Source: an uncultured delta proteobacterium
GTDB taxonomy: Bacteria; Desulfobacterota; BSN033; UBA1163
Assembly: GCA_963708295.1 (NCBI GenBank)
Contig: CAVPSJ010000004.1
Location: forward strand, 704,001-768,000
Length of the DNA stretch: 64,000 bases
Reading direction: 5' to 3'
Below the pieces are notes generated by a model. That model was given only the letters and a program-made list of their open reading frames with translations. It made no database searches and was not told the DNA's origin. A program made the position numbers and the translations under genes. Numbering within the stretch: the first letter of the stretch is position 1; each line of letters starts with the position of its first letter. Below are positions 1 through 64,000 of this stretch, piece by piece.

Positions 1-8
1 TTTGTGTA

Positions 9-602
9 ATGCTGGAAGCCACCGCTCTCGTCGAACATTCTCCCTATGCCGGGATACTTATTCTCTTGATCCTCGGAGAAATTGGATTGCCTTTCCCAGA
101 GGATGCTACGCTGATATTAAGTGGATTTTTGATGTCCCAAAGAGTGACGAAGCCGCTGCCCACGCTCATCGTCGTCTACTGTGGCCTCCTCCTCACGGAC
201 TTTTCCCTCTATTGGGTCGGCAAGAAATACGGGCGAAAGGTGGTTGAGCATAAGAGATTCCGGCGAATCCTGTCCGCCGAGAGGTTCTTGACATTAGAAG
301 AGAAGTTTAAGAAATGGGGCATCTACGTCGTCTTCGTCGGAAGACATTTCTTGGGAATAAGGGCTCAGATCTTCCTCGTCGCCGGGGTCATGAGAATGTC
401 CGCCCTCAAGTTCATCCTGGCCGATGCCGCTTCAGCGATCCTCACCATGACTTTAATGATCGGACTAGGCTTTTTGGGAGGGAACAGCATCCAGGTTTTG
501 CACAAGAACCTGAATAGAATTGAGCATATCGGAATTCTTATTCTAGTCATTCTGCTCACCGCCTGGATCCTTTATAACTACTTCAGGAATAGAAAAATGT
601 GA
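9..602 (+). CDS. DedA/VTT family membrane protein (may start upstream of the window)
   Basis: GLPFPED...LSGFL, YWVGKKYG and FVGRHFLGIRAQIFLVAG match the DedA pattern; hydrophobic helices. Confidence 0.85.
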   Translation: MLEATALVEHSPYAGILILLILGEIGLPFPEDATLILSGFLMSQRVTKPLPTLIVVYCGLLLTDFSLYWVGKKYGRKVVEHKRFRRILSAERFLTLEEKFKKWGIYVVFVGRHFLGIRAQIFLVAGVMRMSALKFILADAASAILTMTLMIGLGFLGGNSIQVLHKNLNRIEHIGILILVILLTAWILYNYFRNRKM

Positions 603-732
603 GGGAAGATCCTTCGTGGAATTCACAGCAGGGCGTGAAAATAAGGTCCTTTCTCCCTTAAAATACAGAATTTAACCTATTTATATTTCTTAACATATTG
701 GCGATTTTTATATGGGAATGGAGGTGTACATA

Positions 733-2148
733 ATGAGAAAAGGAGAAAGTTTTCGAAGAAAGGGCTTCTTACTATCTCTCATGATTCTGATCCTCGTGTT
801 TCCGGCATACAGTCTGAACGCTGCCGAGAGAACCACGGAAAAGGACTGGAGAAAAGGCTTTGTGGAGGTAGCGAAGAAAGTGAAGCCGTCTGTGGTCGCC
901 ATTCGATCCGAACGGACAGTGACGGTCGGACCGGGAGCCGGAGAAGACTTCTTCAAAGGGACACCTTTTGAAGACTTTTTTAAAGAGCATGGGGGACCTC
1001 CCTCGAAACGAAAGCAGATGGGCGAAGGTTCCGGAGTTATTGTGGATGCACAAGGCAATATCCTCACAAACAATCACGTCGTTGCAGGGGCGGAAAAGAT
1101 TTCCATCCATCTTTTTGATGGCCGGGAGTTGAAGGGAACGGTTCGAGGAACCGATCCCAGGACCGATCTTGCAGTCGTGCATGTGGAGGCTGCCGATCTT
1201 CCCGTCGCCATGCTCGGCGATTCGGACAAGCTCCAGGTGGGGGAATGGGCCATTGCCGTTGGTTCACCCTTCGGCCTTGAAGAGACCGTCACCGTAGGTG
1301 TAATTAGCGCAAAGGGTCGATCAGGGCTGGGGACGGGGAATTATGAAGATTTTATTCAAACCGATGCCTCCATCAATCCTGGGAATAGTGGCGGTCCCCT
1401 TGTGAACATCGATGGCGATGTGATTGGAATCAATGCGATGATTATCCAGCCGGGCCAGGGAATCGGCTTTGCCATTCCCATCAACCTTGCCAAGACGATT
1501 ATGGTGGAGTTAATCAAGACCGGGAAGGTCGTTCGTCCGTGGGTGGGAATTGGCCTTCAGGATATTACCTCGGACCTGATGAAATTCTTTAATCTCAAGG
1601 AGAAGGCAGGAGCGTTGATCAGCCAGGTCTATGCAGGAAGTCCCGCGGAAACGGTCGGTCTGAAGGTGGGAGACGTCGTGATCGAAGTCGATCGGGTGAA
1701 GGTTACAAATAGTCAGGATGTCGTCCGTGAGGTTTTGAAGAAGAAAGTGGGCCAGCAGGTCGGTTTTGTGGTCCTCCGCGAGGGAAAACGAACTGAAATT
1801 TCAGTGACGACTGCCCAGATGCCAGAGAAAACAGGGGAGCCAGGACCCGCTCAGCCCGCAAGAGAATGGTTTGGCCTTCGGGTATCCAATGTCACGCCGG
1901 ATCTTGCCAAACAGCTGGGTCTCAAAAAAACAGAGGGAGTTGTCATTGTAGGAGTGGAGCCCAGCTCCATTGCCCAGCGGTCGGGTTTGAGGGCTGGAGA
2001 TGTTATCTCGGAGGTGAACCGCCAGAAGGTCTCCAGCGAAAATGACTACCGCAGCGTTATGGAAAAATCAAAACCGGACCAGGGGGTCCTGTTCCTGATC
2101 GATCGGGCAGGTTCAACGTTCTTTGCCACCCTGACCGAAGAGAAATAA
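733..2148 (+). CDS. degP: DegP/DegQ (HtrA) periplasmic serine protease with two PDZ domains
   Basis: TNNHVV (His), DLAVV (Asp), IQTDASINPGNSGGPL (Ser); signal peptide; GGAGGTG before ATG 733. Confidence 0.92.
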   Translation: MRKGESFRRKGFLLSLMILILVFPAYSLNAAERTTEKDWRKGFVEVAKKVKPSVVAIRSERTVTVGPGAGEDFFKGTPFEDFFKEHGGPPSKRKQMGEGSGVIVDAQGNILTNNHVVAGAEKISIHLFDGRELKGTVRGTDPRTDLAVVHVEAADLPVAMLGDSDKLQVGEWAIAVGSPFGLEETVTVGVISAKGRSGLGTGNYEDFIQTDASINPGNSGGPLVNIDGDVIGINAMIIQPGQGIGFAIPINLAKTIMVELIKTGKVVRPWVGIGLQDITSDLMKFFNLKEKAGALISQVYAGSPAETVGLKVGDVVIEVDRVKVTNSQDVVREVLKKKVGQQVGFVVLREGKRTEISVTTAQMPEKTGEPGPAQPAREWFGLRVSNVTPDLAKQLGLKKTEGVVIVGVEPSSIAQRSGLRAGDVISEVNRQKVSSENDYRSVMEKSKPDQGVLFLIDRAGSTFFATLTEEK

Positions 2149-2164
2149 GAACGGAGGCTAAAAT

Positions 2165-3555
2165 TTGAGACGTCTCTTGCTGAACCAGAACAATTTTTCT
2201 TTCCCTGCTTCTCTCTCTTCTGCTCACAACGATCTCAGAAGCAGAATTGAAGGAGAATGTCTTTGAAACCGTTTTGCCCAACGGCTTGAAGGTGATCCTC
2301 CTTGAAAATCACAAGAGCCCCCCTTGTCACCTTTCAGGTCTGGTACCGCGTGGGATCTCGAAACGAAGCCTGGGGCAAGACGGGACTCTCTCATATGCTC
2401 GAGCACATGATGTTCAAAGGGACAGAAAGAGTCGGTCCCGAGGAGTTTTCCAGGATCATCCAGGAGAATGGCGGAAATGACAACGCCTTCACTTCCCACG
2501 ACTATACGGCCTATTTCGAAAATCTCAGTGCGGATCGAGTCCAGGTGGCGATCGATTTGGAATCGGACCGAATGCAGAACCTCCTCCTTCGGAAGCAGGA
2601 CTTCCGGACCGAGCGAATGGTGGTGATGGAAGAGCGGAGGCTTCGCACCGAGGACAACCCGCAAGCCGTTTTGGCAGAGCAAGTCATGGCCACTGCGTTT
2701 CAGATCCACCCCTACCACTGGCCCATTATCGGCTGGATGGAGGATATCGCCCGTTTCACCCTCGAGGACTTGAAGGCGTACTATAAAACTTACTACAACC
2801 CTATCAATGCCATCCTCGTTGTCGTGGGAGATTTTAGAAAAGGTGATCTTCTTCCCAAAATTGAAAAGGCCTTTGGTTCGTTCCCGAAAGGGAGCGCCCC
2901 CTACGCAGGAGAGGGATATCGATCCTCCACAGATCGGGGAGCGCAGAATCTTTGTGAAGAAGGAGGCTCAACTCCCCTTTCTGGTCATGGGGTATCATGT
3001 CCCGAACCTCCGAGAGCCGGATAGCTATGTGCTGGAAGTAATCGCCACGATCCTCTCCGGCGGGAAAAGCTCGAGACTCTACCAAAGCCTCGTGCGGGAA
3101 AAACGACTTGTCCTGAGTGTGGATGCTGACCACTCCCTGACCTCCCGAGATCCAAGCCTCTTCACCCTCTCGGCAGAATTGCTTCCCGGAAAAGAGGTGG
3201 CCGAAGTGGAGAAGGCATTCGATCAGGAAGTCGAGCGACTCCAGAAAGAGACCGGTGGGGAAGCAGGAACTGGAAAAGGCAAAAAATCAACTCGAAGCCT
3301 CTTTTATCTTCGCCCAGGATTCTCTCTTCTACCAGGCCATGCTCCTGGCCCGGCATGAGATTGCCCTCAGTTGGAAAAGCGATCGATGACTACCTTCCCT
3401 CCATTCGAAAAGTCTCGCCTGAAGATATTCAGCGAGTTGCGAAAAAATATCTGACTCCGGACAATCGAACGGTGGGCATTCTTATCCCGCTCCCGCCCAA
3501 AGAAGGGAAACCTGGGCCGGCGGCGGGACCTGTCAAAGAACATGTGGTGAGATAA
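2165..3555 (+). CDS. M16B zinc peptidase, catalytic subunit (split by several single-base indels)
   Basis: VLPNGLKVIL, HMLEHMMFKGT (HxxEH) and SSRLYQSLVREK lie in successive frames (ORFs 2247, 2302, 2807, 3355). Confidence 0.85.
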
Positions 3556-3675
3556 GAGTGGCGATCACGAGCCTTTTACGGGAAAGGAGCGGTCAGGTGT
3601 TATTTCTTCAGATAGGAGAAAGGTACACAAACATGCTTTTCATTCCGCCAGTTCGTCGCAGTCCGCATTCCGAAA

Positions 3676-4999
3676 TTGAAATACCTGATCGTCCTCGTTT
3701 CCTTACTGTTCTGCCTGGGTCGTGCCAGCGGGCAGCCTCCGTGCCATGCCTCCAGTCCAGAGGACTGGTTCTCCCCAACCATCTTGTCCTTCTTGCTTCC
3801 GAAGACCACTCCCTACCGTTTGTGACTCTACAACTCCTCATCGATTCAGGATCCTGGAGAGATCCTCCGGGGAGGAAGGTCTGGCCTACCTGACAGCCAG
3901 AGGGCTTCTTCTGGGAACATCAAAGCGCACGGTCAATCAGGTCAATGAGGAGCTCGATTTTATGGGTGCCTCTCTCAATTCTTCATCCGGAAGGGACTAT
4001 GCGACGCTGACCCTCCGGGTTTTGAAGAAGGATCTGGACAAGGGACTCGATCTCTTCATGGAAGTACTGACCCAACCCACCTTCCCTGAAGAGGAAGTCA
4101 AGAGGGAGATCGAAAAGACCCTGGCGGCCATTCAATCGGAGGAAGATCAACCCGATGAGGTTGCAGAAAAGGCATTCCAGAAGACCCTCTTCCTCAGCAG
4201 CCCTTACGGTCACCCTGTGGAAGGAACAAAGGAATCCGTTCCCAAGCTCACGCGGGAAGGGATCGTCCGTTTTTATCGTTCCTATTACCATCCCAATAAT
4301 GCCATCCTAACGGTGGTCGGGGATATGACGGAGGAAGAATTGAAGAGGAAACTCATCCCCCGTCTCGAAAAATGGCCTATGGGCGAGATTCCAAAACTGC
4401 CTTTCAATTCCAAGTTTGAAAAGGAGCAGAAGACGGTGAAGATGAACCGACCGATCACCCAGGCCAACATCATTCTTGGCCATGCCGGAGTCAGCCGCGA
4501 AAACCCTGATTTCTACGCCATCACCGTCATGAACTATATTCTCGGAGGGGGAGGCTTCGCTTCTCGATTAATGGCGGAGATTCGAAACAAGAGGGGACTG
4601 GCCTATTCGGTGGCAAGCTTTTTTGATCCGGGAAAATACCCCGGTTCTTTCCAGATCGTTCTTCAGACAAAAAATCCCTCTGCCCGTGATGCCATCTCCC
4701 TCTCACTCCAACAGATGGAGCGGATTCAAAAGGAACTCGTTTCGGAAAAAGAACTGGAAGGAGCAAAAAAATATCTCATTGGAAGTTTCCCGATGCGGCT
4801 CGATACCCAGGGAAAACTGGCCAATTTTCTCACCCAGGTGGAGTACTACGGATTAGGTCTCGATTATCCTGAGAAGTACCCTTCCCTCATTCGGTCCATC
4901 ACCAGGGAAGAAGTGCTCCGGGTCGCAAAAAAATACCTTCATCCGAAAAAATATGTCCTGGTCATCGTCGCCAATCTGAAAGAAGCAGGCATGGAATGA
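3676..4999 (+). CDS. M16B peptidase, non-catalytic partner subunit (5' part frameshifted)
   Basis: VLPNHLVLL...DSGSWRDP, no HxxEH, GGGGFASRLMAEIRNKRGLAYSV R/Y motif; start approximate. Confidence 0.85.
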
Positions 5000-5143
5000 T
5001 TCTTTCGTCTATCTGCCTCTCCGTCAAGAGCGAAGCATCCCCCCAGAGACTTCTTGATAGATCGAAAGGACTGGGATATTATAAGAGCACCTATACGCAG
5101 AATTCGGGGTTATGTAAACGGATCCTTGGAAGGGAGGAAAACC

Positions 5144-5668
5144 ATGAACGAAAAAGATCGTCTGAATGCCTTAGAGGTGGCTCTCAATAACGAGACGAGG
5201 GAGCGAGAATTCTATCTAAAGAATGCAAAAAGAACGAAGAACGCCCTGGGCAAAAAAATGTTCCAGCAAATCGGGGATGATGAACTGGAGCACTACGAGC
5301 GCCTGAAACAGCTCCATCAGAAGTGGGTCAAACAGGAAAAATGGCCTGAGACCGTTCCCCTTAAAGTAAAGGATACGATCGTAAAGGACATCCTCCTTGA
5401 GTTCATCAAAAAGGTCGATAAAACTGCTAAAGGAGATTCGGATGACCTCGAGGCCGTCCGAACGGCCATTGACTTCGAGGCCAAGGGAGCAAAGTTTTAT
5501 GCTGAACTGCGGGATAGCGTGACGAACCCGACAGAAAAGCAATTCTTTGACCTCCTGTCAAATATGGAAAATGAGCACTATCTATCCCTCAAGGATACGG
5601 AGGAATATTTCATCGATCCTGCTTCCTGGTATCGGATGAAGGAACACCATACTCTGGATGGAGAGTGA
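5144..5668 (+). CDS. Ferritin-like / rubrerythrin-family di-iron protein
   Basis: Two repeats of E..FY...E..H (ETREREFY...DELEH; EAKGAKFY...MENEH); GGGAGG RBS. Confidence 0.8.
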   Translation: MNEKDRLNALEVALNNETREREFYLKNAKRTKNALGKKMFQQIGDDELEHYERLKQLHQKWVKQEKWPETVPLKVKDTIVKDILLEFIKKVDKTAKGDSDDLEAVRTAIDFEAKGAKFYAELRDSVTNPTEKQFFDLLSNMENEHYLSLKDTEEYFIDPASWYRMKEHHTLDGE

Positions 5669-5816
5669 GGTCATTTTCACCTGAGAGAATGGATCGGGGA
5701 GGGGAGGACCGGAGGTCATGACCGCGTGAGAGACGCGGCTGTTTGCCATCGATCTTTTTGGGAGAGAGTCGAAGAGTATATATTCCCGGCTTGATCTCGG
5801 GGGAACCGAGACCCTT

Positions 5817-6158
5817 TTAAGAAGGTAGAAACCTGGACAATATCCAGCTCACGACGCTGATCAGAATTGACCCCAGGACCGCACCCCAGAATCCACTGAC
5901 ATAAAATCCCTTGACCAGGGCTGACACCAGCCAGAGCATCAGTCCGTTGATGATCAGCAAGAAGAGTCCCAGAGTCAGCAGCGTGATGGGAAAGGTGAGG
6001 AAGACCAGGACGGGTCGGAGGATGGTATTCACGATCCCCAGGAGAAATGCAGCCACCAATGCCGCTAGGAAACCATCCACCCGGATCATCTTTGGAAAGA
6101 GATAAGAGACAATGAGAATAGCGACCATATTGATGATTAAGCGAACGACGAAGAACAT
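5817..6158 (-). CDS. YvlD-like four-TM membrane protein (phage holin 4_2 family)
   Basis: LGIVNTILRPVL...TFPITLLTLGLF.LIINGLML signature. Confidence 0.85.
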   Translation of the reverse strand: MFFVVRLIINMVAILIVSYLFPKMIRVDGFLAALVAAFLLGIVNTILRPVLVFLTFPITLLTLGLFLLIINGLMLWLVSALVKGFYVSGFWGAVLGSILISVVSWILSRFLPS

Positions 6159-6170
6159 GGTTTTCTCCTT

Positions 6171-7169
6171 TTAGTGATGATAATAACCCTCTTTCCCAAC
6201 CTTACCTCTAAAAACCATGTAGTTATAGACGGTATATCCCAGGACCAAAGGTAAAACGATGATCACTCCCCATAGGGTGAAGCGGAGGGTTTCTTGTTGT
6301 GCCGCCGCTTCCCGAAAAGTAATGCTGGGCGGAATGGCATAGGGGTAGATGGAAGCAATGAGACCCAGGTATCCTGCAAAGAAAAAGATCACACTGAAAA
6401 CAAAGGGCAGAATCTCCCGCCGGGCTCTTAGGCTCTTCATCAGTCCATAGAAGGCCAGCAGGCCCACCAGAGGAAAGGCCCAAATAAAATAGATTCGGGG
6501 TGGATGGATCCAGTTTGTCAGGGCCGAAGGGTAATGGAAAGGCGTCCAGAAGGTGACCAGGATTTGAAAGAGCAAAACCACCCATGCCGCCCAGAAGGCT
6601 TTGTGGTAAGCGCGTTCCTGTACCGCTCCTTCGGTCTTAATGAGAAGATAAGTGGATCCAAGAAGAATATAGCCTGCGATGAGTGCAAGGCCTACGGTCA
6701 CCGAAAAAGGGGTTAGCCAGTCGAAGGGGCCGCCCGCGAATTGACCTTCAGCCACCTTTGTTCCAGAAAGAATGCCACCCAGGGTCAACCCCTGAGCGAT
6801 CACAGCGACCAAACTCCCCAAAAAGAAAGTCGTGTTCCAAAATCCCTTTCGCGTCGCATTCGCCCGGAACTCGAACGTCACGCCACGGAAGATCAGACCG
6901 AAGATGAACGTGAGAAGAGGGATGTAGAGCCCGCTGAAGACCACGCCATAGATCATGGGAAAGGCAACAAAAAGGGCTCCTCCGCCAAATACCAACCACG
7001 TCTGATTCGCATCCCAAACCGGGGCGATACTGTTCATCATTGTATCTCGCTCTTCTTCGTTCCGGGTGGTGGGAAACATCAGGGCTATCCCCAGGCTGAA
7101 ACCATCGAGAACCACATAGAGGAGAATGGCAAGGGCCAATAAGCAAGCCCAGAGAGTGATGAGATCCAA
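6171..7169 (-). CDS. cydB: Cytochrome bd ubiquinol oxidase subunit II
   Basis: YVVLDGFSLG, PVWDANQTWLVFGGGALF, IFRGVTFEFR; TTG start after AAGGGGGG. Confidence 0.92.
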   Translation of the reverse strand: MDLITLWACLLALAILLYVVLDGFSLGIALMFPTTRNEEERDTMMNSIAPVWDANQTWLVFGGGALFVAFPMIYGVVFSGLYIPLLTFIFGLIFRGVTFEFRANATRKGFWNTTFFLGSLVAVIAQGLTLGGILSGTKVAEGQFAGGPFDWLTPFSVTVGLALIAGYILLGSTYLLIKTEGAVQERAYHKAFWAAWVVLLFQILVTFWTPFHYPSALTNWIHPPRIYFIWAFPLVGLLAFYGLMKSLRARREILPFVFSVIFFFAGYLGLIASIYPYAIPPSITFREAAAQQETLRFTLWGVIIVLPLVLGYTVYNYMVFRGKVGKEGYYHH

Positions 7170-7195
7170 TGGTTTACCCCCCTTAAAAACAATGT

Positions 7196-7345
7196 CGAAA
7201 CCCGAAGCACGAAATTCGAAACAAGCACGAATTCTCAAAATAAAAATGACCAAAACAAAAGCGGTTTCGAAATTTGGATTTTCGATTTGTTTCGAGTTGG
7301 TCCGTAACGGACGCTTCGCCCGATATCCGAATTTCGGATTTAGGA
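7196..7345. repeat. Imperfect palindrome built from ~7-nt units (CGAAGCA/CGAAATT), between cydA and cydB
   Basis: Shares CGAAGCACGAAATYCGAAACAA with the element at ~49643; arms are reverse complements. Confidence 0.75.
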
Positions 7346-7377
7346 AGAACTCGTCTACCGATCATCATGAGGATGCT

Positions 7378-8766
7378 TCATCCTGTCTGCGCTGTGCCCC
7401 TGCTTTCTTGAAGGGTCTGCATCCCGGCCAGCCGCTGAATCGGCGGGATAGGGCTCGCCATGTCCGGGCCGGTCTTTAATGTCTTCAGAATATAATAAAA
7501 GTAGCTCGTCCCGACCACGATGAAGATGACCAGAAAAAGGCTCAGAGACCAGATGACATTCCCGGCCGGGATGGGAGAAACACCTTCGCTCGTCCGCATC
7601 AGATTGTAGACGAGCCATGGTTGCCGGCCCACCTCATTGGTCACCCAGCCCAGTTCCGTTGCAAAAAAACCCAGGGGATGCAGAACCAGCAGGGTTCGCA
7701 AGAATGGACGGTGGCTAAAAAGGCGTCCCTGTCGCCAAAGAACTGCAGCCCACACCATGATCAATAGAAGAACAAACCCGATGGCAACCATCAGCCTGAA
7801 GCTCCAGAAGAGGATGAAAACATTGGGGCGATCTCTCTTCGGAAATTCCTTAAGCCCCCGGACTCGACCCTCAAAGGAATGGGTCACCAGCAGGCTGAGG
7901 CCATCGGGGACGTCGATTGAAAGAAGATTGTTTTCAGCCTCCATGTTCGGGAGAGCGATGACTGCAAAGGGAGCCCCTCCTTTGATGTTGGTTTCCCAAT
8001 GAGCCTCCATGGCGGCCAGTTTTGCCGGCTGGTGATGGAAGACCTGCCGACCGCTCACATCCCCTTGGTAGACTTGAAGGGGTGCGAAAAGGGCAGCCAT
8101 CACCAGGGCAATCCCCAAGGACCGTCGGAAAATATCCACGTACCTTCCTTTGAGAAGATAGTAAGCACTGATTCCGGCGACGACGAAAGCAGATGTCTCA
8201 AAAGAAGCCAACGTCATGTGACCCATTCGGGCGAACAGAGAGGAGTTGAAGATCGCTGCTGAGAAATCAGTGACCATGAACTTTCCGTTGACCAGTTTGT
8301 AGCCCGCCGGCGTTTGCATCCAGGAATTTGCGGCCAGAATCCAAAACGCCGAGAGGATGGCCCCGAAGGATACCAGGCAGGTAGCTAGAAAATGGATGCT
8401 TCGCCGGACTCTCTCCCAGCCGAAGAGCATGATGCCCAAAAACCCACCTTCCAAAAAGAAGGCCGTCAACACCTCGAAACCCAAAAGAGGGGAAAAGACG
8501 TTGCCCACTTTTTGGGAAAAGTGAGAAAAGTTTGTACCGAATTCAAACTCCAATACGACTCCTGAGACCACCCCTATTCCAAAATTGATGGCGAAGATCT
8601 TGACCCAGAAACGGTACAGGCGATAATAAATCTCCTGTTTCGTGATTAACCAGAGGGACTCCACGACCACCAGATAAAGGGCAAGACCGATCGTCAACAC
8701 TGGAAACAGAATGTGAAACATGGTGGTTACGGCAAACTGAATTCGAGAAAGAAAAACGGCGTCCAT
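7378..8766 (-). CDS. cydA: Cytochrome bd ubiquinol oxidase subunit I
   Basis: SRIQFA..MFHILFP, FEFGTN, ANSWMQTP, QPAKLAAME, EVGRQPW. Confidence 0.95.
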   Translation of the reverse strand: MDAVFLSRIQFAVTTMFHILFPVLTIGLALYLVVVESLWLITKQEIYYRLYRFWVKIFAINFGIGVVSGVVLEFEFGTNFSHFSQKVGNVFSPLLGFEVLTAFFLEGGFLGIMLFGWERVRRSIHFLATCLVSFGAILSAFWILAANSWMQTPAGYKLVNGKFMVTDFSAAIFNSSLFARMGHMTLASFETSAFVVAGISAYYLLKGRYVDIFRRSLGIALVMAALFAPLQVYQGDVSGRQVFHHQPAKLAAMEAHWETNIKGGAPFAVIALPNMEAENNLLSIDVPDGLSLLVTHSFEGRVRGLKEFPKRDRPNVFILFWSFRLMVAIGFVLLLIMVWAAVLWRQGRLFSHRPFLRTLLVLHPLGFFATELGWVTNEVGRQPWLVYNLMRTSEGVSPIPAGNVIWSLSLFLVIFIVVGTSYFYYILKTLKTGPDMASPIPPIQRLAGMQTLQESRGTAQTG

Positions 8767-9066
8767 CGCCCGCCCCTTCGAAATGACCCTTCTTTTACCT
8801 CATGCTTCTCTCAAGGATTGAGTAGTTTCCTCAGGAAAGGAAACATTGATATAGATGCCAGACCCCATTTCCAACCCTGCGGGTGGGGTCAGTCGCGGAA
8901 TAGTAGCTGGATCCCGTCTCAGTTGAGACATGGGAATCTCCGTTTCATGAGGAATGCGGATTGCAGAACGAAGTACCACGTAAGGTACCCTTTTTTGGTC
9001 TATCCGAAGTCGGCAATCCAAAATCGTCAATTATGTAAGAACCTGTTGAGAGACTCATTTTCTCGG

Positions 9067-9196
9067 GCTGATCAAAAATGCCCAAATGCAAGGCCCCCGA
9101 AATCCTGAGAGTGGCGTTGGGACGAATGAGGAGCGACTCATTGCCACGCCCCCGAAGGGGGCCGGATAACGCCGCAGATGGGTGTTTTTCAACAGC
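9067..9196. mobile_element. Short non-coding element with imperfect terminal inverted repeats (MITE-like)
   Basis: GCTGATCAAAAATGCCCAAATGC ... GCAGATGGGTGTTTTTCAACAGC inverted ends. Confidence 0.55.
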
Positions 9197-9199
9197 ATG

Positions 9200-9220
9200 A
9201 AAAGGCCTTAACCTAAGGCC
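9200..9220 (-). terminator. Probable intrinsic terminator overlapping the TAA of the small TGA-containing gene
   Basis: Minus strand GGCCTTA-GGT-TAAGGCC-TTTT. Confidence 0.55.
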
Positions 9221-9369
9221 ACGAGTAACCCCACAAAGGCCCCCAGAGGAGTGGAGATGTAAGGGTTACACGTGAAAGCTCAGGAACTTCCGATGCCTCG
9301 GGTAAGATAAGTCAGAGCAAAGCCAGCAGCCCCGCCCAAGAGCATACCGATGAGGATCTTTGGGATCAT
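9208..9369 (-). CDS. Small two-TM protein (DUF6132-like) with in-frame TGA; candidate selenoprotein
   Basis: AGGAGG RBS; MIPKILIGMLLGGAAGFALTYLTRGIGSS(TGA)AFTCNPYISTPLGAFVGLLVALG; hairpin directly 3' of the TGA. Confidence 0.72.
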
Positions 9370-9544
9370 ACCTTCCTCCTTTTTATAAAAATACCATTCC
9401 GTAATGGCTAAATCAATAACAAGATGAGTCGATCATTATTTTCGATGCTTCCTCGATGGATATTCACTTGACAGATTGACGTGCGACATCTAGACTAATT
9501 GTCATGAACTGAAATCGAGGGATTTATCAATTGGACTCGCGGAA

Positions 9545-10243
9545 ATGATCAAAGAATTTACCCAGGAAGAATTGTCGTCTTTTAACGGAAAAGAAGGGAG
9601 GCCCGTCTATATCGCCCTTCAAGAAAAAGTCTACGATGTCTCCAAGAGTCCCTTATGGTCGAAAGGCCTCCATATGAACAGACATGCCCCAGGCAGGGAT
9701 CTTGCCGGAGAGATCTCTGCGGCCCCCCACGGGACAGAAGTGCTTGAAAGATATCCCCAGGTAGGGGTTTTGAAGAAAGGGGGACCCGAGGAGTTGAAGC
9801 ATCTTCCTCCCGGTCTCCGGACCCTCCTCGAAAAATTCCCGATGGCAAGACGCCATCCTCACCCGATGATTGTTCATTTTCCTATTGCCCTTCTGATGGC
9901 TTCCTCTCTCTTCGTCCTTCTCTACCTCATCTTCAAAGATCCTTCCTTTGACCGTACCAGTTTCTACCTTTTCGTTTTGGGAGCAATCGCTTCTCCCTTT
10001 GCCATGGCCACGGGGCTCGTTACCTGGTGGGTAAATTATCGATTAAAGCTCTCTCTTTTTGTGAAGAGAAAAATGCAGTTTTCGATGCTCCTCCTTATCT
10101 TTGAGATCATCCTCATCCTTTGGCGCAGTTCTCCATCCCCAATATCCAGCCCCATTTATTTCATCATGGTGGTCATCCTCACCCCCATCGTCTCGATCCT
10201 GGGCTACTATGGGGGCCAGATGACTTTTCCGGCAGAACGATGA
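9545..10243 (+). CDS. Cytochrome b5-like heme/steroid-binding domain fused to a DUF2231-like membrane domain
   Basis: FTQEELSSFNGKEGRPVYIA..VYDVS..W..G.H...H..G.DL, then HPHPMIVHFPIAL and TM helices. Confidence 0.85.
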   Translation: MIKEFTQEELSSFNGKEGRPVYIALQEKVYDVSKSPLWSKGLHMNRHAPGRDLAGEISAAPHGTEVLERYPQVGVLKKGGPEELKHLPPGLRTLLEKFPMARRHPHPMIVHFPIALLMASSLFVLLYLIFKDPSFDRTSFYLFVLGAIASPFAMATGLVTWWVNYRLKLSLFVKRKMQFSMLLLIFEIILILWRSSPSPISSPIYFIMVVILTPIVSILGYYGGQMTFPAER

Positions 10244-10320
10244 AGAAATAGGGCTGAGATGCCCTCCCCCAGTTTTTCCTCCCTTCGCCAAGCGTCTGGG
10301 CAAACCCTTCTCCAAGGATC

Positions 10321-10563
10321 GGTAGTGGGTCAGTTTGGGTCGCGAATGCCCATACGGAGCCGAGGGTGGTCTGGTCCCCCCGGAGCGGTTCAGGGGCGCT
10401 TCCTTCTTTGTTGAAAGACTTCTCACATCCTAAGTCATGAGATCGTCAGTGGAATGCACGAAGGACCATCCCCCGGACCTATGAATACAACCGCCCTTCT
10501 GAAACGCGAGGAGGAATAGGCCACCCTCGGCTCGTTCCTGCGGGCGGAAACTGACCCATTACC
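10321..10563. mobile_element. MITE copy 1 (243 bp; 16-bp TIRs; 8-bp target duplication CAAGGATC/CAAGGCTC)
   Basis: GGTAGTGGGTCAGTTT ... AAACTGACCCATTACC; closely similar copy at 25634-25874. Confidence 0.88.
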
Positions 10564-10578
10564 CAAGGCTCGTGGACA

Positions 10579-10629
10579 TTGACAGAGGTAGGATTATTTG
10601 TTAACCTTATTTTTCGATTTGGTTGACAA
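10579..10629 (+). promoter_or_regulatory. sigma70-type promoter overlapped by a BirA (biotin repressor) operator
   Basis: TTGACA at 10579, 17-nt spacer, TG-n-TAACCT; TTGTTAACC-N14-GGTTGACAA at 10598-10629 upstream of bioY. Confidence 0.8.
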
Positions 10630-10645
10630 TAAACACACGCTCCCT

Positions 10646-11200
10646 ATGCCGATTGAAAAACTGAGACGGATTGTCTTCGCCTCCCTTATGGCTGCTTTGA
10701 CTGCGGTCGGAGCTTATATCTATGTTCCCATCGGGCCGGTGCCCATTGTTCTCTCCACCCTCTTCGCGATTCTCAGCGGCCTTCTCCTGGGCAGTCGATG
10801 GGGCCTCACCAGCATGGCTCTTTACCTCCTGGTAGGAGCGATCGGAATCCCCGTTTTCGCGGGAGGCAAAGGAGGATTTGCTCACTTCTTAGGCCCAACG
10901 GGCGGTTACCTTTTTGGTTACCTTTGGGCTTCCTGGATTACTGGTTTCATTTCGGAACACTCACGTGGCCGGATGACCCTGGATATTCTTGCCGTCGTCG
11001 TAGGATCGCTTACGATCTACGCCTTTGGGGTCCCCTGGCTTAAAATGGTTACCCAAATGTCCTGGCAAAAGGCATGGATAGCGGGCGCGCTGCCCTTTCT
11101 CATCGGTGACGCAATCAAGGCTTGCGTTGTTGTCATCTTGGCCCGTTCTGTTCGACCAATGTTAAACCGCCTCTTCCAATCTCCCTCTCCTGATTCCTAG
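10646..11200 (+). CDS. bioY: Biotin ECF transporter S component BioY
   Basis: PIGPVPI, YLLVGAIGIPVFAGG.GG....GPTGGYLFG, PFLIGDAIK. Confidence 0.93.
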   Translation: MPIEKLRRIVFASLMAALTAVGAYIYVPIGPVPIVLSTLFAILSGLLLGSRWGLTSMALYLLVGAIGIPVFAGGKGGFAHFLGPTGGYLFGYLWASWITGFISEHSRGRMTLDILAVVVGSLTIYAFGVPWLKMVTQMSWQKAWIAGALPFLIGDAIKACVVVILARSVRPMLNRLFQSPSPDS

Positions 11201-11210
11201 AGAAAGTACG

Positions 11211-11954
11211 ATGATCGAGATCCGAAACCTCCATTATCAATATCCTGACGGGACCCATGCGTTGAAAGATATCAATCTCACGATTTCAGAAGGCGAATTT
11301 CTTCTCGTCTGCGGTCCCAACGGGAGCGGTAAAACGACCCTCATCCGGCTTATCAGCAGTCTATTAAAACCTACTGCGGGCTCGGTTCATATCAAGGGTC
11401 AGGACATTCTCCATCCTACCAAGGAAAGGCGTACGCTGGTGGGCATGGTATTTCAAGATCCTGATAGTCAAATCGTCGGAGAAACAGTAAGGGAAGATGT
11501 TGCGTTCGGCCCTGAGAATATGGGGCTCCCGGTCGAGGAAATAATGAAACGGGTAGATTGGGCGCTGGGTGTTATGGGCCTTAAGAATCTTTCAGAAAAA
11601 CCTTGTTATCTTCTTTCGGGTGGGGAAAAAAGACGACTTGCCATTGCCGGGGTGCTTGCGATGAGACCCCAGGTGATTCTCTTTGACGAGCCTTTTTCTT
11701 TCTTAGACTATCCTGGGATTCGAGAAGTGCTGAAACACATGGTTCGCTTAAATCGAGAAGGACATACGATAGTGATCACCACCCATGATGTGGAGAAGGT
11801 GATCGCCCACGTGGATCGCATTGCCGTTATCCATGGCGGAGAACTCAAAATAGCAGGACCTCCAGAGGAGCTTCTTACAAAACTGCCCAATTTCGGAATC
11901 CGGCCTCCCTGCTATGCCCTTCTCGGGAGGGAAAAAATTTCATGGCTCGAATAG
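11211..11954 (+). CDS. ECF transporter ATPase (EcfA/BioM)
   Basis: GPNGSGKTT, VFQDPDSQ, LSGGEKRRLAIAG, DEP. Confidence 0.92.
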   Translation: MIEIRNLHYQYPDGTHALKDINLTISEGEFLLVCGPNGSGKTTLIRLISSLLKPTAGSVHIKGQDILHPTKERRTLVGMVFQDPDSQIVGETVREDVAFGPENMGLPVEEIMKRVDWALGVMGLKNLSEKPCYLLSGGEKRRLAIAGVLAMRPQVILFDEPFSFLDYPGIREVLKHMVRLNREGHTIVITTHDVEKVIAHVDRIAVIHGGELKIAGPPEELLTKLPNFGIRPPCYALLGREKISWLE

Positions 11955-12697
11955 CCCTACACTATTTTCCCGGGCATTCTCCTCTTCATCGCTGGGATGG
12001 CCGATGCAAATTCCTCGGACTCCTGATGATCACTTTCACCCTGCTCCGATCCGACGTCCGTTGGCTTACTTTTGATTCGGTTCTCCTTATCGGCCTTCTC
12101 ATTGTATCCGGATTACCGCTCAGGCAATTTCTTCGTGACTTTCGGACTTGGATGGTCCTTCTGTTTGCTCTCTTTCTTTTTCAAGCTTTTTTCACTCCGG
12201 GGCTGCCGCTTTCTTTTTCCCCACGGCTTCCCGTGAGTCAGGAAGGGGTCCGTCTCGGAGGCTTTACCTGCTGGCGTCTCACCCTGATTCTCGGTTATGC
12301 GGTCCTCTTTACGGCAGTCACCCGTCCTCGTGAGGTTCAAGACACGTTGATCTGGGTCCTGAAGCCTTTTCCTTTTTTTCGTGGACGCCGTATTGGGCTC
12401 ATGGTTTCCCTCACCATCCGCTTCTTCTCAATCATTTTGGATCAGGCGGAAGAGGTTCGTCTCGCCCACAACGCGCGACTGGGAGACTTGAAGAAGAATC
12501 CTGTTCGCAAAGCCAAATTTCTCGCGCTTCCTCTTCTTCGGCGCTCTTTTTCCCGGGCCGAGGACGTCACGCTTGCCCTTGCGGCAAGAGGTTTTCGTGA
12601 TGATTTGCCCCTCCAGCTTCCAAAATTGCCATTCTCCCATTTGGTTCCACTTTTCTTTCTCCTTGGGTCCTTCGTCGCGCTATGGCAGCTCCATTAG
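11942..12697 (+). CDS. ECF transporter transmembrane T component (EcfT/BioN)
   Basis: HSPLHRWDGRCK N-terminus; AHNAR and LAARGF coupling motifs; follows bioY and the ATPase. Confidence 0.88.
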   Translation: MARIALHYFPGHSPLHRWDGRCKFLGLLMITFTLLRSDVRWLTFDSVLLIGLLIVSGLPLRQFLRDFRTWMVLLFALFLFQAFFTPGLPLSFSPRLPVSQEGVRLGGFTCWRLTLILGYAVLFTAVTRPREVQDTLIWVLKPFPFFRGRRIGLMVSLTIRFFSIILDQAEEVRLAHNARLGDLKKNPVRKAKFLALPLLRRSFSRAEDVTLALAARGFRDDLPLQLPKLPFSHLVPLFFLLGSFVALWQLH

Positions 12698-12906
12698 GAG
12701 GGAAAAGACCGCGCAGGCGGACTCATCTCAGCGGTAAACTCTTCCTTCAGAAAAATGAACCCCGCCTTTTGAACAAGAGCTTCTACGGTGGAAAGCGAAG
12801 AAGAATACGGTTTTTTTCCCAAGCAAATACGATGTTTGCCTTATTCCCTTTTTTCGAGCCTTTTATATAATGGAACTCAAGTTTCAAAAATCTTGAGGAG
12901 GCTCAA

Positions 12907-13047
12907 ATGAACTGTCCTAGATGCAAGGGTGTCATGGCCTTTGAGAAATTTTACGGCCCCCATGAATGCTTTTTTGGCTGGCGATGCATCTATTGCGGAG
13001 AGATTGTGGACCAGGTCATCCTGAATAATCGAGGCTGGGAAAAATAA
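12907..13047 (+). CDS. 46-aa zinc-ribbon protein (CxxC...CxxC), not in the ORF track
   Basis: GAGGAGG RBS; MNCPRCKGVMAFEKFYGPHECFFGWRCIYCGEIVDQVILNNRGWEK. Confidence 0.75.
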   Translation: MNCPRCKGVMAFEKFYGPHECFFGWRCIYCGEIVDQVILNNRGWEK

Positions 13048-13081
13048 TCCTCCCAGGATCCGTACTTCTCTATTCAAAGGG

Positions 13082-13270
13082 ATGAGAATGATGAAACTCT
13101 CATGCGGACAATGGTGTCATATTCAGGAAATGCTGGCCAATTTGAAATGTCCCAGCTGTTTCAGCGCAAAGGTGAAGCTCTGCGAGGAGGAAAAGAAAGA
13201 GAACGCTCTTTGCACGGAATGTAATTGTCGATTTGAATTCAATCCAGAGCCGGCAGAAAGGTGGGATTAG
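13082..13270 (+). CDS. Small Cys-rich zinc-ribbon protein
   Basis: CPSC...CTEC pair plus N-terminal CGQWC; AAGGGA upstream. Confidence 0.6.
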   Translation: MRMMKLSCGQWCHIQEMLANLKCPSCFSAKVKLCEEEKKENALCTECNCRFEFNPEPAERWD

Positions 13271-13506
13271 CGAATTCAACAAAATCGAAGAATACAGTTT
13301 CTTTCCTAATAAAGCAACATCCTCAATTTCCGCTTCTTAAACCATCTCGGATCGCACTTCTTAACGAAATCATTGAACCGGATGACTTCTATTACTAAAG
13401 AGAGCCTCATCTTGTTTGTAGTTAACCAACCCTTTTGCTAAGTGAACAAATTTATTGAAGTCTATCTTCCAGAAGGCTTTTCAGACGAGCCTTGTTTTTT
13501 GCATGC

Positions 13507-13935
13507 TTAGGCCGGAACCATCTCCGGAGTGAGAAAGGAAAAGAAACCCTCTTTGAGATTCTCCCGCTCGATCTTCTGAAAGGCGCATTCTACCGCGGAC
13601 TTGACCTCTGTCAAATCAACGGGCTTCATCGCCTGATAAAAAATCCCAGCCCCCCGAAGGCGCTTTGCCAATCCGATCGATTCTTCTGACGAGATGACAA
13701 TAACCTGAATCTTCGCGTTGATATTCTTCAACAACGGGACGACATCGCAGGCTTTCACTCCTTCGATCTCATCCTCGATGAGAATGACATGAATATTCCC
13801 TTTTCGAACCCTTCGAATCATTTCGCTTATCGCTCTGGCTCTCTCAACCTTATATCCCACGCTATGGAATAAAGTAATGAGGGAGCGGTTCCAAAGATCA
13901 TCCTGATAGGCTATGAGTATGGTCTTCGATTTCAT
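13507..13935 (-). CDS. Stand-alone atypical receiver (REC) domain protein
   Basis: TILIA / VILIED / VIVISS / AMKP receiver pattern; GGAGGT RBS. Confidence 0.75.
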   Translation of the reverse strand: MKSKTILIAYQDDLWNRSLITLFHSVGYKVERARAISEMIRRVRKGNIHVILIEDEIEGVKACDVVPLLKNINAKIQVIVISSEESIGLAKRLRGAGIFYQAMKPVDLTEVKSAVECAFQKIERENLKEGFFSFLTPEMVPA

Positions 13936-13959
13936 GATTACCTCCCCTACTCCGTCCTC

Positions 13960-14223
13960 TTATGCCACAGGGATGGGAATCTCAGACTTTCTTGTACGTG
14001 ATGCAGCGGCTCCGATAAGAGCGGAAATGAGAATGCCCGCCGGAATCAATTGAGCCAATACCACAACGATTCCAAAAGTAAAGAAGAACATAACTCCTAC
14101 GAGTCCTATCCCCCTGACCCCTCCCTTATAAGCAATCCCAAGAGAGAACAGGGTGACTGACATGATTAGGACCAGGCTCAAGATGGCTAAAATCTTTTTC
14201 ATTTTCAAAGACATGGCGATCAT
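13960..14223 (-). CDS. Small membrane protein with QLIPA motif
   Basis: Hydrophobic; GIVVVLAQLIPAGIL; paralog of 14243-14527. Confidence 0.7.
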   Translation of the reverse strand: MIAMSLKMKKILAILSLVLIMSVTLFSLGIAYKGGVRGIGLVGVMFFFTFGIVVVLAQLIPAGILISALIGAAASRTRKSEIPIPVA

Positions 14224-14242
14224 CTCCTTTTCTACAGTTTTC

Positions 14243-14527
14243 CTACTTTTTCACCGTTACCGCCTCGGCACCTGGAAGAATCACTTCTTCTTCGACCCTC
14301 TTCTCTTTCTTGAAAGCCATGGTGGTTGCAGTACCTACAAAGCTGAAGAAGAGAATAGCTGCCGGGATCAACTGCAGAAGAACGATAATCGATCCGATGA
14401 TGATGAAGATCCAAAGAGCTGTTCCACCTTCCTTCAGGCTGATAGACCTTGCAAAAGCTGGAGAAGCCATTAAAGCAATCAACACTGCCGTTAACCCTAC
14501 CTTTAGTCCTTTCATTGTTTTTTTCAT
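14243..14527 (-). CDS. Small exported/membrane protein with QLIPA motif
   Basis: Signal peptide (..ASPAFA), TM GSIIVLLQLIPAAIL; GGGAGGA RBS. Confidence 0.75.
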   Translation of the reverse strand: MKKTMKGLKVGLTAVLIALMASPAFARSISLKEGGTALWIFIIIGSIIVLLQLIPAAILFFSFVGTATTMAFKKEKRVEEEVILPGAEAVTVKK

Positions 14528-14565
14528 TTTTGATTCCTCCCTTCTTTGACGTTCAACCTGAATAA

Positions 14566-14611
14566 TGCATTTGGTATGCCAAGAAATGATAAATTTTATA
14601 AATATTTGATA
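14566..14611 (-). promoter_or_regulatory. sigma54 -24/-12 promoter with adjacent IHF consensus
   Basis: Minus strand TTGGCATACCAAATGCA (GG-N10-GC); TATCAAATATTTA (WATCAA-N4-TTR) at 14599-14611 in an AT-rich tract. Confidence 0.75.
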
Positions 14612-14903
14612 TTATTTAGTTTTTATAAATGATGAGGCATAAGAATTGACTGTTTTAGGGGCAAGATGAATATTTTGAATATTTATATTTGAGGGCTTGT
14701 CGTTTGTACTTTCTATAAGTATTTAAAATAATTAAGTTTTATATAATATAAGAAAGTTATACATATAATCTCCTAAAATATAAAAAAAACATACATCCTA
14801 TAATTGAGGTTGTCTCAGCATAAAAGTCTTTCATTTTTAAATAGTTGGCAACGGTCATTTGTTACGGGCCTATAGTTCAGAGAGGATAGCTCTCTCGCGA
14901 AAG

Positions 14904-15896
14904 TTATCCTCTCTTCAATATTTCTTCAATATCTTCCTTATAGCCCTGACTGTTTTTATCGGCGGGGATCAGATCGATCTCAGAAGGAGAAGATGCCCCT
15001 AAACCAAGCTCGACAGCCCTTGAGATCTGCTCTTGTTCAAATATCCTTGGTTTCATGATTCCTTCATTGCTTCCAAGAAATTTCAAAGTGGCTACTCCGA
15101 CGGCATCGATGGCAACCCGATCCGCAGAGGCAAGAAAAATCTCTGCCTTTACACGCTTTCCAGCCATGGGACCACCGTCCACAAAGGCATCGATCCCGTC
15201 CAGGACAACAAGAGCAGGTCTGAAGGACTCGTTTATTTCAGCGATCATCTTCCGTTGATGGGGAGAAGCATGAAGCTCTCTCATGTAATTGTACCCGTGA
15301 CGGGATGTAGGAACAACTCCAACATGAAGCTTTAGTGATAGTGTAAAGATTCCTCCATACTGGTGGGTCTTCAGGCAACAGGTGGAGACGAGGCACTCCG
15401 CATCAAGGACCGGCCGGGCAATCCGAAACCCATTGGGCCAATGACTCGTTTTAGGTTTGATGAACACCCAATCCTCATCTGCAAGATTGTCAAAGTCAAT
15501 AACCTCAACATTCAATTTATCCAGAATCGGCAAGATGCCTTTTTTCTCCATCACCTCACGGGTGGGCGGATAGCTTCTTTCTCCAAGGCTAACGGATTTT
15601 GCGCCCATGGCCCAGATCTCTTCCACCAATGCTATTAACGTATCGTTATGCGTGGAGCCGGGCGGGATATCCGCGGTGTTGAAATTGGGTTTGATCAATA
15701 CATTCTTCCCTTTGACAGGGTTAATATGGAGTGCCTTCAAAGAAGTCTTTACTCCATTTTTTCGATTGTCTGTTTTTACCAGAGCAACACGGCTTTTTAT
15801 TCTGGGCATTGCTATTCCTCCGTCCGCACTTAAAAATAAGGCTCCTCCAGCGACTCCCGTATACTTTAAGAAACCTCTTCGATTGACTTTCTTCAT
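14904..15896 (-). CDS. DUF362 domain protein with Tat signal peptide
   Basis: NRRGFLK; VLIKPNFN; LKTHQYGG.FTLSLK; DRVAIDAVG. Confidence 0.82.
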   Translation of the reverse strand: MKKVNRRGFLKYTGVAGGALFLSADGGIAMPRIKSRVALVKTDNRKNGVKTSLKALHINPVKGKNVLIKPNFNTADIPPGSTHNDTLIALVEEIWAMGAKSVSLGERSYPPTREVMEKKGILPILDKLNVEVIDFDNLADEDWVFIKPKTSHWPNGFRIARPVLDAECLVSTCCLKTHQYGGIFTLSLKLHVGVVPTSRHGYNYMRELHASPHQRKMIAEINESFRPALVVLDGIDAFVDGGPMAGKRVKAEIFLASADRVAIDAVGVATLKFLGSNEGIMKPRIFEQEQISRAVELGLGASSPSEIDLIPADKNSQGYKEDIEEILKRG

Positions 15897-15982
15897 CGCT
15901 TAAGTCTCGGGCCAAACCCTTGGACCTTCGCTCCGCCCCCAAGATGCGTTATATTAGCAACCTGCTGAAAAAGTAATTTTTG

Positions 15983-16669
15983 TCAGAGCTGTAATAAATG
16001 TCCGTTCTCTCTTAACCAGTGCCTGTGTTTTTTGTAGCCGGGGAAGACGGACTCTAAATAATTCCAGAAATTCCTGGAATGATTTTTTTCTCTAATATGG
16101 ACAAGTTCATGAATCAGGACATAGTCGATGACGGACAAAGAGCCCATGATAATTCTCCAGCTAAAAGATAACCGATTATCTCGGGAGCAAGAGCCCCATC
16201 GGAACCTGGCGCTCGTGATCTTTATCCCTTCCGGAATCAGTTGAAACCGACAGCTGTAATAATCGACCCTCTCCTTTATCCTCTCTTTCGCCTCCTTTTT
16301 GTACCAGTCACAAAAAAGATCCCTTGCTTCCGGAAGATAATCGTGATGAAGGATAAATTTGCCGAAAGCTAATCTTAGAGGAGGTCCTTGACTACCAGGC
16401 TCCTGCATTTCTAACGGATACCATTCGCCTAAATACAAGAACTTCTCTCCTGTTAGAAATTTTCTTTCTGCTTCCTTCGTCCGTTTTTCTTTTTCTGATA
16501 CTTTTTCAACGATCCATGACTGCTTTTCCTGAATGAATTTCTCTATCTCCCATTTCGGCGTGCGATGAGGAGCATAAATCACTATTTTCCCGTCCTCTTT
16601 AATATGGAGGGAAATCGTCCTTCTTCTTTTCTTGCTTTTTATCAAAGAATAACTTAGACGAGTGGCCAT
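15983..16669 (-). CDS. YgjP/DUF45 (M48-like) metal-dependent hydrolase
   Basis: RRRTISL, RWGSCS, DYVLIHELVH..EKNHSRNFW. Confidence 0.88.
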   Translation of the reverse strand: MATRLSYSLIKSKKRRRTISLHIKEDGKIVIYAPHRTPKWEIEKFIQEKQSWIVEKVSEKEKRTKEAERKFLTGEKFLYLGEWYPLEMQEPGSQGPPLRLAFGKFILHHDYLPEARDLFCDWYKKEAKERIKERVDYYSCRFQLIPEGIKITSARFRWGSCSRDNRLSFSWRIIMGSLSVIDYVLIHELVHIREKNHSRNFWNYLESVFPGYKKHRHWLRENGHLLQL

Positions 16670-16673
16670 CCTT

Positions 16674-16877
16674 TTAGGGTCCGGTGCTGTCTTGACCGTG
16701 TTTTCCTTGTCTAAGGCAGAGGCTGCATCGCGAATCGGAACACCATTGACAGAATTTACAGTCCAGGCAGTGGTGCTTCTTATCCTTATCTTCCTTTAAA
16801 CAGCAGACAAGCCCATAGGGTGTTATCTCAAACCGCACCCCGTCTTCATAGATGAATTTTTTCTTGCTTTTCTCCAT
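16674..16877 (-). CDS. Small Cys-rich protein
   Basis: KKHHCLDCKFCQWCSDSRCSLC; fits just upstream of the YgjP gene. Confidence 0.6.
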   Translation of the reverse strand: MEKSKKKFIYEDGVRFEITPYGLVCCLKEDKDKKHHCLDCKFCQWCSDSRCSLCLRQGKHGQDSTGP

Positions 16878-17016
16878 AGGTCAAATCAACCGTCACTTCC
16901 GTCGATGCCAAAAGAGATCCCCACCGACCGGAGACTGTGCCGTAATTAACGAAAAACTACTTCTCGTGCCCTTTCACCCCGCCTCTTCCCGCCCTGGCGG
17001 GAAGAGGCACGTTCCG

Positions 17017-18228
17017 TCAAAAGGATTGGGGCTGTCCATTCGTAGACTTTTCGATCTTCACGAGAAAGAAGGCCGTGAAGATCAGGAGCAGGACGCTACT
17101 GCTCAACCCCAAGAATACCCATCTTAACCCGAAACTCTCGGCGATGAAGCCGCAAAAGCTTGAAGCCAGTGAGCCGAAAACAAAAGATAGAAAAAAATAG
17201 ATCCCAAAGGCCGTCCCCCTCATCTCCACGGCCGTGTACTGGGCTAAGAGCGCGTTATTCATGGGCTGGAGGAAGAAGTTGAAGAAGAAAAAGAGTAAGG
17301 CAATGATCAGGAGCAGAAGATCTGTGGTGAATGACATGGCTAAGATAAACGGAAAAGAGAGGATGGGCATCAAAAGCAATTTTCTTTCCACGCGGGACTG
17401 CTGTGCCAATATTCCCCCCCCATATTGGCCAAGGACTCCCACTGCAAGCACGATGGCTGAAAGCATCCCCCCCAGGGCGACGCTATCCAGAGAAAAGAAG
17501 TGAAAGGAGGTACGCTTGGCCATATAGGCCGGGAGAAAAATAAGCGAGCCACTAAAGGAGAAGCCCTGAAACATGTTTGTCAGGTAGAGTAAAACAAGCG
17601 GCAGGGAGAAATAGGCTTTGAGGCGTCTCGGTGGGGTCTGCTGTGTTGGGACGGGTCCAGCGGTTTTCATCTCTTCCTTGGGAGACATGTCAACGAATAA
17701 GGCCCACAGGGAGAGAATGACCCCTGGAAGAGCAGACCAAAGGAAAGCCTGTCGCCATCCCAGATAAGAACCGATAAGACCCATGATAAATGGGGTTAAT
17801 GCCAATCCTATATTCCCGGCTGCTCCGTGAATCCCCAGCGCCTGTCCGTATCCTCTGACTTTCGAGGTGATCAGAGAGTTCGCCAGCGGGTGATAAATGC
17901 TTCCGAGAACACCCAGGAGGGCGAGCCCGGCGGTGAAGAGGAAAAGTCCGGACGAGATGGCCACCAGGATGACCGTGATGGCAGAACCAAGAAAGCAGAT
18001 GAGATAAAGCTTCCTGGGGCCGAGATAATTATAGATCATCCCTCCGGGAAGAGCTCCGAGCCCGTAGGTGAAGTTCATGATATTGCCGATCACTCCCAGC
18101 TCGAGGTATCCGATGGAGAACTCTTTCTGCAGGAGAAGGAGCACTGCCGGGAAGATGAGAAGATACCCGTGGCTGAGGGCATGTGAACAGCCTGTAAGGG
18201 CAACAATTATCTTTTCGTCACGCTGCAT
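17017..18228 (-). CDS. Major facilitator superfamily transporter
   Basis: About 12 TM helices; SIYHP, GQALGIHGAAGNIG, RGTAFGIYF. Confidence 0.88.
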   Translation of the reverse strand: MQRDEKIIVALTGCSHALSHGYLLIFPAVLLLLQKEFSIGYLELGVIGNIMNFTYGLGALPGGMIYNYLGPRKLYLICFLGSAITVILVAISSGLFLFTAGLALLGVLGSIYHPLANSLITSKVRGYGQALGIHGAAGNIGLALTPFIMGLIGSYLGWRQAFLWSALPGVILSLWALFVDMSPKEEMKTAGPVPTQQTPPRRLKAYFSLPLVLLYLTNMFQGFSFSGSLIFLPAYMAKRTSFHFFSLDSVALGGMLSAIVLAVGVLGQYGGGILAQQSRVERKLLLMPILSFPFILAMSFTTDLLLLIIALLFFFFNFFLQPMNNALLAQYTAVEMRGTAFGIYFFLSFVFGSLASSFCGFIAESFGLRWVFLGLSSSVLLLIFTAFFLVKIEKSTNGQPQSF

Positions 18229-18302
18229 AAAACATTGGAGTAGAAATCCACCAGCAATCGTTAGTTATTCAATCAGTCCATAGTTGAATGGACGTTGAAT
18301 CG

Positions 18303-18376
18303 AAATCTCCCCTGCCCTTCCTTTTACAAAAGGGAGAGATTTCCCCTCTTTGGAAAAGAGGGGTTAGGGGAGATTT
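18303..18376. repeat. REP-like nested hairpin
   Basis: AAATCTCCCCT ... CCCCTCTTT-GG-AAAAGAGGGGG ... AGGGGAGATTT. Confidence 0.6.
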
Positions 18377-18487
18377 TCACAACAATATGTCTTTTCTATT
18401 ATAGACTCCTTAGCGAGAAGGTAAGAACCAGTGAAATAATCTCTAACTATTAGATAATTATATATATTTTTGCTGAAAAACTCGGGC

Positions 18488-18739
18488 CTACTGTTTCCCG
18501 GAGGTAGATAATTTCCTGGCAGCGAATAATGTGGCCGCGCCCAGTATAACCGCTGTCAATGCGATCATCCCGAGAAACTCGACATCAGCGAACAACAAGC
18601 CTGGCCCGTGCTGTACACGTTCAAGCAATGAGAGAATCGATGCGCCACCAGAAACAAAAGCGATCAGAAGCAGGAGACCGCCCCCAATCCATAGCCCAAT
18701 CGATATCGTTCTCTTCATGATCACGTTCCCTACGTTCAC
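18488..18739 (-). CDS. Hypothetical two-TM membrane protein
   Basis: Two hydrophobic stretches; follows higA on the same strand. Confidence 0.5.
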   Translation of the reverse strand: MNVGNVIMKRTISIGLWIGGGLLLLIAFVSGGASILSLLERVQHGPGLLFADVEFLGMIALTAVILGAATLFAARKLSTSGKQ

Positions 18740-18758
18740 AGCCTCTTCTAATCCAAGA

Positions 18759-19061
18759 TTATACGGCCGCCATCATTGGACGTACCTCGTGCGACACCCG
18801 TTCGGAGAGAGCATCTTCGGCTACATCCATATCATACCGGCTCTGCAAGTTAATCCAATAACGGGGATTGTGCCAAAAATAGCGCCCAAGGCGTAAAGCA
18901 AGCTCAGCTGTCACCGGACGTTTACCATTTACTACGTGGTTGATCCGCATTGCAGGCACGCCCAACTCCTGTGCGAGCCGGTATTGGGATAATTTTAACT
19001 CGCAAAGCAATTCCTTTAAATACACTCCCGGATGCACCGGTGCAATTCGATGTTTAGCCAT
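18759..19061 (-). CDS. higA: HigA (Xre-HTH) antitoxin
   Basis: PVHPG.YLKE, SQYRLA..LGVPAMRIN, VTAELALRLG, WINLQSRYD; TAAGGAG RBS. Confidence 0.9.
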   Translation of the reverse strand: MAKHRIAPVHPGVYLKELLCELKLSQYRLAQELGVPAMRINHVVNGKRPVTAELALRLGRYFWHNPRYWINLQSRYDMDVAEDALSERVSHEVRPMMAAV

Positions 19062-19071
19062 GATGATCTCC

Positions 19072-19200
19072 TTAGTGATAATCGACAACTTCCACCCGCT
19101 CTGCGTTTTCGTTCCGCCAAACAAAACAAATCCGCCACCGGTTGTTGATGCGGATGCTATATTGTCCTTTACGTTCCCCCTTCAAATCGATCCGTCTTAA
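19072..19200 (-). pseudogene. higB: C-terminal remnant of a HigB toxin
   Basis: LKGERKGQYSIRINNRWRICFVW...VEVVDYH; no intact N-terminal half before the ATPase stop at 19244. Confidence 0.75.
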
Positions 19201-19243
19201 ATCAACCCAATAGGCAGAAAAATTGACCTCTTGAAGCGATGGG

Positions 19244-20407
19244 TCATCGAATAATCGCTCCTTCCCATAACATGGAAAGAAAGTTACGCCACGGAAGAAT
19301 ATGGATGCTTTCATGTATTCGCGGAGTGCGTTCATTACAGACAAGCAGTGCTTTCTCAGGATGATGCTCTTGTACGAAAGCCCTGAGGTGTCTGAGGTCT
19401 GAATTATCCACGCGACGAGTTCCCTTTACCTCAACTGCAACATGACCATGCCCCAAAATAAAATCCACTTCCTGTCCTGTCTTGGTGCGCCAGAAGTTCA
19501 CCTCATAATTAAGCTCCCTGTACGAACGATGCGCCAGGATCTCCAAGAGAATGAAATGTTCGAGGGCCTTTCCAAACTGCTCTCCCCTTTCTTCGGGAAT
19601 ATGACGCTGCGTGATGGCGCCTGCAACACCCACATCAAATAGGTAGAACTTTCCCGCTTTCGTGATCACCTGTCGCTCTTGCCTTTTCTTATAGGGCTCG
19701 ACTAAGACACCGAGCAGAGTGTCAATGAGAATCTGATAGTACTCCTTGACTGTCTTAGCATCCACTCCACACTCCCTGGCGATATTCGCATAATTCGTCA
19801 GTTCCCCATGGGAGTAGCCCATCGCATCAAAGAACCGGGAAAAGGCAGGAATGTTTCGAGTCAGGCCTTCGTCGAACACCTCCTCTTTGAGATAGTCCCG
19901 GACGTAAGCTTGGAGCGACTTGCCGTATCCCGTCTGGAGATAGTGATCAGGGATCATGCCCCGATTGAGTGACCTAAGAAGGTCCAGGTCTTCAATTTCC
20001 GCGGAGACAAGCGGATGCATTTCATAGCGCCATGCTCGCCCCCCAAGCAGGTTTGCTTTGCCTCGCTTCAGTTTCCTCGCGCTGGAACCGCTGAGAATAA
20101 ACCGTAGACCCTTGTTCTCAATAAGCCAGTGGATCTCGTCGAGCAACTGGGGTGTCTTCTGAACTTCATCGATGATAATCGGCTCTTTCAATTGTTCAGG
20201 CTTTGCCGCCATGAGCTGTTCCCGCAATAGAAAGGGCCGCTTCACAAGCTCGAGAAAAAGGTCGGTTTGCAGCATATCGAAGATCAGACTATTGGGGAAA
20301 GCAGATTTGAGGTACGTTGTCTTTCCCGTTTTCCTCGGCCCCCACAGGAAGGCGGACCGCCCCTTCGGCAAGTCGATTTTCAGCAGTCGGTCGATGATTT
20401 TTCCCAT
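19244..20407 (-). CDS. AAA_14 ATPase with C-terminal DUF4143 nuclease-like domain
   Basis: GPRKTGKT, IIIDEVQK, SGSSARKL, KFYLFDVG, FWRT..GQEVDFI...AVEVK. Confidence 0.88.
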   Translation of the reverse strand: MGKIIDRLLKIDLPKGRSAFLWGPRKTGKTTYLKSAFPNSLIFDMLQTDLFLELVKRPFLLREQLMAAKPEQLKEPIIIDEVQKTPQLLDEIHWLIENKGLRFILSGSSARKLKRGKANLLGGRAWRYEMHPLVSAEIEDLDLLRSLNRGMIPDHYLQTGYGKSLQAYVRDYLKEEVFDEGLTRNIPAFSRFFDAMGYSHGELTNYANIARECGVDAKTVKEYYQILIDTLLGVLVEPYKKRQERQVITKAGKFYLFDVGVAGAITQRHIPEERGEQFGKALEHFILLEILAHRSYRELNYEVNFWRTKTGQEVDFILGHGHVAVEVKGTRRVDNSDLRHLRAFVQEHHPEKALLVCNERTPRIHESIHILPWRNFLSMLWEGAIIR

Positions 20408-20640
20408 GGATTGGACTCCATTTTAGTTTTACTAAAATGGAATAATATCCATTTTGGATCATTTCGTCAACTAGAAAAATCACCGAAAAACCCACCCTTA
20501 TTTTTCTCATTGGAATGAGTTCCCGGAACGATGGAATCCAGATTAAAAACTTAGTTTCCTGGAGTAGGCATCAATGAGGTACAGGGGGTCTTAGGAAGGT
20601 TACAAAAAGTGGGCGGAGGAAAGGAAATGAGAGCCCGAGC

Positions 20641-21351
20641 TCAATTAACAAATTCAGCTTGTCGACAAGGCTTGACAAATCTTCCTACAATCCTCTCTTT
20701 CTTTGAAGCACCTTTCATGCTTCCCTTCGGTCTGTGTCCTTTTTTCTCCTTTAGATAAAACTGTTCTTTCTTAAATTCGCGTTTCTCCCTTTGGAGTTGG
20801 ACTTCCAGCTTGAATTGATTCTCTTTTTGCTTTCCTTTCTTTTCCATGAGTTTTTTCCAGGATTCAAAGCGATCCTTCTTAAATTCGAACCATTCTCGCC
20901 GTAACCTGAGTCTTTCTGCCTTGAGTTCGATATCTTTTCTTTTTAGTTCAAGATTCTCATTCTTTTGTTTAAGGTACTCTCCGATGAGGAAATCCACTAT
21001 TTTCCTATAAAGACCGTTGTCCCCGTTCTCGTTTTCTTTGGTATCCTCATTCTCAGGGCTTGCCAGTATTGATTCGAGGGTAAATTGTTCATCCCCGTCC
21101 TTTCCAATAGGTTTGTACAAGCTCTCCTCTCTGTATTTCTTATTCATATACTGTTTGATAGCCTTGCTTCTAACCCGTCTAACAATGGGAGTAATTTCTT
21201 CTACTGTTTGAGGATTAGATTCAAGAATATCGACCCAGACATCCTGAAAACTATCTTCGTACCGCTCCATGAAAGGCTTCAGATAATTATTGACTTCGGT
21301 TTCATTTAAATTCATACCGGTCACCTTATAGCTTTGGTTTAGACCCTGCAT
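20641..21351 (-). CDS. Hypothetical protein: sigma-region-2/3-like N-terminus plus charged coiled coil
   Basis: 236-aa ORF; EDSFQDVW..., SLYKPIGKDGDEQFTLESIL, E/K/R-rich tail. Confidence 0.55.
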   Translation of the reverse strand: MQGLNQSYKVTGMNLNETEVNNYLKPFMERYEDSFQDVWVDILESNPQTVEEITPIVRRVRSKAIKQYMNKKYREESLYKPIGKDGDEQFTLESILASPENEDTKENENGDNGLYRKIVDFLIGEYLKQKNENLELKRKDIELKAERLRLRREWFEFKKDRFESWKKLMEKKGKQKENQFKLEVQLQREKREFKKEQFYLKEKKGHRPKGSMKGASKKERIVGRFVKPCRQAEFVN

Positions 21352-21510
21352 TCGGTTCTCAGCGATGGGTATTATTATAATGGAGATATATCTGAATCAG
21401 GGCTTTCGAAAAAGCTCTCGAAATTCTTGTGAATTGTAATTCCTTCTTTAAGGGTTGACTTCCCGACGAGATGTTTAAACGTCATACGGATATATCACCC
21501 GAGTCTATTC

Positions 21511-21738
21511 TCAAGGTAATTTCAAAAACTCTTCCTCTGTTGACGCTGATTTTCTTATCTAATCCCTTATAAGGCCGCTCTTTAGTGGCTTTCCCTTATG
21601 AACTGGAATCGAAAGTATATTCGAGTTTCCAGTTTTGATAAGTTTCACATGGCTTCCTCTTTGTCCCCTATTAACCCACCCTGCTCTTTCAAGCGCTCTC
21701 ACTACCTTCTCAGGTTTGAGATTATGAAGAGTTGCCAT
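21511..21738 (-). pseudogene. hicA: HicA-family toxin with in-frame TAG at codon 60
   Basis: MATLHNLKPEKVVRALERAGW..RGSHVKL...SIPVHKGKPLKSGLIRD(TAG)IRKSASTEEEFLKLP; ATG directly abuts the upstream stop. Confidence 0.82.
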
Positions 21739-22389
21739 CTAGGCAGCTCTCTTTTTTGGGGTGGTCTCTTTCCTTACCGCTTCTTGGACCTCGAGATGCC
21801 CCTTAATGGCATCTTTTATCATATCCAAAGTCTCCTCAACGCTATCCCCTTGGGTAGAACACCCGGGAAGCTCCGGACATTCCACCCAATAACCCTTGTC
21901 TTCAAGATCCGGATGAAGAATGACCTTAAACGGTCTTTTTGAAACATGAACGATATAAGCTCTGTCCGTTGTCATCTTAGACGTTTTCCCTTTTAAATCG
22001 TTTACCAATTCCCCGATTGCAATGGCAAAGACATACTGTCCCTTTTTCAGGGTATCAATAATTTCCCTATCCTTGTTTGTTAGAACAAAGATCGTCTCCC
22101 CATCTGTTAGGAATCTTAACTGGACCAGAGGTTTTTCTATCTCGGGAAGATGCTTTCTCAGATAATTAAGGCTTTTTCGTATTTTCTGTAATGATAGCCC
22201 CTGATCTCTTAGAAATTTTGCTACTTTAAATTGGATGAGATCCGTAAATGAGTACAGCCTCATCGAACCATAGCCAGAGGCCTCATGAACTGAAGGCTTA
22301 ATGAAATTCGTCCGGTCCCAATAATCAACGACCCTTGGCGGAATCCCTAAGATTTTTGAAACAGTCTTGGAATTGAAGGAGTTGTTCAT
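21739..22389 (-). CDS. MerR-type HTH fused to a C-terminal HicB-like antitoxin domain
   Basis: VSKILGIPPRVVDYWDR...RLYSFTDL...GLSLQKIR, then GYWVECPELPGCSTQGDSVEETLDMIKDAI. Confidence 0.82.
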   Translation of the reverse strand: MNNSFNSKTVSKILGIPPRVVDYWDRTNFIKPSVHEASGYGSMRLYSFTDLIQFKVAKFLRDQGLSLQKIRKSLNYLRKHLPEIEKPLVQLRFLTDGETIFVLTNKDREIIDTLKKGQYVFAIAIGELVNDLKGKTSKMTTDRAYIVHVSKRPFKVILHPDLEDKGYWVECPELPGCSTQGDSVEETLDMIKDAIKGHLEVQEAVRKETTPKKRAA

Positions 22390-22483
22390 TTAATTCCCTC
22401 CAATGATTTTTAAATTCATCAATGTATTTATAAACCTAATAAAAGTAGGTGTCAAGAAATTTTTAGGCTGGGATAACTGGAGG

Positions 22484-23536
22484 TTATTCCTGAATTCTCT
22501 TGAGGATTGTTTGGGTTGTCTTGTGGTGAAGCTTGGCGATCTTCTTGAGTTCGTCAATTCCCCTTTTCTTAATGATGTCCACCGCAGGCTGAATAACCCT
22601 ATCAGACGCTCCCTTTGGCAAGAGGATTCCATATTCTCGACTCAATTTTTCCATACGCGACAAGAATCGGTCACGAGCCAAGATAGAGGCTCCTGCTACG
22701 GCCGTATAACGTTCAGCTTTGGGGGTTTGGATAAGTCGTAGTTTCCTACCCTTCTCCATAAGCTTGGAAAGGATATACCTCTCGTTGCCAAACTGGTCAG
22801 CGACAGCATAGGAACAAGGATTTTTTTCAAGGAGACTCTCAATGGCCCTTGCATGACCCCAGGCCAAAAGATGATTGAGATTCTTCCTCTCTTTCTTGAA
22901 TTGATCGTATAAATCATTATAGCGTTCCGGCGGTATCTCAACTTCAACAAATTTCCCGTTGCATACGATTCGAATTTCTCCAGCCAGCTCTTGACAACGT
23001 TGATCAGACAAGAGTTTGGAGTCTCGAACTCCCATCGTTTCAAGTCTGGCCGCGGCGGATTCATCTAACCAGACACCCGCAACCACCATAGGACCAAAAT
23101 AATCTCCCTTCCCTGATTCATCTGTTCCAACATGCGGCAACGGGATCTTTTCTTGTGATTCCCCAAAAGATTCTTTTCTAGAATCAAGGCCTACTTCAGG
23201 TTCATATCTTACGTAGTCGTCAACCGAGAGCTTAATGCTGGGGTGCTTTGAATTGTACAAAGTAATAACAGCGTCAAGGATGTTCTTATACAGATTTCCT
23301 CCGACACCCTGGAATTGAAGTTTTCCTTTTGTATACTGTTTTATGATTATTTTTTCTTCCCCGTCTTCAAATCGGTAAGAGTAGTCGCAGTACTGCTCTT
23401 CGCGGCTGCCCGCCGGCTTCAACTCTTTCAACTTTTCCCTTATCCTGAGCCTAAGTTCAGGATCTTTGATCAAAAGAGGTTTTAGTTTAATTTCTTGAAT
23501 CGGGATTTTTGGCATATCCAATCCTTGCCGTTTCAT
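22484..23536 (-). CDS. rnhC: Ribonuclease HIII
   Basis: N-terminal TBP-like region (YTKGKLQFQG), GTDESGKGDYFGP, GVRDSK, DQF, ASILAR, LPKGAS, AKLHHKT. Confidence 0.88.
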   Translation of the reverse strand: MKRQGLDMPKIPIQEIKLKPLLIKDPELRLRIREKLKELKPAGSREEQYCDYSYRFEDGEEKIIIKQYTKGKLQFQGVGGNLYKNILDAVITLYNSKHPSIKLSVDDYVRYEPEVGLDSRKESFGESQEKIPLPHVGTDESGKGDYFGPMVVAGVWLDESAAARLETMGVRDSKLLSDQRCQELAGEIRIVCNGKFVEVEIPPERYNDLYDQFKKERKNLNHLLAWGHARAIESLLEKNPCSYAVADQFGNERYILSKLMEKGRKLRLIQTPKAERYTAVAGASILARDRFLSRMEKLSREYGILLPKGASDRVIQPAVDIIKKRGIDELKKIAKLHHKTTQTILKRIQE

Positions 23537-23571
23537 AGCGAATTTTCCCTCGAATACCTGATCCCTTGGTG

Positions 23572-24255
23572 TTACTCAACCCCGTATTGTCGACGGCAGG
23601 AGAGAATATAGTTTCTTACATCTTTCTTCGTCTTGTAGATTCCGAAATGGCCTTCACACAGAATATCTGCGTCCAACTCCAGCAACTTTTTCGTTGACCG
23701 GCCATAATCTTCAAGATTCGATCCAAATTCCTTAAGAATTGGACCATGGAGATCCTGAGCAAAGAGGATTCTTTTTCCGTCTTTATCCAGATAGATGCAT
23801 ATTGATCCTGGAGTATGGCCCGGTGTGTGAACACAGATGACTTTCTGATCCCCAATGTCCAGTATTTCTTCCTTGAGACTAAATTTCACATCGACGGGCG
23901 TTGGTGGAAAGCTTGTCTGATACCAGTTGGCGGCTGTCAGAATCGAATCTCCATTCTCTAGTGGCAGGGCATCCAGTTGATGGATGTAGATCTTCGAGCC
24001 AAATCTCCTTCTCATCTCCGGAGCGCCTCCAATATGATCAATGTGACAGTGAGTTAAGAGAATCTTATTCAGGTTCCCGTAGTTAATACCTAACCCATTG
24101 ATATTATTTATAATATATTCTACGCTCCACCCTGCTCCGGTGTCGATCAATATTAATTCATCAAGACTCATGAGATAGACGCATCCATCTCGCCCGTCTG
24201 TAATGTCCGGGCCCCCTACAATGAAAACATCATTCACAATTTCTGATGGTCTCAT
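23572..24255 (-). CDS. Metallo-beta-lactamase fold hydrolase
   Basis: LIDTG, THCHIDHIGG, HTPGHTPGS, LCEGH. Confidence 0.88.
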   Translation of the reverse strand: MRPSEIVNDVFIVGGPDITDGRDGCVYLMSLDELILIDTGAGWSVEYIINNINGLGINYGNLNKILLTHCHIDHIGGAPEMRRRFGSKIYIHQLDALPLENGDSILTAANWYQTSFPPTPVDVKFSLKEEILDIGDQKVICVHTPGHTPGSICIYLDKDGKRILFAQDLHGPILKEFGSNLEDYGRSTKKLLELDADILCEGHFGIYKTKKDVRNYILSCRRQYGVE

Positions 24256-25617
24256 CTACTTTCTCCTCAGACCCTCCTTCAGCCTTCGATAGTCTGCCAT
24301 TGTGAGCCCTTCCCATTGACAGGGTAAAATGGAATTGTTGTGAAACAAGGGTTCATTTTCGATGTCAAATCGTGATGCCTTTATTGCCTTTTCGAATAAC
24401 GGCGTATGGGGAACAGGTGAATATTCTACAAGCATCGGGTTGGCGCCAGACTCTTTCACGAAGGCAATTCCTTCTTCCACTTCCCCTACCCTCTGGCCTG
24501 GCAGCCCAACCATTAAATATACTCCGATTTCTTCGCCTGAGTACCCTACCCTCATTAAATTCTTAACCGCCTTCCGAAATTCCTGATTATCCACCTTACC
24601 GCCGGTTTCAATTTGTGTAGTCTCACTCGATGTTTCAAAGCCTAGACGAATAGTTTTGAACCCACCTCGAAACAGGAGGGAAGCTATTTCTTCATCAATT
24701 TCCCTAATATGGATTGCGTTGGGGACGTGAAAATTGCAAGGGATTCCCCTTTTGATCACTTCTGTCATCATCGGAATGAAATGTTTCGCTGGCTCGATGA
24801 GAAGCGCATCATCATAGAAAGCAATATTATTGACCCCGTGCTTCTTTGTCCAATACTCAATTTCATCAACTGCCCTGAGAGGGTCCCTTGTTGAAAAGCC
24901 CTGTCCTAAGAATGAAGAGGCACAATACGTACACTTAAGCGGGCAACCTTTCGAAGTAGAGATACAGACATAATCTAGTTTAGGATAAAGGTCGAAGGCG
25001 GGATACTGCAAGTTACTGGTTCGGATTGCGCCTGCCTGCGCCGAGGCTTCGGCAGGCAGGGAGTTCGGAGCAGCCTCAAAGCCAGTTAAATCACAAATAA
25101 GTTTTAAAACCTCGAACTCGCCGCGTCCATTCAAGACGATATCCACACCTGAATGCTTTTTTGCATGCTCGTAACAGAGGGTGGCATAGATTCCACCTAA
25201 TATTATGGGGGCATTTACAAAAACTTTCTTTGTTATTTCAATAATTTTAAATACACCTGGGTACCAGTAGGTCATCCCTGAAGTGATGCCGATGATATCT
25301 GGCTTTTCCTCAAGCATTGAGAATCTTTTCAACAGCATTTCCTCAGAGATTCCATATTGGCTGTAATTTCTTGGGATGGGTTTGAGAGGAGGGGGTTTAT
25401 CAATTTTCGTCTTAATAAACTTTCCATCCTGATATTCTTTTCTTTTTATCGAGCAATCGAGGCAGTCCACAAGGGTAACGCGAAACCCCTTGTTTCTTAA
25501 TGAACTGGCGATTCGGAGAAGACCAAGTGGTTTTATCCAGAAATTATATGCCGAGAAATCCGTAATCCATGGATTGATCAAAAGGATGTGGGGGGCTAAA
25601 TGTTTCACGTGAAACAT
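24256..25617 (-). CDS. B12-binding domain radical SAM protein
   Basis: ILLINPWITDF, TSGMTYWYPG, GGIYATL, GCPLKCTYC; start placed at MFHVKH because upstream sequence is the MITE. Confidence 0.85.
   Translation of the reverse strand: MFHVKHLAPHILLINPWITDFSAYNFWIKPLGLLRIASSLRNKGFRVTLVDCLDCSIKRKEYQDGKFIKTKIDKPPPLKPIPRNYSQYGISEEMLLKRFSMLEEKPDIIGITSGMTYWYPGVFKIIEITKKVFVNAPIILGGIYATLCYEHAKKHSGVDIVLNGRGEFEVLKLICDLTGFEAAPNSLPAEASAQAGAIRTSNLQYPAFDLYPKLDYVCISTSKGCPLKCTYCASSFLGQGFSTRDPLRAVDEIEYWTKKHGVNNIAFYDDALLIEPAKHFIPMMTEVIKRGIPCNFHVPNAIHIREIDEEIASLLFRGGFKTIRLGFETSSETTQIETGGKVDNQEFRKAVKNLMRVGYSGEEIGVYLMVGLPGQRVGEVEEGIAFVKESGANPMLVEYSPVPHTPLFEKAIKASRFDIENEPLFHNNSILPCQWEGLTMADYRRLKEGLRRK
25031..25060. 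repeat. 30-bp palindrome lying in frame within the radical SAM gene
   Basis: CCTGCCTGCGCCGAGGCTTCGGCAGGCAGG; related intergenic copies at ~47983, ~51982 and 53021. Confidence 0.7.
25601..25616. promoter_or_regulatory. parS: parS centromere site
   Basis: Exact consensus TGTTTCACGTGAAACA, ~8-9 kb from dnaA/oriC. Confidence 0.9.
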
Positions 25618-25633
25618 ATCCAGTTCGGATTTC

Positions 25634-25874
25634 GGTAGTGGGTCAGTTTGGGTCGAGATGTCCATACGGAGCCGAGGGTGGTCTGGTCCCCCGGAGCGGT
25701 TCAGGGGCGCTTCCTTCTTTGTTAAAAGACTTCTCACATCCTCAGTGATGAGGTGATCAGTGGAATGCACGAAGGACCATCCACCGGATCTATGAATACA
25801 ACCGCCCTCCTGAAACGCGAGGAGGAGTAGGCCACCCTCGGCACTCTCCTGCCCGCGGAAACTGACCCACTGCC
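25634..25874. mobile_element. MITE copy 2 (241 bp; 16-bp TIRs; perfect 8-bp target duplication CGGATTTC)
   Basis: CGGATTTC|GGTAGTGGGTCAGTTT ... AAACTGACCCACTGCC|CGGATTTC. Confidence 0.92.
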
Positions 25875-25940
25875 CGGATTTCGCCTGCCCTCGCGCCTTC
25901 GCAGGGAAAGCGGAATACGCACAGCTTAGTTTTAACGTAC

Positions 25941-27365
25941 TTATTTCCCAATACAGAACTGGTCGAAAATTCGATTTAAGATCTCTTCGCTGGTTGTCTC
26001 TCCAACTACCTCTCCGAGGGCTTCCAATGCAGAACGAATCTCAAAGGCAATAAACTCAATAGACGTTCCTTCCTCCATTCCCTTTACTGCATTTAAAAGA
26101 TTATCCCTTATTCGAACAAGAGCATCCCTGTGACGGATATTTGCCACGATCGGGTATTCCGGGGTTGACCTGAAATCTCGCTGGATTAAACACGAATAAA
26201 TGGTTTTCTTAAGAGTATCGATTCCATCGCCCTTCAACGCAGAGATTGAGACCATGCTGTCATTCATGAACCGACTTTTCACTTCACCGACGGATACTTC
26301 CTGAGGAAGATCATTCTTATTCAGAATTACCACCTTCCTTTTTCCTTTGACTTCATAAAAGATTTCCTCGTCATCCTCATCGAGAGCTCGACTACCGTCG
26401 AGCATTAACAGGACGAAATCGGACCCCACCAACCGCTCCCTTGCTCTCTTCACCCCTTCTTGCTCAATGGAATCCCTCGCTTTTCTCAAACCTGCAGTAT
26501 CCATCAACCTCACCGGAATTCCGCATATGTTCAGCACTTCTTCAATCACATCCCGGGTTGTTCCCGGGATCGGGGTGACGATTGCTCTTTCCTCTCTCAA
26601 GAGAATATTGAGGAGACTCGACTTACCAACATTGGGCTTTCCGATGATTGCGCACGAGATCCCCTCGCGAAATATTCTCCCCTCCTCGTAGGACGCAATC
26701 CAACCCTCTAGCCTCTGAATCATCCCCTCGATTTCCAGTTCCATTTCTTTTAGCGGGGCGGCGGCGATCTCTTCCTCCGGAAAATCGATATGGGCTTCGA
26801 TCAAGGCCAAATTCTGAACCAAGCTGCTCTTGAGTTGCGCCATCTCTTTGTAAAGCCATCCCTTGAGTTGATGGCTGGCGATTTCCAGACCAGCCATGGT
26901 TTTGGCTTTGATCATATCGATCACCGCTTCGGCTTGCGTGAGATCGATCCGGCCATTAACGAACGCTCGCTTTGTAAACTCCCCTGGAAGGGCCAACCTG
27001 GCCCCATGCATTAATGCCAGCTCCAAAACCTTCTGCAAAACAAAGTAGCCCCCATGGCAATGGATCTCAACAATATCTTCCCTTGTATAGGTTTTCGGAG
27101 ATTTCATCAACACAATCAACACTTCATCAACAACTTTTCCACTCCGATTATCTATGATTTCCCCATAGTGGAAGTGATGAGAAACAAAGCAAGATTGGTT
27201 CCCTTTTGGCCTAAATAACCTCATGGCAATGGCTTCAGCAGATGAACCACTCATGCGTACAATGCCAATACCACTTTCACCAAATGGAGTTGAAATGGCT
27301 GCAATCGTCTCTTCTTCCGTTAAGGGGGTTCTTTTTGAAGAGCTGGGGGCGGGGTCTTTGATCAC
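25941..27365 (-). CDS. mnmE: tRNA modification GTPase MnmE
   Basis: TIAAISTP, GKPNVGKSS, GTTRD, DTAG, NKND, FCIGK. Confidence 0.97.
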   Translation of the reverse strand: MIKDPAPSSSKRTPLTEEETIAAISTPFGESGIGIVRMSGSSAEAIAMRLFRPKGNQSCFVSHHFHYGEIIDNRSGKVVDEVLIVLMKSPKTYTREDIVEIHCHGGYFVLQKVLELALMHGARLALPGEFTKRAFVNGRIDLTQAEAVIDMIKAKTMAGLEIASHQLKGWLYKEMAQLKSSLVQNLALIEAHIDFPEEEIAAAPLKEMELEIEGMIQRLEGWIASYEEGRIFREGISCAIIGKPNVGKSSLLNILLREERAIVTPIPGTTRDVIEEVLNICGIPVRLMDTAGLRKARDSIEQEGVKRARERLVGSDFVLLMLDGSRALDEDDEEIFYEVKGKRKVVILNKNDLPQEVSVGEVKSRFMNDSMVSISALKGDGIDTLKKTIYSCLIQRDFRSTPEYPIVANIRHRDALVRIRDNLLNAVKGMEEGTSIEFIAFEIRSALEALGEVVGETTSEEILNRIFDQFCIGK

Positions 27366-27390
27366 TTTTCTTGAAAACAGATTGAGGAGT

Positions 27391-27849
27391 TTATCCCTCT
27401 TTCTTGACTGGGGTAATCTTTACTCTCTTTAGCTCCCCTTCCCCAAGGCTCTCTGTCTTGAGGAATGGGTCTTCTCCGAGTGTAAGGTGAATGATTCTCC
27501 TGTCATGCGAATTGAAAGGGCCAACGGTCAACGAATATCCGGTCTTCTTGGCTTTTTCACCCATTCGGTGGGCGATGTCAGACACGGTGTCAACCCGTTT
27601 TTTGCGGTAATCGTCGATATCTAGAACTACCCTCATGGCGTTTTTCAATCTTTTGTTCACCATTCGGTTGATGAGCATCTGAAGCGATTCCAGGGTCCGA
27701 CCCTGTTTTCCAATGAGGATTCCCTCGTGATCTCCTCTGATTTCCAAGCAAAGATTCCCTTCTTTTAGGGACCCTTCTACCTCCGTCTTGACCCCCATCC
27801 GCTCGAGCAATCCCATTGTAAGTTCTTTCGCAATCTCGATTTCTTCCAA
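27391..27849 (-). CDS. jag: Jag/EloR RNA-binding protein (KH + R3H, short form)
   Basis: ILIGKQGRTLESLQ, DRRIIH; lies between yidC and mnmE. Confidence 0.88.
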   Translation of the reverse strand: MEEIEIAKELTMGLLERMGVKTEVEGSLKEGNLCLEIRGDHEGILIGKQGRTLESLQMLINRMVNKRLKNAMRVVLDIDDYRKKRVDTVSDIAHRMGEKAKKTGYSLTVGPFNSHDRRIIHLTLGEDPFLKTESLGEGELKRVKITPVKKEG

Positions 27850-27859
27850 GATTTAATCC

Positions 27860-29602
27860 TCACATCTTCTTATTCAAATAGTATTGATGGGCAATGGATA
27901 AAACATTATTGATCAACCAATACAAAACCAGACCCGAAGGAAAGCTGAGAAAGAGAAAGGTGAACATCACCGGCATCAGCAAGAACATCTTGGCCTGCGC
28001 CGGATCACCCGCCGTAGGGGTCATCTTTTGCTGGATGAACATGGTCGCACCCATGATGATTGGTGTGACATAGATAGGATCTTTTGCCGAAAGATCCAAA
28101 ATCCAAAGAAAGAAGGGAGCGTGCCTCATTTCAATCCCATTCTGAAGGGCGTTATAAAGGGCAATAAATACAGGAATTTGGATGAGCATGGGCAGACAGC
28201 CGCTCATGGGGTTGATCTTTCTCCTTTTGTAAAGGAGCATGATCTCTTGCTGCAACCTCGCCTTATCGTTCTTGTACTGCTCCTTGAGCCGATTCATCTC
28301 CGGCTGCACCCTCTGCATTTCCTTCATGGACTTGAAGCTGATCTGTGTCAGGGGCAAAAAGATGATCTTGATAAGAATGCTGATAACGATGATATCAATC
28401 CCATAATTTCCCGTAACCTTATGGGTAAACCTGATGAACCAAAGGAGAGGTTTGGCAACGATCGTAAAGTACCCAAAATCTACCAACTTTTCCGCGCCAA
28501 CGCCCAATGCTTTCAGCCGGTCCTCATCCTTGGGGCCCAAGTAGACCTGGTAAGCAATGTTCGCTTTCTCTCTGGGTGAAACGGAAAAACGGGGAACAAG
28601 GACCTCTGCCTTCAGCGGGTCCTTTTCAGACCCTTTTACTGACAGGGTGATCTCTTTTGACTGCGAAGGGGCTAAGAGGGCGGCAAAATACTCCCCTTCA
28701 AAAGAAAACCATTTGATATCACCTTTCTCCGTAACTTCGAAAGGCTCGACGCTTGTCTTCTGGGTTCCGCAACTCGGGACGCAGCCCGAGGAGGATGCTC
28801 CCCCGAAGACCTTGTTCTCCACCTTCTGATTCCTCAGGAAGGCATATTTCAAACCAAAGTCCTTGTTATCCTCTTTCGCCAGTTTTGCTAATTCAATTTC
28901 TCCAATCCATTCAAGCCCCAACTGACCGGTGATTTCCTTCGAGGAGTTATTTTGAACCTCCACCTCCACATTGATGGTGTATTGATCAGACGTAAACTTC
29001 AAACGCTTCAATATTCTCAACCCGTTCTCAAGCTGTTTCGAAAAAACGATTTCACCTTTTTCGCTATCCTGCACCAAACGGAGTTGGTCTTTATCAACCT
29101 CCCAATTCTCTTCGACAGGTAAGCTGGCGCCGTTAAGGGTTAGCCCTAACGGAAGGTTCTTATTCTCCCTGGTATTGACGAGGTCGAGAGGTTCCGGCTT
29201 CTTGGCTTGTTCAACTTTCTTACCAAGAACCTCGTCAACAAGTTGGGTCAACTTTATTGCCAGGGCAGATTGATTCACTCTGTCTTGGTATTTCTTAAGC
29301 CTGAAATGCTTTAATCTCGCATCCCCGGACGTGAAGACTGCCCAATAATTCTGGGTCTCAACGGAAACTTCCTTAGGGGGAACCACCTTTGGCTTTATGG
29401 AAGTCTTTCCTTCCTTTAAAGGCTTTGGTTCTATTATTTCTGCTTTCTTTTCAGATACCTTTTCCTGAGAGGATCCCTGTTCTTTCTGTACTTCCTGCGG
29501 TTGCGTCTTGGTCGGTTGGGGAAAGAACGTTGATTGGATAAGGCTCCAAGCGATAATTACTAAAAATGTCAATAATATTGCATAAATAGCTCTTTTTTCC
29601 AT
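27860..29602 (-). CDS. yidC: Membrane protein insertase YidC
   Basis: VDFG.F, GNYG, INPMSGCLPMLIQIPVF, GLVLYW. Confidence 0.96.
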   Translation of the reverse strand: MEKRAIYAILLTFLVIIAWSLIQSTFFPQPTKTQPQEVQKEQGSSQEKVSEKKAEIIEPKPLKEGKTSIKPKVVPPKEVSVETQNYWAVFTSGDARLKHFRLKKYQDRVNQSALAIKLTQLVDEVLGKKVEQAKKPEPLDLVNTRENKNLPLGLTLNGASLPVEENWEVDKDQLRLVQDSEKGEIVFSKQLENGLRILKRLKFTSDQYTINVEVEVQNNSSKEITGQLGLEWIGEIELAKLAKEDNKDFGLKYAFLRNQKVENKVFGGASSSGCVPSCGTQKTSVEPFEVTEKGDIKWFSFEGEYFAALLAPSQSKEITLSVKGSEKDPLKAEVLVPRFSVSPREKANIAYQVYLGPKDEDRLKALGVGAEKLVDFGYFTIVAKPLLWFIRFTHKVTGNYGIDIIVISILIKIIFLPLTQISFKSMKEMQRVQPEMNRLKEQYKNDKARLQQEIMLLYKRRKINPMSGCLPMLIQIPVFIALYNALQNGIEMRHAPFFLWILDLSAKDPIYVTPIIMGATMFIQQKMTPTAGDPAQAKMFLLMPVMFTFLFLSFPSGLVLYWLINNVLSIAHQYYLNKKM

Positions 29603-29623
29603 GTAATCCTTATCCTAAAACTC

Positions 29624-29878
29624 CTAGTATTTTTCGATTATTTCGGGGACCGGATCGTGTCCGCCTGGATGGAAGGGGTGGCACTTGATAAGTCTTCTGA
29701 ATGCAAGCCGGGTTCCCTCTGCGATTCCGAAGCGCTGGATTGCCGCCACGGCATAAGAAGAACAGGAAGGAGTGAAACGACAGCAAGGACCAAGGAGGAG
29801 CGAAGCCGAATGCTGATAGAGATGGATCAGAATTATAATCGTTTCTTTGATCCACCCGTGGATTGTTCTCCTTTTCAT
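29624..29878 (-). CDS. yidD: Membrane protein insertion efficiency factor YidD
   Basis: CRFTPSCSSYA, RLIKCHPFHPGGHDPVP. Confidence 0.93.
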   Translation of the reverse strand: MKRRTIHGWIKETIIILIHLYQHSASLLLGPCCRFTPSCSSYAVAAIQRFGIAEGTRLAFRRLIKCHPFHPGGHDPVPEIIEKY

Positions 29879-30225
29879 AAAATAAAGAGTCCTCTTAATT
29901 CTTTTTCTGCCTCCTGATATCGATCGAATGAACATCCCCTTTTAATCATCAGAATAACATCATAAGAGCCTTTCATTTCATGCTTATGTAGCCGAAAAAA
30001 CTCCCGGATGTAACGTTTCATTCGATTCCGAAATGCTGCCGGCCCGATCTCCTTTTTTACCACAATCCCTAAACGGTGAAACGTCTTCTCACTCTCTTGG
30101 ATAAAAAGCTTAAAGTTACGAGAGGACCGTCTCCTCCCCGATCTCATTACCTTCCTGAAGTCCTGGGGTTCCGTAATCCGCTCTTTTTTCCTAAGCCTAA
30201 AGGACCCTTTCACAGCGATCCTCAT
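29875..30225 (-). CDS. rnpA: Ribonuclease P protein component
   Basis: RLGIVVKKEIG.AAFRNRMKRYIREFFR (RNR motif); start approximate. Confidence 0.9.
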   Translation of the reverse strand: MRIAVKGSFRLRKKERITEPQDFRKVMRSGRRRSSRNFKLFIQESEKTFHRLGIVVKKEIGPAAFRNRMKRYIREFFRLHKHEMKGSYDVILMIKRGCSFDRYQEAEKELRGLFIL

Positions 30226-30276
30226 CGTTACCTGACTACTGAAGGCATTTCCTTCCGGCACCCTCGAACCCAGTCT

Positions 30277-30411
30277 CTAAACGGTCAGCCTCTTCCTCCC
30301 CTTCATTCGCCTCCGTTTTAGAACATTTCGGCCGCTCTTGGTGCTCATCCTCTCCAGGAACCCATGCGTCCTTTTCCGTCTGACATTGCTGGGTTGATAT
30401 GTTCTCTTCAT
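30277..30411 (-). CDS. rpmH: 50S ribosomal protein L34 (not in the ORF track)
   Basis: [44 protein letters not shown]. Confidence 0.97.
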
Positions 30412-30577
30412 CGAATCCCTCTCTATTTAGGGTGGCTTGTTTTTTGAAATGATTAAACTTTTAATTTAAACCATATTTATGACCTATTGTCAAGATGAAC
30501 GCTTAATTTTGTTGACAGAAGAGGGCCTTTTATATTAAGTTTTTCAATAAAATTGAAGCATTGTTTTGGGAGCCTCC

Positions 30578-33004
30578 ATGAGCGTTCTTCAAGAGAACAT
30601 TCCTGTCAACATCGAAGATGAGATGAAAAAGTCCTACATGGACTATGCCATGAGCGTCATCATCGGCCGCGCTCTTCCCGATGTCAGGGATGGTCTTAAA
30701 CCCGTTCATCGCCGTGTTCTTTACGCCATGAATGAGCTCAGCAACGATTGGGACAAACCCTATAAGAAATCCGCCAGAATCGTCGGGGATGTCATGGGTA
30801 AATATCATCCCCATGGGGATATGGCAATCTATGATGCTATTGTCAGAATGGCGCAGGATTTCTCTCTCCGTTATCCGCTGATCGATGGTCAAGGGAATTT
30901 TGGCTCCATTGATGGAGATCCACCTGCGGCCATGAGATATACCGAGATCAGAATGGCCAAGATTGCCGCCGAGCTGCTGGCGGATATCGATAAGGAAACC
31001 GTTGATTTTGTCCCGAATTACGACGACACTTCCGTCGAACCTTCGGTGCTTCCATCCAAATTCCCGAACCTCATCGTCAATGGTTCTTCTGGAATTGCTG
31101 TGGGGATGGCAACCAACATCCCCCCCCACAATCTGGCGGAAACCATTAATGCTCTGATTGCCCTGATCGAAACCCCCGAGATCTCACTCGCGGAATTGAT
31201 GGATCACCTTCCCGGACCTGACTTCCCCACAGGGGCTTTCATCTACGGCAGAGAGGGAATTCGCCAGGCTTATGAAACCGGGAAGGGCGTGATCCAACTT
31301 CGAGCCAGAGCGCTCATCGAGAGAGATCGGAAAGGAGAACGTGAAAACATTGTTATCACCGAACTTCCCTATCAAACCAATAAGGCCAAGCTCATCGAAA
31401 AAATCGCTGAATTGGTTCGAGAGAAGGTGATCGAGGGGATTGCCACTATTCGGGACGAATCGGATAGGGAAGGGATGAGGGTGGTCGTCGAGCTGAAACG
31501 CAACGAGGTGGCCGAGGTTATCCTCAATCAACTTTATAAACATACTCAGATGCAGACCTCTTTCGGCATCATCCTCCTTGCCATCCATCAGAATCAGCCA
31601 AAACTTCTCCCCCTCAAAGAGATGCTCCGTCTCTTTATTCAACATCGTCAAGAAGTCGTCATCAGACGGTCCCGTTTTGATTTAAATAAAGCAGAGGCGA
31701 GGGCTCATATCCTGGAAGGCTTAAAGAAGGCCATTGAACACATCGACGCCATCATCGCCACAATTAAAGCCTCCAAAACTCCCAAGGAGGCGAAGGACCG
31801 CTTGATAGAAAAGTTCGCCTTTTCGGATGTGCAGGCCCAGGCGATCTTAGAGATGAGGCTCCAACGACTCACCAACCTCGAACAACGCAAAATTGTGGAC
31901 GAGTATGAAGAGACCATCAAGTTGATTAATCGGCTGAAGGCCCTCCTTGCCAGCGAACGATTGATTCTCAATGTAATCAGGGAGGAACTTATCTCTATTC
32001 GAGATGCCTTTGGAGATGAAAGGAAAACGGAAATTGTGGAGGCTGCCCCAGAAATTCGGGTCGAAGACCTCATCGCCGAAGAGGATATGGTGGTGACGAT
32101 CACGCATACGGGATATATCAAGAGAAATCCCATCAGCCTCTACCGGAGTCAGCATCGCGGCGGGAAGGGAAAGATGGGGATGAACGTCAAGGAGGAGGAT
32201 TTTGTAGAAGACCTTTTTATCGCTTCCACTCACGACTATGTCTTATTCTTCACCGACGCCGGGAAGATCCACTGGATGAAGGTTCACGAACTTCCCCAGG
32301 CTGGCCGAATCACACGCGGGAAGGCGATTGTCAATCTCCTCAATCTCAGCCCCGACGAGAAGGCGACCACCATCCTATCCCTGAAGGATTTTGCGAAGGA
32401 GAAGTTCATTACCTTTATGACCAGAAGGGGGACGATCAAGAAAACCGCCCTTGAAGCATACAGTAATCCCCGATCCGGGGGGATTATCGCCATTCACCTC
32501 GACGATGAGGACGAGCTCATCTCCACAAAACTGACCGATGGAAAACAATTTCTTTTTATCGGCACCAAAATGGGAAAGGCTATCCACTTTCCCGAAAACC
32601 AGATCAGAGAAATGGGTCGAACCGCTCGCGGGATCAGAGGCATCAAGATATCTAAAGAAGATGAAGTGGTCGGTATGGAGGTGGTCGCGCCTCATACTCA
32701 GATCCTAACGGTCACGGCGAACGGTTATGGAAAGCGGACCCAGGCCTCAGAATATCGGACTCAGAATAGGGGAGGGTCCGGCATTTTTACAGTAAAGAGA
32801 ACGCAAAAGACAGGAGATGTGATCGGGATTAAGACCGTAGGGGACGAAGATGAATTAATGCTCATTTCCGACAAGGGGAAGATTATCCGCCTGAGAGCTC
32901 TGGATATCCCCGTTCAGGGAAGAAGCACGCAAGGCGTAAGACTGATCACCCTTGAAGAGGGGGAGCGGGTGGTCGGTGTTGCAAAGCTGGCAGAGAAAGA
33001 ATAG
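30578..33004 (+). CDS. gyrA: DNA gyrase subunit A
   Basis: [22 protein letters not shown], GyrA-box QHRGGKG, C-terminal blade repeats. Confidence 0.98.
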
Positions 33005-33144
33005 AACGAGTCCCTCCCAAAAGCTGCATCAAAAAAAGCATCAAAAAAAGCTTGATTTTTCTGAATAACGGGTTTAATATTAGTCACGTATGTTTTCAAA
33101 GCTTTAATCCTCAAAAATTTTCCCCTCTTTGTCTTTAATTTCAT

Positions 33145-33175
33145 TTATCCACAGTTGTGGAAACATTGTGCAAAG
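33145..33175. promoter_or_regulatory. DnaA-box cluster upstream of dnaA
   Basis: Perfect TTATCCACA at 33145, then inverted TGTGGAAAC and TGTGCAAAG. Confidence 0.8.
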
Positions 33176-33280
33176 AGATTTATAACTAATTGAAAATGAA
33201 AGTATTTTCTTTTCGGGGTTTGTCCTGCCAGCTCCATCTACACCCTTCGTCAAGCACTTCAAACCGTCAAGGTCGGTTCC

Positions 33281-34618
33281 ATGGATGATTTATGGATTAA
33301 GGTGACCGATGCCCTAAGGGAAAAAGTCGGTCAACAGAACTTCGATATTTGGATTAAACCCATTCACTTTATTTCCGGCGAAGGAGAAAAAGTTGAGTTG
33401 GAGGTCCCGAACCGATTTTTCAAAGAGTGGATTAACGAACACTATTCGGTTCATATCAAAGAGGCCTTTTCTCTCCTCACGCAAGCGCCCTGTCAACTTC
33501 AATTCCGAATCAGAAACGAAAAGCCGAACGGAAAAGACCCAACCCCTCAACCTTCGCAAGGTTATGAACAGCATTTTCCCCACCCCCCCCAACCGATCTT
33601 TAATCCAAAATACACCTTCGATCATTTTGTGGTGGGAGCGAGTAATCAGTTTGCTCACGCAGCCTGCCTGGCTGTCGCTGATTCACCCGCAAAAAATTAT
33701 AATCCCCTTTTTATTTATGGAGGAGTAGGATTGGGAAAGACCCATCTCCTCCACGCCATCGGAAACCACATCCTTCAGCATCGTATCCTTCCAGAACTTA
33801 GGAAGATTTGCTATATCTCCTCGGAAGAGTTTACCAACGAGTTAATCAACTCCCTACGCTACGAGAAGATGGATGAATTTCGTAATAAATTCAGAAGGAT
33901 GGACATTCTCCTGATCGACGACATCCAATTCATTGCAGGGAAGGAAAGAACTCAGGCCGAATTCTTCCATACCTTCAACTCCCTGTATGAAGCACGGAAG
34001 CAAATCGTTGTGACCAGCGATAAGTTTCCAAAGGACATTCCCAACTTTGAGGAACGCCTTCGATCTCGTTTTGAATGGGGTTTGATCGCTGACATTCAAC
34101 CCCCCGACACCGAAACGAAGGTCGCCATCTTAAGAAAAAAAGCTGAAATGGAAAATATCGCTCTTCCCAATGACGTCGCCTTTTTTCTTGCGTCTCAAAT
34201 TGATTCGAACGTCAGAATATTGGAAGGATCCCTGATTCGCATCGGTGCTTTTTCATCTCTCACCAAAACGCCGATCGACATCCAATTGGCCAAAGAAGTC
34301 TTGAAGAATATTATTAAACCAAAAGAGGAGTTCGTATCCATCGACCTCGTTCAAAAGGTCGTTTCTAACTTTTTTAACATTAAGATTTCAGACTTAAAGG
34401 TGAAACGAAAGTATAAGGGATATGTAGTTCCCAGACAGATCGCCATGTTTCTCTCACGAAAATTGACGAACTCATCGCTCCTTGAAATTGGAGATAAATT
34501 TGGTGGAAAAGATCATTCCACCGTTCTTCACTCAATCAAAAAAGTGGAAGAAAAGATGACCAAAGAAAACTCCTTTAAAGAAATGATCGAAAATCTGCGT
34601 GGCCGCATTAAATCCTAA
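33281..34618 (+). CDS. dnaA: Chromosomal replication initiator DnaA
   Basis: YNPLFIYGGVGLGKTHL, DDIQF, RLRSRFEWGL, GGKDHSTVLH. Confidence 0.99.
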   Translation: MDDLWIKVTDALREKVGQQNFDIWIKPIHFISGEGEKVELEVPNRFFKEWINEHYSVHIKEAFSLLTQAPCQLQFRIRNEKPNGKDPTPQPSQGYEQHFPHPPQPIFNPKYTFDHFVVGASNQFAHAACLAVADSPAKNYNPLFIYGGVGLGKTHLLHAIGNHILQHRILPELRKICYISSEEFTNELINSLRYEKMDEFRNKFRRMDILLIDDIQFIAGKERTQAEFFHTFNSLYEARKQIVVTSDKFPKDIPNFEERLRSRFEWGLIADIQPPDTETKVAILRKKAEMENIALPNDVAFFLASQIDSNVRILEGSLIRIGAFSSLTKTPIDIQLAKEVLKNIIKPKEEFVSIDLVQKVVSNFFNIKISDLKVKRKYKGYVVPRQIAMFLSRKLTNSSLLEIGDKFGGKDHSTVLHSIKKVEEKMTKENSFKEMIENLRGRIKS

Positions 34619-34847
34619 CCGCGAGGGTAGGGGAAATGGGGTTGAAATATTGTGAATGACTGGGGAGATTGCAATAGAGAGAGCCGACTTGTTGAGAATT
34701 CAACGGATTTCCAAAATTGCCGAGATGAATATTGAACAATGAAATCCTTTTTCTTTCTTTCCGTTTACAGTCTTTTTCCTCATTTCCACAGACATAGACG
34801 GCGAAGACGTATTTTAAAGATAAAGAATATTATTAGGAGGTAGACCC
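34619..34847. other. oriC: Probable oriC unwinding region (dnaA-dnaN intergenic)
   Basis: DnaA-box-like TGTGAATGA and ATTTCCACA, then period-3 GAC-like units and an AT-rich tract. Confidence 0.65.
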
Positions 34848-35981
34848 ATGTATTTTGAAATTGATAAGAGGGAATTCATCAAGGGGCTGGGCCTCATGCA
34901 GAGTGTCGCAGGAAGAAAAACAACCCTTCCCATCCTATCGCATATTTTACTGGAGTGGGAGAAAAACTCCCTCTATCTTACAGGAACAGATCTCGAAACA
35001 GGAATCCGCGAGGAATTGATTTCGAAAATTCATCAGAAGGGAAAGGCCTCTGTTTCAGCAAAAAAATTGTATGAGATTGTAAGGGAATTACCCGAAGAAA
35101 CCATCCATATACGGAAAAAAGATAATCAATGGATTACCCTCCAATGTGGAAGATCGACTTTTAATCTTGCCGGGTTAGACCCGGAGGAATTTCCTTCCCT
35201 TCCTGCCTACCAAGACGAAAATTTTTCCGCTGTCTCCACTGGGCTCATTCGAGAGATGATAGAAAAAACGGTTTTTGCTGCCTCGAATGAGGAATCTCGA
35301 TACCACCTGAACGGGCTTCTATTTGCACAGGCGAAACAAGGAGGAGACGAAATGCTGAGAATGGTCGCTACGGATGGTCATCGTCTTTCTCTGGTCGATC
35401 GACAGAACAAGAAAATCTTCGGCATTGATGAAAAGGGGATTATCATGCCCAAGAAAGGGATTTTGGAGGTTAAGAAAATCATCGGAGATCGAGGCGGAGA
35501 ACAGGAGATGGAAATCTATTTTAATTCTACCCATGGTTTTTTTAAATTGGGAAAATCTCTTACGGTTATCCGGTTGATCGAAGGTGAGTTTCCAGAGTAC
35601 GAACAAGTGATTCCAAAGGGGAATGATAAAAAATTAGTCTTGAAAAAAGAGAGAATCGTCAGCAGTTTGAAGCGAGTTTCTACGATGGCCAACGAACGAA
35701 TGGAGGGTGTAAAGTTTTCTCTCAAAACCAATTCGGTAGAGATGTCCTCCACCCATCAAGACTTTGGGGATGCCCAGGAAGAGGTCGAGGTGGTCTACGA
35801 TGGACCTCCTCTTCAGGTTGGATTCAACGCCAGGTATTTAATAGAGGCTCTGAATGTGATCGAGGCAGAGGACGTCCTCATGGAATTGAAGGATGAGGGA
35901 AGCCCTGGGATACTCAAACCTTCGTCTTCGACGGCCGGGGTCTCGAACCAAATTTCAATCATCATGCCGATGAGGCTTTAG
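34848..35981 (+). CDS. dnaN: DNA polymerase III beta clamp
   Basis: TLPILS, GTDLE, VATDGHRL, RLIEGEFPEY, GFNARY, IIMPMRL. Confidence 0.98.
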   Translation: MYFEIDKREFIKGLGLMQSVAGRKTTLPILSHILLEWEKNSLYLTGTDLETGIREELISKIHQKGKASVSAKKLYEIVRELPEETIHIRKKDNQWITLQCGRSTFNLAGLDPEEFPSLPAYQDENFSAVSTGLIREMIEKTVFAASNEESRYHLNGLLFAQAKQGGDEMLRMVATDGHRLSLVDRQNKKIFGIDEKGIIMPKKGILEVKKIIGDRGGEQEMEIYFNSTHGFFKLGKSLTVIRLIEGEFPEYEQVIPKGNDKKLVLKKERIVSSLKRVSTMANERMEGVKFSLKTNSVEMSSTHQDFGDAQEEVEVVYDGPPLQVGFNARYLIEALNVIEAEDVLMELKDEGSPGILKPSSSTAGVSNQISIIMPMRL

Positions 35982-36066
35982 ATCGCATCGTGTGCGTGAA
36001 AGGGGAGGGTGTTCGTTTAAAAGAATTCTTCCCTTATCATAAGCACCCCGGCGCTTGCTTCGTTAA

Positions 36067-38469
<2,403 letters not shown>

Positions 38470-38484
38470 GAGACTCCAGGGAGA

Positions 38485-39147
38485 ATGCTCATCGTCGGAT
38501 TGACGGGAGGAGTGGCCAGCGGAAAGACGACGGCCTCCCAGATCTTGAAAGAAGAGGGGGCTTATCGGATCGATGCAGACCAGATCGCCAGAGAGCTGGT
38601 TCGACCCCACACACCCGCCTGGAAAAGTTTAGTCAGGGTATTTGGCACGGGCATCCTTCGAAAAGACGGGTTCATCCATCGAAAAAAGTTGGCGGATAAA
38701 GTCTTTGCGAATCTTCGCCAGAGGAAACTACTCAATCAGATCCTCCATCCTCGAATCAGAAAGGAGATGGAGCGAAGAGCCAAGGAGATCGGAAAAAAAG
38801 ATCTTGGGGCCATTGTGGTGATTGATGCACCACTCCTGGTGGAGCTCAGGGAGCATCGTCGGATGGATCGAGTGATTGTGGTCACTTCCACTCAAACCCG
38901 GCAAATGGAAAGGCTAAAGAAAAGGGATGGGATAAGTACGGAGGGGGCGCTCAGGATCTTCTCTTCCCAGATGCCTGTGAAGGACAAGGTAAGATTCGCA
39001 GACTTCGTCATTCGAAATGATGGGTCTTTCCAGGAATTGAAGAAAAAGACAAGGGAAGTTTTTAGAGAGTTAAGAAAGGCCCGGATTCGGACAAAAAAAG
39101 GACGCGAAGGCACAGGGCCCGATTGCGGTAACCGCACCGTCCGTTGA
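38485..39147 (+). CDS. coaE: Dephospho-CoA kinase
   Basis: VGLTGGVASGKTT, IDADQIAR, DAPLLVE. Confidence 0.93.
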   Translation: MLIVGLTGGVASGKTTASQILKEEGAYRIDADQIARELVRPHTPAWKSLVRVFGTGILRKDGFIHRKKLADKVFANLRQRKLLNQILHPRIRKEMERRAKEIGKKDLGAIVVIDAPLLVELREHRRMDRVIVVTSTQTRQMERLKKRDGISTEGALRIFSSQMPVKDKVRFADFVIRNDGSFQELKKKTREVFRELRKARIRTKKGREGTGPDCGNRTVR

Positions 39148-39230
39148 ATCGGATCGGGTGCGCTGGTATCTGCAGGGGCTGAGATGACGAAGCGCGTTAC
39201 CTGCACAAGGGGAGGACAAAGGAAAAAGCT

Positions 39231-40485
39231 ATGAACATCAAAGATTTGAAAAAGTTAAAGATCAACGAATTATACAAGATTGCCAAGGAGCTCAATGTCG
39301 AAGGGGCGAGCGGAATGAGAAAGCAGGAATTGATCTTTGCTATTCTTCAAGCCCAGACAGAAAAAAATGGCTTGATCTTTGGGGAGGGTGTGCTGGAAAT
39401 CTTGCCCGATGGGTTTGGATTTCTGAGAGCCCCTGATTACAATTATCTGCCTGGCCCAGATGACATTTATATCTCCCCATCCCAGATCCGCCGATTCAAC
39501 CTTCGAACGGGCGATACGGTTTCGGGTCAGATTCGACCCCCGAAGGATACCGAGCGTTACTTTGCCATGTTGAAAGTGGAATTGGTCAACTATGAAGACC
39601 CGGAGGTGGCTCGGGACAAAATCCTCTTCGATAACCTGACTCCCCTCTATCCGCAGGAGAAGATCCATTTAGAGGCGGCCAACGATTCCAAGAATTACTC
39701 TGCCCGGGTGATGAACCTTCTTACGCCTATTGGAAAGGGGCAGCGAGGGCTGATCGTCGCCGCGCCAAGGACCGGTAAGACCATGCTTCTCCAGGCGATC
39801 GCCCATAGCATTACCGCTAACCATAAAGAGATCACCTTGATCGTCCTCCTCATTGACGAACGGCCCGAAGAGGTGACGGATATGGAACGGTCTGTCGATG
39901 CAGAGGTCATCAGTTCGACGTTTGACGAGCCAGCTTCCCGCCATGTTCAGGTGGCGGAGATGGTGATCGAGAAGGCGAAGCGATTGGTGGAACATCAAAA
40001 GGATGTCGTCATTCTTCTGGATAGCATCACCCGTCTTGCCCGGGCTTACAATACGGTTGTCCCGCCCAGCGGGAAGGTTCTCTCCGGAGGGATTGATGCC
40101 AATGCCCTTCAACGGCCGAAGCGGTTTTTCGGTGCGGCCAGAAACATCGAGGAGGGCGGAAGCCTTAACCATTATTGGCACCGCCTTGGTCGACACAGGG
40201 AGCCGCATGGATGAGGTGATTTTCGAAGAGTTCAAAGGGACAGGAAATATGGAGATCAACTTAGATCGGCGCTTGGTCGACCGGAGGGTCTTTCCGTCCA
40301 TCGATATTCAACGCTCTGGTACCCGAAAAGAAGAACTGCTCCTCGATCGGAGCGATATCAACCGCATCTGGCTTTTGAGAAAGGTGCTTCAGCCCATGAA
40401 CACGGTGGAGAGCATGGAGTTTCTTTTGGAGAAGATGCAAGCCACCAAGAACAATCGGGAATTCCTTGATTCCATGAATCAATAG
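39231..40485 (+). CDS. rho: Transcription termination factor Rho (one apparent indel near 40166)
   Basis: [24 protein letters not shown], then [28 protein letters not shown] in the next frame. Confidence 0.96.
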
Positions 40486-40572
40486 CGGGATGAGTGTTAA
40501 AGCCAGGTCCATTTCAAAAAATAGTTGAAAATTCATCGAAAATCAGTAAAATAGAGGTTTGGAGGCCAAGAG

Positions 40573-40788
40573 ATGAAGAAAGAGATACATCCCAAGGTTT
40601 TTGACACGGTGATCAAATGTGCCTGCGGCGCAACGTTCGAGACGAAGAGCACGGAAAAGGAGATCCATGTAGAAATCTGCTCAAACTGTCATCCTTTTTT
40701 CACGGGGAAACAGAAATTCCTGGATACCGCAGGAAGAATTGAACGGTTTCAGAAAAAATATGCAAAGAAAGAAACTCAGAAGGAATAA
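40573..40788 (+). CDS. rpmE: 50S ribosomal protein L31 (zinc-binding type)
   Basis: [21 protein letters not shown]. Confidence 0.97.
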
Positions 40789-41061
40789 TCCAGACTTCAA
40801 AATTCATGACGATCCATCCCAATCCATCAATCTCGGACGACCTTTCCTCTTTGGGGCCGAGGATTCATCCTTTCCTTTTGTCTTTTTTCCTGTCGAATTT
40901 TTTATAGACCTCCAGCATTAGTTTTGTCTGTCGTGAAGAAAAGCCTTTTGCGGAGAACGGACGTTTTGGTCTATCTCTGAAAGGTTTATATTGTTTGCTT
41001 CAATCAAGAAAAGGCTGATTTTGGCCGGGTTTATAACATAGGGTTCCAGGGGAGGTTCTAA

Positions 41062-42015
41062 ATGTTTTTTGGAAGCAAGGACATCGGAGAGGGGTATTCT
41101 CTAGCCAACCCTTCTCTCTCTAAGAAGAGGGAGGAGCCCCTTCGAGTTGGCGGACAGGCTGTCATCGAAGGTGTGATGATGAGATCTCCCCACTCAATGG
41201 CCGTCGCCGTCCGGAGGCCCAATGGCGAAATTGTCGTGAAACGAGAGAGGTTGAATTTCTTTTCTGAAAAAAAACTCTTCTCTAAACTCCCCCTGGTCAG
41301 GGGGGTGATGAATTTACTCTCCGCCCTGGTTTTGGGGATGAGGGCTCTCAACTTTTCAGCCAACCAGTCCTTGGAGGAAGAGAAAGAGATGAGCTCCTGG
41401 ACGATGGGACTTACCTTCACATTCGCCCTCTGTTTCGGCATCTTGCTTTTCTTCCTGCTCCCCCTCTTTTTGACGAAGTGGTTGCGGTTCGCCATCCCCA
41501 TGGTCTCCACGAGCGGGATCCTCTTCAATCTGGTGGATGGAATCCTTCGATTGATGATCTTCTTGGCTTACCTCTGGGCGATCTCCTGTTTCAAAGAGAT
41601 CCGGAGAATCTTTGAGTACCATGGGGCCGAACACAAGTCGATCTTCGCCTTCGAGTCTGGTGAGAAGCTGATGGCCGATCGTGTGAAAGGCTACAGTCAT
41701 CTTCATCCCAGATGTGGGACGAGCTTCCTTTTGATCGTCATGGTGGTAAGCATATTGGTCTTTGCTCTCATTCCTCACCAGCTTTCGTTCGGATATAAAG
41801 TGGCCTCTCGGGTGGTCTTCATCCCTCTTATCGCGGGGCTCGCTTATGAGATCATCCGATTCGCCGATCAAAAGCGGGGGAGGAAGAGCATGCAATATTT
41901 CATCAAGCCTGGACTCTGGCTCCAGCGGATGACGGCGCGCGAGCCCTCGGAGGATCAAATCGAGGTGGCACTTCGTGCCCTTCAGGAAGTACTGGAGTTA
42001 GAGGGACGTCGATAA
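41062..42015 (+). CDS. DUF1385 (YqhQ-like) membrane protein
   Basis: VGGQAVIEGVMMR, FEYHGAEHK, HPRCGTSF; usual rpmE-prfA context. Confidence 0.9.
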   Translation: MFFGSKDIGEGYSLANPSLSKKREEPLRVGGQAVIEGVMMRSPHSMAVAVRRPNGEIVVKRERLNFFSEKKLFSKLPLVRGVMNLLSALVLGMRALNFSANQSLEEEKEMSSWTMGLTFTFALCFGILLFFLLPLFLTKWLRFAIPMVSTSGILFNLVDGILRLMIFLAYLWAISCFKEIRRIFEYHGAEHKSIFAFESGEKLMADRVKGYSHLHPRCGTSFLLIVMVVSILVFALIPHQLSFGYKVASRVVFIPLIAGLAYEIIRFADQKRGRKSMQYFIKPGLWLQRMTAREPSEDQIEVALRALQEVLELEGRR

Positions 42016-42134
42016 GAGATAAGGGATCATGTCAAATTTCAAAGGTCAACGTTCAAGTGAGAGGCTAAAGCTCAAATAATAAAATTTACCAAGAAAGAAA
42101 TTTTGACAGTTGTCATTGGTTTAAGGGGAAAAAA

Positions 42135-43238
42135 ATGTTTCAGAAATTAGAAGAGGTTGAGCGTCGGTATGAAACGCTCTCCCATCTCCTCAGCCAACCC
42201 GATGTGATCGCAAAACAGGATGAGTTTCAGAAGGCCGCCAAGGAATACGCTGAACTCGGAAAGGTGGTGGACCTCTATCGAAGGCTTAAAAAATTGGAGG
42301 AAGAGACCAAGGGAAGCCAGCAGCTCCTCGATCATGAGGAAGATGAGGAGATGAAGCGGCTGGCCAAAGAGGAACTGAATCACCTGACCCGGGAGGAAAG
42401 AAAGGGTTGAGGAGGAGTTAAAGACGGCTCTTCTTCCTAAAGACCCTCTCGACGAAAAAAACATTTTGCTCGAAATCCGTGCGGGAACCGGAGGAGAGGA
42501 AGCGGGCCTTTTCGCAGGCTGACCTTTTCAGGATGTATTCCAAGTTTGCGGAAAAAAAGGGTTGGCGTCTGGAGATATTGAGCCGTCATTATTCGGGCGG
42601 CGGGGGCTTCAAAGAGATCATTGCTCAGATCGAAGGAAAGAGGGTTTACAGTCAATTGAAATTTGAAAGCGGTGTCCACCGGGTTCAGACGAGTTCCCGT
42701 GACAGAAGCGCAGGGTCGTATTCACACTTCCACGGTAACCGTGGCCATCCTTCCAGAGGCAGAAGAGGTGGACGTTCAGATTGATCCCAACGACCTGCGG
42801 ATTGATATCTTCCGGTCGTCAGGGCCGGGCGGCCAGAGCGTCAATACCACCGATTCCGCCGTCCGGGTCACCCATCTCCCCACTGGAATAGTGGTCTCCT
42901 GTCAGGATGAAAAATCCCAGCACAAGAATAAGGCCAAAGCGCTTAAGATTCTTCGAGCCAGGTTGATGGATAAGGCCACGCAGGAGAAACAGATGGAGAT
43001 TTCAGAGAAAAGAAGAAATCAAGTAGGGACGGGAGAACGGAGTGAACGGATCCGAACCTATAATTTTCCTCAGGGCAGAGTGACGGATCATCGAATCGGC
43101 TTAACCCTTTACAGACTGGAATCCATTCTCGAAGGAGAGATCGACGAGGTGATGGGTGCATTAAGCACACACTACCAGGCAGAAGCGTTAAAAGGAGAGG
43201 TAGAAAACTCTAAAACCCAATTTTCAAATGCCAAATGA
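42135..43238 (+). CDS. prfA: Peptide chain release factor 1 (three apparent single-base insertions)
   Basis: [24 protein letters not shown] motif, [15 protein letters not shown] across frames. Confidence 0.95.
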
Positions 43239-43363
43239 TAGGGGAATGAGCGAACCTCTATGTCCAGAGATTGCGGCTCAACGTCATCTGAACACCCATC
43301 GAAGGGAACTCCTTTACCTGCTCCCTCTCCCCATCGGAGCGAGGGAACGGGTCGGGGGAGAGT

Positions 43364-44241
43364 TTGAAAATGACAGGATCTGAACTCCTCCAATGGTCGG
43401 CGAACATCTTGAAGGATCATCAGGTCGAAAATCCCCGACTGAATGCAGAACTCCTTTTCGCCCACTCTCTGAACCTCAACAGAGAGGGGCTCTATGTGCG
43501 TCTCCATCGAGCCGTTAAGGAAAAGGAGAAAAGGGCTTTGGAGAGGTTGATTCAGAAGAAGGGTCTCGGGGGAACCTCTTCAGTACATTTTAGGCCATCA
43601 GGAATTCTGGTCGATCAATTTTAAAGTGGATTCCCGCGTGCTCATTCCAAGACCGGAGACAGAGCTTTTCGGTTGAACAAAGTCTCTCGATCCTCTCTGA
43701 AAAGACTTTTGAACAAAATCCATCTGTTCTCGAAATAGGGACCGGAAGCGGGGCGATCGCCATCGCCCTTGCGAAAGAGATGAAGCAACTCTTCCTGGTA
43801 GCCACCGACATCTCACGAGATGCTCTCATCTTAGCGAAGGAGAATGCTCAAGCTGCAGGGGTCCAGCATCAGATCGGGTTTGTCCATGGCGATCTCTTCG
43901 GTCCGCTTCGCCCTTTGAGAGAGACAAGGCCTTTCGATCTTATCCTGTCTAATCCTCCGTACATTGTGCGCCATAAGATCTGCACGTTGGCGAGAGAAGT
44001 GAAGGATTATGAGCCGACGATCGCCCTAAACGGAGGAAAGGATGGATTGGCATTCTACCGACGCATCATTCCAGAGGCCTCCGGCTATCTTCGGGCAGGA
44101 GGATGGCTCCTCCTGGAAGTAGCCCTAGGCCAAGGCTCGGAGGTTTCTGATCTGATGGAGGAGGAAAGCAGCTTCTTCAAGCCCAAGTGCATTCCGGACC
44201 TATCTGGGATTGGAAGGGTCGTGAAAGCACAACGGAAGTAA
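43364..44241 (+). CDS. prmC: Release factor glutamine methyltransferase PrmC (frameshifted)
   Basis: [33 protein letters not shown]. Confidence 0.92.
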
Positions 44242-44269
44242 TAAATTGGAAGCGCCCGCCTGCGGGAAG

Positions 44270-44510
44270 GCGGGCAAAATCCGGGCGAAGCTTCCCGAAG
44301 GGAACCCTTCGAGACGAAATGTTATGTCGTGAGCTTAAATGTCCAAAGTACAATCCCGCGAAGCGCGGGATCGACGACGTATGACTCAGAAAATAGTCGG
44401 TTCAATGGTTGAGAGGTGAAGCTCCCCGCCCACAGGGCGGGGCCGTTCGACAAAGCTCACGGGCCTGAGTATGTCGAATAGGCTTCCCGGGCACGTTCCG
44501 GCCGAAATGA
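44270..44510. repeat. Cluster of nested short palindromic elements
   Basis: GCCCGCC..GGCGGGC, ATCCCGCGAAGCGCGGGAT, CCCCGCCCACAGGGCGGGG, TTCGACAAAGCTCA..TGAGTATGTCGAA. Confidence 0.65.
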
Positions 44511-44541
44511 CCTTTTGAGGTTCATCTTCTGGATTTGCTCG

Positions 44542-44637
44542 CCCTGTTAAGTAAGGGATGAGTAATTTCTGGTTTGACTTTCAGGAGTCTTTCGGAAGAG
44601 TGAGGTCATGAATTTCATGCGGAGTTACTTAACAGGG
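44542..44637. repeat. 96-bp element bounded by a perfect 13-bp inverted repeat
   Basis: CCCTGTTAAGTAA ... TTACTTAACAGGG. Confidence 0.65.
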
Positions 44638-44701
44638 TAAAGATTTTGAGTTTCGTGTTTAGAGTTTAAATAACCTCGGATTTCGGATTGGAGATTTCAA
44701 A

Positions 44702-45961
44702 ATGGATAAGATCCTTGTACGGGGAGGGGAAAGATTAATTGGCGAAGTCGAAGTGAGCGGTTCGAAGAACGCGACCCTTCCGATCTTTGTCTCATCCCTC
44801 TTGAGCGAAGGAGAGAATTTATTCAGCAACGTTCCCAAACTGAGAGATGTTCAGACCGTCATCAAGGTTCTCAAAAATCTTGGAGTCAAGGTATCGGAGG
44901 AGGGAGAGAGTTGTCGAATCGACGCCACAGAGATTTCCAACGAGGAGGCCCCGTATGAATTGGTGAAGACCATGAGGGCCGCTATTCTCGTTCTGGGCCC
45001 ATTGGTGGCCCGTATGAAAAAGGCCACCGTTTCCCTTCCGGGAGGATGTGCCATTGGTGCCCGTCCGATTAATCTTCATCTGATGGGGCTTGAGGCCATG
45101 GGAGCCGAGATCGAACTCCGCCATGGATATATCGAGGCCAAAGCGGATGTTCTGAAAGGAGCGGACATCTCCTTTGACACCGTCACCGTCACGGGCACTG
45201 AGAATCTCATGATGGCGGCCTCCCTCGCTAAAGGAAAGACCACTCTGCAGAATTCAGCCGTGGAGCCTGAAGTCGTAGACTTGGCCAACGTCCTGACCAA
45301 GATGGGCGCAAAGATCAGTGGCGCAGGGACGAGCGTGATCGAGGTGGAGGGAGTGAAGTCGCTTCATGCCGCTGAGCATCGCATCATCCCGGATCGGATT
45401 GAAGCCGGGACATTGATGGTCGCAGCCGGGCTGACGCGTGGAAATATAAAGATTCTCCATTGTCCTCTCTCCGAAATGGAAATGGTCGTCCATAAATTGA
45501 GAGAATCGGGTATGGAGATCGAGGCGGACGGGGATGGGGTGAGAGCCGTGGGCACGAAAAGAATTCGAAGCGTGGACGTCAAGACACAACCCTATCCGGG
45601 ATTTCCTACGGACATGCAAGCCCAGTTCATGGTCTTGATGTCCTTGGCAAGAGGGTTGAGTGTTATTTCTGAAACCATTTTCGAAAATCGATTCATCCAT
45701 GTGAGCGAACTCAGAAGGATGGGAGCGGATATTCGCATTCAGGGGGATTCAGCGATCATCCAGGGAGCAGAAGGTTTGAGCGGTGCGCCGGTCATGGCGA
45801 CCGATTTAAGGGCGAGTGCCTCCCTCGTCCTGGCCGGATTGGCTGCCGAGGGCTTGACGGAGATCTCGAGGGTCTATCACCTCGACCGGGGGTATGAGGG
45901 CTTAGACAAGAAATTGGCCAACCTCGGGGCGAATATCAAGAGGGTGAAAGAGGAAGACTGA
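44702..45961 (+). CDS. murA: UDP-N-acetylglucosamine 1-carboxyvinyltransferase
   Basis: [17 protein letters not shown] (Cys115 equivalent), [14 protein letters not shown]. Confidence 0.97.
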
Positions 45962-46023
45962 GGTTTCGGGTTGGCGATTGCGGGTTAAGGAACGAAAAAC
46001 AGGCCGTGCAAAGAGGCTCTTTC

Positions 46024-47322
46024 ATGAAGATTCTTCGAGCGGGGGAAAAAGAATTCGAGCGATACCTCTCCGAGGTGGAGGGAAGAGGGGCGCAGGATGT
46101 CTTTCGCTTTGAGAGGAAAGTTCGTTTCATCTTGAAGGATGTGAAGAAAAGAGGAGATGAAGCTCTCGTTCATTACACCCAGGTCTTCGACGGCTTAAGA
46201 TTTCCAACTCATCGGCTTCATGTGAAAAAGGACGAGGTGAAAGGGGCTTACAGGAAGGTTCATCCGGATCTTTTGGGAACCCTCAAAAAGGCAGCTCAGC
46301 GCATTGAAAAGTTTCACCGCCTTCAGAGCAAGAGATTAATCCTGTCATTGAAGGGAGAGGAGAAAGGGATCCGCCTGGAGCAGGTGTTGCGGCCGTTAGA
46401 CAGGGTGGGTATCTACGTCCCGGGCGGAAAAGCCTCGTATCCCTCGACCGTTCTGATGGCTGCCATCCCCGCAAAGGCGGCGGGGGTTAAGGAAGTTGTC
46501 ATGGTCACTCCCCCTCAGAGAGAAGGGATCAATCCTGCCGTCCTGGTCGCAGCGGATTTAGCAGGGGTGGATCGAATCTTTCGGGTAGGAGGCGTCCAGG
46601 CCATCGCCGCTCTCGCCTACGGGACGAAATCGGTTCCCAAGGTAGACAAGATTGTGGGTCCAGGAAACCAATACGTGGCGACAGCCAAAAGATTGGTCTA
46701 TGGAGAAGTCGACATCGATATGGTGGCTGGACCGAGCGAGATTGTGATCGTCTCCGACGATAGGACGCCTCCATCCTTTGCAGCGGCAGACCTCCTCTCC
46801 CAGGCCGAACATGATGAAATGGCATTGGCCATTTTGATAACGAATTCTGAGGCATTTGGGAGGACCGTCGATCAGGAGCTGAGGAGACAACTTTCCTCTC
46901 TGAAGCGAAGAAAGGTTGCCTCTAAAAGCCTTCATCGAAGAGGGGCCGTTCTCATCGTCAAGAGTCTCGCCCAGGCAATGGTCTTGGTGAACCGGATTGC
47001 CCCGGAGCATTTGGAGCTTCTTGTTTCGAGACCTTTCTCTCTGATAAAGGATGTAAGACACGCAGGTGCCGTTTTTCTTGGGCTCTATACTCCTGAGGCG
47101 ATTGGAGATTATATGGCGGGGCCGAATCATATTCTTCCAACTGCGGGCACAGCGCGATTCTCTTCACCTTTGGGTGTGGAGGATTTTATCAAAAGGACCA
47201 ACGTGGTGAGTTTCACGCAGAGCGCATTGGGGCGGTTTGAGAAGGACGTGGAGAGATTTTCAGAGTGGGAAGGCTTGGAAGGACACGCTCATGCGGTTCA
47301 AATGAGAATGAAGAAGTCTTGA
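46024..47322 (+). CDS. hisD: Histidinol dehydrogenase
   Basis: GIYVPGG, DKIVGPGN, AGPSE, SQAEH, APEHLE, GDYMAGPNHILPT. Confidence 0.97.
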   Translation: MKILRAGEKEFERYLSEVEGRGAQDVFRFERKVRFILKDVKKRGDEALVHYTQVFDGLRFPTHRLHVKKDEVKGAYRKVHPDLLGTLKKAAQRIEKFHRLQSKRLILSLKGEEKGIRLEQVLRPLDRVGIYVPGGKASYPSTVLMAAIPAKAAGVKEVVMVTPPQREGINPAVLVAADLAGVDRIFRVGGVQAIAALAYGTKSVPKVDKIVGPGNQYVATAKRLVYGEVDIDMVAGPSEIVIVSDDRTPPSFAAADLLSQAEHDEMALAILITNSEAFGRTVDQELRRQLSSLKRRKVASKSLHRRGAVLIVKSLAQAMVLVNRIAPEHLELLVSRPFSLIKDVRHAGAVFLGLYTPEAIGDYMAGPNHILPTAGTARFSSPLGVEDFIKRTNVVSFTQSALGRFEKDVERFSEWEGLEGHAHAVQMRMKKS

Positions 47323-47375
47323 GGGATGACGATCAGGGCAGGGGGATTGAGTAAACGTTTCCGAGGGGGGGAGAA

Positions 47376-47972
47376 ATGATGAAGAAACATCGCAAGGCAG
47401 AAGTTCAGCGGAAGACAAAGGAGACAGCGGTGGGTTTAAAACTAAATCTGGATGGAAGCGGAAAACACTCGATCGTCACCGGAATTCCCTTCTTTGATCA
47501 TATGCTTAGTCTCCTTGCCTATCACAGCCGTCTGGATCTCTCCATCAAGGCAAAGGGCGATATCGCTGTAGATGCACACCATACGGTGGAAGATGTGGGA
47601 ATCTGTCTCGGGGATGGAATCCGAAAGGCCCTAGGAGACGCGAAGGGAATCCAGAGATACGGAATGGCCATGATTCCGATGGACGAGACTCTGGTCTCCG
47701 TTGCCTTGGATTTCTCGATGAGGCCCTGGCTGGTTTTTCAGATGAAGCTGAGAAAATCGAAAATCGGGACCTTTGACACCGAGTTAGTGGAGGAGTTCTT
47801 CAAGGCTCTTTGCAACCACGCGAGGATGACTCTTCACATCAATCTCCTTTACGGCAAAAACAGCCATCACATGGTAGAGGCTGTATTCAAAGGGTTTGGA
47901 AGAGCATTGAAAGAGGCGGTCTCTGTGGACGAACGGGCCTCTCAAGTTCCTTCGACGAAAGGAATTTTATAG
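47376..47972 (+). CDS. hisB: Imidazoleglycerol-phosphate dehydratase
   Basis: RKTKET, FFDHML, DAHHTVED, NSHHMVEA. Confidence 0.97.
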   Translation: MMKKHRKAEVQRKTKETAVGLKLNLDGSGKHSIVTGIPFFDHMLSLLAYHSRLDLSIKAKGDIAVDAHHTVEDVGICLGDGIRKALGDAKGIQRYGMAMIPMDETLVSVALDFSMRPWLVFQMKLRKSKIGTFDTELVEEFFKALCNHARMTLHINLLYGKNSHHMVEAVFKGFGRALKEAVSVDERASQVPSTKGIL

Positions 47973-48062
47973 TGCGGAATTCGCCTGCTGCGGCAGGCAG
48001 GGAGTGCGGATTTCGCAATTCATTCCGCACTCCGCACTCTACATGCCGCAATCGGAAAAGCG

Positions 48063-48680
48063 ATGACTCCAAAGATCGTGATCGTTGATTATGGGATGGG
48101 AAATCTTCGAAATGTTCAGAAGGCTTTTGAGAAGATTGGGTTTGAAGCCAGATTGACCCGTAATAAAAGCGAGATCAGAAGGGCTTCAGCCGTTGTCCTT
48201 CCGGGGGTAGGAGCGTTTAAGGATTGTATGGAGAATCTGGAGAAATACGGGCTGGTTGAAATCTTGCACCGATCCGTAGAGAAAGGAATCCCCTATTTAG
48301 GCATCTGCCTGGGTCTCCAAGTTCTTTTTTCTGAAAGCGAAGAATTCGGATCCCACAAGGGTTTGGATCTGATCAAAGGGAAGGTCGTCAGATTTGAACC
48401 CGACCCGGAGCATAAGGTTCCCCATATGGGCTGGAATACGATTGAGAAGGTGAATGAGGTTCCCATGCTTCAGGGAGTAGAGAATGGTGATTTTTTCTAT
48501 TTTGTTCACTCCTATTATGTCATTCCGGACAAGGCAGACTGGATTTCGTCTTTCACGACCTTCGGCAAACCCTTTGTCTCCAGCATCTGGAAGGAAAACC
48601 TTTTTGCCACACAATTCCACCCGGAGAAGAGTCAACAAAAGGGGTTGAGGATATTGGAGAACTTTGTAAAGTCAATTTGA
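48063..48680 (+). CDS. hisH: Imidazole glycerol phosphate synthase glutaminase subunit
   Basis: DYGMGNL, LPGVGAF, GICLG, QFHPEKS. Confidence 0.97.
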   Translation: MTPKIVIVDYGMGNLRNVQKAFEKIGFEARLTRNKSEIRRASAVVLPGVGAFKDCMENLEKYGLVEILHRSVEKGIPYLGICLGLQVLFSESEEFGSHKGLDLIKGKVVRFEPDPEHKVPHMGWNTIEKVNEVPMLQGVENGDFFYFVHSYYVIPDKADWISSFTTFGKPFVSSIWKENLFATQFHPEKSQQKGLRILENFVKSI

Positions 48681-48750
48681 AGGCTGAAAGCTCAAAGCTG
48701 AAAGTTGAAAGGATTTTGCTTTGAGCCTTAAGCTTTGACTCTTGAGCTTG
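48680..48750. repeat. Heptamer-periodic hairpin (GCTGAAA/GCTCAAA units)
   Basis: GGCTGAAAGCTCAAAGCTGAAAGTTGAAAG ... CTTTGAGCCTTAAGCTTTGACTCTTGAGCT. Confidence 0.65.
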
Positions 48751-48777
48751 ATATGGATGAACAGGAAGGAGCGGTCA

Positions 48778-49611
48778 ATGAATGAAGTCAAGGTGGGAGA
48801 GATTCGTATTGGAAAAGGAAACCCTTTAGCGTTGATTGCAGGCCCCTGTGTGATCGAGAGCGAGGAAAACGCTCTTGAGGTGGCGAAGGAGATGAAGAAG
48901 ATCTGTTCAAACCTCAAGATCTCTTACATCTTTAAGGCCTCTTACGAGAAAGACAATCGGGGCTCGGAGAAGTCGTACTCAGGACCCGGGCTGAAAGAAG
49001 GTCTCAGGATACTTGCCAAGGTCAAGGGGGAGGTCGGCATCCCGGTTCTCTCCGATATCCATCGGGCAGAGGATGTGGATTCAGCCAAAGCAGTCCTTGA
49101 TATTCTCCAGGTCCCTGCCTTTCTCTGTCAGCAGACGAGCCTCCTTCTCAAGGTAGGGGCGACAGGCAAAGTGGTCAACGTTAAGAAGGGGCAATTCATA
49201 GCACCTGAAAATATGGCAGGAGCGGTCAAGAAGATTCAGAGCACAGGGAATGATCAGATCCTTCTCACGGAGAGAGGAACCTGTTTCGGCTATAACAAAT
49301 TGATTTCGGACATCTGTTCTATCCCGGTCATGCAGGAGATTGGCTGCCCGGTGATCTTCGATGCGACCCATGTTATCAGAAATTATGGTATCCCGAGTGA
49401 GGACCCACGAGGAGGAAGTCCTCAATATGTCCCCCATCTTTCCAGAGCCGCTGTGGCCGCGGGCTGCAATGGCCTTTTCCTCGAGACCCATCCCGAACCG
49501 GGTCGAGCGCTCTGCGATGCCTCTAGCATGCTTCCCCTTCGCGAGATGGAGAATCTTCTTCGCCAGACCAAATCCATTCATGATATGATGAGGACATGGG
49601 GGGTTGTCTAA
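48778..49611 (+). CDS. kdsA: KDO8P synthase family protein (divergent KdsA-like)
   Basis: IAGPCVIES, VNVKKGQF, TERG..FGY, FDATH, FLETHP; KANRS motif reads KDNRG. Confidence 0.8.
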   Translation: MNEVKVGEIRIGKGNPLALIAGPCVIESEENALEVAKEMKKICSNLKISYIFKASYEKDNRGSEKSYSGPGLKEGLRILAKVKGEVGIPVLSDIHRAEDVDSAKAVLDILQVPAFLCQQTSLLLKVGATGKVVNVKKGQFIAPENMAGAVKKIQSTGNDQILLTERGTCFGYNKLISDICSIPVMQEIGCPVIFDATHVIRNYGIPSEDPRGGSPQYVPHLSRAAVAAGCNGLFLETHPEPGRALCDASSMLPLREMENLLRQTKSIHDMMRTWGVV

Positions 49612-49642
49612 TTTCAGAATGCGGATTGCGAATGAAGAACAT

Positions 49643-49771
49643 AAATTCGAAGCACGAAATCCGAAACAAATTCGAATGACCGAAATTCAAATCTCAATAA
49701 ATAAGTTTGTATCATTTGGTTATTTGGATTTAGGATTTGTTTCGGATTTCGAGATTCGTATTTCGAATTTT
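49643..49771. repeat. Heptamer-periodic imperfect palindrome (same family as 7196 and 52000)
   Basis: AAATTCGAAGCACGAAATCCGAAACAAAT ... ATTTGTTTCGGATTTCGAGATTCGTATTTCGAATTT. Confidence 0.8.
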
Positions 49772-49791
49772 ACAATGGAGAGGAGGACTTC

Positions 49792-50445
49792 ATGAAAATC
49801 TTCATCGATACGGCGAATCTCAATGAGATCAGGAAGGCAAAAGCAATGGGTCTGGTCGATGGCGTGACGACCAATCCCACCCTTCTCGCGAAAGAAGGAG
49901 AGGAAACGGAGAAGCTGATCCGCAAAATCTGGCAAGAGGTGAGAGGCCCTGTGAACGTGGAGGTAGTTGGCACCACCTGTGAGGAGATGGTGAAAGAGGC
50001 AAAAACCATGGCCGCCTGGGGAGATGAGATCGTCATCAAAATTCCCATCACTCCGGAGGGGTTGAAAACCGTCAAGATTCTTTCCTCGGAGGGCATCCGC
50101 ACCAATGTCACACTTCTCTTTTCCGCGAGCCAAGCCATTTTGGCGGCAAAAGCCGGGGCGACTTATGTCTGTCCTTTCTTGGGAAGACTCGACGATATTA
50201 GTGCCAACGGACTGGAGCTGATCCGACAAATCAGAGGAATCTATGAAAACTATCCGGACATCGGGACCCGGATTATCGTCGCAAGCGTCCGTCATCCCAT
50301 TCACGTCATCGAATCCGGAATGATGGGGGCAGAAATTGTAACCATCCCGCCTGCCATCATCGAACAGATGGTGAAACATCCGCTGACCGATAAAGGGATT
50401 GCACAATTTTTAGAAGACTCCAAGAAGATAGGCGCGAAGAAATGA
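49792..50445 (+). CDS. tal: Small transaldolase / fructose-6-phosphate aldolase family protein
   Basis: MKIFIDTAN, GVTTNP, VIKIP, NVTLLFS, PFLGRLDD, HPLTDKG. Confidence 0.9.
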   Translation: MKIFIDTANLNEIRKAKAMGLVDGVTTNPTLLAKEGEETEKLIRKIWQEVRGPVNVEVVGTTCEEMVKEAKTMAAWGDEIVIKIPITPEGLKTVKILSSEGIRTNVTLLFSASQAILAAKAGATYVCPFLGRLDDISANGLELIRQIRGIYENYPDIGTRIIVASVRHPIHVIESGMMGAEIVTIPPAIIEQMVKHPLTDKGIAQFLEDSKKIGAKK

Positions 50446-50579
50446 ACCTCTGGACTCTCCGGGAGGAAGGTCGGAGCCACTGGAGGCTGAAGAGCCTTCC
50501 TTTCGTGCCCTCGTGCTAATCAAGAGGGTATTCACGAAATCAAGGGGGTGAAGAGGAAGGACAACGTATCCAAAGGAGG

Positions 50580-51242
50580 GTGGATATGAGAAGATTCCTA
50601 CTACTGTTCCTCATGTCGGGGATGCTCTTTTCGGGGAGCGTGGAGGTCGAAGCAGAGACAAAGCCCACGCTGGCTATTCTCCCTTTTTTAATCGAGAGAA
50701 TGGATGATCCATCAAGAGGAGCCGTTTGCCCTGTTTGTCGAGGGGTCTACAAGAGCGGAAATATTCTACACGGCTCACAGCGTACCCTGACGCAGCTTCT
50801 CCAGCAGAAAATGGACATCCTGGAGACGTTCAGGATTCTTCCCTTGGAGAAGGTGGAGGATGTCTTTTCCAAGAGAGAGAGGGGGCAGTTTGAACTAAGA
50901 CCGCTTCGTTCTGCGATCCAGTTAGGAAAAGAGCTGGACGTGGATTTCATTTTCGTTGGATATCTTTTCCGTTTTGAGGAGAGGATTGGGTCCCGCATTG
51001 GCGTAGACAGACCCGCCTCGGTGGGCTTCGATGTCCACCTCCTGCGGGTCAAGGATGGGAAGAGGGTGTGGGATGGAAAGTTTGATGAGACCCAACAGGC
51101 CCTCAGCGAGAACCTTTTGAAAATGGGTTCTTTTGTCAGGAGAAAAGCTTCGTGGCTGACAGCAGAAGAACTTTCAAGCGTGGGAATGGATGAGATGCTA
51201 AAACAACTCCCCGGCGCGAAGGAACTGGAGGAAATGCCTTGA
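50580..51242 (+). CDS. Exported hypothetical protein with CxxC
   Basis: Signal peptide, LAILPF, CPVC, RPASVGF, FDETQQALSENL; overlaps the hisA start. Confidence 0.7.
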   Translation: MDMRRFLLLFLMSGMLFSGSVEVEAETKPTLAILPFLIERMDDPSRGAVCPVCRGVYKSGNILHGSQRTLTQLLQQKMDILETFRILPLEKVEDVFSKRERGQFELRPLRSAIQLGKELDVDFIFVGYLFRFEERIGSRIGVDRPASVGFDVHLLRVKDGKRVWDGKFDETQQALSENLLKMGSFVRRKASWLTAEELSSVGMDEMLKQLPGAKELEEMP

Positions 51243-51991
51243 TCATCATTCCTGCTGTGGACCTGAAAGAGGGGAGATGCGTCAGGCTTTCTCAAGGCAG
51301 AATGGATCAGGAATCGGTTTATTCAGACCATCCGGTGGAGATGGCCAGGCACTGGGAGTCAAAGGGGGCAGAGAGACTTCATTTGGTAGATCTGAACGGA
51401 GCCGTGATGGGAGAACCCGTTCACCGCTCTTTAATCAAAGAGATCGCCCAGTCCCTTCGGATTCCGATAGAGGTGGGCGGAGGCATTCGTAATCTCTCCA
51501 CCATCGAGGACTATCTCTCTTCAGGAGTGAGATGGGTTATTTTAGGAACAGCCGCTTTTCAAAATCGTTCGTTCGTTGAGGAGGCTTGTCGACAATTTCC
51601 TGGAAGGATAATCGTTGGAATTGATGCCAGAGGAGGAAGGGTGGCGATCCGGGGCTGGAAGGAGGTGGTCTCCTTAGACGCCGGTGACCTGGCAAAACAG
51701 TTTGAAGAGAAGGGGATCTCAGCGATCATATTTACCGATATCGAAAGAGATGGGATGAGCACAGGTTTAAACCTTGAGTCAACCCGAAGACTGTCCACGT
51801 CCACTTCGATCCCGGTAATTGCCTCGGGAGGAGTGTCCCGAATCGAGGACATTGAGCATCTCCTGGAGTTGGAATCGGAGGGAGTCGTTGGGGTGATTGT
51901 CGGTCGGGCTCTCTATACAGGGCTCCTCAAATTAGAGGAAGCCATACGAGTATCAAAATTCCCTTTGGGAAGCACCAAATCCCCTGCCTAA
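51239..51991 (+). CDS. hisA: ProFAR isomerase HisA
   Basis: IIPAVDLKEGRCVRL, HLVDLNGA, VGGGIR, TDIERDG, ASGG. Confidence 0.96.
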   Translation: MIIIPAVDLKEGRCVRLSQGRMDQESVYSDHPVEMARHWESKGAERLHLVDLNGAVMGEPVHRSLIKEIAQSLRIPIEVGGGIRNLSTIEDYLSSGVRWVILGTAAFQNRSFVEEACRQFPGRIIVGIDARGGRVAIRGWKEVVSLDAGDLAKQFEEKGISAIIFTDIERDGMSTGLNLESTRRLSTSTSIPVIASGGVSRIEDIEHLLELESEGVVGVIVGRALYTGLLKLEEAIRVSKFPLGSTKSPA

Positions 51992-51999
51992 CGGCAGGC

Positions 52000-52132
52000 A
52001 CCAAATTCCAAATAAGCTCCAATGACCAAAATTCAAATTTCCATACCCCGCACCTTTTTCATCTCCCTATGGTCATTTGGATTTGGGGATTAGGATTTGT
52101 TTGGGATTTGGAATCTGTAATTTGGAATTTGA
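52000..52132. repeat. Heptamer-periodic imperfect palindrome between hisA and hisF
   Basis: ACCAAATTCCAAATAAGCTCCAATGACCAAA ... TGGTCATTTGG...TTTGGGATTTGGAATCTGTAATTTGGAATTT. Confidence 0.75.
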
Positions 52133-52193
52133 ATCATTCGAACCCTGTCTGGTTTCTCCATGAAACACGGGGTTTAGGAACGTGAAGACGTAC

Positions 52194-52949
52194 ATGCTGG
52201 CGAAAAGAATTATCCCCTGTCTGGATGTGAAGAGCGGGAGGGTGGTGAAAGGGACTCAGTTCGTAGACCTGAAGGATGCCGGAGATCCGGTTCAGATTGC
52301 AAAGGTGTACGACGAACAGGGTGCGGATGAGATTGCCTTCTTAGATATTACGGCTTCGTATGAGGAGAGGGACATTCTCATTGATGTCGTCCGAAGGACA
52401 GCAGAGGAAATCTTTATCCCCCTCACCGTCGGCGGTGGTATCAGACGATTGGAGGATATCCGGAGACTTCTTAACGCTGGAGCTGATAAGATATCGATCA
52501 ATACGGCAGCCGTGAAGGATCCGCATTTCGTAGAGAGGGCCTCAAAACGTTTTGGGAGCCAATGTATTGTCATTGCTATTGATGCAAAACGAAATGGGGC
52601 AAGCTGGGAGGTTTTTACCCATGGGGGGAGAACCTCCACGGGCATCGATGCCGTCCTCTGGGCAAAGCAGATGGAGGAAATGGGGGCAGGGGAGATTTTG
52701 CTGACGAGCATGGATCGGGATGGAACCAAGGATGGCTACGACATCGAATTGACACGAACGATTTCAGAGCAGACGAGTATTCCTGTCATTGCATCAGGGG
52801 GCGTGGGTACTCTGGAGCATCTTTATGAGGGACTGACTTTCGGAAAAGCGGATGCCGTGCTCGCGGCGTCCATTTTCCATTATCGGGAATTTACCATAGG
52901 TCAGGTCAAGTCGTTCTTGAAGGAGAAGGGAGTCGTTGTTCGATTGTAA
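52194..52949 (+). CDS. hisF: Imidazole glycerol phosphate synthase cyclase subunit
   Basis: [39 protein letters not shown]. Confidence 0.97.
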
Positions 52950-53068
52950 AAAAGGGTTCTAGGGACGAGGGTTCAAGGAGTCAAGCTTAATGAATTTCTA
53001 TTCGCTCGAACCCATGATTCCCTGCCTGCCGGCAGACAGGCTGGAATCCTTGACCCCCTCAATCAAAG

Positions 53069-53511
53069 ATGAAGCATTTCTTCCTCTTCCTTGCCACTGG
53101 CTTCGGAGTCGGATACTCTCCTGTCGCCCCAGGAACGCTGGGAACCCTCATCGCCATTCCTGTCTATTACTTTCTTTCAAATATCCCTGTCCCCGACTCT
53201 ATGAGATCACTCTTGTCGGTTTTTTCTTTCTCTCGGTTTGGATTTCAGAAAATGCCGAAAGATTCTTTGGGAAAAAAGATGATCAGAAGATAGTCATCGA
53301 CGAGATCATAGGCTTTCTCATCACGATGCTCTGGGTTCCCCGAACGCTCCTCTTCGTGATCATCGGATTTTTCCTCTTTCGGTTTTTCGACATTCTTAAA
53401 CCCTTTCCTATCCGTCGGCTCGAGAAAGGATTCAAAGGAGGATTTGGAGTTGTCCTGGACGATGTGGTCGCAGGAGTCTACGGGAATATTATTCTTCATC
53501 TGATATCCTGA
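53069..53511 (+). CDS. pgpA: Phosphatidylglycerophosphatase A (one apparent indel near 53190)
   Basis: PVAPGTLGT, then IVIDEIIG, FRFFDILKPFPI, GVVLDDVVAG. Confidence 0.9.
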
Positions 53512-53646
53512 TAGCGAGGGAGCTATATCCAGATTGCGAGATTACGAATTTGGTCGTGAAGTTATTCGTGATTAGGTCTTCCAATGACCGAATGGGACGG
53601 GATTGACCGGTTTATGGCGACTGAGTACCGACGGTGAGGATAAGCC

Positions 53647-54126
53647 ATGAAATTAGAGAAACTCATCGGAGATCTGTTGAGAGAAAAGGGATGGACGCTT
53701 TCCATTGCGGAGTCCTGTACCGGAGGACTCATATGCGATCGTATCACCGATGTGTCAGGGAGTTCAGACTACTTCATGGGGGGAATGGTAACCTACAGTA
53801 ACGAATCGAAAGAAAAACATTTAGGGATCCCAATGGATGATATAAGGAAATATGGAGCGGTGAGTTCCCAGGTGGCGAGGAAGATGGCGGAAGGAGTTCG
53901 GAAGACTTTCGATACGACGTTTGGGTTATCCACGACAGGGGTAGCAGGGCCAACCGGTGGAACCAAGAGATCCCCGATTGGGCTCGTTTTCATCGGATTG
54001 GCCAATCGCAAAAGGACATGGGTGATAAAACTAAATTTGGAGGGGAATCGCAGGGAGATCAAGAGGAATGCGACCAAGAAGGGGCTTCAGTTTTTCTATG
54101 AAAAAGTGGTTAACTGCAGGTTGTGA
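53647..54126 (+). CDS. cinA: CinA C-terminal domain / NMN deamidase PncC
   Basis: AESCTGG, SGSSDYF, YSNESK, GAVS, TGVAGPTGG. Confidence 0.9.
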   Translation: MKLEKLIGDLLREKGWTLSIAESCTGGLICDRITDVSGSSDYFMGGMVTYSNESKEKHLGIPMDDIRKYGAVSSQVARKMAEGVRKTFDTTFGLSTTGVAGPTGGTKRSPIGLVFIGLANRKRTWVIKLNLEGNRREIKRNATKKGLQFFYEKVVNCRL

Positions 54127-54242
54127 ATCTTTTCCTCTTGAAATTTTATTCTTTTGCCTCATAATAGATAAAACTCCCTCACCCCACATCCTCCCCCGAG
54201 GGGGGAGAATAAGGGTGAGAGGGGCGCGAGGAGGAGGTTGGA

Positions 54243-55268
54243 ATGAAGCTCGAGAGGTTTGAGGGTTGTTGGACGGCAATGGTGACCCCTTTTGACCGAA
54301 AAGGGGAGGTTGATTTTGAGGGGCTCGAAAAGAACGTCCTGTTCCAGAGAGAAAATGGGGCAAATCTTGTTCCCACTGGAACGACGGGCGAGTCTCCTAC
54401 GTTGGACTGGAGAGAGCACGATCGGGTCATTACGAAGACGGTTAAGTTATCAAAAGATAAAGCCTTTGTTATCGCGGGCACAGGTTCAAATTCAACCCGC
54501 GAGGCAATGAGGGGATCGAAACACGCCGTTGAAGTGGGTGCCCAGGGATTACTTCTGGTAGACTGTTATTATAACGGACCCTCCTCTCTGGAGATGAGGA
54601 CCCAGTATTATGAAGTGATTACAAAGGCATTCCGGAAGTCATTCGTTGTGCCTTACGTCATCCCCGCAAGAACAGGGACGAAATTGGAGGTAGAGGACCT
54701 GGCCATTCTTCATCGTAAGTTCAAGAATATGCGATCGGTGAAAGAGGCCACGGGGGATCTGGGGCGGATGGCCAAAACAAGGACACTGTGCGGGGAGGAC
54801 TTCGATATTCTCTCAGGAGATGACGATAAGACCTTTGAAATGATGACACGGGATGACATTCGGGCTTCTGGTGTGATCTCCGTCATGTCGAATATTGTTC
54901 CCGGGCCGGTGGGTGAAATGGTCAAGGCTATACAGACTGGCAATATGGAGAGGGCGAATCGGTTAAGAGATGTTCTCGATCCCCTTTTTAAAGTCGTGAC
55001 AGTCAACACCATCGAATCTTACGAAGGATTTGAGGTTCCGGCCAAGTTTAGAAATCCTCTGGGCATCAAGACCATGATGAAAGGTCTTGGATTACCGTCC
55101 GGGCCGACCCGTCCGCCTCTTGGAAAGATGACCCCTAAAGGGGTGGAAACTGTGAGAAATGCTCTCAAAGAAGTTTATGAAAAGGACAGGGAAGTGTTCA
55201 GGCCACTTCAGGAGTTTTACGGGATCAATATCGAGGACCGGCTCTCAAACGATCGTTATTGGAAGTAA
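54243..55268 (+). CDS. dapA: 4-hydroxy-tetrahydrodipicolinate synthase (divergent DapA)
   Basis: TAMVTPF, GTTGESPTL, YYN, PY.IPARTG, VKEATG, SGDDD. Confidence 0.82.
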   Translation: MKLERFEGCWTAMVTPFDRKGEVDFEGLEKNVLFQRENGANLVPTGTTGESPTLDWREHDRVITKTVKLSKDKAFVIAGTGSNSTREAMRGSKHAVEVGAQGLLLVDCYYNGPSSLEMRTQYYEVITKAFRKSFVVPYVIPARTGTKLEVEDLAILHRKFKNMRSVKEATGDLGRMAKTRTLCGEDFDILSGDDDKTFEMMTRDDIRASGVISVMSNIVPGPVGEMVKAIQTGNMERANRLRDVLDPLFKVVTVNTIESYEGFEVPAKFRNPLGIKTMMKGLGLPSGPTRPPLGKMTPKGVETVRNALKEVYEKDREVFRPLQEFYGINIEDRLSNDRYWK

Positions 55269-55482
55269 CCGGTCGGTAGATCGTATGAATGGCGTGAAGG
55301 GCCTGCCCCAGGAAGAAGGGACAGGCCTTTTTATTAGTACTTACAGGGGCTTTTCTCATTGACTTTTTGAATAGGTATGTTAACATCAAAACACATAACA
55401 ATTCCCCTTTGCCCCCAATGCTATGCAATTATTCGAAGGGTAGGGCGGGCAAGAAGGCTGGGGAATTGCGAGAGGGTTTTGA

Positions 55483-56073
55483 TTGATTCGATCCTTTCTG
55501 GCCATCGAGCTTCCGGGACCGATTCTCACGAAGATCGGGGAGGTCCAGGGAGGCTTGAGATCAAGTCGTGCAGATGTGCGGTGGACGAATCCTGAAACGA
55601 TCCATCTCACTCTTAAATTCTTTGGAAATATTGAAGAGTCGAGAATTGATCCTATCTTCAAATCGATTGAGGAACCCATTCGGAACACTCCACCCTTTTC
55701 TCTCAAAGTCCAAGGAGTAGGGGCCTTCCCCCATTTGAAAAACCCAAGGGTGATCTGGATAGGATTGGTGGACGAGAGGGAAGCCCTGACCTTGCTTCAG
55801 AAGCAAATAGAAACTTATTTGGAAAAAATTGGATTTCAACCCGAAGATCGTCCCTTCCGTCCTCACCTAACCCTGGGAAGGATGAAATCAAGCCGGGGAA
55901 AAGAGGAGTTGGCGGGGAGGATGGAGAGATACAGAGAAGAGGAATTTGGAGATGTTGAGGTGGAGAGGGTGGTCTTATTCAAGAGTGAATTGAGACCTTC
56001 AGGTCCGATTCATACACCCTTAGGAGATGTGAAATTAGGAGGGAGAAACAACTGTAAGGAGATTGGGAGATAA
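55483..56073 (+). CDS. thpR: RNA 2',3'-cyclic phosphodiesterase (2H family)
   Basis: RSFLAI, HLTLKF and PHLTLGR HxT motifs. Confidence 0.9.
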   Translation: MIRSFLAIELPGPILTKIGEVQGGLRSSRADVRWTNPETIHLTLKFFGNIEESRIDPIFKSIEEPIRNTPPFSLKVQGVGAFPHLKNPRVIWIGLVDEREALTLLQKQIETYLEKIGFQPEDRPFRPHLTLGRMKSSRGKEELAGRMERYREEEFGDVEVERVVLFKSELRPSGPIHTPLGDVKLGGRNNCKEIGR

Positions 56074-56155
56074 AGATAAGGAGACACGGAGAAAGATTAC
56101 TTCTCCCCATCTCCCTGTCACCCCGTGATCTCCGTTGCCGGAGGAGGGAGATTCC

Positions 56156-57199
56156 ATGGTAAAAAGTGAAACGAAAGCCGAGATGAAGGTAGATCCTAGC
56201 AAAGGTAAGGCAGTGGAATTAGCCGTCACCCAGATCGAAAGGCAATACGGGAAAGGCGCCATTATGAAATTGGGTGCGGATGCAATGCTCGGAGAGATTC
56301 CAATCATCTCCACAGGATCCCTCTCCTTGGACCTTGCCCTGGGAGTTGGAGGATTGCCCAAAGGACGGGTGGTGGAGATTTTCGGCCCCGAGGCTTCAGG
56401 CAAGACGACATTAGCCCTCCATGTCGTTGCGGAAGCACAGAAGAAAGGAGGCGTTGCTGCTTTCATTGATGCAGAACATGCCTTAGATGTTAAATACGCA
56501 AATAAGTTGGGTGTAAAAATCGACGACCTTCTCATCTCCCAACCCGACACGGGGGAACAGGCATTGGAGATTGCGGAGATCCTGGTTCGGAGCGGCGCCG
56601 TAGATGTGATCGTCGTGGACTCCGTAGCTGCTCTGGTTCCCAAAGCGGAGATTGAAGGGGATATGGGCGATGCCCATATGGGGCTTCAGGCCAGGTTGAT
56701 GTCTCAAGCCCTGAGAAAACTGACTGCCACCATCAGCAAGTCGAATACGATCGTGATCTTCGTCAACCAGATTCGGATGAAAATCGGAATCATGTTCGGA
56801 AATCCGGAGACGACCACCGGAGGCAATGCCCTCAAGTTTTACTCTTCCGTTCGGTTGGATATCCGGCGAATCGCCTCGATCAAACAGGGCCAAGACGTCA
56901 TCGGCAGCCGGACAAAAGTTCGTGTGGTGAAGAACAAAGTGGCCCCCCCGTTCAAGGAGGTGGAGTTCGACCTGATTTACGGAGAGGGCATTTCACGAGA
57001 GGGAGATGTCCTCGACCTGGCCGTGGAAAAGAATATCGTCGAGAAGAGCGGGACTTGGTATGCCTACGGTGGCCAACGCATCGGTCAGGGGAGGGAGAAC
57101 GCAAAGCAGTTCGTTAAAGAGAATCCTAAGGTCCTGGAGCAGATGGAGCAGGAAGTCCTTGAGAACTTCCGCATCGCCAAAGCGGGATCGGCAGGATAG
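56156..57199 (+). CDS. recA: Recombinase RecA
   Basis: [34 protein letters not shown]. Confidence 0.99.
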
Positions 57200-57218
57200 A
57201 ACTAGGAAGGAGAAGAAG

Positions 57219-58442
57219 ATGGATTTAAATCAGATCCTTTTGGATGCCCTTTCCCAGGAAGCCTCTGACGTTCACATCAAGGAGGGGGCTCCTCCGATCT
57301 TCAGAGTCAATGGCACCTTGAGACCCTGGAATAAGATCAAACCCTTCGATCATAATGATTTATCCAAGATGGCTTTCGGTTTGATGAACGACTGGCAGAA
57401 AGAGCGGTTTATCAAGAATCGAGAAGTGGATATGGGTTATGAAGTCTACGGCCTGGGACGATTTAGAGTCAATGTCTTCCAGCAGAGAGGAAAGCTCAGG
57501 ATTGCCCTCCGAATTGTGCCGTATCAGATCAAGACGTTGGAGGACCTCCATCTCCCTTCTGTGCTCGCAACCATTTCTTTGGAGCAGAGGGGTCTCATTC
57601 TTGTGACTGGGACGACCGGAAGCGGGAAGTCCACCACCCTGGCCTCGATGATTGATATCATCAACACCGAAAGAAATTGCCACATCATCACCGTTGAGGA
57701 CCCCATCGAATTTGTCCATGAAGACAAGAAAGCGATCATAGACCAAAGGGAGATCGGCTCGGACACAAGCACTTTTTCCAGCGCCTTGCGAGTGGCTCTC
57801 CGGCAGGATCCGGATGTGATCTTAGTCGGTGAGATGAGGGATTTCGAGACGATCGAGACCGCTCTGACCGCTGCCGAGACAGGGCATCTGGTCATGTCCA
57901 CACTTCACACCTTGAATGCCACGGAGACGATCACCCGAATCATCTCGGTCTTTCCCCCCTACCATCAAAAACAAGTTAGGCTTCAGCTCTCGGGTGTCCT
58001 TAAGGGTGTCGTCTCCCAAAGACTGGTGCCGAGGGTAGACGGAATGGGAAGAGTGCCTGCGGTTGAAGTCCTGGTCTCCACGGCAAGAGTGAGGGAGTGC
58101 ATCATCGAAAAGGATAAGACCAATGAGATTAATGACGCGATCGCCCGGGGGCAGACGAGCTACGGGATGCAATCCTTCGATCAGTCCCTGATGTATCTGA
58201 TGAGAGACGGGTTAGTCACTTATGATGAAGCTCTCAAACACTGCACCAATCCGGATGACTTTGCACTGAGGGTGAAGGGAATTCTCGCGGCGAGCGACGC
58301 GGGTTGGGAGGATTTTGAGACGTTAGAGAAAGAGAAGGAGACGGCTAAAGAGAAGGAGAAGGGTGAAGAGAAGAAGTTGAAAGTCGCTAAGCCTTCGGAT
58401 GTCAAAACGGACGGCCGAAGAGGATCAGGTTTGAAGCCATGA
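57219..58442 (+). CDS. pilT: PilT/PilU-family type IV pilus retraction ATPase
   Basis: ASDVHI, RFRVN, TGTTGSGKSTT, EDPIE, LRQDPDVILVGEMRD, GMQSFDQ. Confidence 0.93.
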   Translation: MDLNQILLDALSQEASDVHIKEGAPPIFRVNGTLRPWNKIKPFDHNDLSKMAFGLMNDWQKERFIKNREVDMGYEVYGLGRFRVNVFQQRGKLRIALRIVPYQIKTLEDLHLPSVLATISLEQRGLILVTGTTGSGKSTTLASMIDIINTERNCHIITVEDPIEFVHEDKKAIIDQREIGSDTSTFSSALRVALRQDPDVILVGEMRDFETIETALTAAETGHLVMSTLHTLNATETITRIISVFPPYHQKQVRLQLSGVLKGVVSQRLVPRVDGMGRVPAVEVLVSTARVRECIIEKDKTNEINDAIARGQTSYGMQSFDQSLMYLMRDGLVTYDEALKHCTNPDDFALRVKGILAASDAGWEDFETLEKEKETAKEKEKGEEKKLKVAKPSDVKTDGRRGSGLKP

Positions 58443-61063
58443 CCTCTGACGAGATTCGAAGGGCTTTTCTCAGATTCTTTGAGGAAAGAGGACACCGCGT
58501 CGTTCGAAGCTCCTCATTGGTCCCTCAAAACGACCCCAGCCTGCTTTTTACCAATGCCGGAATGGTCCAATTCAAAAGGGTTTTCTTAGCCGAGGAGACT
58601 CGAGATTACAAAAGGGCCACCACCTCTCAAAAGTGTGTTCGCGCCGGCGGAAAACATAATGATCTGGAGATTGTGGGAAAGACCGCCCGGCACCACACCT
58701 TCTTTGAAATGTTAGGGAACTTCTCCTTCGGGGACTACTTTAAAAAAGAGGCCATTGAGATGGGATGGGACCTCCTCGTCCGCCAATGGGGGTTGCCCGA
58801 GGAGAGGATGTGGGTCACCATCTTCTTGGATGACGATGAGTCCTTTCACCTCTGGAGAAGAATCGGAGTGAGAGGAGAACGGATTGTCCGACTAGGGGAA
58901 AAGGACAACTTCTGGGCCATGGGCGAGACCGGGCCCTGCGGTCCGTGTTCGGAGATCGTGATTGATCAAGGCGAGGGAGTGGGTTGTGGTCGGCCTGACT
59001 GCCGGGTGGGATGTGATTGCGACCGATTCTTAGAACTCTGGAATCTCGTCTTTATGCAATTCAATCGTGATTCAGAGGGTCAACTTCAGCCTCTGGCCAA
59101 ACCCTGTATCGATACCGGGATGGGTCTGGAAAGGATTTCTGCCGTCCTTCAAGGGGTCAAAAGCAACTATGAAACAGACCTCTTCAAACCCCTCTTTAAA
59201 GAGATTGAAGCGTTCAGCCAGATCTCTTATGGACAAGACCCCCGAACCGACATCTCCCTCCGAGTGATCGCCGACCACAGCCGGGCCGCGACATTTCTGA
59301 TCAACGATGGAGTCCTTCCTTCCAACGAAGGCAGGGGATATGTGCTCCGCCGGATCATGAGAAGGGCGATGCGGCACGGGAAGATTCTGGGAATCGGAGG
59401 CCCTTTCCTCTATCGGACTTCTTCGAAAGTCGTGGATCTCATGAAGGAGGCCTATCCTGAGCTGAGGGAGACGGAAGCCTTCGTTTCAAAAGTCATTCAA
59501 AATGAGGAAGGACGTTTCTCTGAGACACTCAATTCGGGGCTGAACATCCTGCGAGAGGAGTTGGAAGGACTTCAGAAGGAAGGCAAGACCGTTCTCTCCG
59601 GAGAAGTGGCCTTCCGCCTTTATGATACTTATGGATTTCCACTTGACCTGACAGTCGAGATCCTTCAAGAGAGAGGGATGAGTTTTGATGAAGAAGGTTT
59701 CAGGGCCCAGATGGAAGAACAGAAGTATAAGAGCAAGCAGGCCTGGCAAGGGATGGGTGAGGGAAAGACGAAGGATGTCTACCGGCGGCTGGCCAACGAA
59801 GGGGTGAAGACGGTCTTCTTGGGATATGAAGAGATTCAAACGGAATCGAAAATTCTGAAGTTGATCAAAGGCGATGAAATCGTTCCTTTTGCGAAGGAAG
59901 GGGACGAAATTGAAGTGGCCGCGGAGAAGACCCCCTTTTATGGGGAAGCGGGAGGTCAGGTCGGGGATCGGGGAGTGATCTTCCATGAGGAATTCTCCTT
60001 GGAAGTGGAGAACACCATCAAACCCGTGGAGGGATTGATCCTTCATCAGGCAAGAGTCAAGAGAGGAGCTGTGAAGGAAGGGATGGAGGCTGTTCTCCAC
60101 GTGGATCCGGGCCGTCGGAAGGCTATTACCTTGAACCATACGGCGACCCATGTCCTTCAGGCGGTATTGAGAGAAGTGTTGGGAGATCATGTCCATCAGG
60201 CGGGATCTCTGGTCGCACCCGATCGGCTGAGATTTGACTTCACTCATTTCGCGGCGATGAACAGGGAAGAACTGGAACGGGTGGAAGCCCTGGTCAATCA
60301 AAAAATTCGAGAGAACCTAAAATTAGAGACGGAAATCATGAACGTAGAGGAAGCTCTCCAGACGGGAGCCATGGCTCTCTTTGGAGAAAAGTACGGGGAG
60401 GAGGTTAGGGTCGTCAAGATCTCGGACTTCAGCATGGAACTATGCGGAGGAACCCACAGCTCGAGGACGGGCGACATTGGCCTTTTTAAGATGGTGAGTG
60501 AGTCGGGCGTCGCGGCAGGGGTGAGAAGGATTGAAGCCCTGACCGGGGATGGGGCCTACCAATTTATTAAAGGAGTAGAGAAAGAACTGTGGGAAATCGC
60601 CTCTTCGGTCAAGTCCGTGCCGGGGGAAGTTTCTTCTAAGATAGAGCGGTTACTCGAGAGGCAGAGAGAGTTGGAAAGAGAGCTCTCGTCCTTTCATGAC
60701 AAGTTATCCTCTCAAGAGCTCGCCAATCTTCTTCCTTTAGTCAGAGAGATAAAAGGCGTAAAAGTCCTTTCGGCGAAGGTGGATGGAAAGGACATCAAGC
60801 GAATGAGAGAATTCGTCGATCAGTTGAAGGGAAAGGTCGGATCGGGTATCATCCTTCTGGGAGGCCACAGCCAGAATAAAGTCTCCCTGCTCTTGGGGGT
60901 GACTTCAGACCTGACCCATCGTTTCAAGGCGAACGATCTGATTAAGAAGATTGCTCTTCATATTGGAGGTACCGGGGGAGGGCGCCCTGATTTTGCGCAG
61001 GCGGGAGGGACGGATCCTGAGAAATTGGATGAGGCACTGAGGACGATTGAGGATCTTATTTGA
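58439..61063 (+). CDS. alaS: Alanine--tRNA ligase
   Basis: LLFTNAGMVQFK, DTGMGLER, NHTATH, ELCGGTH, GGGRPDFAQAGG. Confidence 0.99.
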   Translation: MTSDEIRRAFLRFFEERGHRVVRSSSLVPQNDPSLLFTNAGMVQFKRVFLAEETRDYKRATTSQKCVRAGGKHNDLEIVGKTARHHTFFEMLGNFSFGDYFKKEAIEMGWDLLVRQWGLPEERMWVTIFLDDDESFHLWRRIGVRGERIVRLGEKDNFWAMGETGPCGPCSEIVIDQGEGVGCGRPDCRVGCDCDRFLELWNLVFMQFNRDSEGQLQPLAKPCIDTGMGLERISAVLQGVKSNYETDLFKPLFKEIEAFSQISYGQDPRTDISLRVIADHSRAATFLINDGVLPSNEGRGYVLRRIMRRAMRHGKILGIGGPFLYRTSSKVVDLMKEAYPELRETEAFVSKVIQNEEGRFSETLNSGLNILREELEGLQKEGKTVLSGEVAFRLYDTYGFPLDLTVEILQERGMSFDEEGFRAQMEEQKYKSKQAWQGMGEGKTKDVYRRLANEGVKTVFLGYEEIQTESKILKLIKGDEIVPFAKEGDEIEVAAEKTPFYGEAGGQVGDRGVIFHEEFSLEVENTIKPVEGLILHQARVKRGAVKEGMEAVLHVDPGRRKAITLNHTATHVLQAVLREVLGDHVHQAGSLVAPDRLRFDFTHFAAMNREELERVEALVNQKIRENLKLETEIMNVEEALQTGAMALFGEKYGEEVRVVKISDFSMELCGGTHSSRTGDIGLFKMVSESGVAAGVRRIEALTGDGAYQFIKGVEKELWEIASSVKSVPGEVSSKIERLLERQRELERELSSFHDKLSSQELANLLPLVREIKGVKVLSAKVDGKDIKRMREFVDQLKGKVGSGIILLGGHSQNKVSLLLGVTSDLTHRFKANDLIKKIALHIGGTGGGRPDFAQAGGTDPEKLDEALRTIEDLI

Positions 61064-61164
61064 GTTATCCACTTTGAAATGGAATCCCCCCACTCCCTTC
61101 ACCTCCAAAACTTCGAACTTTCGAATCCTCGAACCCATTCAACCCGGCACGGCCGAAGGGAACC

Positions 61165-62571
61165 ATGACACAGGTGAGAACACGATTTGCACCCAGCCCA
61201 ACGGGCGATCTCCATATCGGAGGGGCACGGACGGCCTTATTCAGTTGGCTTCTGGCCCGCCATTCCCACGGGGTGTTCGTTCTTCGGATTGAAGACACGG
61301 ATGCGGCTCGATCCACCCAAGAGTCGATCCAAGTGATCTTGGATGCCATGACCTGGCTGGGAATGGATTGGGACGAAGGTCCGTTCTATCAGACTCAACG
61401 AATCTCATTCTATCAGCAGGCTGCAGAAAAACTATTGAAGGAAGGCAAGGCATACCCGTGCTACTGTACACCGGAGGAATTGGAGAAGAAGCGGGACGCT
61501 GCGCTGAAGACGGGCATCAAGCCCAAATACGACCGGACTTGCCTTAACCGAAAATCCTTTCCTCCCGGAAGGACCCCTGCCGTCCGCTTCCTCTCCCCGG
61601 ACACAGGGAAAACGGTCGTGGAAGACCTCATTCAAGGCCGGGTGGAATTTGACAATACCGAATTGGATGACCTCATCATCTTAAGAAGCGACGGGCTCCC
61701 CACCTATAACTTTTCGGTGGTCGTGGACGATGCCACGATGGGAATCACTCATGTCATTCGGGGAAATGATCATCTCAACAATACCCCGCGCCAAATTCAG
61801 ATTTATCAAGCCTTGGGGTACCCCCTTCCCCGATTTGGCCATGTCTCGATGATCTTGGGTTCGGATAAGAAAAAACTTTCTAAAAGACATGGGGCCCAGT
61901 CGGTCATGGAATATCAGAAGCTCGGCTATCTCCCTCAGACGGTCGTCAACTACCTGGTCCGCTTGGGATGGGCCTACGGCGACCAGGAAGAGTTCAGCCG
62001 CGAAGAGCTGATCGAGAAGTTCAGCCTGGAGGCAGTGGGAAGATCAGCCGCGGCGATCAACCCCGGGAAGTTGGATTGGCTCAATGCGCAGTATATCAAG
62101 AAAATAGAATTAGAGGAGCTGGTTCAGAGAGCTCGGCCTTTCATCGAAGCCAAAGGGTATTTGAACGTTAACCCAGATCTTCTGAGAAAAGCCATCCTCT
62201 CCCTCAGGGAACGGGTGAAGACCTTAGCAGAGATGGCAGACGTTTCAGAATTTTACTTTTGTGAAGAGATCACTTATGATGAAAAAGCTGCCGCGACATT
62301 TTTGAATCAACAGACCCTATCCATGCTCAATCAGGCGATCCCTTCTTTCTTGGCTGAATCTGTTTTGGAAAAAGAGAGGGTTCATGGTCTGATTCAACAG
62401 CTGGCTGAAACGCGGGGGGAGCCTTTAGTGAAGATCGCCCAACCCATTCGGGTGGCCCTCACCGGGCGAACCGTTAGCCCTCCGATTGATGAGGTGATGG
62501 AAGTCCTGGGCAAAGAAAAGGTGATCCAACGCCTCCGGAAGGCCATCCAATACGTCGAAGGCAGAAGGTAG
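61165..62571 (+). CDS. gltX: Glutamate--tRNA ligase
   Basis: RFAPSPTGDLHIGG (HIGH), KLSKR. Confidence 0.97.
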   Translation: MTQVRTRFAPSPTGDLHIGGARTALFSWLLARHSHGVFVLRIEDTDAARSTQESIQVILDAMTWLGMDWDEGPFYQTQRISFYQQAAEKLLKEGKAYPCYCTPEELEKKRDAALKTGIKPKYDRTCLNRKSFPPGRTPAVRFLSPDTGKTVVEDLIQGRVEFDNTELDDLIILRSDGLPTYNFSVVVDDATMGITHVIRGNDHLNNTPRQIQIYQALGYPLPRFGHVSMILGSDKKKLSKRHGAQSVMEYQKLGYLPQTVVNYLVRLGWAYGDQEEFSREELIEKFSLEAVGRSAAAINPGKLDWLNAQYIKKIELEELVQRARPFIEAKGYLNVNPDLLRKAILSLRERVKTLAEMADVSEFYFCEEITYDEKAAATFLNQQTLSMLNQAIPSFLAESVLEKERVHGLIQQLAETRGEPLVKIAQPIRVALTGRTVSPPIDEVMEVLGKEKVIQRLRKAIQYVEGRR

Positions 62572-62615
62572 AGAGCCACAAGAGAGCGAGGACAAGGGAG
62601 CAGTAAGGGAAACCG

Positions 62616-64000
62616 ATGAAACTCAAATCACTTGAAGCGATTGGATTCAAATCTTTTGTAGATCGCCTCCATCTTACCTTTCCGGGCGGGATCACGACGA
62701 TCGTGGGCCCCAATGGATGCGGGAAATCAAATTTTGTGGATGCGGTGCTCTGGGCGATCGGCGAACGGAGCGCTAAACACTTGCGGGGAAAGTTGATGGA
62801 GGACGTCATCTTTAACGGGACGGAGGGCAGGAAACCCTTGGGAATGGCTGAGGTGAATTTAACCTTTTCCAATGAGGACGGGTTGGCCCCGAAAGAATAT
62901 GAACAGTACGGTGAGATTACCGTTACACGAAGACTCTATCGATCCGGAGAAAGTGAATACCTGATTAATAAAACGCCTTGCCGATTGCGAGATATCACCG
63001 ATCTCTTTTTGGATACCGGGATCGGAGCCAACGGTTACTCGATTATCGAACAGGGGCGCGTGGAATATCTTATCAATTCCAACCCGCAGGATCGGCGGCT
63101 TTTGATCGAAGAGGCAGCGGGCATTGCCAAATACAAGGAGAGGAAAAGGCTTGCCCTGATGAAAATGGAGGCGACTCAGCAAAACCTTCTTCGGATTCAG
63201 GATATCATCGCAGAGGTAAAACGACAGATCGTCACCCTGGAACGTCAGGTGAAGCGGGCAGAGGAGTATAAGGTCGTACGGAAGGAAGTGAAGGAGATCG
63301 AAATTCGTTTTGCCCTTCAGGAATACACCGAGCTTTCAGAGAAGGCGGAGGCCGCAAGAGGTTATCTGAAAGCCCTTCGAGATCGGGAAATGGACGTTTC
63401 CAGCAAAACTTCCCAGAAGGACGCTCTCGTGGAGACCAAAAGACTGGAGGCGACAGAAGAAGAGGAAAGACTCCGGAGCCTCCAGGAAGAGCTTTTTGAA
63501 CTGGGCAAGAAGATTCAAAAAGAGGAAAACGAAATTGAATTTTTCAAGAGAGAAGAAGGAAGCCTTCAGAAGCAGGAAAATCAGTATGTGGAAGAGGTCA
63601 GGCAATCCCTTCATACTTGGAGGGGAACTCGAAGAGATCGAAAGAAAGCGGAACAGACCAGGCAGGAATCGGGGGAAGAACGCCGTGAGACCGAAGAGAT
63701 TCTGAGAGAATGGGAAAGCCTTTTCAACGATTTTAGAACAACCCACCACGAACTTGCGGAGGAACTGGAAGCTGAGAAAGCCAGTCTGATCGATACGCTC
63801 ACTCAACTCACCTCTCTCAAGAACCGCCTGGCCCATTTGGAGGAGAGAAAAGGAGATCTTCAGAAGCGGATTCGCACCAACGGCCAGGAGTCCGAAGAAG
63901 CAAGTCTAAAGCTGAAACAATTGGAAGAGGCCCTCTCTGAGAAAATAAAGGAGAAAGAATTCAACCTCTCCCTCCAGTCCATCCAGCATGAAGAGAAGGT
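62616..64000 (+). CDS. smc: Chromosome segregation protein SMC (runs off the window end)
   Basis: MKLKSLEAIGFKSF, VGPNGCGKSN, RRLYRSGESEY, EEAAGI, then coiled coil. Confidence 0.96.
   Translation, partial: MKLKSLEAIGFKSFVDRLHLTFPGGITTIVGPNGCGKSNFVDAVLWAIGERSAKHLRGKLMEDVIFNGTEGRKPLGMAEVNLTFSNEDGLAPKEYEQYGEITVTRRLYRSGESEYLINKTPCRLRDITDLFLDTGIGANGYSIIEQGRVEYLINSNPQDRRLLIEEAAGIAKYKERKRLALMKMEATQQNLLRIQDIIAEVKRQIVTLERQVKRAEEYKVVRKEVKEIEIRFALQEYTELSEKAEAARGYLKALRDREMDVSSKTSQKDALVETKRLEATEEEERLRSLQEELFELGKKIQKEENEIEFFKREEGSLQKQENQYVEEVRQSLHTWRGTRRDRKKAEQTRQESGEERRETEEILREWESLFNDFRTTHHELAEELEAEKASLIDTLTQLTSLKNRLAHLEERKGDLQKRIRTNGQESEEASLKLKQLEEALSEKIKEKEFNLSLQSIQHEEK

Follow-up and report, generated by a model that had tools for sequence, protein, structure and literature searches.

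Results

A short gene with an in-frame UGA upstream of cydAB

The window analyzed here is a stretch of 64,000 nucleotides, and the gene that concerns us lies on its minus strand at 9208..9369. A ribosome-binding site, AGGAGG (9375..9380, minus strand), stands 5 nt upstream of an ATG at 9369-9367, and the frame that opens there runs to a TAA at 9210-9208, interrupted once by a TGA at 9282-9280. Reading through this TGA gives a 53-aa product in which residue 30 is followed by AFTCNPY, and the TAA sits inside a 7-bp hairpin at 9220-9204. All of these features had been pointed out in an earlier sequence-only reading of this DNA, and all are present as it described them. A TGT codon at 9268..9270 (minus strand) encodes Cys34, the likely partner of a selenocysteine (Sec) at residue 30 in a U-x3-C arrangement.

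Upstream of the ribosome-binding site, the conserved motif TGGTATTTT (9388..9396, minus strand) may act as an extended -10 element; ATGGTAT or GATGATA strings can be seen by eye at the same offset in most loci of family f1, and a consensus promoter scan left the site unflagged. In a listing of 30 orthologous loci, the start ATG falls at the aligned site in 29, and purine-rich GGAG-like strings precede it in most, as judged by eye rather than counted.

The neighbors named in the sequence-only reading are also in place, by Pfam. Downstream on the same strand are cydA (8766-7378) and cydB (7253-6171), which together encode a cytochrome bd oxidase (6171..8766), and a divergent gene on the plus strand (9545..10243) encodes a membrane protein with Cyt-b5 and DUF2231 domains, which its context makes a candidate partner.

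Structure prediction returns a helix-loop-helix (pLDDT 86), and we model the protein as a membrane helical hairpin with helices at residues 2-25 and 36-52, a predicted topology. Among orthologs the loop has the motif GSS-U-x-x-T-C-N-P-Y, which carries both the predicted Sec30 and Cys34. A hairpin of two helices puts its loop on one side of the membrane and its C-terminus on the other.

Conservation of the UGA and of the frame beyond it

Six families of one phylum have kept the UGA, the open frame past it and two RNA hairpins further downstream. In a set of 61 related genomes, all 34 strong matches have the same 53-codon frame with a single TGA at the same codon, and U occupies the identical position in each of 30 loci read by eye. 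A scan of the class found the gene in 45 of 68 genomes, all of them in family f1 (45 of 55 f1 genomes), with TGA at the codon for residue 30 in 46 of 46 full-length matches. In a sample of the phylum, 33 of 401 genomes carry the gene (f1, 12; f39, 12; f59, 5; f14, 2; f23, 1; f27, 1) and TGA is kept in all 33; as the ortholog genomes are related, genome counts such as these, like the shuffle controls given below, overstate independence. Altogether, TGA occupies this codon in 61 of 61 unique full-length orthologs. A sequencing error was checked for in independent DNA contigs from four runs in four studies: neighboring sites vary, and there is no alternative letter at 9280-9282, so that the TGA is kept and neither TGC nor TGG appears. 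Of the 23 runs surveyed, none was an RNA run containing the locus.

Variation past the UGA is periodic by codon. Across 61 orthologs, column entropies summed over the three codon positions are 17.7/7.9/30.0 bits for codons 31-53 and 30.1/19.7/44.9 bits for codons 1-29. C34, P36, G43 and G47 are invariant after the UGA in the ortholog alignment (C34 in 61 of 61), which places an invariant Cys codon and NP motif four to six codons 3' of the UGA, and in 60 of 61 orthologs codon 54 is the stop that ends the frame. The earlier proposal of recoding is borne out on two counts here, since conservation past the UGA is strong and residue 30 is either TGA or Cys in homologs. A second copy in one genome (G074; residues 30-53, no stop) was rejected as a Cys form, being a 3' gene fragment that lacks the N-terminal half.

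Relation to DUF6132

The sequence-only reading had also drawn a link to DUF6132 in which the UGA would align with a Cys, and profile-profile comparison upholds it. In an hhalign comparison, the profile of this branch matched 10 canonical DUF6132 members at 99.4% (E 2.6e-21) over 53 of 53 columns with 47% consensus identity, and U30 was paired with the invariant DUF6132 Cys. A profile search found 96 proteins at E <= 1e-3, among them canonical DUF6132 members (e.g., P0009 at 49.8 bits), and the full-length proteins carry Cys at the U position. Scored singly against PF19628, the window protein reaches 13.9 bits (E 0.043), below the gathering cut-off of 23.2 bits, and 26 of 30 orthologs match below threshold, the best at E 8.3e-5. 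Compared with the DUF6132 loop, C-P-[LI]-T-x-N-P, this branch keeps T33, N35 and P36, loses the Pro, gains a Cys at x, and has the predicted Sec in place of the first Cys. These alignments place the protein within the DUF6132 superfamily, as a divergent member in which Sec, as predicted, replaces the invariant Cys. A full-text literature search for DUF6132 by name returned only an unrelated paper, with no function for the family.

Two RNA hairpins follow the UGA

The 91-nt stretch after the UGA has a folding energy of -33.7 kcal/mol (z = -2.83), a stability that 1 of 200 shuffles attains. The first of its two helices, helix 1 (9226..9268, minus strand; RNAalifold consensus), starts 11 nt past the UGA; its arms, 9268-9259 and 9234-9226, enclose a variable interior of 24 nt. 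In the alignment of 62 sequences, pairing occurs in 89% of the helix 1 cells, and 6 of 9 pairs have changes in both partners; on average, 8.03 of 9 pairs form in Sec forms versus 4.93 of 9 in 71 Cys forms. The sequence-only reading had placed a stem-loop here, where a bacterial SECIS element would be expected. The stem-loop is real, covarying and conserved at 9268-9226, but the outer CACG/CGTG pairing then assigned to it lies outside the conserved consensus (the outer ACG/CGU pairs do form in the window). As a SECIS element it has Sec-form specificity in its favor, but its apex, which lies 28-34 nt from the UGA and includes invariant U38, G40 and G41, follows the full published rule in no more than 19 of the 62 sequences.

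Hairpin 2 (9204..9220, minus strand), GGCCUUA-GGU-UAAGGCC, holds the UAA stop in its 3' arm and is our candidate for the SelB-binding SECIS. Its loop lies 66 nt past the UGA in the window and 64-66 nt past it across orthologs. A GG-loop hairpin at the stop occurs in 60 of 62 Sec forms versus 4 of 71 Cys forms, and any hairpin over the stop in 58 of 62 versus 6 of 64. Over the 62 sequences, pairing occurs in 91% of the hairpin 2 cells, with compensatory change in 4 of 7 pairs; the synonymous sites within the hairpin are fixed, and the GGC after the stop, which is non-coding, is conserved. The invariant codon of Gly53 accounts for part of the GG as well. When both helices are considered together, pairing occurs in 90% of 992 cells, and 10 of 16 pairs have changes in both partners; none of 500 shuffles matches this covariation score, and slid controls are at most 52% paired.

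The hairpin over the stop had previously been described as terminator-like. Our scan flags 9220-9204 in the same way, and TTTTC follows the stem in the window. However, at least five T in the 8 nt after hairpin 2 occur in only 6 of 62 orthologs, so we rejected it as a general intrinsic terminator. Of the two hairpins, this is the one that looks like a textbook SECIS.

The published rule for bacterial SECIS elements gives a loop of 3-9 nt with G in its first two positions, a stem of at least 4 bp and a UGA-loop distance of 16-37 nt (PMC13188914), and some elements are described as deviating from the model (PMC13188914; PMC13326102). In 55 of 62 sequences hairpin 2 conforms to this rule in both loop and stem, but its distance of 64-66 nt breaks the rule. 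Across the 62 sequences, no single element satisfies the full rule consistently, and a GG-loop hairpin of at least 5 bp that starts 10-30 nt after the UGA is found in none. The FdhA and SelD SECIS elements of this genome have stems of 7-8 bp that begin 10-13 nt after the UGA, with the loops GGUCU in FdhA and GGA and GGAUCU in SelD. A genome-wide count of stop codons followed 6-25 nt on by a GG-loop hairpin in an open frame (TGA 106, TAA 60, TAG 40) was too noisy to use.

Selenocysteine machinery and genetic code

As a check on the earlier proposal, the genome was examined for selABCD, and all were found: it encodes selA, selB, selC (the tRNA-Sec, scoring 81 bits) and two selD genes, every score above the curated cut-off, and both selD genes have an in-frame TGA themselves. 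Of 2110 open frames in this genome that are 300 codons or longer, 918 end in TGA, so TGA is an ordinary stop here and the code is standard.

Gene neighborhood and domain fusions

The placement of the gene by cydAB, which the sequence-only reading had noted, is true in the window but loose as a link: 8 of 30 loci have cydA in the 1.5-kb flank, and cydA is absent from the f39, f59, f14, f23 and f27 contexts examined. The Cyt-b5 and DUF2231 gene is adjacent and divergent in 15 of 30 f1 loci, and a GalT-like ORF directly follows the gene in 20 of the 29 other f1 loci. At the f27 locus (L108), the divergent neighbor encodes a CopD and Cyt-b5 protein. A thioredoxin gene is directly upstream in 11 of 11 f39 loci with upstream sequence. 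Neighbors at the f14 locus include an ECF sigma factor, a zf-HC2 anti-sigma factor and a TrxB-like reductase, and the f59 context has a methyltransferase. Because the context shifts from b5/DUF2231 (f1) to thioredoxin (f39) and methyltransferase (f59), there is no single conserved partner. Neighbors of the Cys forms include rubrerythrin, ferritin, a CoA-disulfide-reductase-like enzyme and a Thioredoxin_3 protein. The domain also forms the N-terminus of seven longer profile matches (97-190 aa), and the two long matches that were scanned, P0022 and P0054, both have a C-terminal thioredoxin domain.

Discussion

A probable membrane selenoprotein with a possible bridged SECIS

We are confident that 9369..9208 on the minus strand is a functional gene for a 53-residue membrane selenoprotein with Sec predicted at residue 30, a reading within which the redox-relay role and the bridged recoding set out here are proposals. 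In our model of recoding, the SelB site would be the short hairpin over the stop codon, with its GGN loop, and helix 1 would be a folded spacer that puts hairpin 2 at an effective 11 plus 5-6 unpaired nt from the UGA. Given a selenoprotein, we regard this bridged arrangement as about evenly balanced against the other ways in which the UGA might be recoded.

At the level of the protein, Sec30 and Cys34 would act at the membrane surface as a redox pair of the selenylsulfide/selenol-thiol type. The thioredoxin system would reduce this pair, which would hand the reducing power on to an acceptor in the membrane or envelope. For this lineage, the Cyt-b5/DUF2231 neighbor may fill that role, and the purpose may be a defense against oxygen or thiol stress in strict anaerobes. 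A redox role had been suggested in the sequence-only reading, and the thioredoxin fusions and the thioredoxin and TrxB-like neighbors support it. As the loop and the C-terminus are on opposite sides of the membrane, the thioredoxin of a C-terminal fusion would not lie beside the Cys loop unless the hairpin is re-entrant. The full combination, a two-part bridged SECIS with the SelB hairpin over the stop 64-66 nt away plus a thioredoxin-fed selenol/thiol membrane relay of 53 residues, is a tentative model to which we would give somewhat less than an even chance.

Could the UGA be a true stop, with a 29-residue single-helix peptide followed by a structured 3' RNA or leader? The 29-aa form is what gene callers predict, truncations of 27-31 aa make up about 20 of the 96 profile matches, most matches in the first protein search span only residues 1-29, and the RNA 3' of the UGA is indeed highly structured. 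Yet the codon-periodic variation past the UGA, the invariant Cys codon and NP motif and the closure of the frame at codon 54 are at odds with a non-coding 3' region; the 23 residues past the UGA correspond to the second half of DUF6132, in an alignment that pairs the UGA with a Cys, and the genome has the Sec machinery, so that we think a true stop extremely improbable. It is also very improbable, by our estimate, that the UGA is read without selenium, through a near-cognate tRNA, Cys-tRNA(Sec) or an altered code that would put Cys or Trp at residue 30. One database protein, P0006, does show W at position 30, which means that some pipeline translated TGA as Trp, and Cys is the ancestral residue at the site; but the code is standard, the two conserved hairpins specific to the TGA form would be left without a purpose, and the strict retention of TGA over TGC or TGT in all 61 orthologs of six families argues for a distinct residue.

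If the UGA is recoded to Sec, helix 1 alone might be the SECIS, with SelB on an atypical apex and hairpin 2 serving 3'-end stability, a termination pause or transcription termination. The start of helix 1 at 11 nt matches the 10-13 nt of the FdhA and SelD elements, its apex lies within the 16-37 nt rule and has three invariant bases, 19 of 62 apices follow the full rule, its pairs covary and are specific to Sec forms, and atypical bacterial SECIS elements are on record (PMC13188914; PMC13326102). Set against this, 43 of 62 apices have no G in the first two loop positions and their loops follow no consistent pattern, third codon positions at the apex vary freely (entropies of 1.1-1.85 bits), and the invariant apex bases are accounted for by Pro-Leu-Gly-Ala codons. 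Nor would helix 1 alone explain why hairpin 2 is specific to Sec forms, why its synonymous sites are fixed and its non-coding GGC conserved, or, if hairpin 2 were there for termination, why so few orthologs have a T run. We hold this reading to be somewhat unlikely. At the protein level, the U-x3-C loop might bind or pass a soft metal or metalloid (Hg, Cu, As, Se/S species) rather than take part in a thioredoxin relay. An ArsR-rhodanese fusion lies near Cys forms in 10 of 80 metagenome loci, a count made without de-replication that weakens it as support, the f27 locus has its CopD and Cyt-b5 neighbor, and membrane metal selenoproteins, a MerT-like protein and a Cu/Zn efflux transporter, are listed in Table 1 of PMC13188914. 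The second Cys, however, moves from 5 residues before the invariant Cys in canonical DUF6132 to 4 after it in this branch, and a shifting second Cys fits a resolving Cys better than a fixed metal site; the thioredoxin fusions and the thioredoxin and TrxB-like neighbors likewise indicate thiol redox, and we consider a metal site distinctly unlikely.

Novelty and implications

The family is absent from the 2022 list of 87 selenoprotein families and from the 2026 list of 119 families and subfamilies in Table 1 of PMC13188914; the BSepDB and deep-Sep lists could name it. The families of Haft & Tolstoy 2025 and Haft & Gwadz 2023 were compared by way of that review table and the NCBIfam models, none of which is matched by the window protein at E <= 10 or by 30 orthologs at E <= 1. 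Because callers cut the gene at 29 residues, it is missing from protein databases, though it occurs in 45 of 55 genomes of its family. A literature search on SECIS spacing gave no precedent for a bridged SECIS among the matches listed, going by their titles and the starts of their abstracts.

If hairpin 2 is the SelB site, the distance rule of bacterial SECIS predictors is too narrow, and this short mRNA would be a compact natural system for asking how SelB reaches the ribosome. The bridged model, if true, would be a natural case of bacterial SECIS action at a distance, searches confined to 16-37 nt would systematically miss small selenoproteins, and a membrane hairpin of 53 residues would rank among the smallest selenoproteins. 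DUF6132 also gains a first functional handle in a probably redox-active Cys or Sec tied to thioredoxin. A predicted membrane selenol with genes for cytochrome bd, rubrerythrin and thioredoxin nearby suggests an as yet unstudied part of the defense that syntrophic anaerobes have against oxygen and thiol stress.

Comparison with known systems

The closest relatives are the DUF6132 proteins (PF19628), with which this branch shares its length, helix-loop-helix plan, glycine-rich helices and the T-x-N-P-Y/W motif of the loop. It differs from them in the predicted Sec at the position of the invariant Cys, in the partner Cys after rather than before that position, in having Ala, Gly or Thr in place of the Pro of CP[LI]T, and in that single Sec-form sequences fall under the Pfam cut-off.

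Two kinds of membrane protein invite a functional comparison. CydX-like proteins are small accessory subunits of cytochrome bd oxidase, and like them the protein is very small and hydrophobic and is encoded next to cydAB in the window. Unlike them, it has two helices with a Sec/Cys loop and its gene is upstream of cydA; we rejected this assignment, given how few loci have cydA nearby and the lack of a Pfam match to such families. DsbD/CcdA-type proteins are transmembrane thiol-disulfide relays in which a cytoplasmic thioredoxin feeds a Cys pair. The proposed function would be analogous, with a membrane Cys pair (here Sec/Cys) next to a Pro and fed by thioredoxin, but there is no sequence relation (no Pfam match), and there are two helices here versus six or more, so that any relay of the DsbD/CcdA kind would need oligomers.

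Among listed selenoproteins, TsoA (NF045695) has a LULAxC motif, with U and C three residues apart as the table entry gives it (PMC13188914 Table 1), and in this it resembles our protein, but NF045695 is one of the models that neither the window protein nor the 30 orthologs match.

As for the RNA, hairpin 2 departs from the canonical SECIS (PMC13188914) and from the FdhA and SelD elements of this genome in the distance of its loop from the UGA, in holding the stop codon and 3-4 untranslated bases, and in the covarying 43-nt helix that stands between it and the UGA. Its form is nevertheless like theirs: a stem of 6-8 bp closed by an N1-G-G-N-N2 loop in which N1 and N2 can pair.

An in-frame TGA in a conserved reading frame

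The gene lies on the minus strand, with an AGGAGG ribosome-binding site at 9380-9375 ahead of a start ATG at 9369-9367. Under table 11 the in-frame TGA at 9282-9280 (residue 30) ends the frame after 29 codons; read through, the frame continues with AFTCNPY directly after the UGA and stops at a TAA (9210-9208), giving a product of 53 residues. Each of these elements, along with the hairpin around the TAA, had been described in the sequence-only reading and was found in the window sequence. Assembly error does not account for the TGA. TGC or TGG at this site had been named as grounds for rejection, yet independent contigs from four runs in four studies show no other letter at 9280-9282, and flanking positions 9283 and 9274 vary.

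The genome search for selA, selB, selC and selD that had been proposed found selA (532 bits), selB (353 bits), tRNA-Sec (81 bits) and two selD genes (L010, G000:C17:66608-67531; L011, G000:C4:371872-372792), both of which have an in-frame TGA near the N-terminus and are selenoprotein genes themselves. FdhA, FlpD and AhpC-TSA genes in the genome also contain TGA, and TGA terminates 918 of its 2110 open frames of at least 300 codons. By its gene content, the genome is equipped for selenoproteins, with TGA otherwise serving as a stop. One FdhA match outside the window (G000:C4:537394-538890) was reported with two TGA codons. The Sec codon accounts for one, lying within C-A-R-L-U-H-S-S and coming with a SECIS whose loop is GGUCU; the second stands as codon 1 of the match and probably closes the reading frame before it. 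This FdhA gene may be split or frameshifted, because its C-terminal part was found as a separate match.

When 61 related genomes were searched in six frames, 34 matches reached E <= 1.1e-12, each of them spanning residues 1-53 or beginning at residue 2, 3 or 4 and containing exactly one TGA; the other rows (E >= 0.008) were treated as noise. U occupied the same position within a conserved G-S-S-U-x-x-T-C-N-P-Y motif in all 30 loci read out. In a class scan the gene was present in 45 of 68 genomes (45/55 in f1, the window's own family, 0/8 in f2 and 0/5 in f3), with TGA in 46/46 full-length matches, and in a phylum sample 33 of 401 genomes had a match (12 in f1, 12 in f39, 5 in f59, 2 in f14, and one each in f23 and f27), with TGA in all 33; as the genomes are related, these counts do not represent independent events. 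No Cys form was found among the genomes of the phylum searched. Far families retain the TGA at protein identities as low as about 40-55%, which points to long divergence with the codon maintained. A second, broken copy in one genome (L194, G074:C52:1-420) is a partial match without a stop; its first half is absent, and the surviving 3' part, running from NPY to the stop with the stop-codon hairpin, is fused to unrelated sequence.

Absence of conservation past the UGA had also been proposed as a refutation. Instead, conservation there is strong and codon-periodic: across 61 unique full-length orthologs, C34, P36, G43 and G47 are invariant, and codon 54 is a stop in 60. Column entropy sums by codon position were 17.7/7.9/30.0 bits for codons 31-53 and 30.1/19.7/44.9 bits for codons 1-29. 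Because this periodicity is alike before and after the UGA, the region past it appears to be translated.

Relationship to DUF6132

The window protein matches only DUF6132, and below threshold (13.9 bits vs a 23.2-bit cut-off); 26 of 30 orthologs likewise match it below threshold. NCBIfam models gave no match for the window protein, and NCBIfam selenoprotein models matched 0/30 orthologs. A profile built from the 30 orthologs and searched against 1.84 billion representatives recovered 96 proteins at E <= 1e-3, about 20 of which are 27-31 aa truncations terminating at the UGA. Another match, P0006 (48 aa), has W at the Sec position; its TGA was apparently translated as Trp by some pipeline, and the record is probably mis-translated.

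Full-length matches have Cys at the UGA site, within G-G-x-C-P-L-T-C-N-P-Y or, in canonical DUF6132, C-x4-C-P-[LI]-T-S-N-P, which bears out the earlier expectation that the UGA would align with a DUF6132 Cys. The relation to DUF6132 proposed in the sequence-only reading also held despite the sub-threshold score of the single protein: profile-profile comparison against ten canonical members gave 99.4% probability and E 2.6e-21 over all 53 columns. Together, the Cys in homologs and this match place the gene in a divergent branch of DUF6132, as its Sec form. From the aligned orthologs, AlphaFold2 predicted a helix (2-25), a loop (26-35) holding U30 and C34, and a second helix (36-52), with a mean pLDDT of 86.

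RNA elements downstream of the UGA

For the stretch 3' of the UGA, the predicted fold has an energy of -33.7 kcal/mol (z = -2.83; equalled by 1 of 200 shuffles) and consists of a long stem-loop followed by a 7-bp hairpin enclosing the stop codon. The stem-loop, already noted in the sequence-only reading, recurs as helix 1 (minus strand, 9268-9226; alignment columns 15-24 with 49-57) in 62 unique Sec-form sequences, and the hairpin over the stop codon as hairpin 2 (minus strand, 9220-9204; columns 63-69 with 73-79). Across both elements, 90% of 992 cells hold standard pairs, and both-sided changes occur at 10 of 16 pairs, in 71 cells. None of 500 shuffles reached the observed pairing score, a count that is not a probability since the sequences are related, and pairing was at most 52% when the two elements were slid by 1-3 columns. 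Far families keep the two-hairpin layout with a shifted register and other stop codons, the stop falling outside the hairpin in one case.

Sec and Cys forms differ in both elements. Helix 1 forms a mean of 8.03 of its 9 pairs in Sec forms (n=62) vs 4.93 in Cys forms (n=71), and mean MFE over columns 12-60 is -19.5 vs -11.5 kcal/mol. GG-loop hairpins with 5+ bp that begin within columns 56-72 occur in 60/62 Sec forms vs 4/71 Cys forms; with the loop left free, a hairpin of 6+ bp spans the stop codon in 58/62 vs 6/64. Hairpin 2 appears to be under RNA-level selection: Ala51 is GCC and Leu52 TTA in 55/61 orthologs each, and GGC follows the stop in 49/61. Third codon positions in the helix 1 interior vary freely in these 61. 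The terminator-like hairpin described around the TAA is present and flagged as such by a consensus scan; it does not qualify as a general terminator, with a T run after it in only 6/62.

The recoding signal is the most unusual part of the locus. [quoted passage not shown] In the FdhA and SelD genes of this genome, SECIS hairpins begin 10-13 nt downstream of the UGA; their stems measure 7-8 bp, and their loops read GGUCU in two FdhA genes and GGA and GGAUCU in the two SelD genes. None of the 62 Sec-form sequences has a GG-loop hairpin of at least 5 bp starting 10-30 nt after the UGA. Hairpin 2 has a loop and stem of the published kind in 55/62, yet lies 64-66 nt from the UGA. The helix 1 apex, whose loop had earlier been cautioned as not textbook, fits the whole published description in 19/62, with inconsistent loops. 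We lean, at roughly even confidence, towards a reading in which SelB would bind hairpin 2 and helix 1 would act as a folded spacer, leaving 11 plus 5-6 unpaired nt between the UGA and hairpin 2. It is possible, if rather doubtful, that helix 1 alone is an atypical SECIS and hairpin 2 serves another role.

Gene neighbourhood and proposed function

The gene sits, as had been described, between cydAB and a divergent cytochrome b5 gene: cydA and cydB lie downstream on the same minus strand, followed directly by a Phage_holin_4_2 family membrane protein gene (PF04020, 119 bits; 5817-6158, minus strand), and a divergent Cyt-b5 + DUF2231 membrane protein gene lies upstream, with BioY/ECF transporter genes beyond. 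In f1, the Cyt-b5/DUF2231 gene is divergent and adjacent in 15/30 loci, cydA is less than 1.5 kb away in 8/30, and rubrerythrin follows the small gene in three. A GalT-like ORF (PF01087/PF02744; 334 aa in L023) follows it in 20 of the 29 other f1 loci. Of that gene, the window retains no more than about ten initial codons, in a 76-aa ORF (8800-9030, minus strand); the gene was apparently deleted here and in genome G034, beside an interspersed repeat. The repeat (9040-9205) is located in the interval separating the small gene from cydA, has 66 blastn-short matches in its own genome including itself, and resembles a small mobile or REP-like element; contigs from other runs pile up over it to depths of thousands, and many loose contig ends fall at 9155-9202.

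Elsewhere, thioredoxin recurs. In 11/11 f39 loci with upstream sequence, the small gene is preceded by a thioredoxin gene (PF00085, 117 bits) whose end lies 15-20 nt away. In seven profile matches the domain forms the N-terminal part of a longer protein (97-190 aa), and both of those scanned carry a C-terminal thioredoxin domain; a true transmembrane hairpin would place the loop and this thioredoxin on opposite sides of the membrane. In an f14 locus (L113, G333:C3, around 568-2650), the small gene is flanked by an ECF sigma factor and zf-HC2 anti-sigma pair and by a TrxB-like reductase, a layout that recalls thiol-stress regulons; the L113 protein extends past the conserved hairpin, with no stop within it. 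Among 80 metagenome loci of Cys forms, counted without de-replication, neighbours include ArsR + rhodanese (10), rubrerythrin (8), ferritin (7), a CoA-disulfide-reductase-like enzyme (6) and a Thioredoxin_3 protein (5), and the f27 locus has a CopD + Cyt-b5 neighbour.

From conservation and context we infer the function, partner and topology of the protein and the SECIS mechanism of its gene. On this context, the protein would probably be a thioredoxin-linked membrane selenol/thiol redox element for defence against oxygen or thiol stress, the main functional rival being metal or metalloid handling.

Comparison with known families

Neither the 2022 table of prokaryotic selenoproteins (87 families; PMC9312934) nor that of 2026 (119 families/subfamilies; PMC13188914) includes DUF6132, PF19628 or a two-helix membrane family with the window motif. 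We did not find the family in these lists or the NCBIfam models checked, and do not claim that it is unpublished. The nearest motif in the tables is TsoA 'LULAxC', whose NCBIfam model does not match the window protein or its orthologs. A second Cys would partner the invariant Cys or Sec in either of two places: five residues upstream in canonical DUF6132, but four residues downstream in the window branch.
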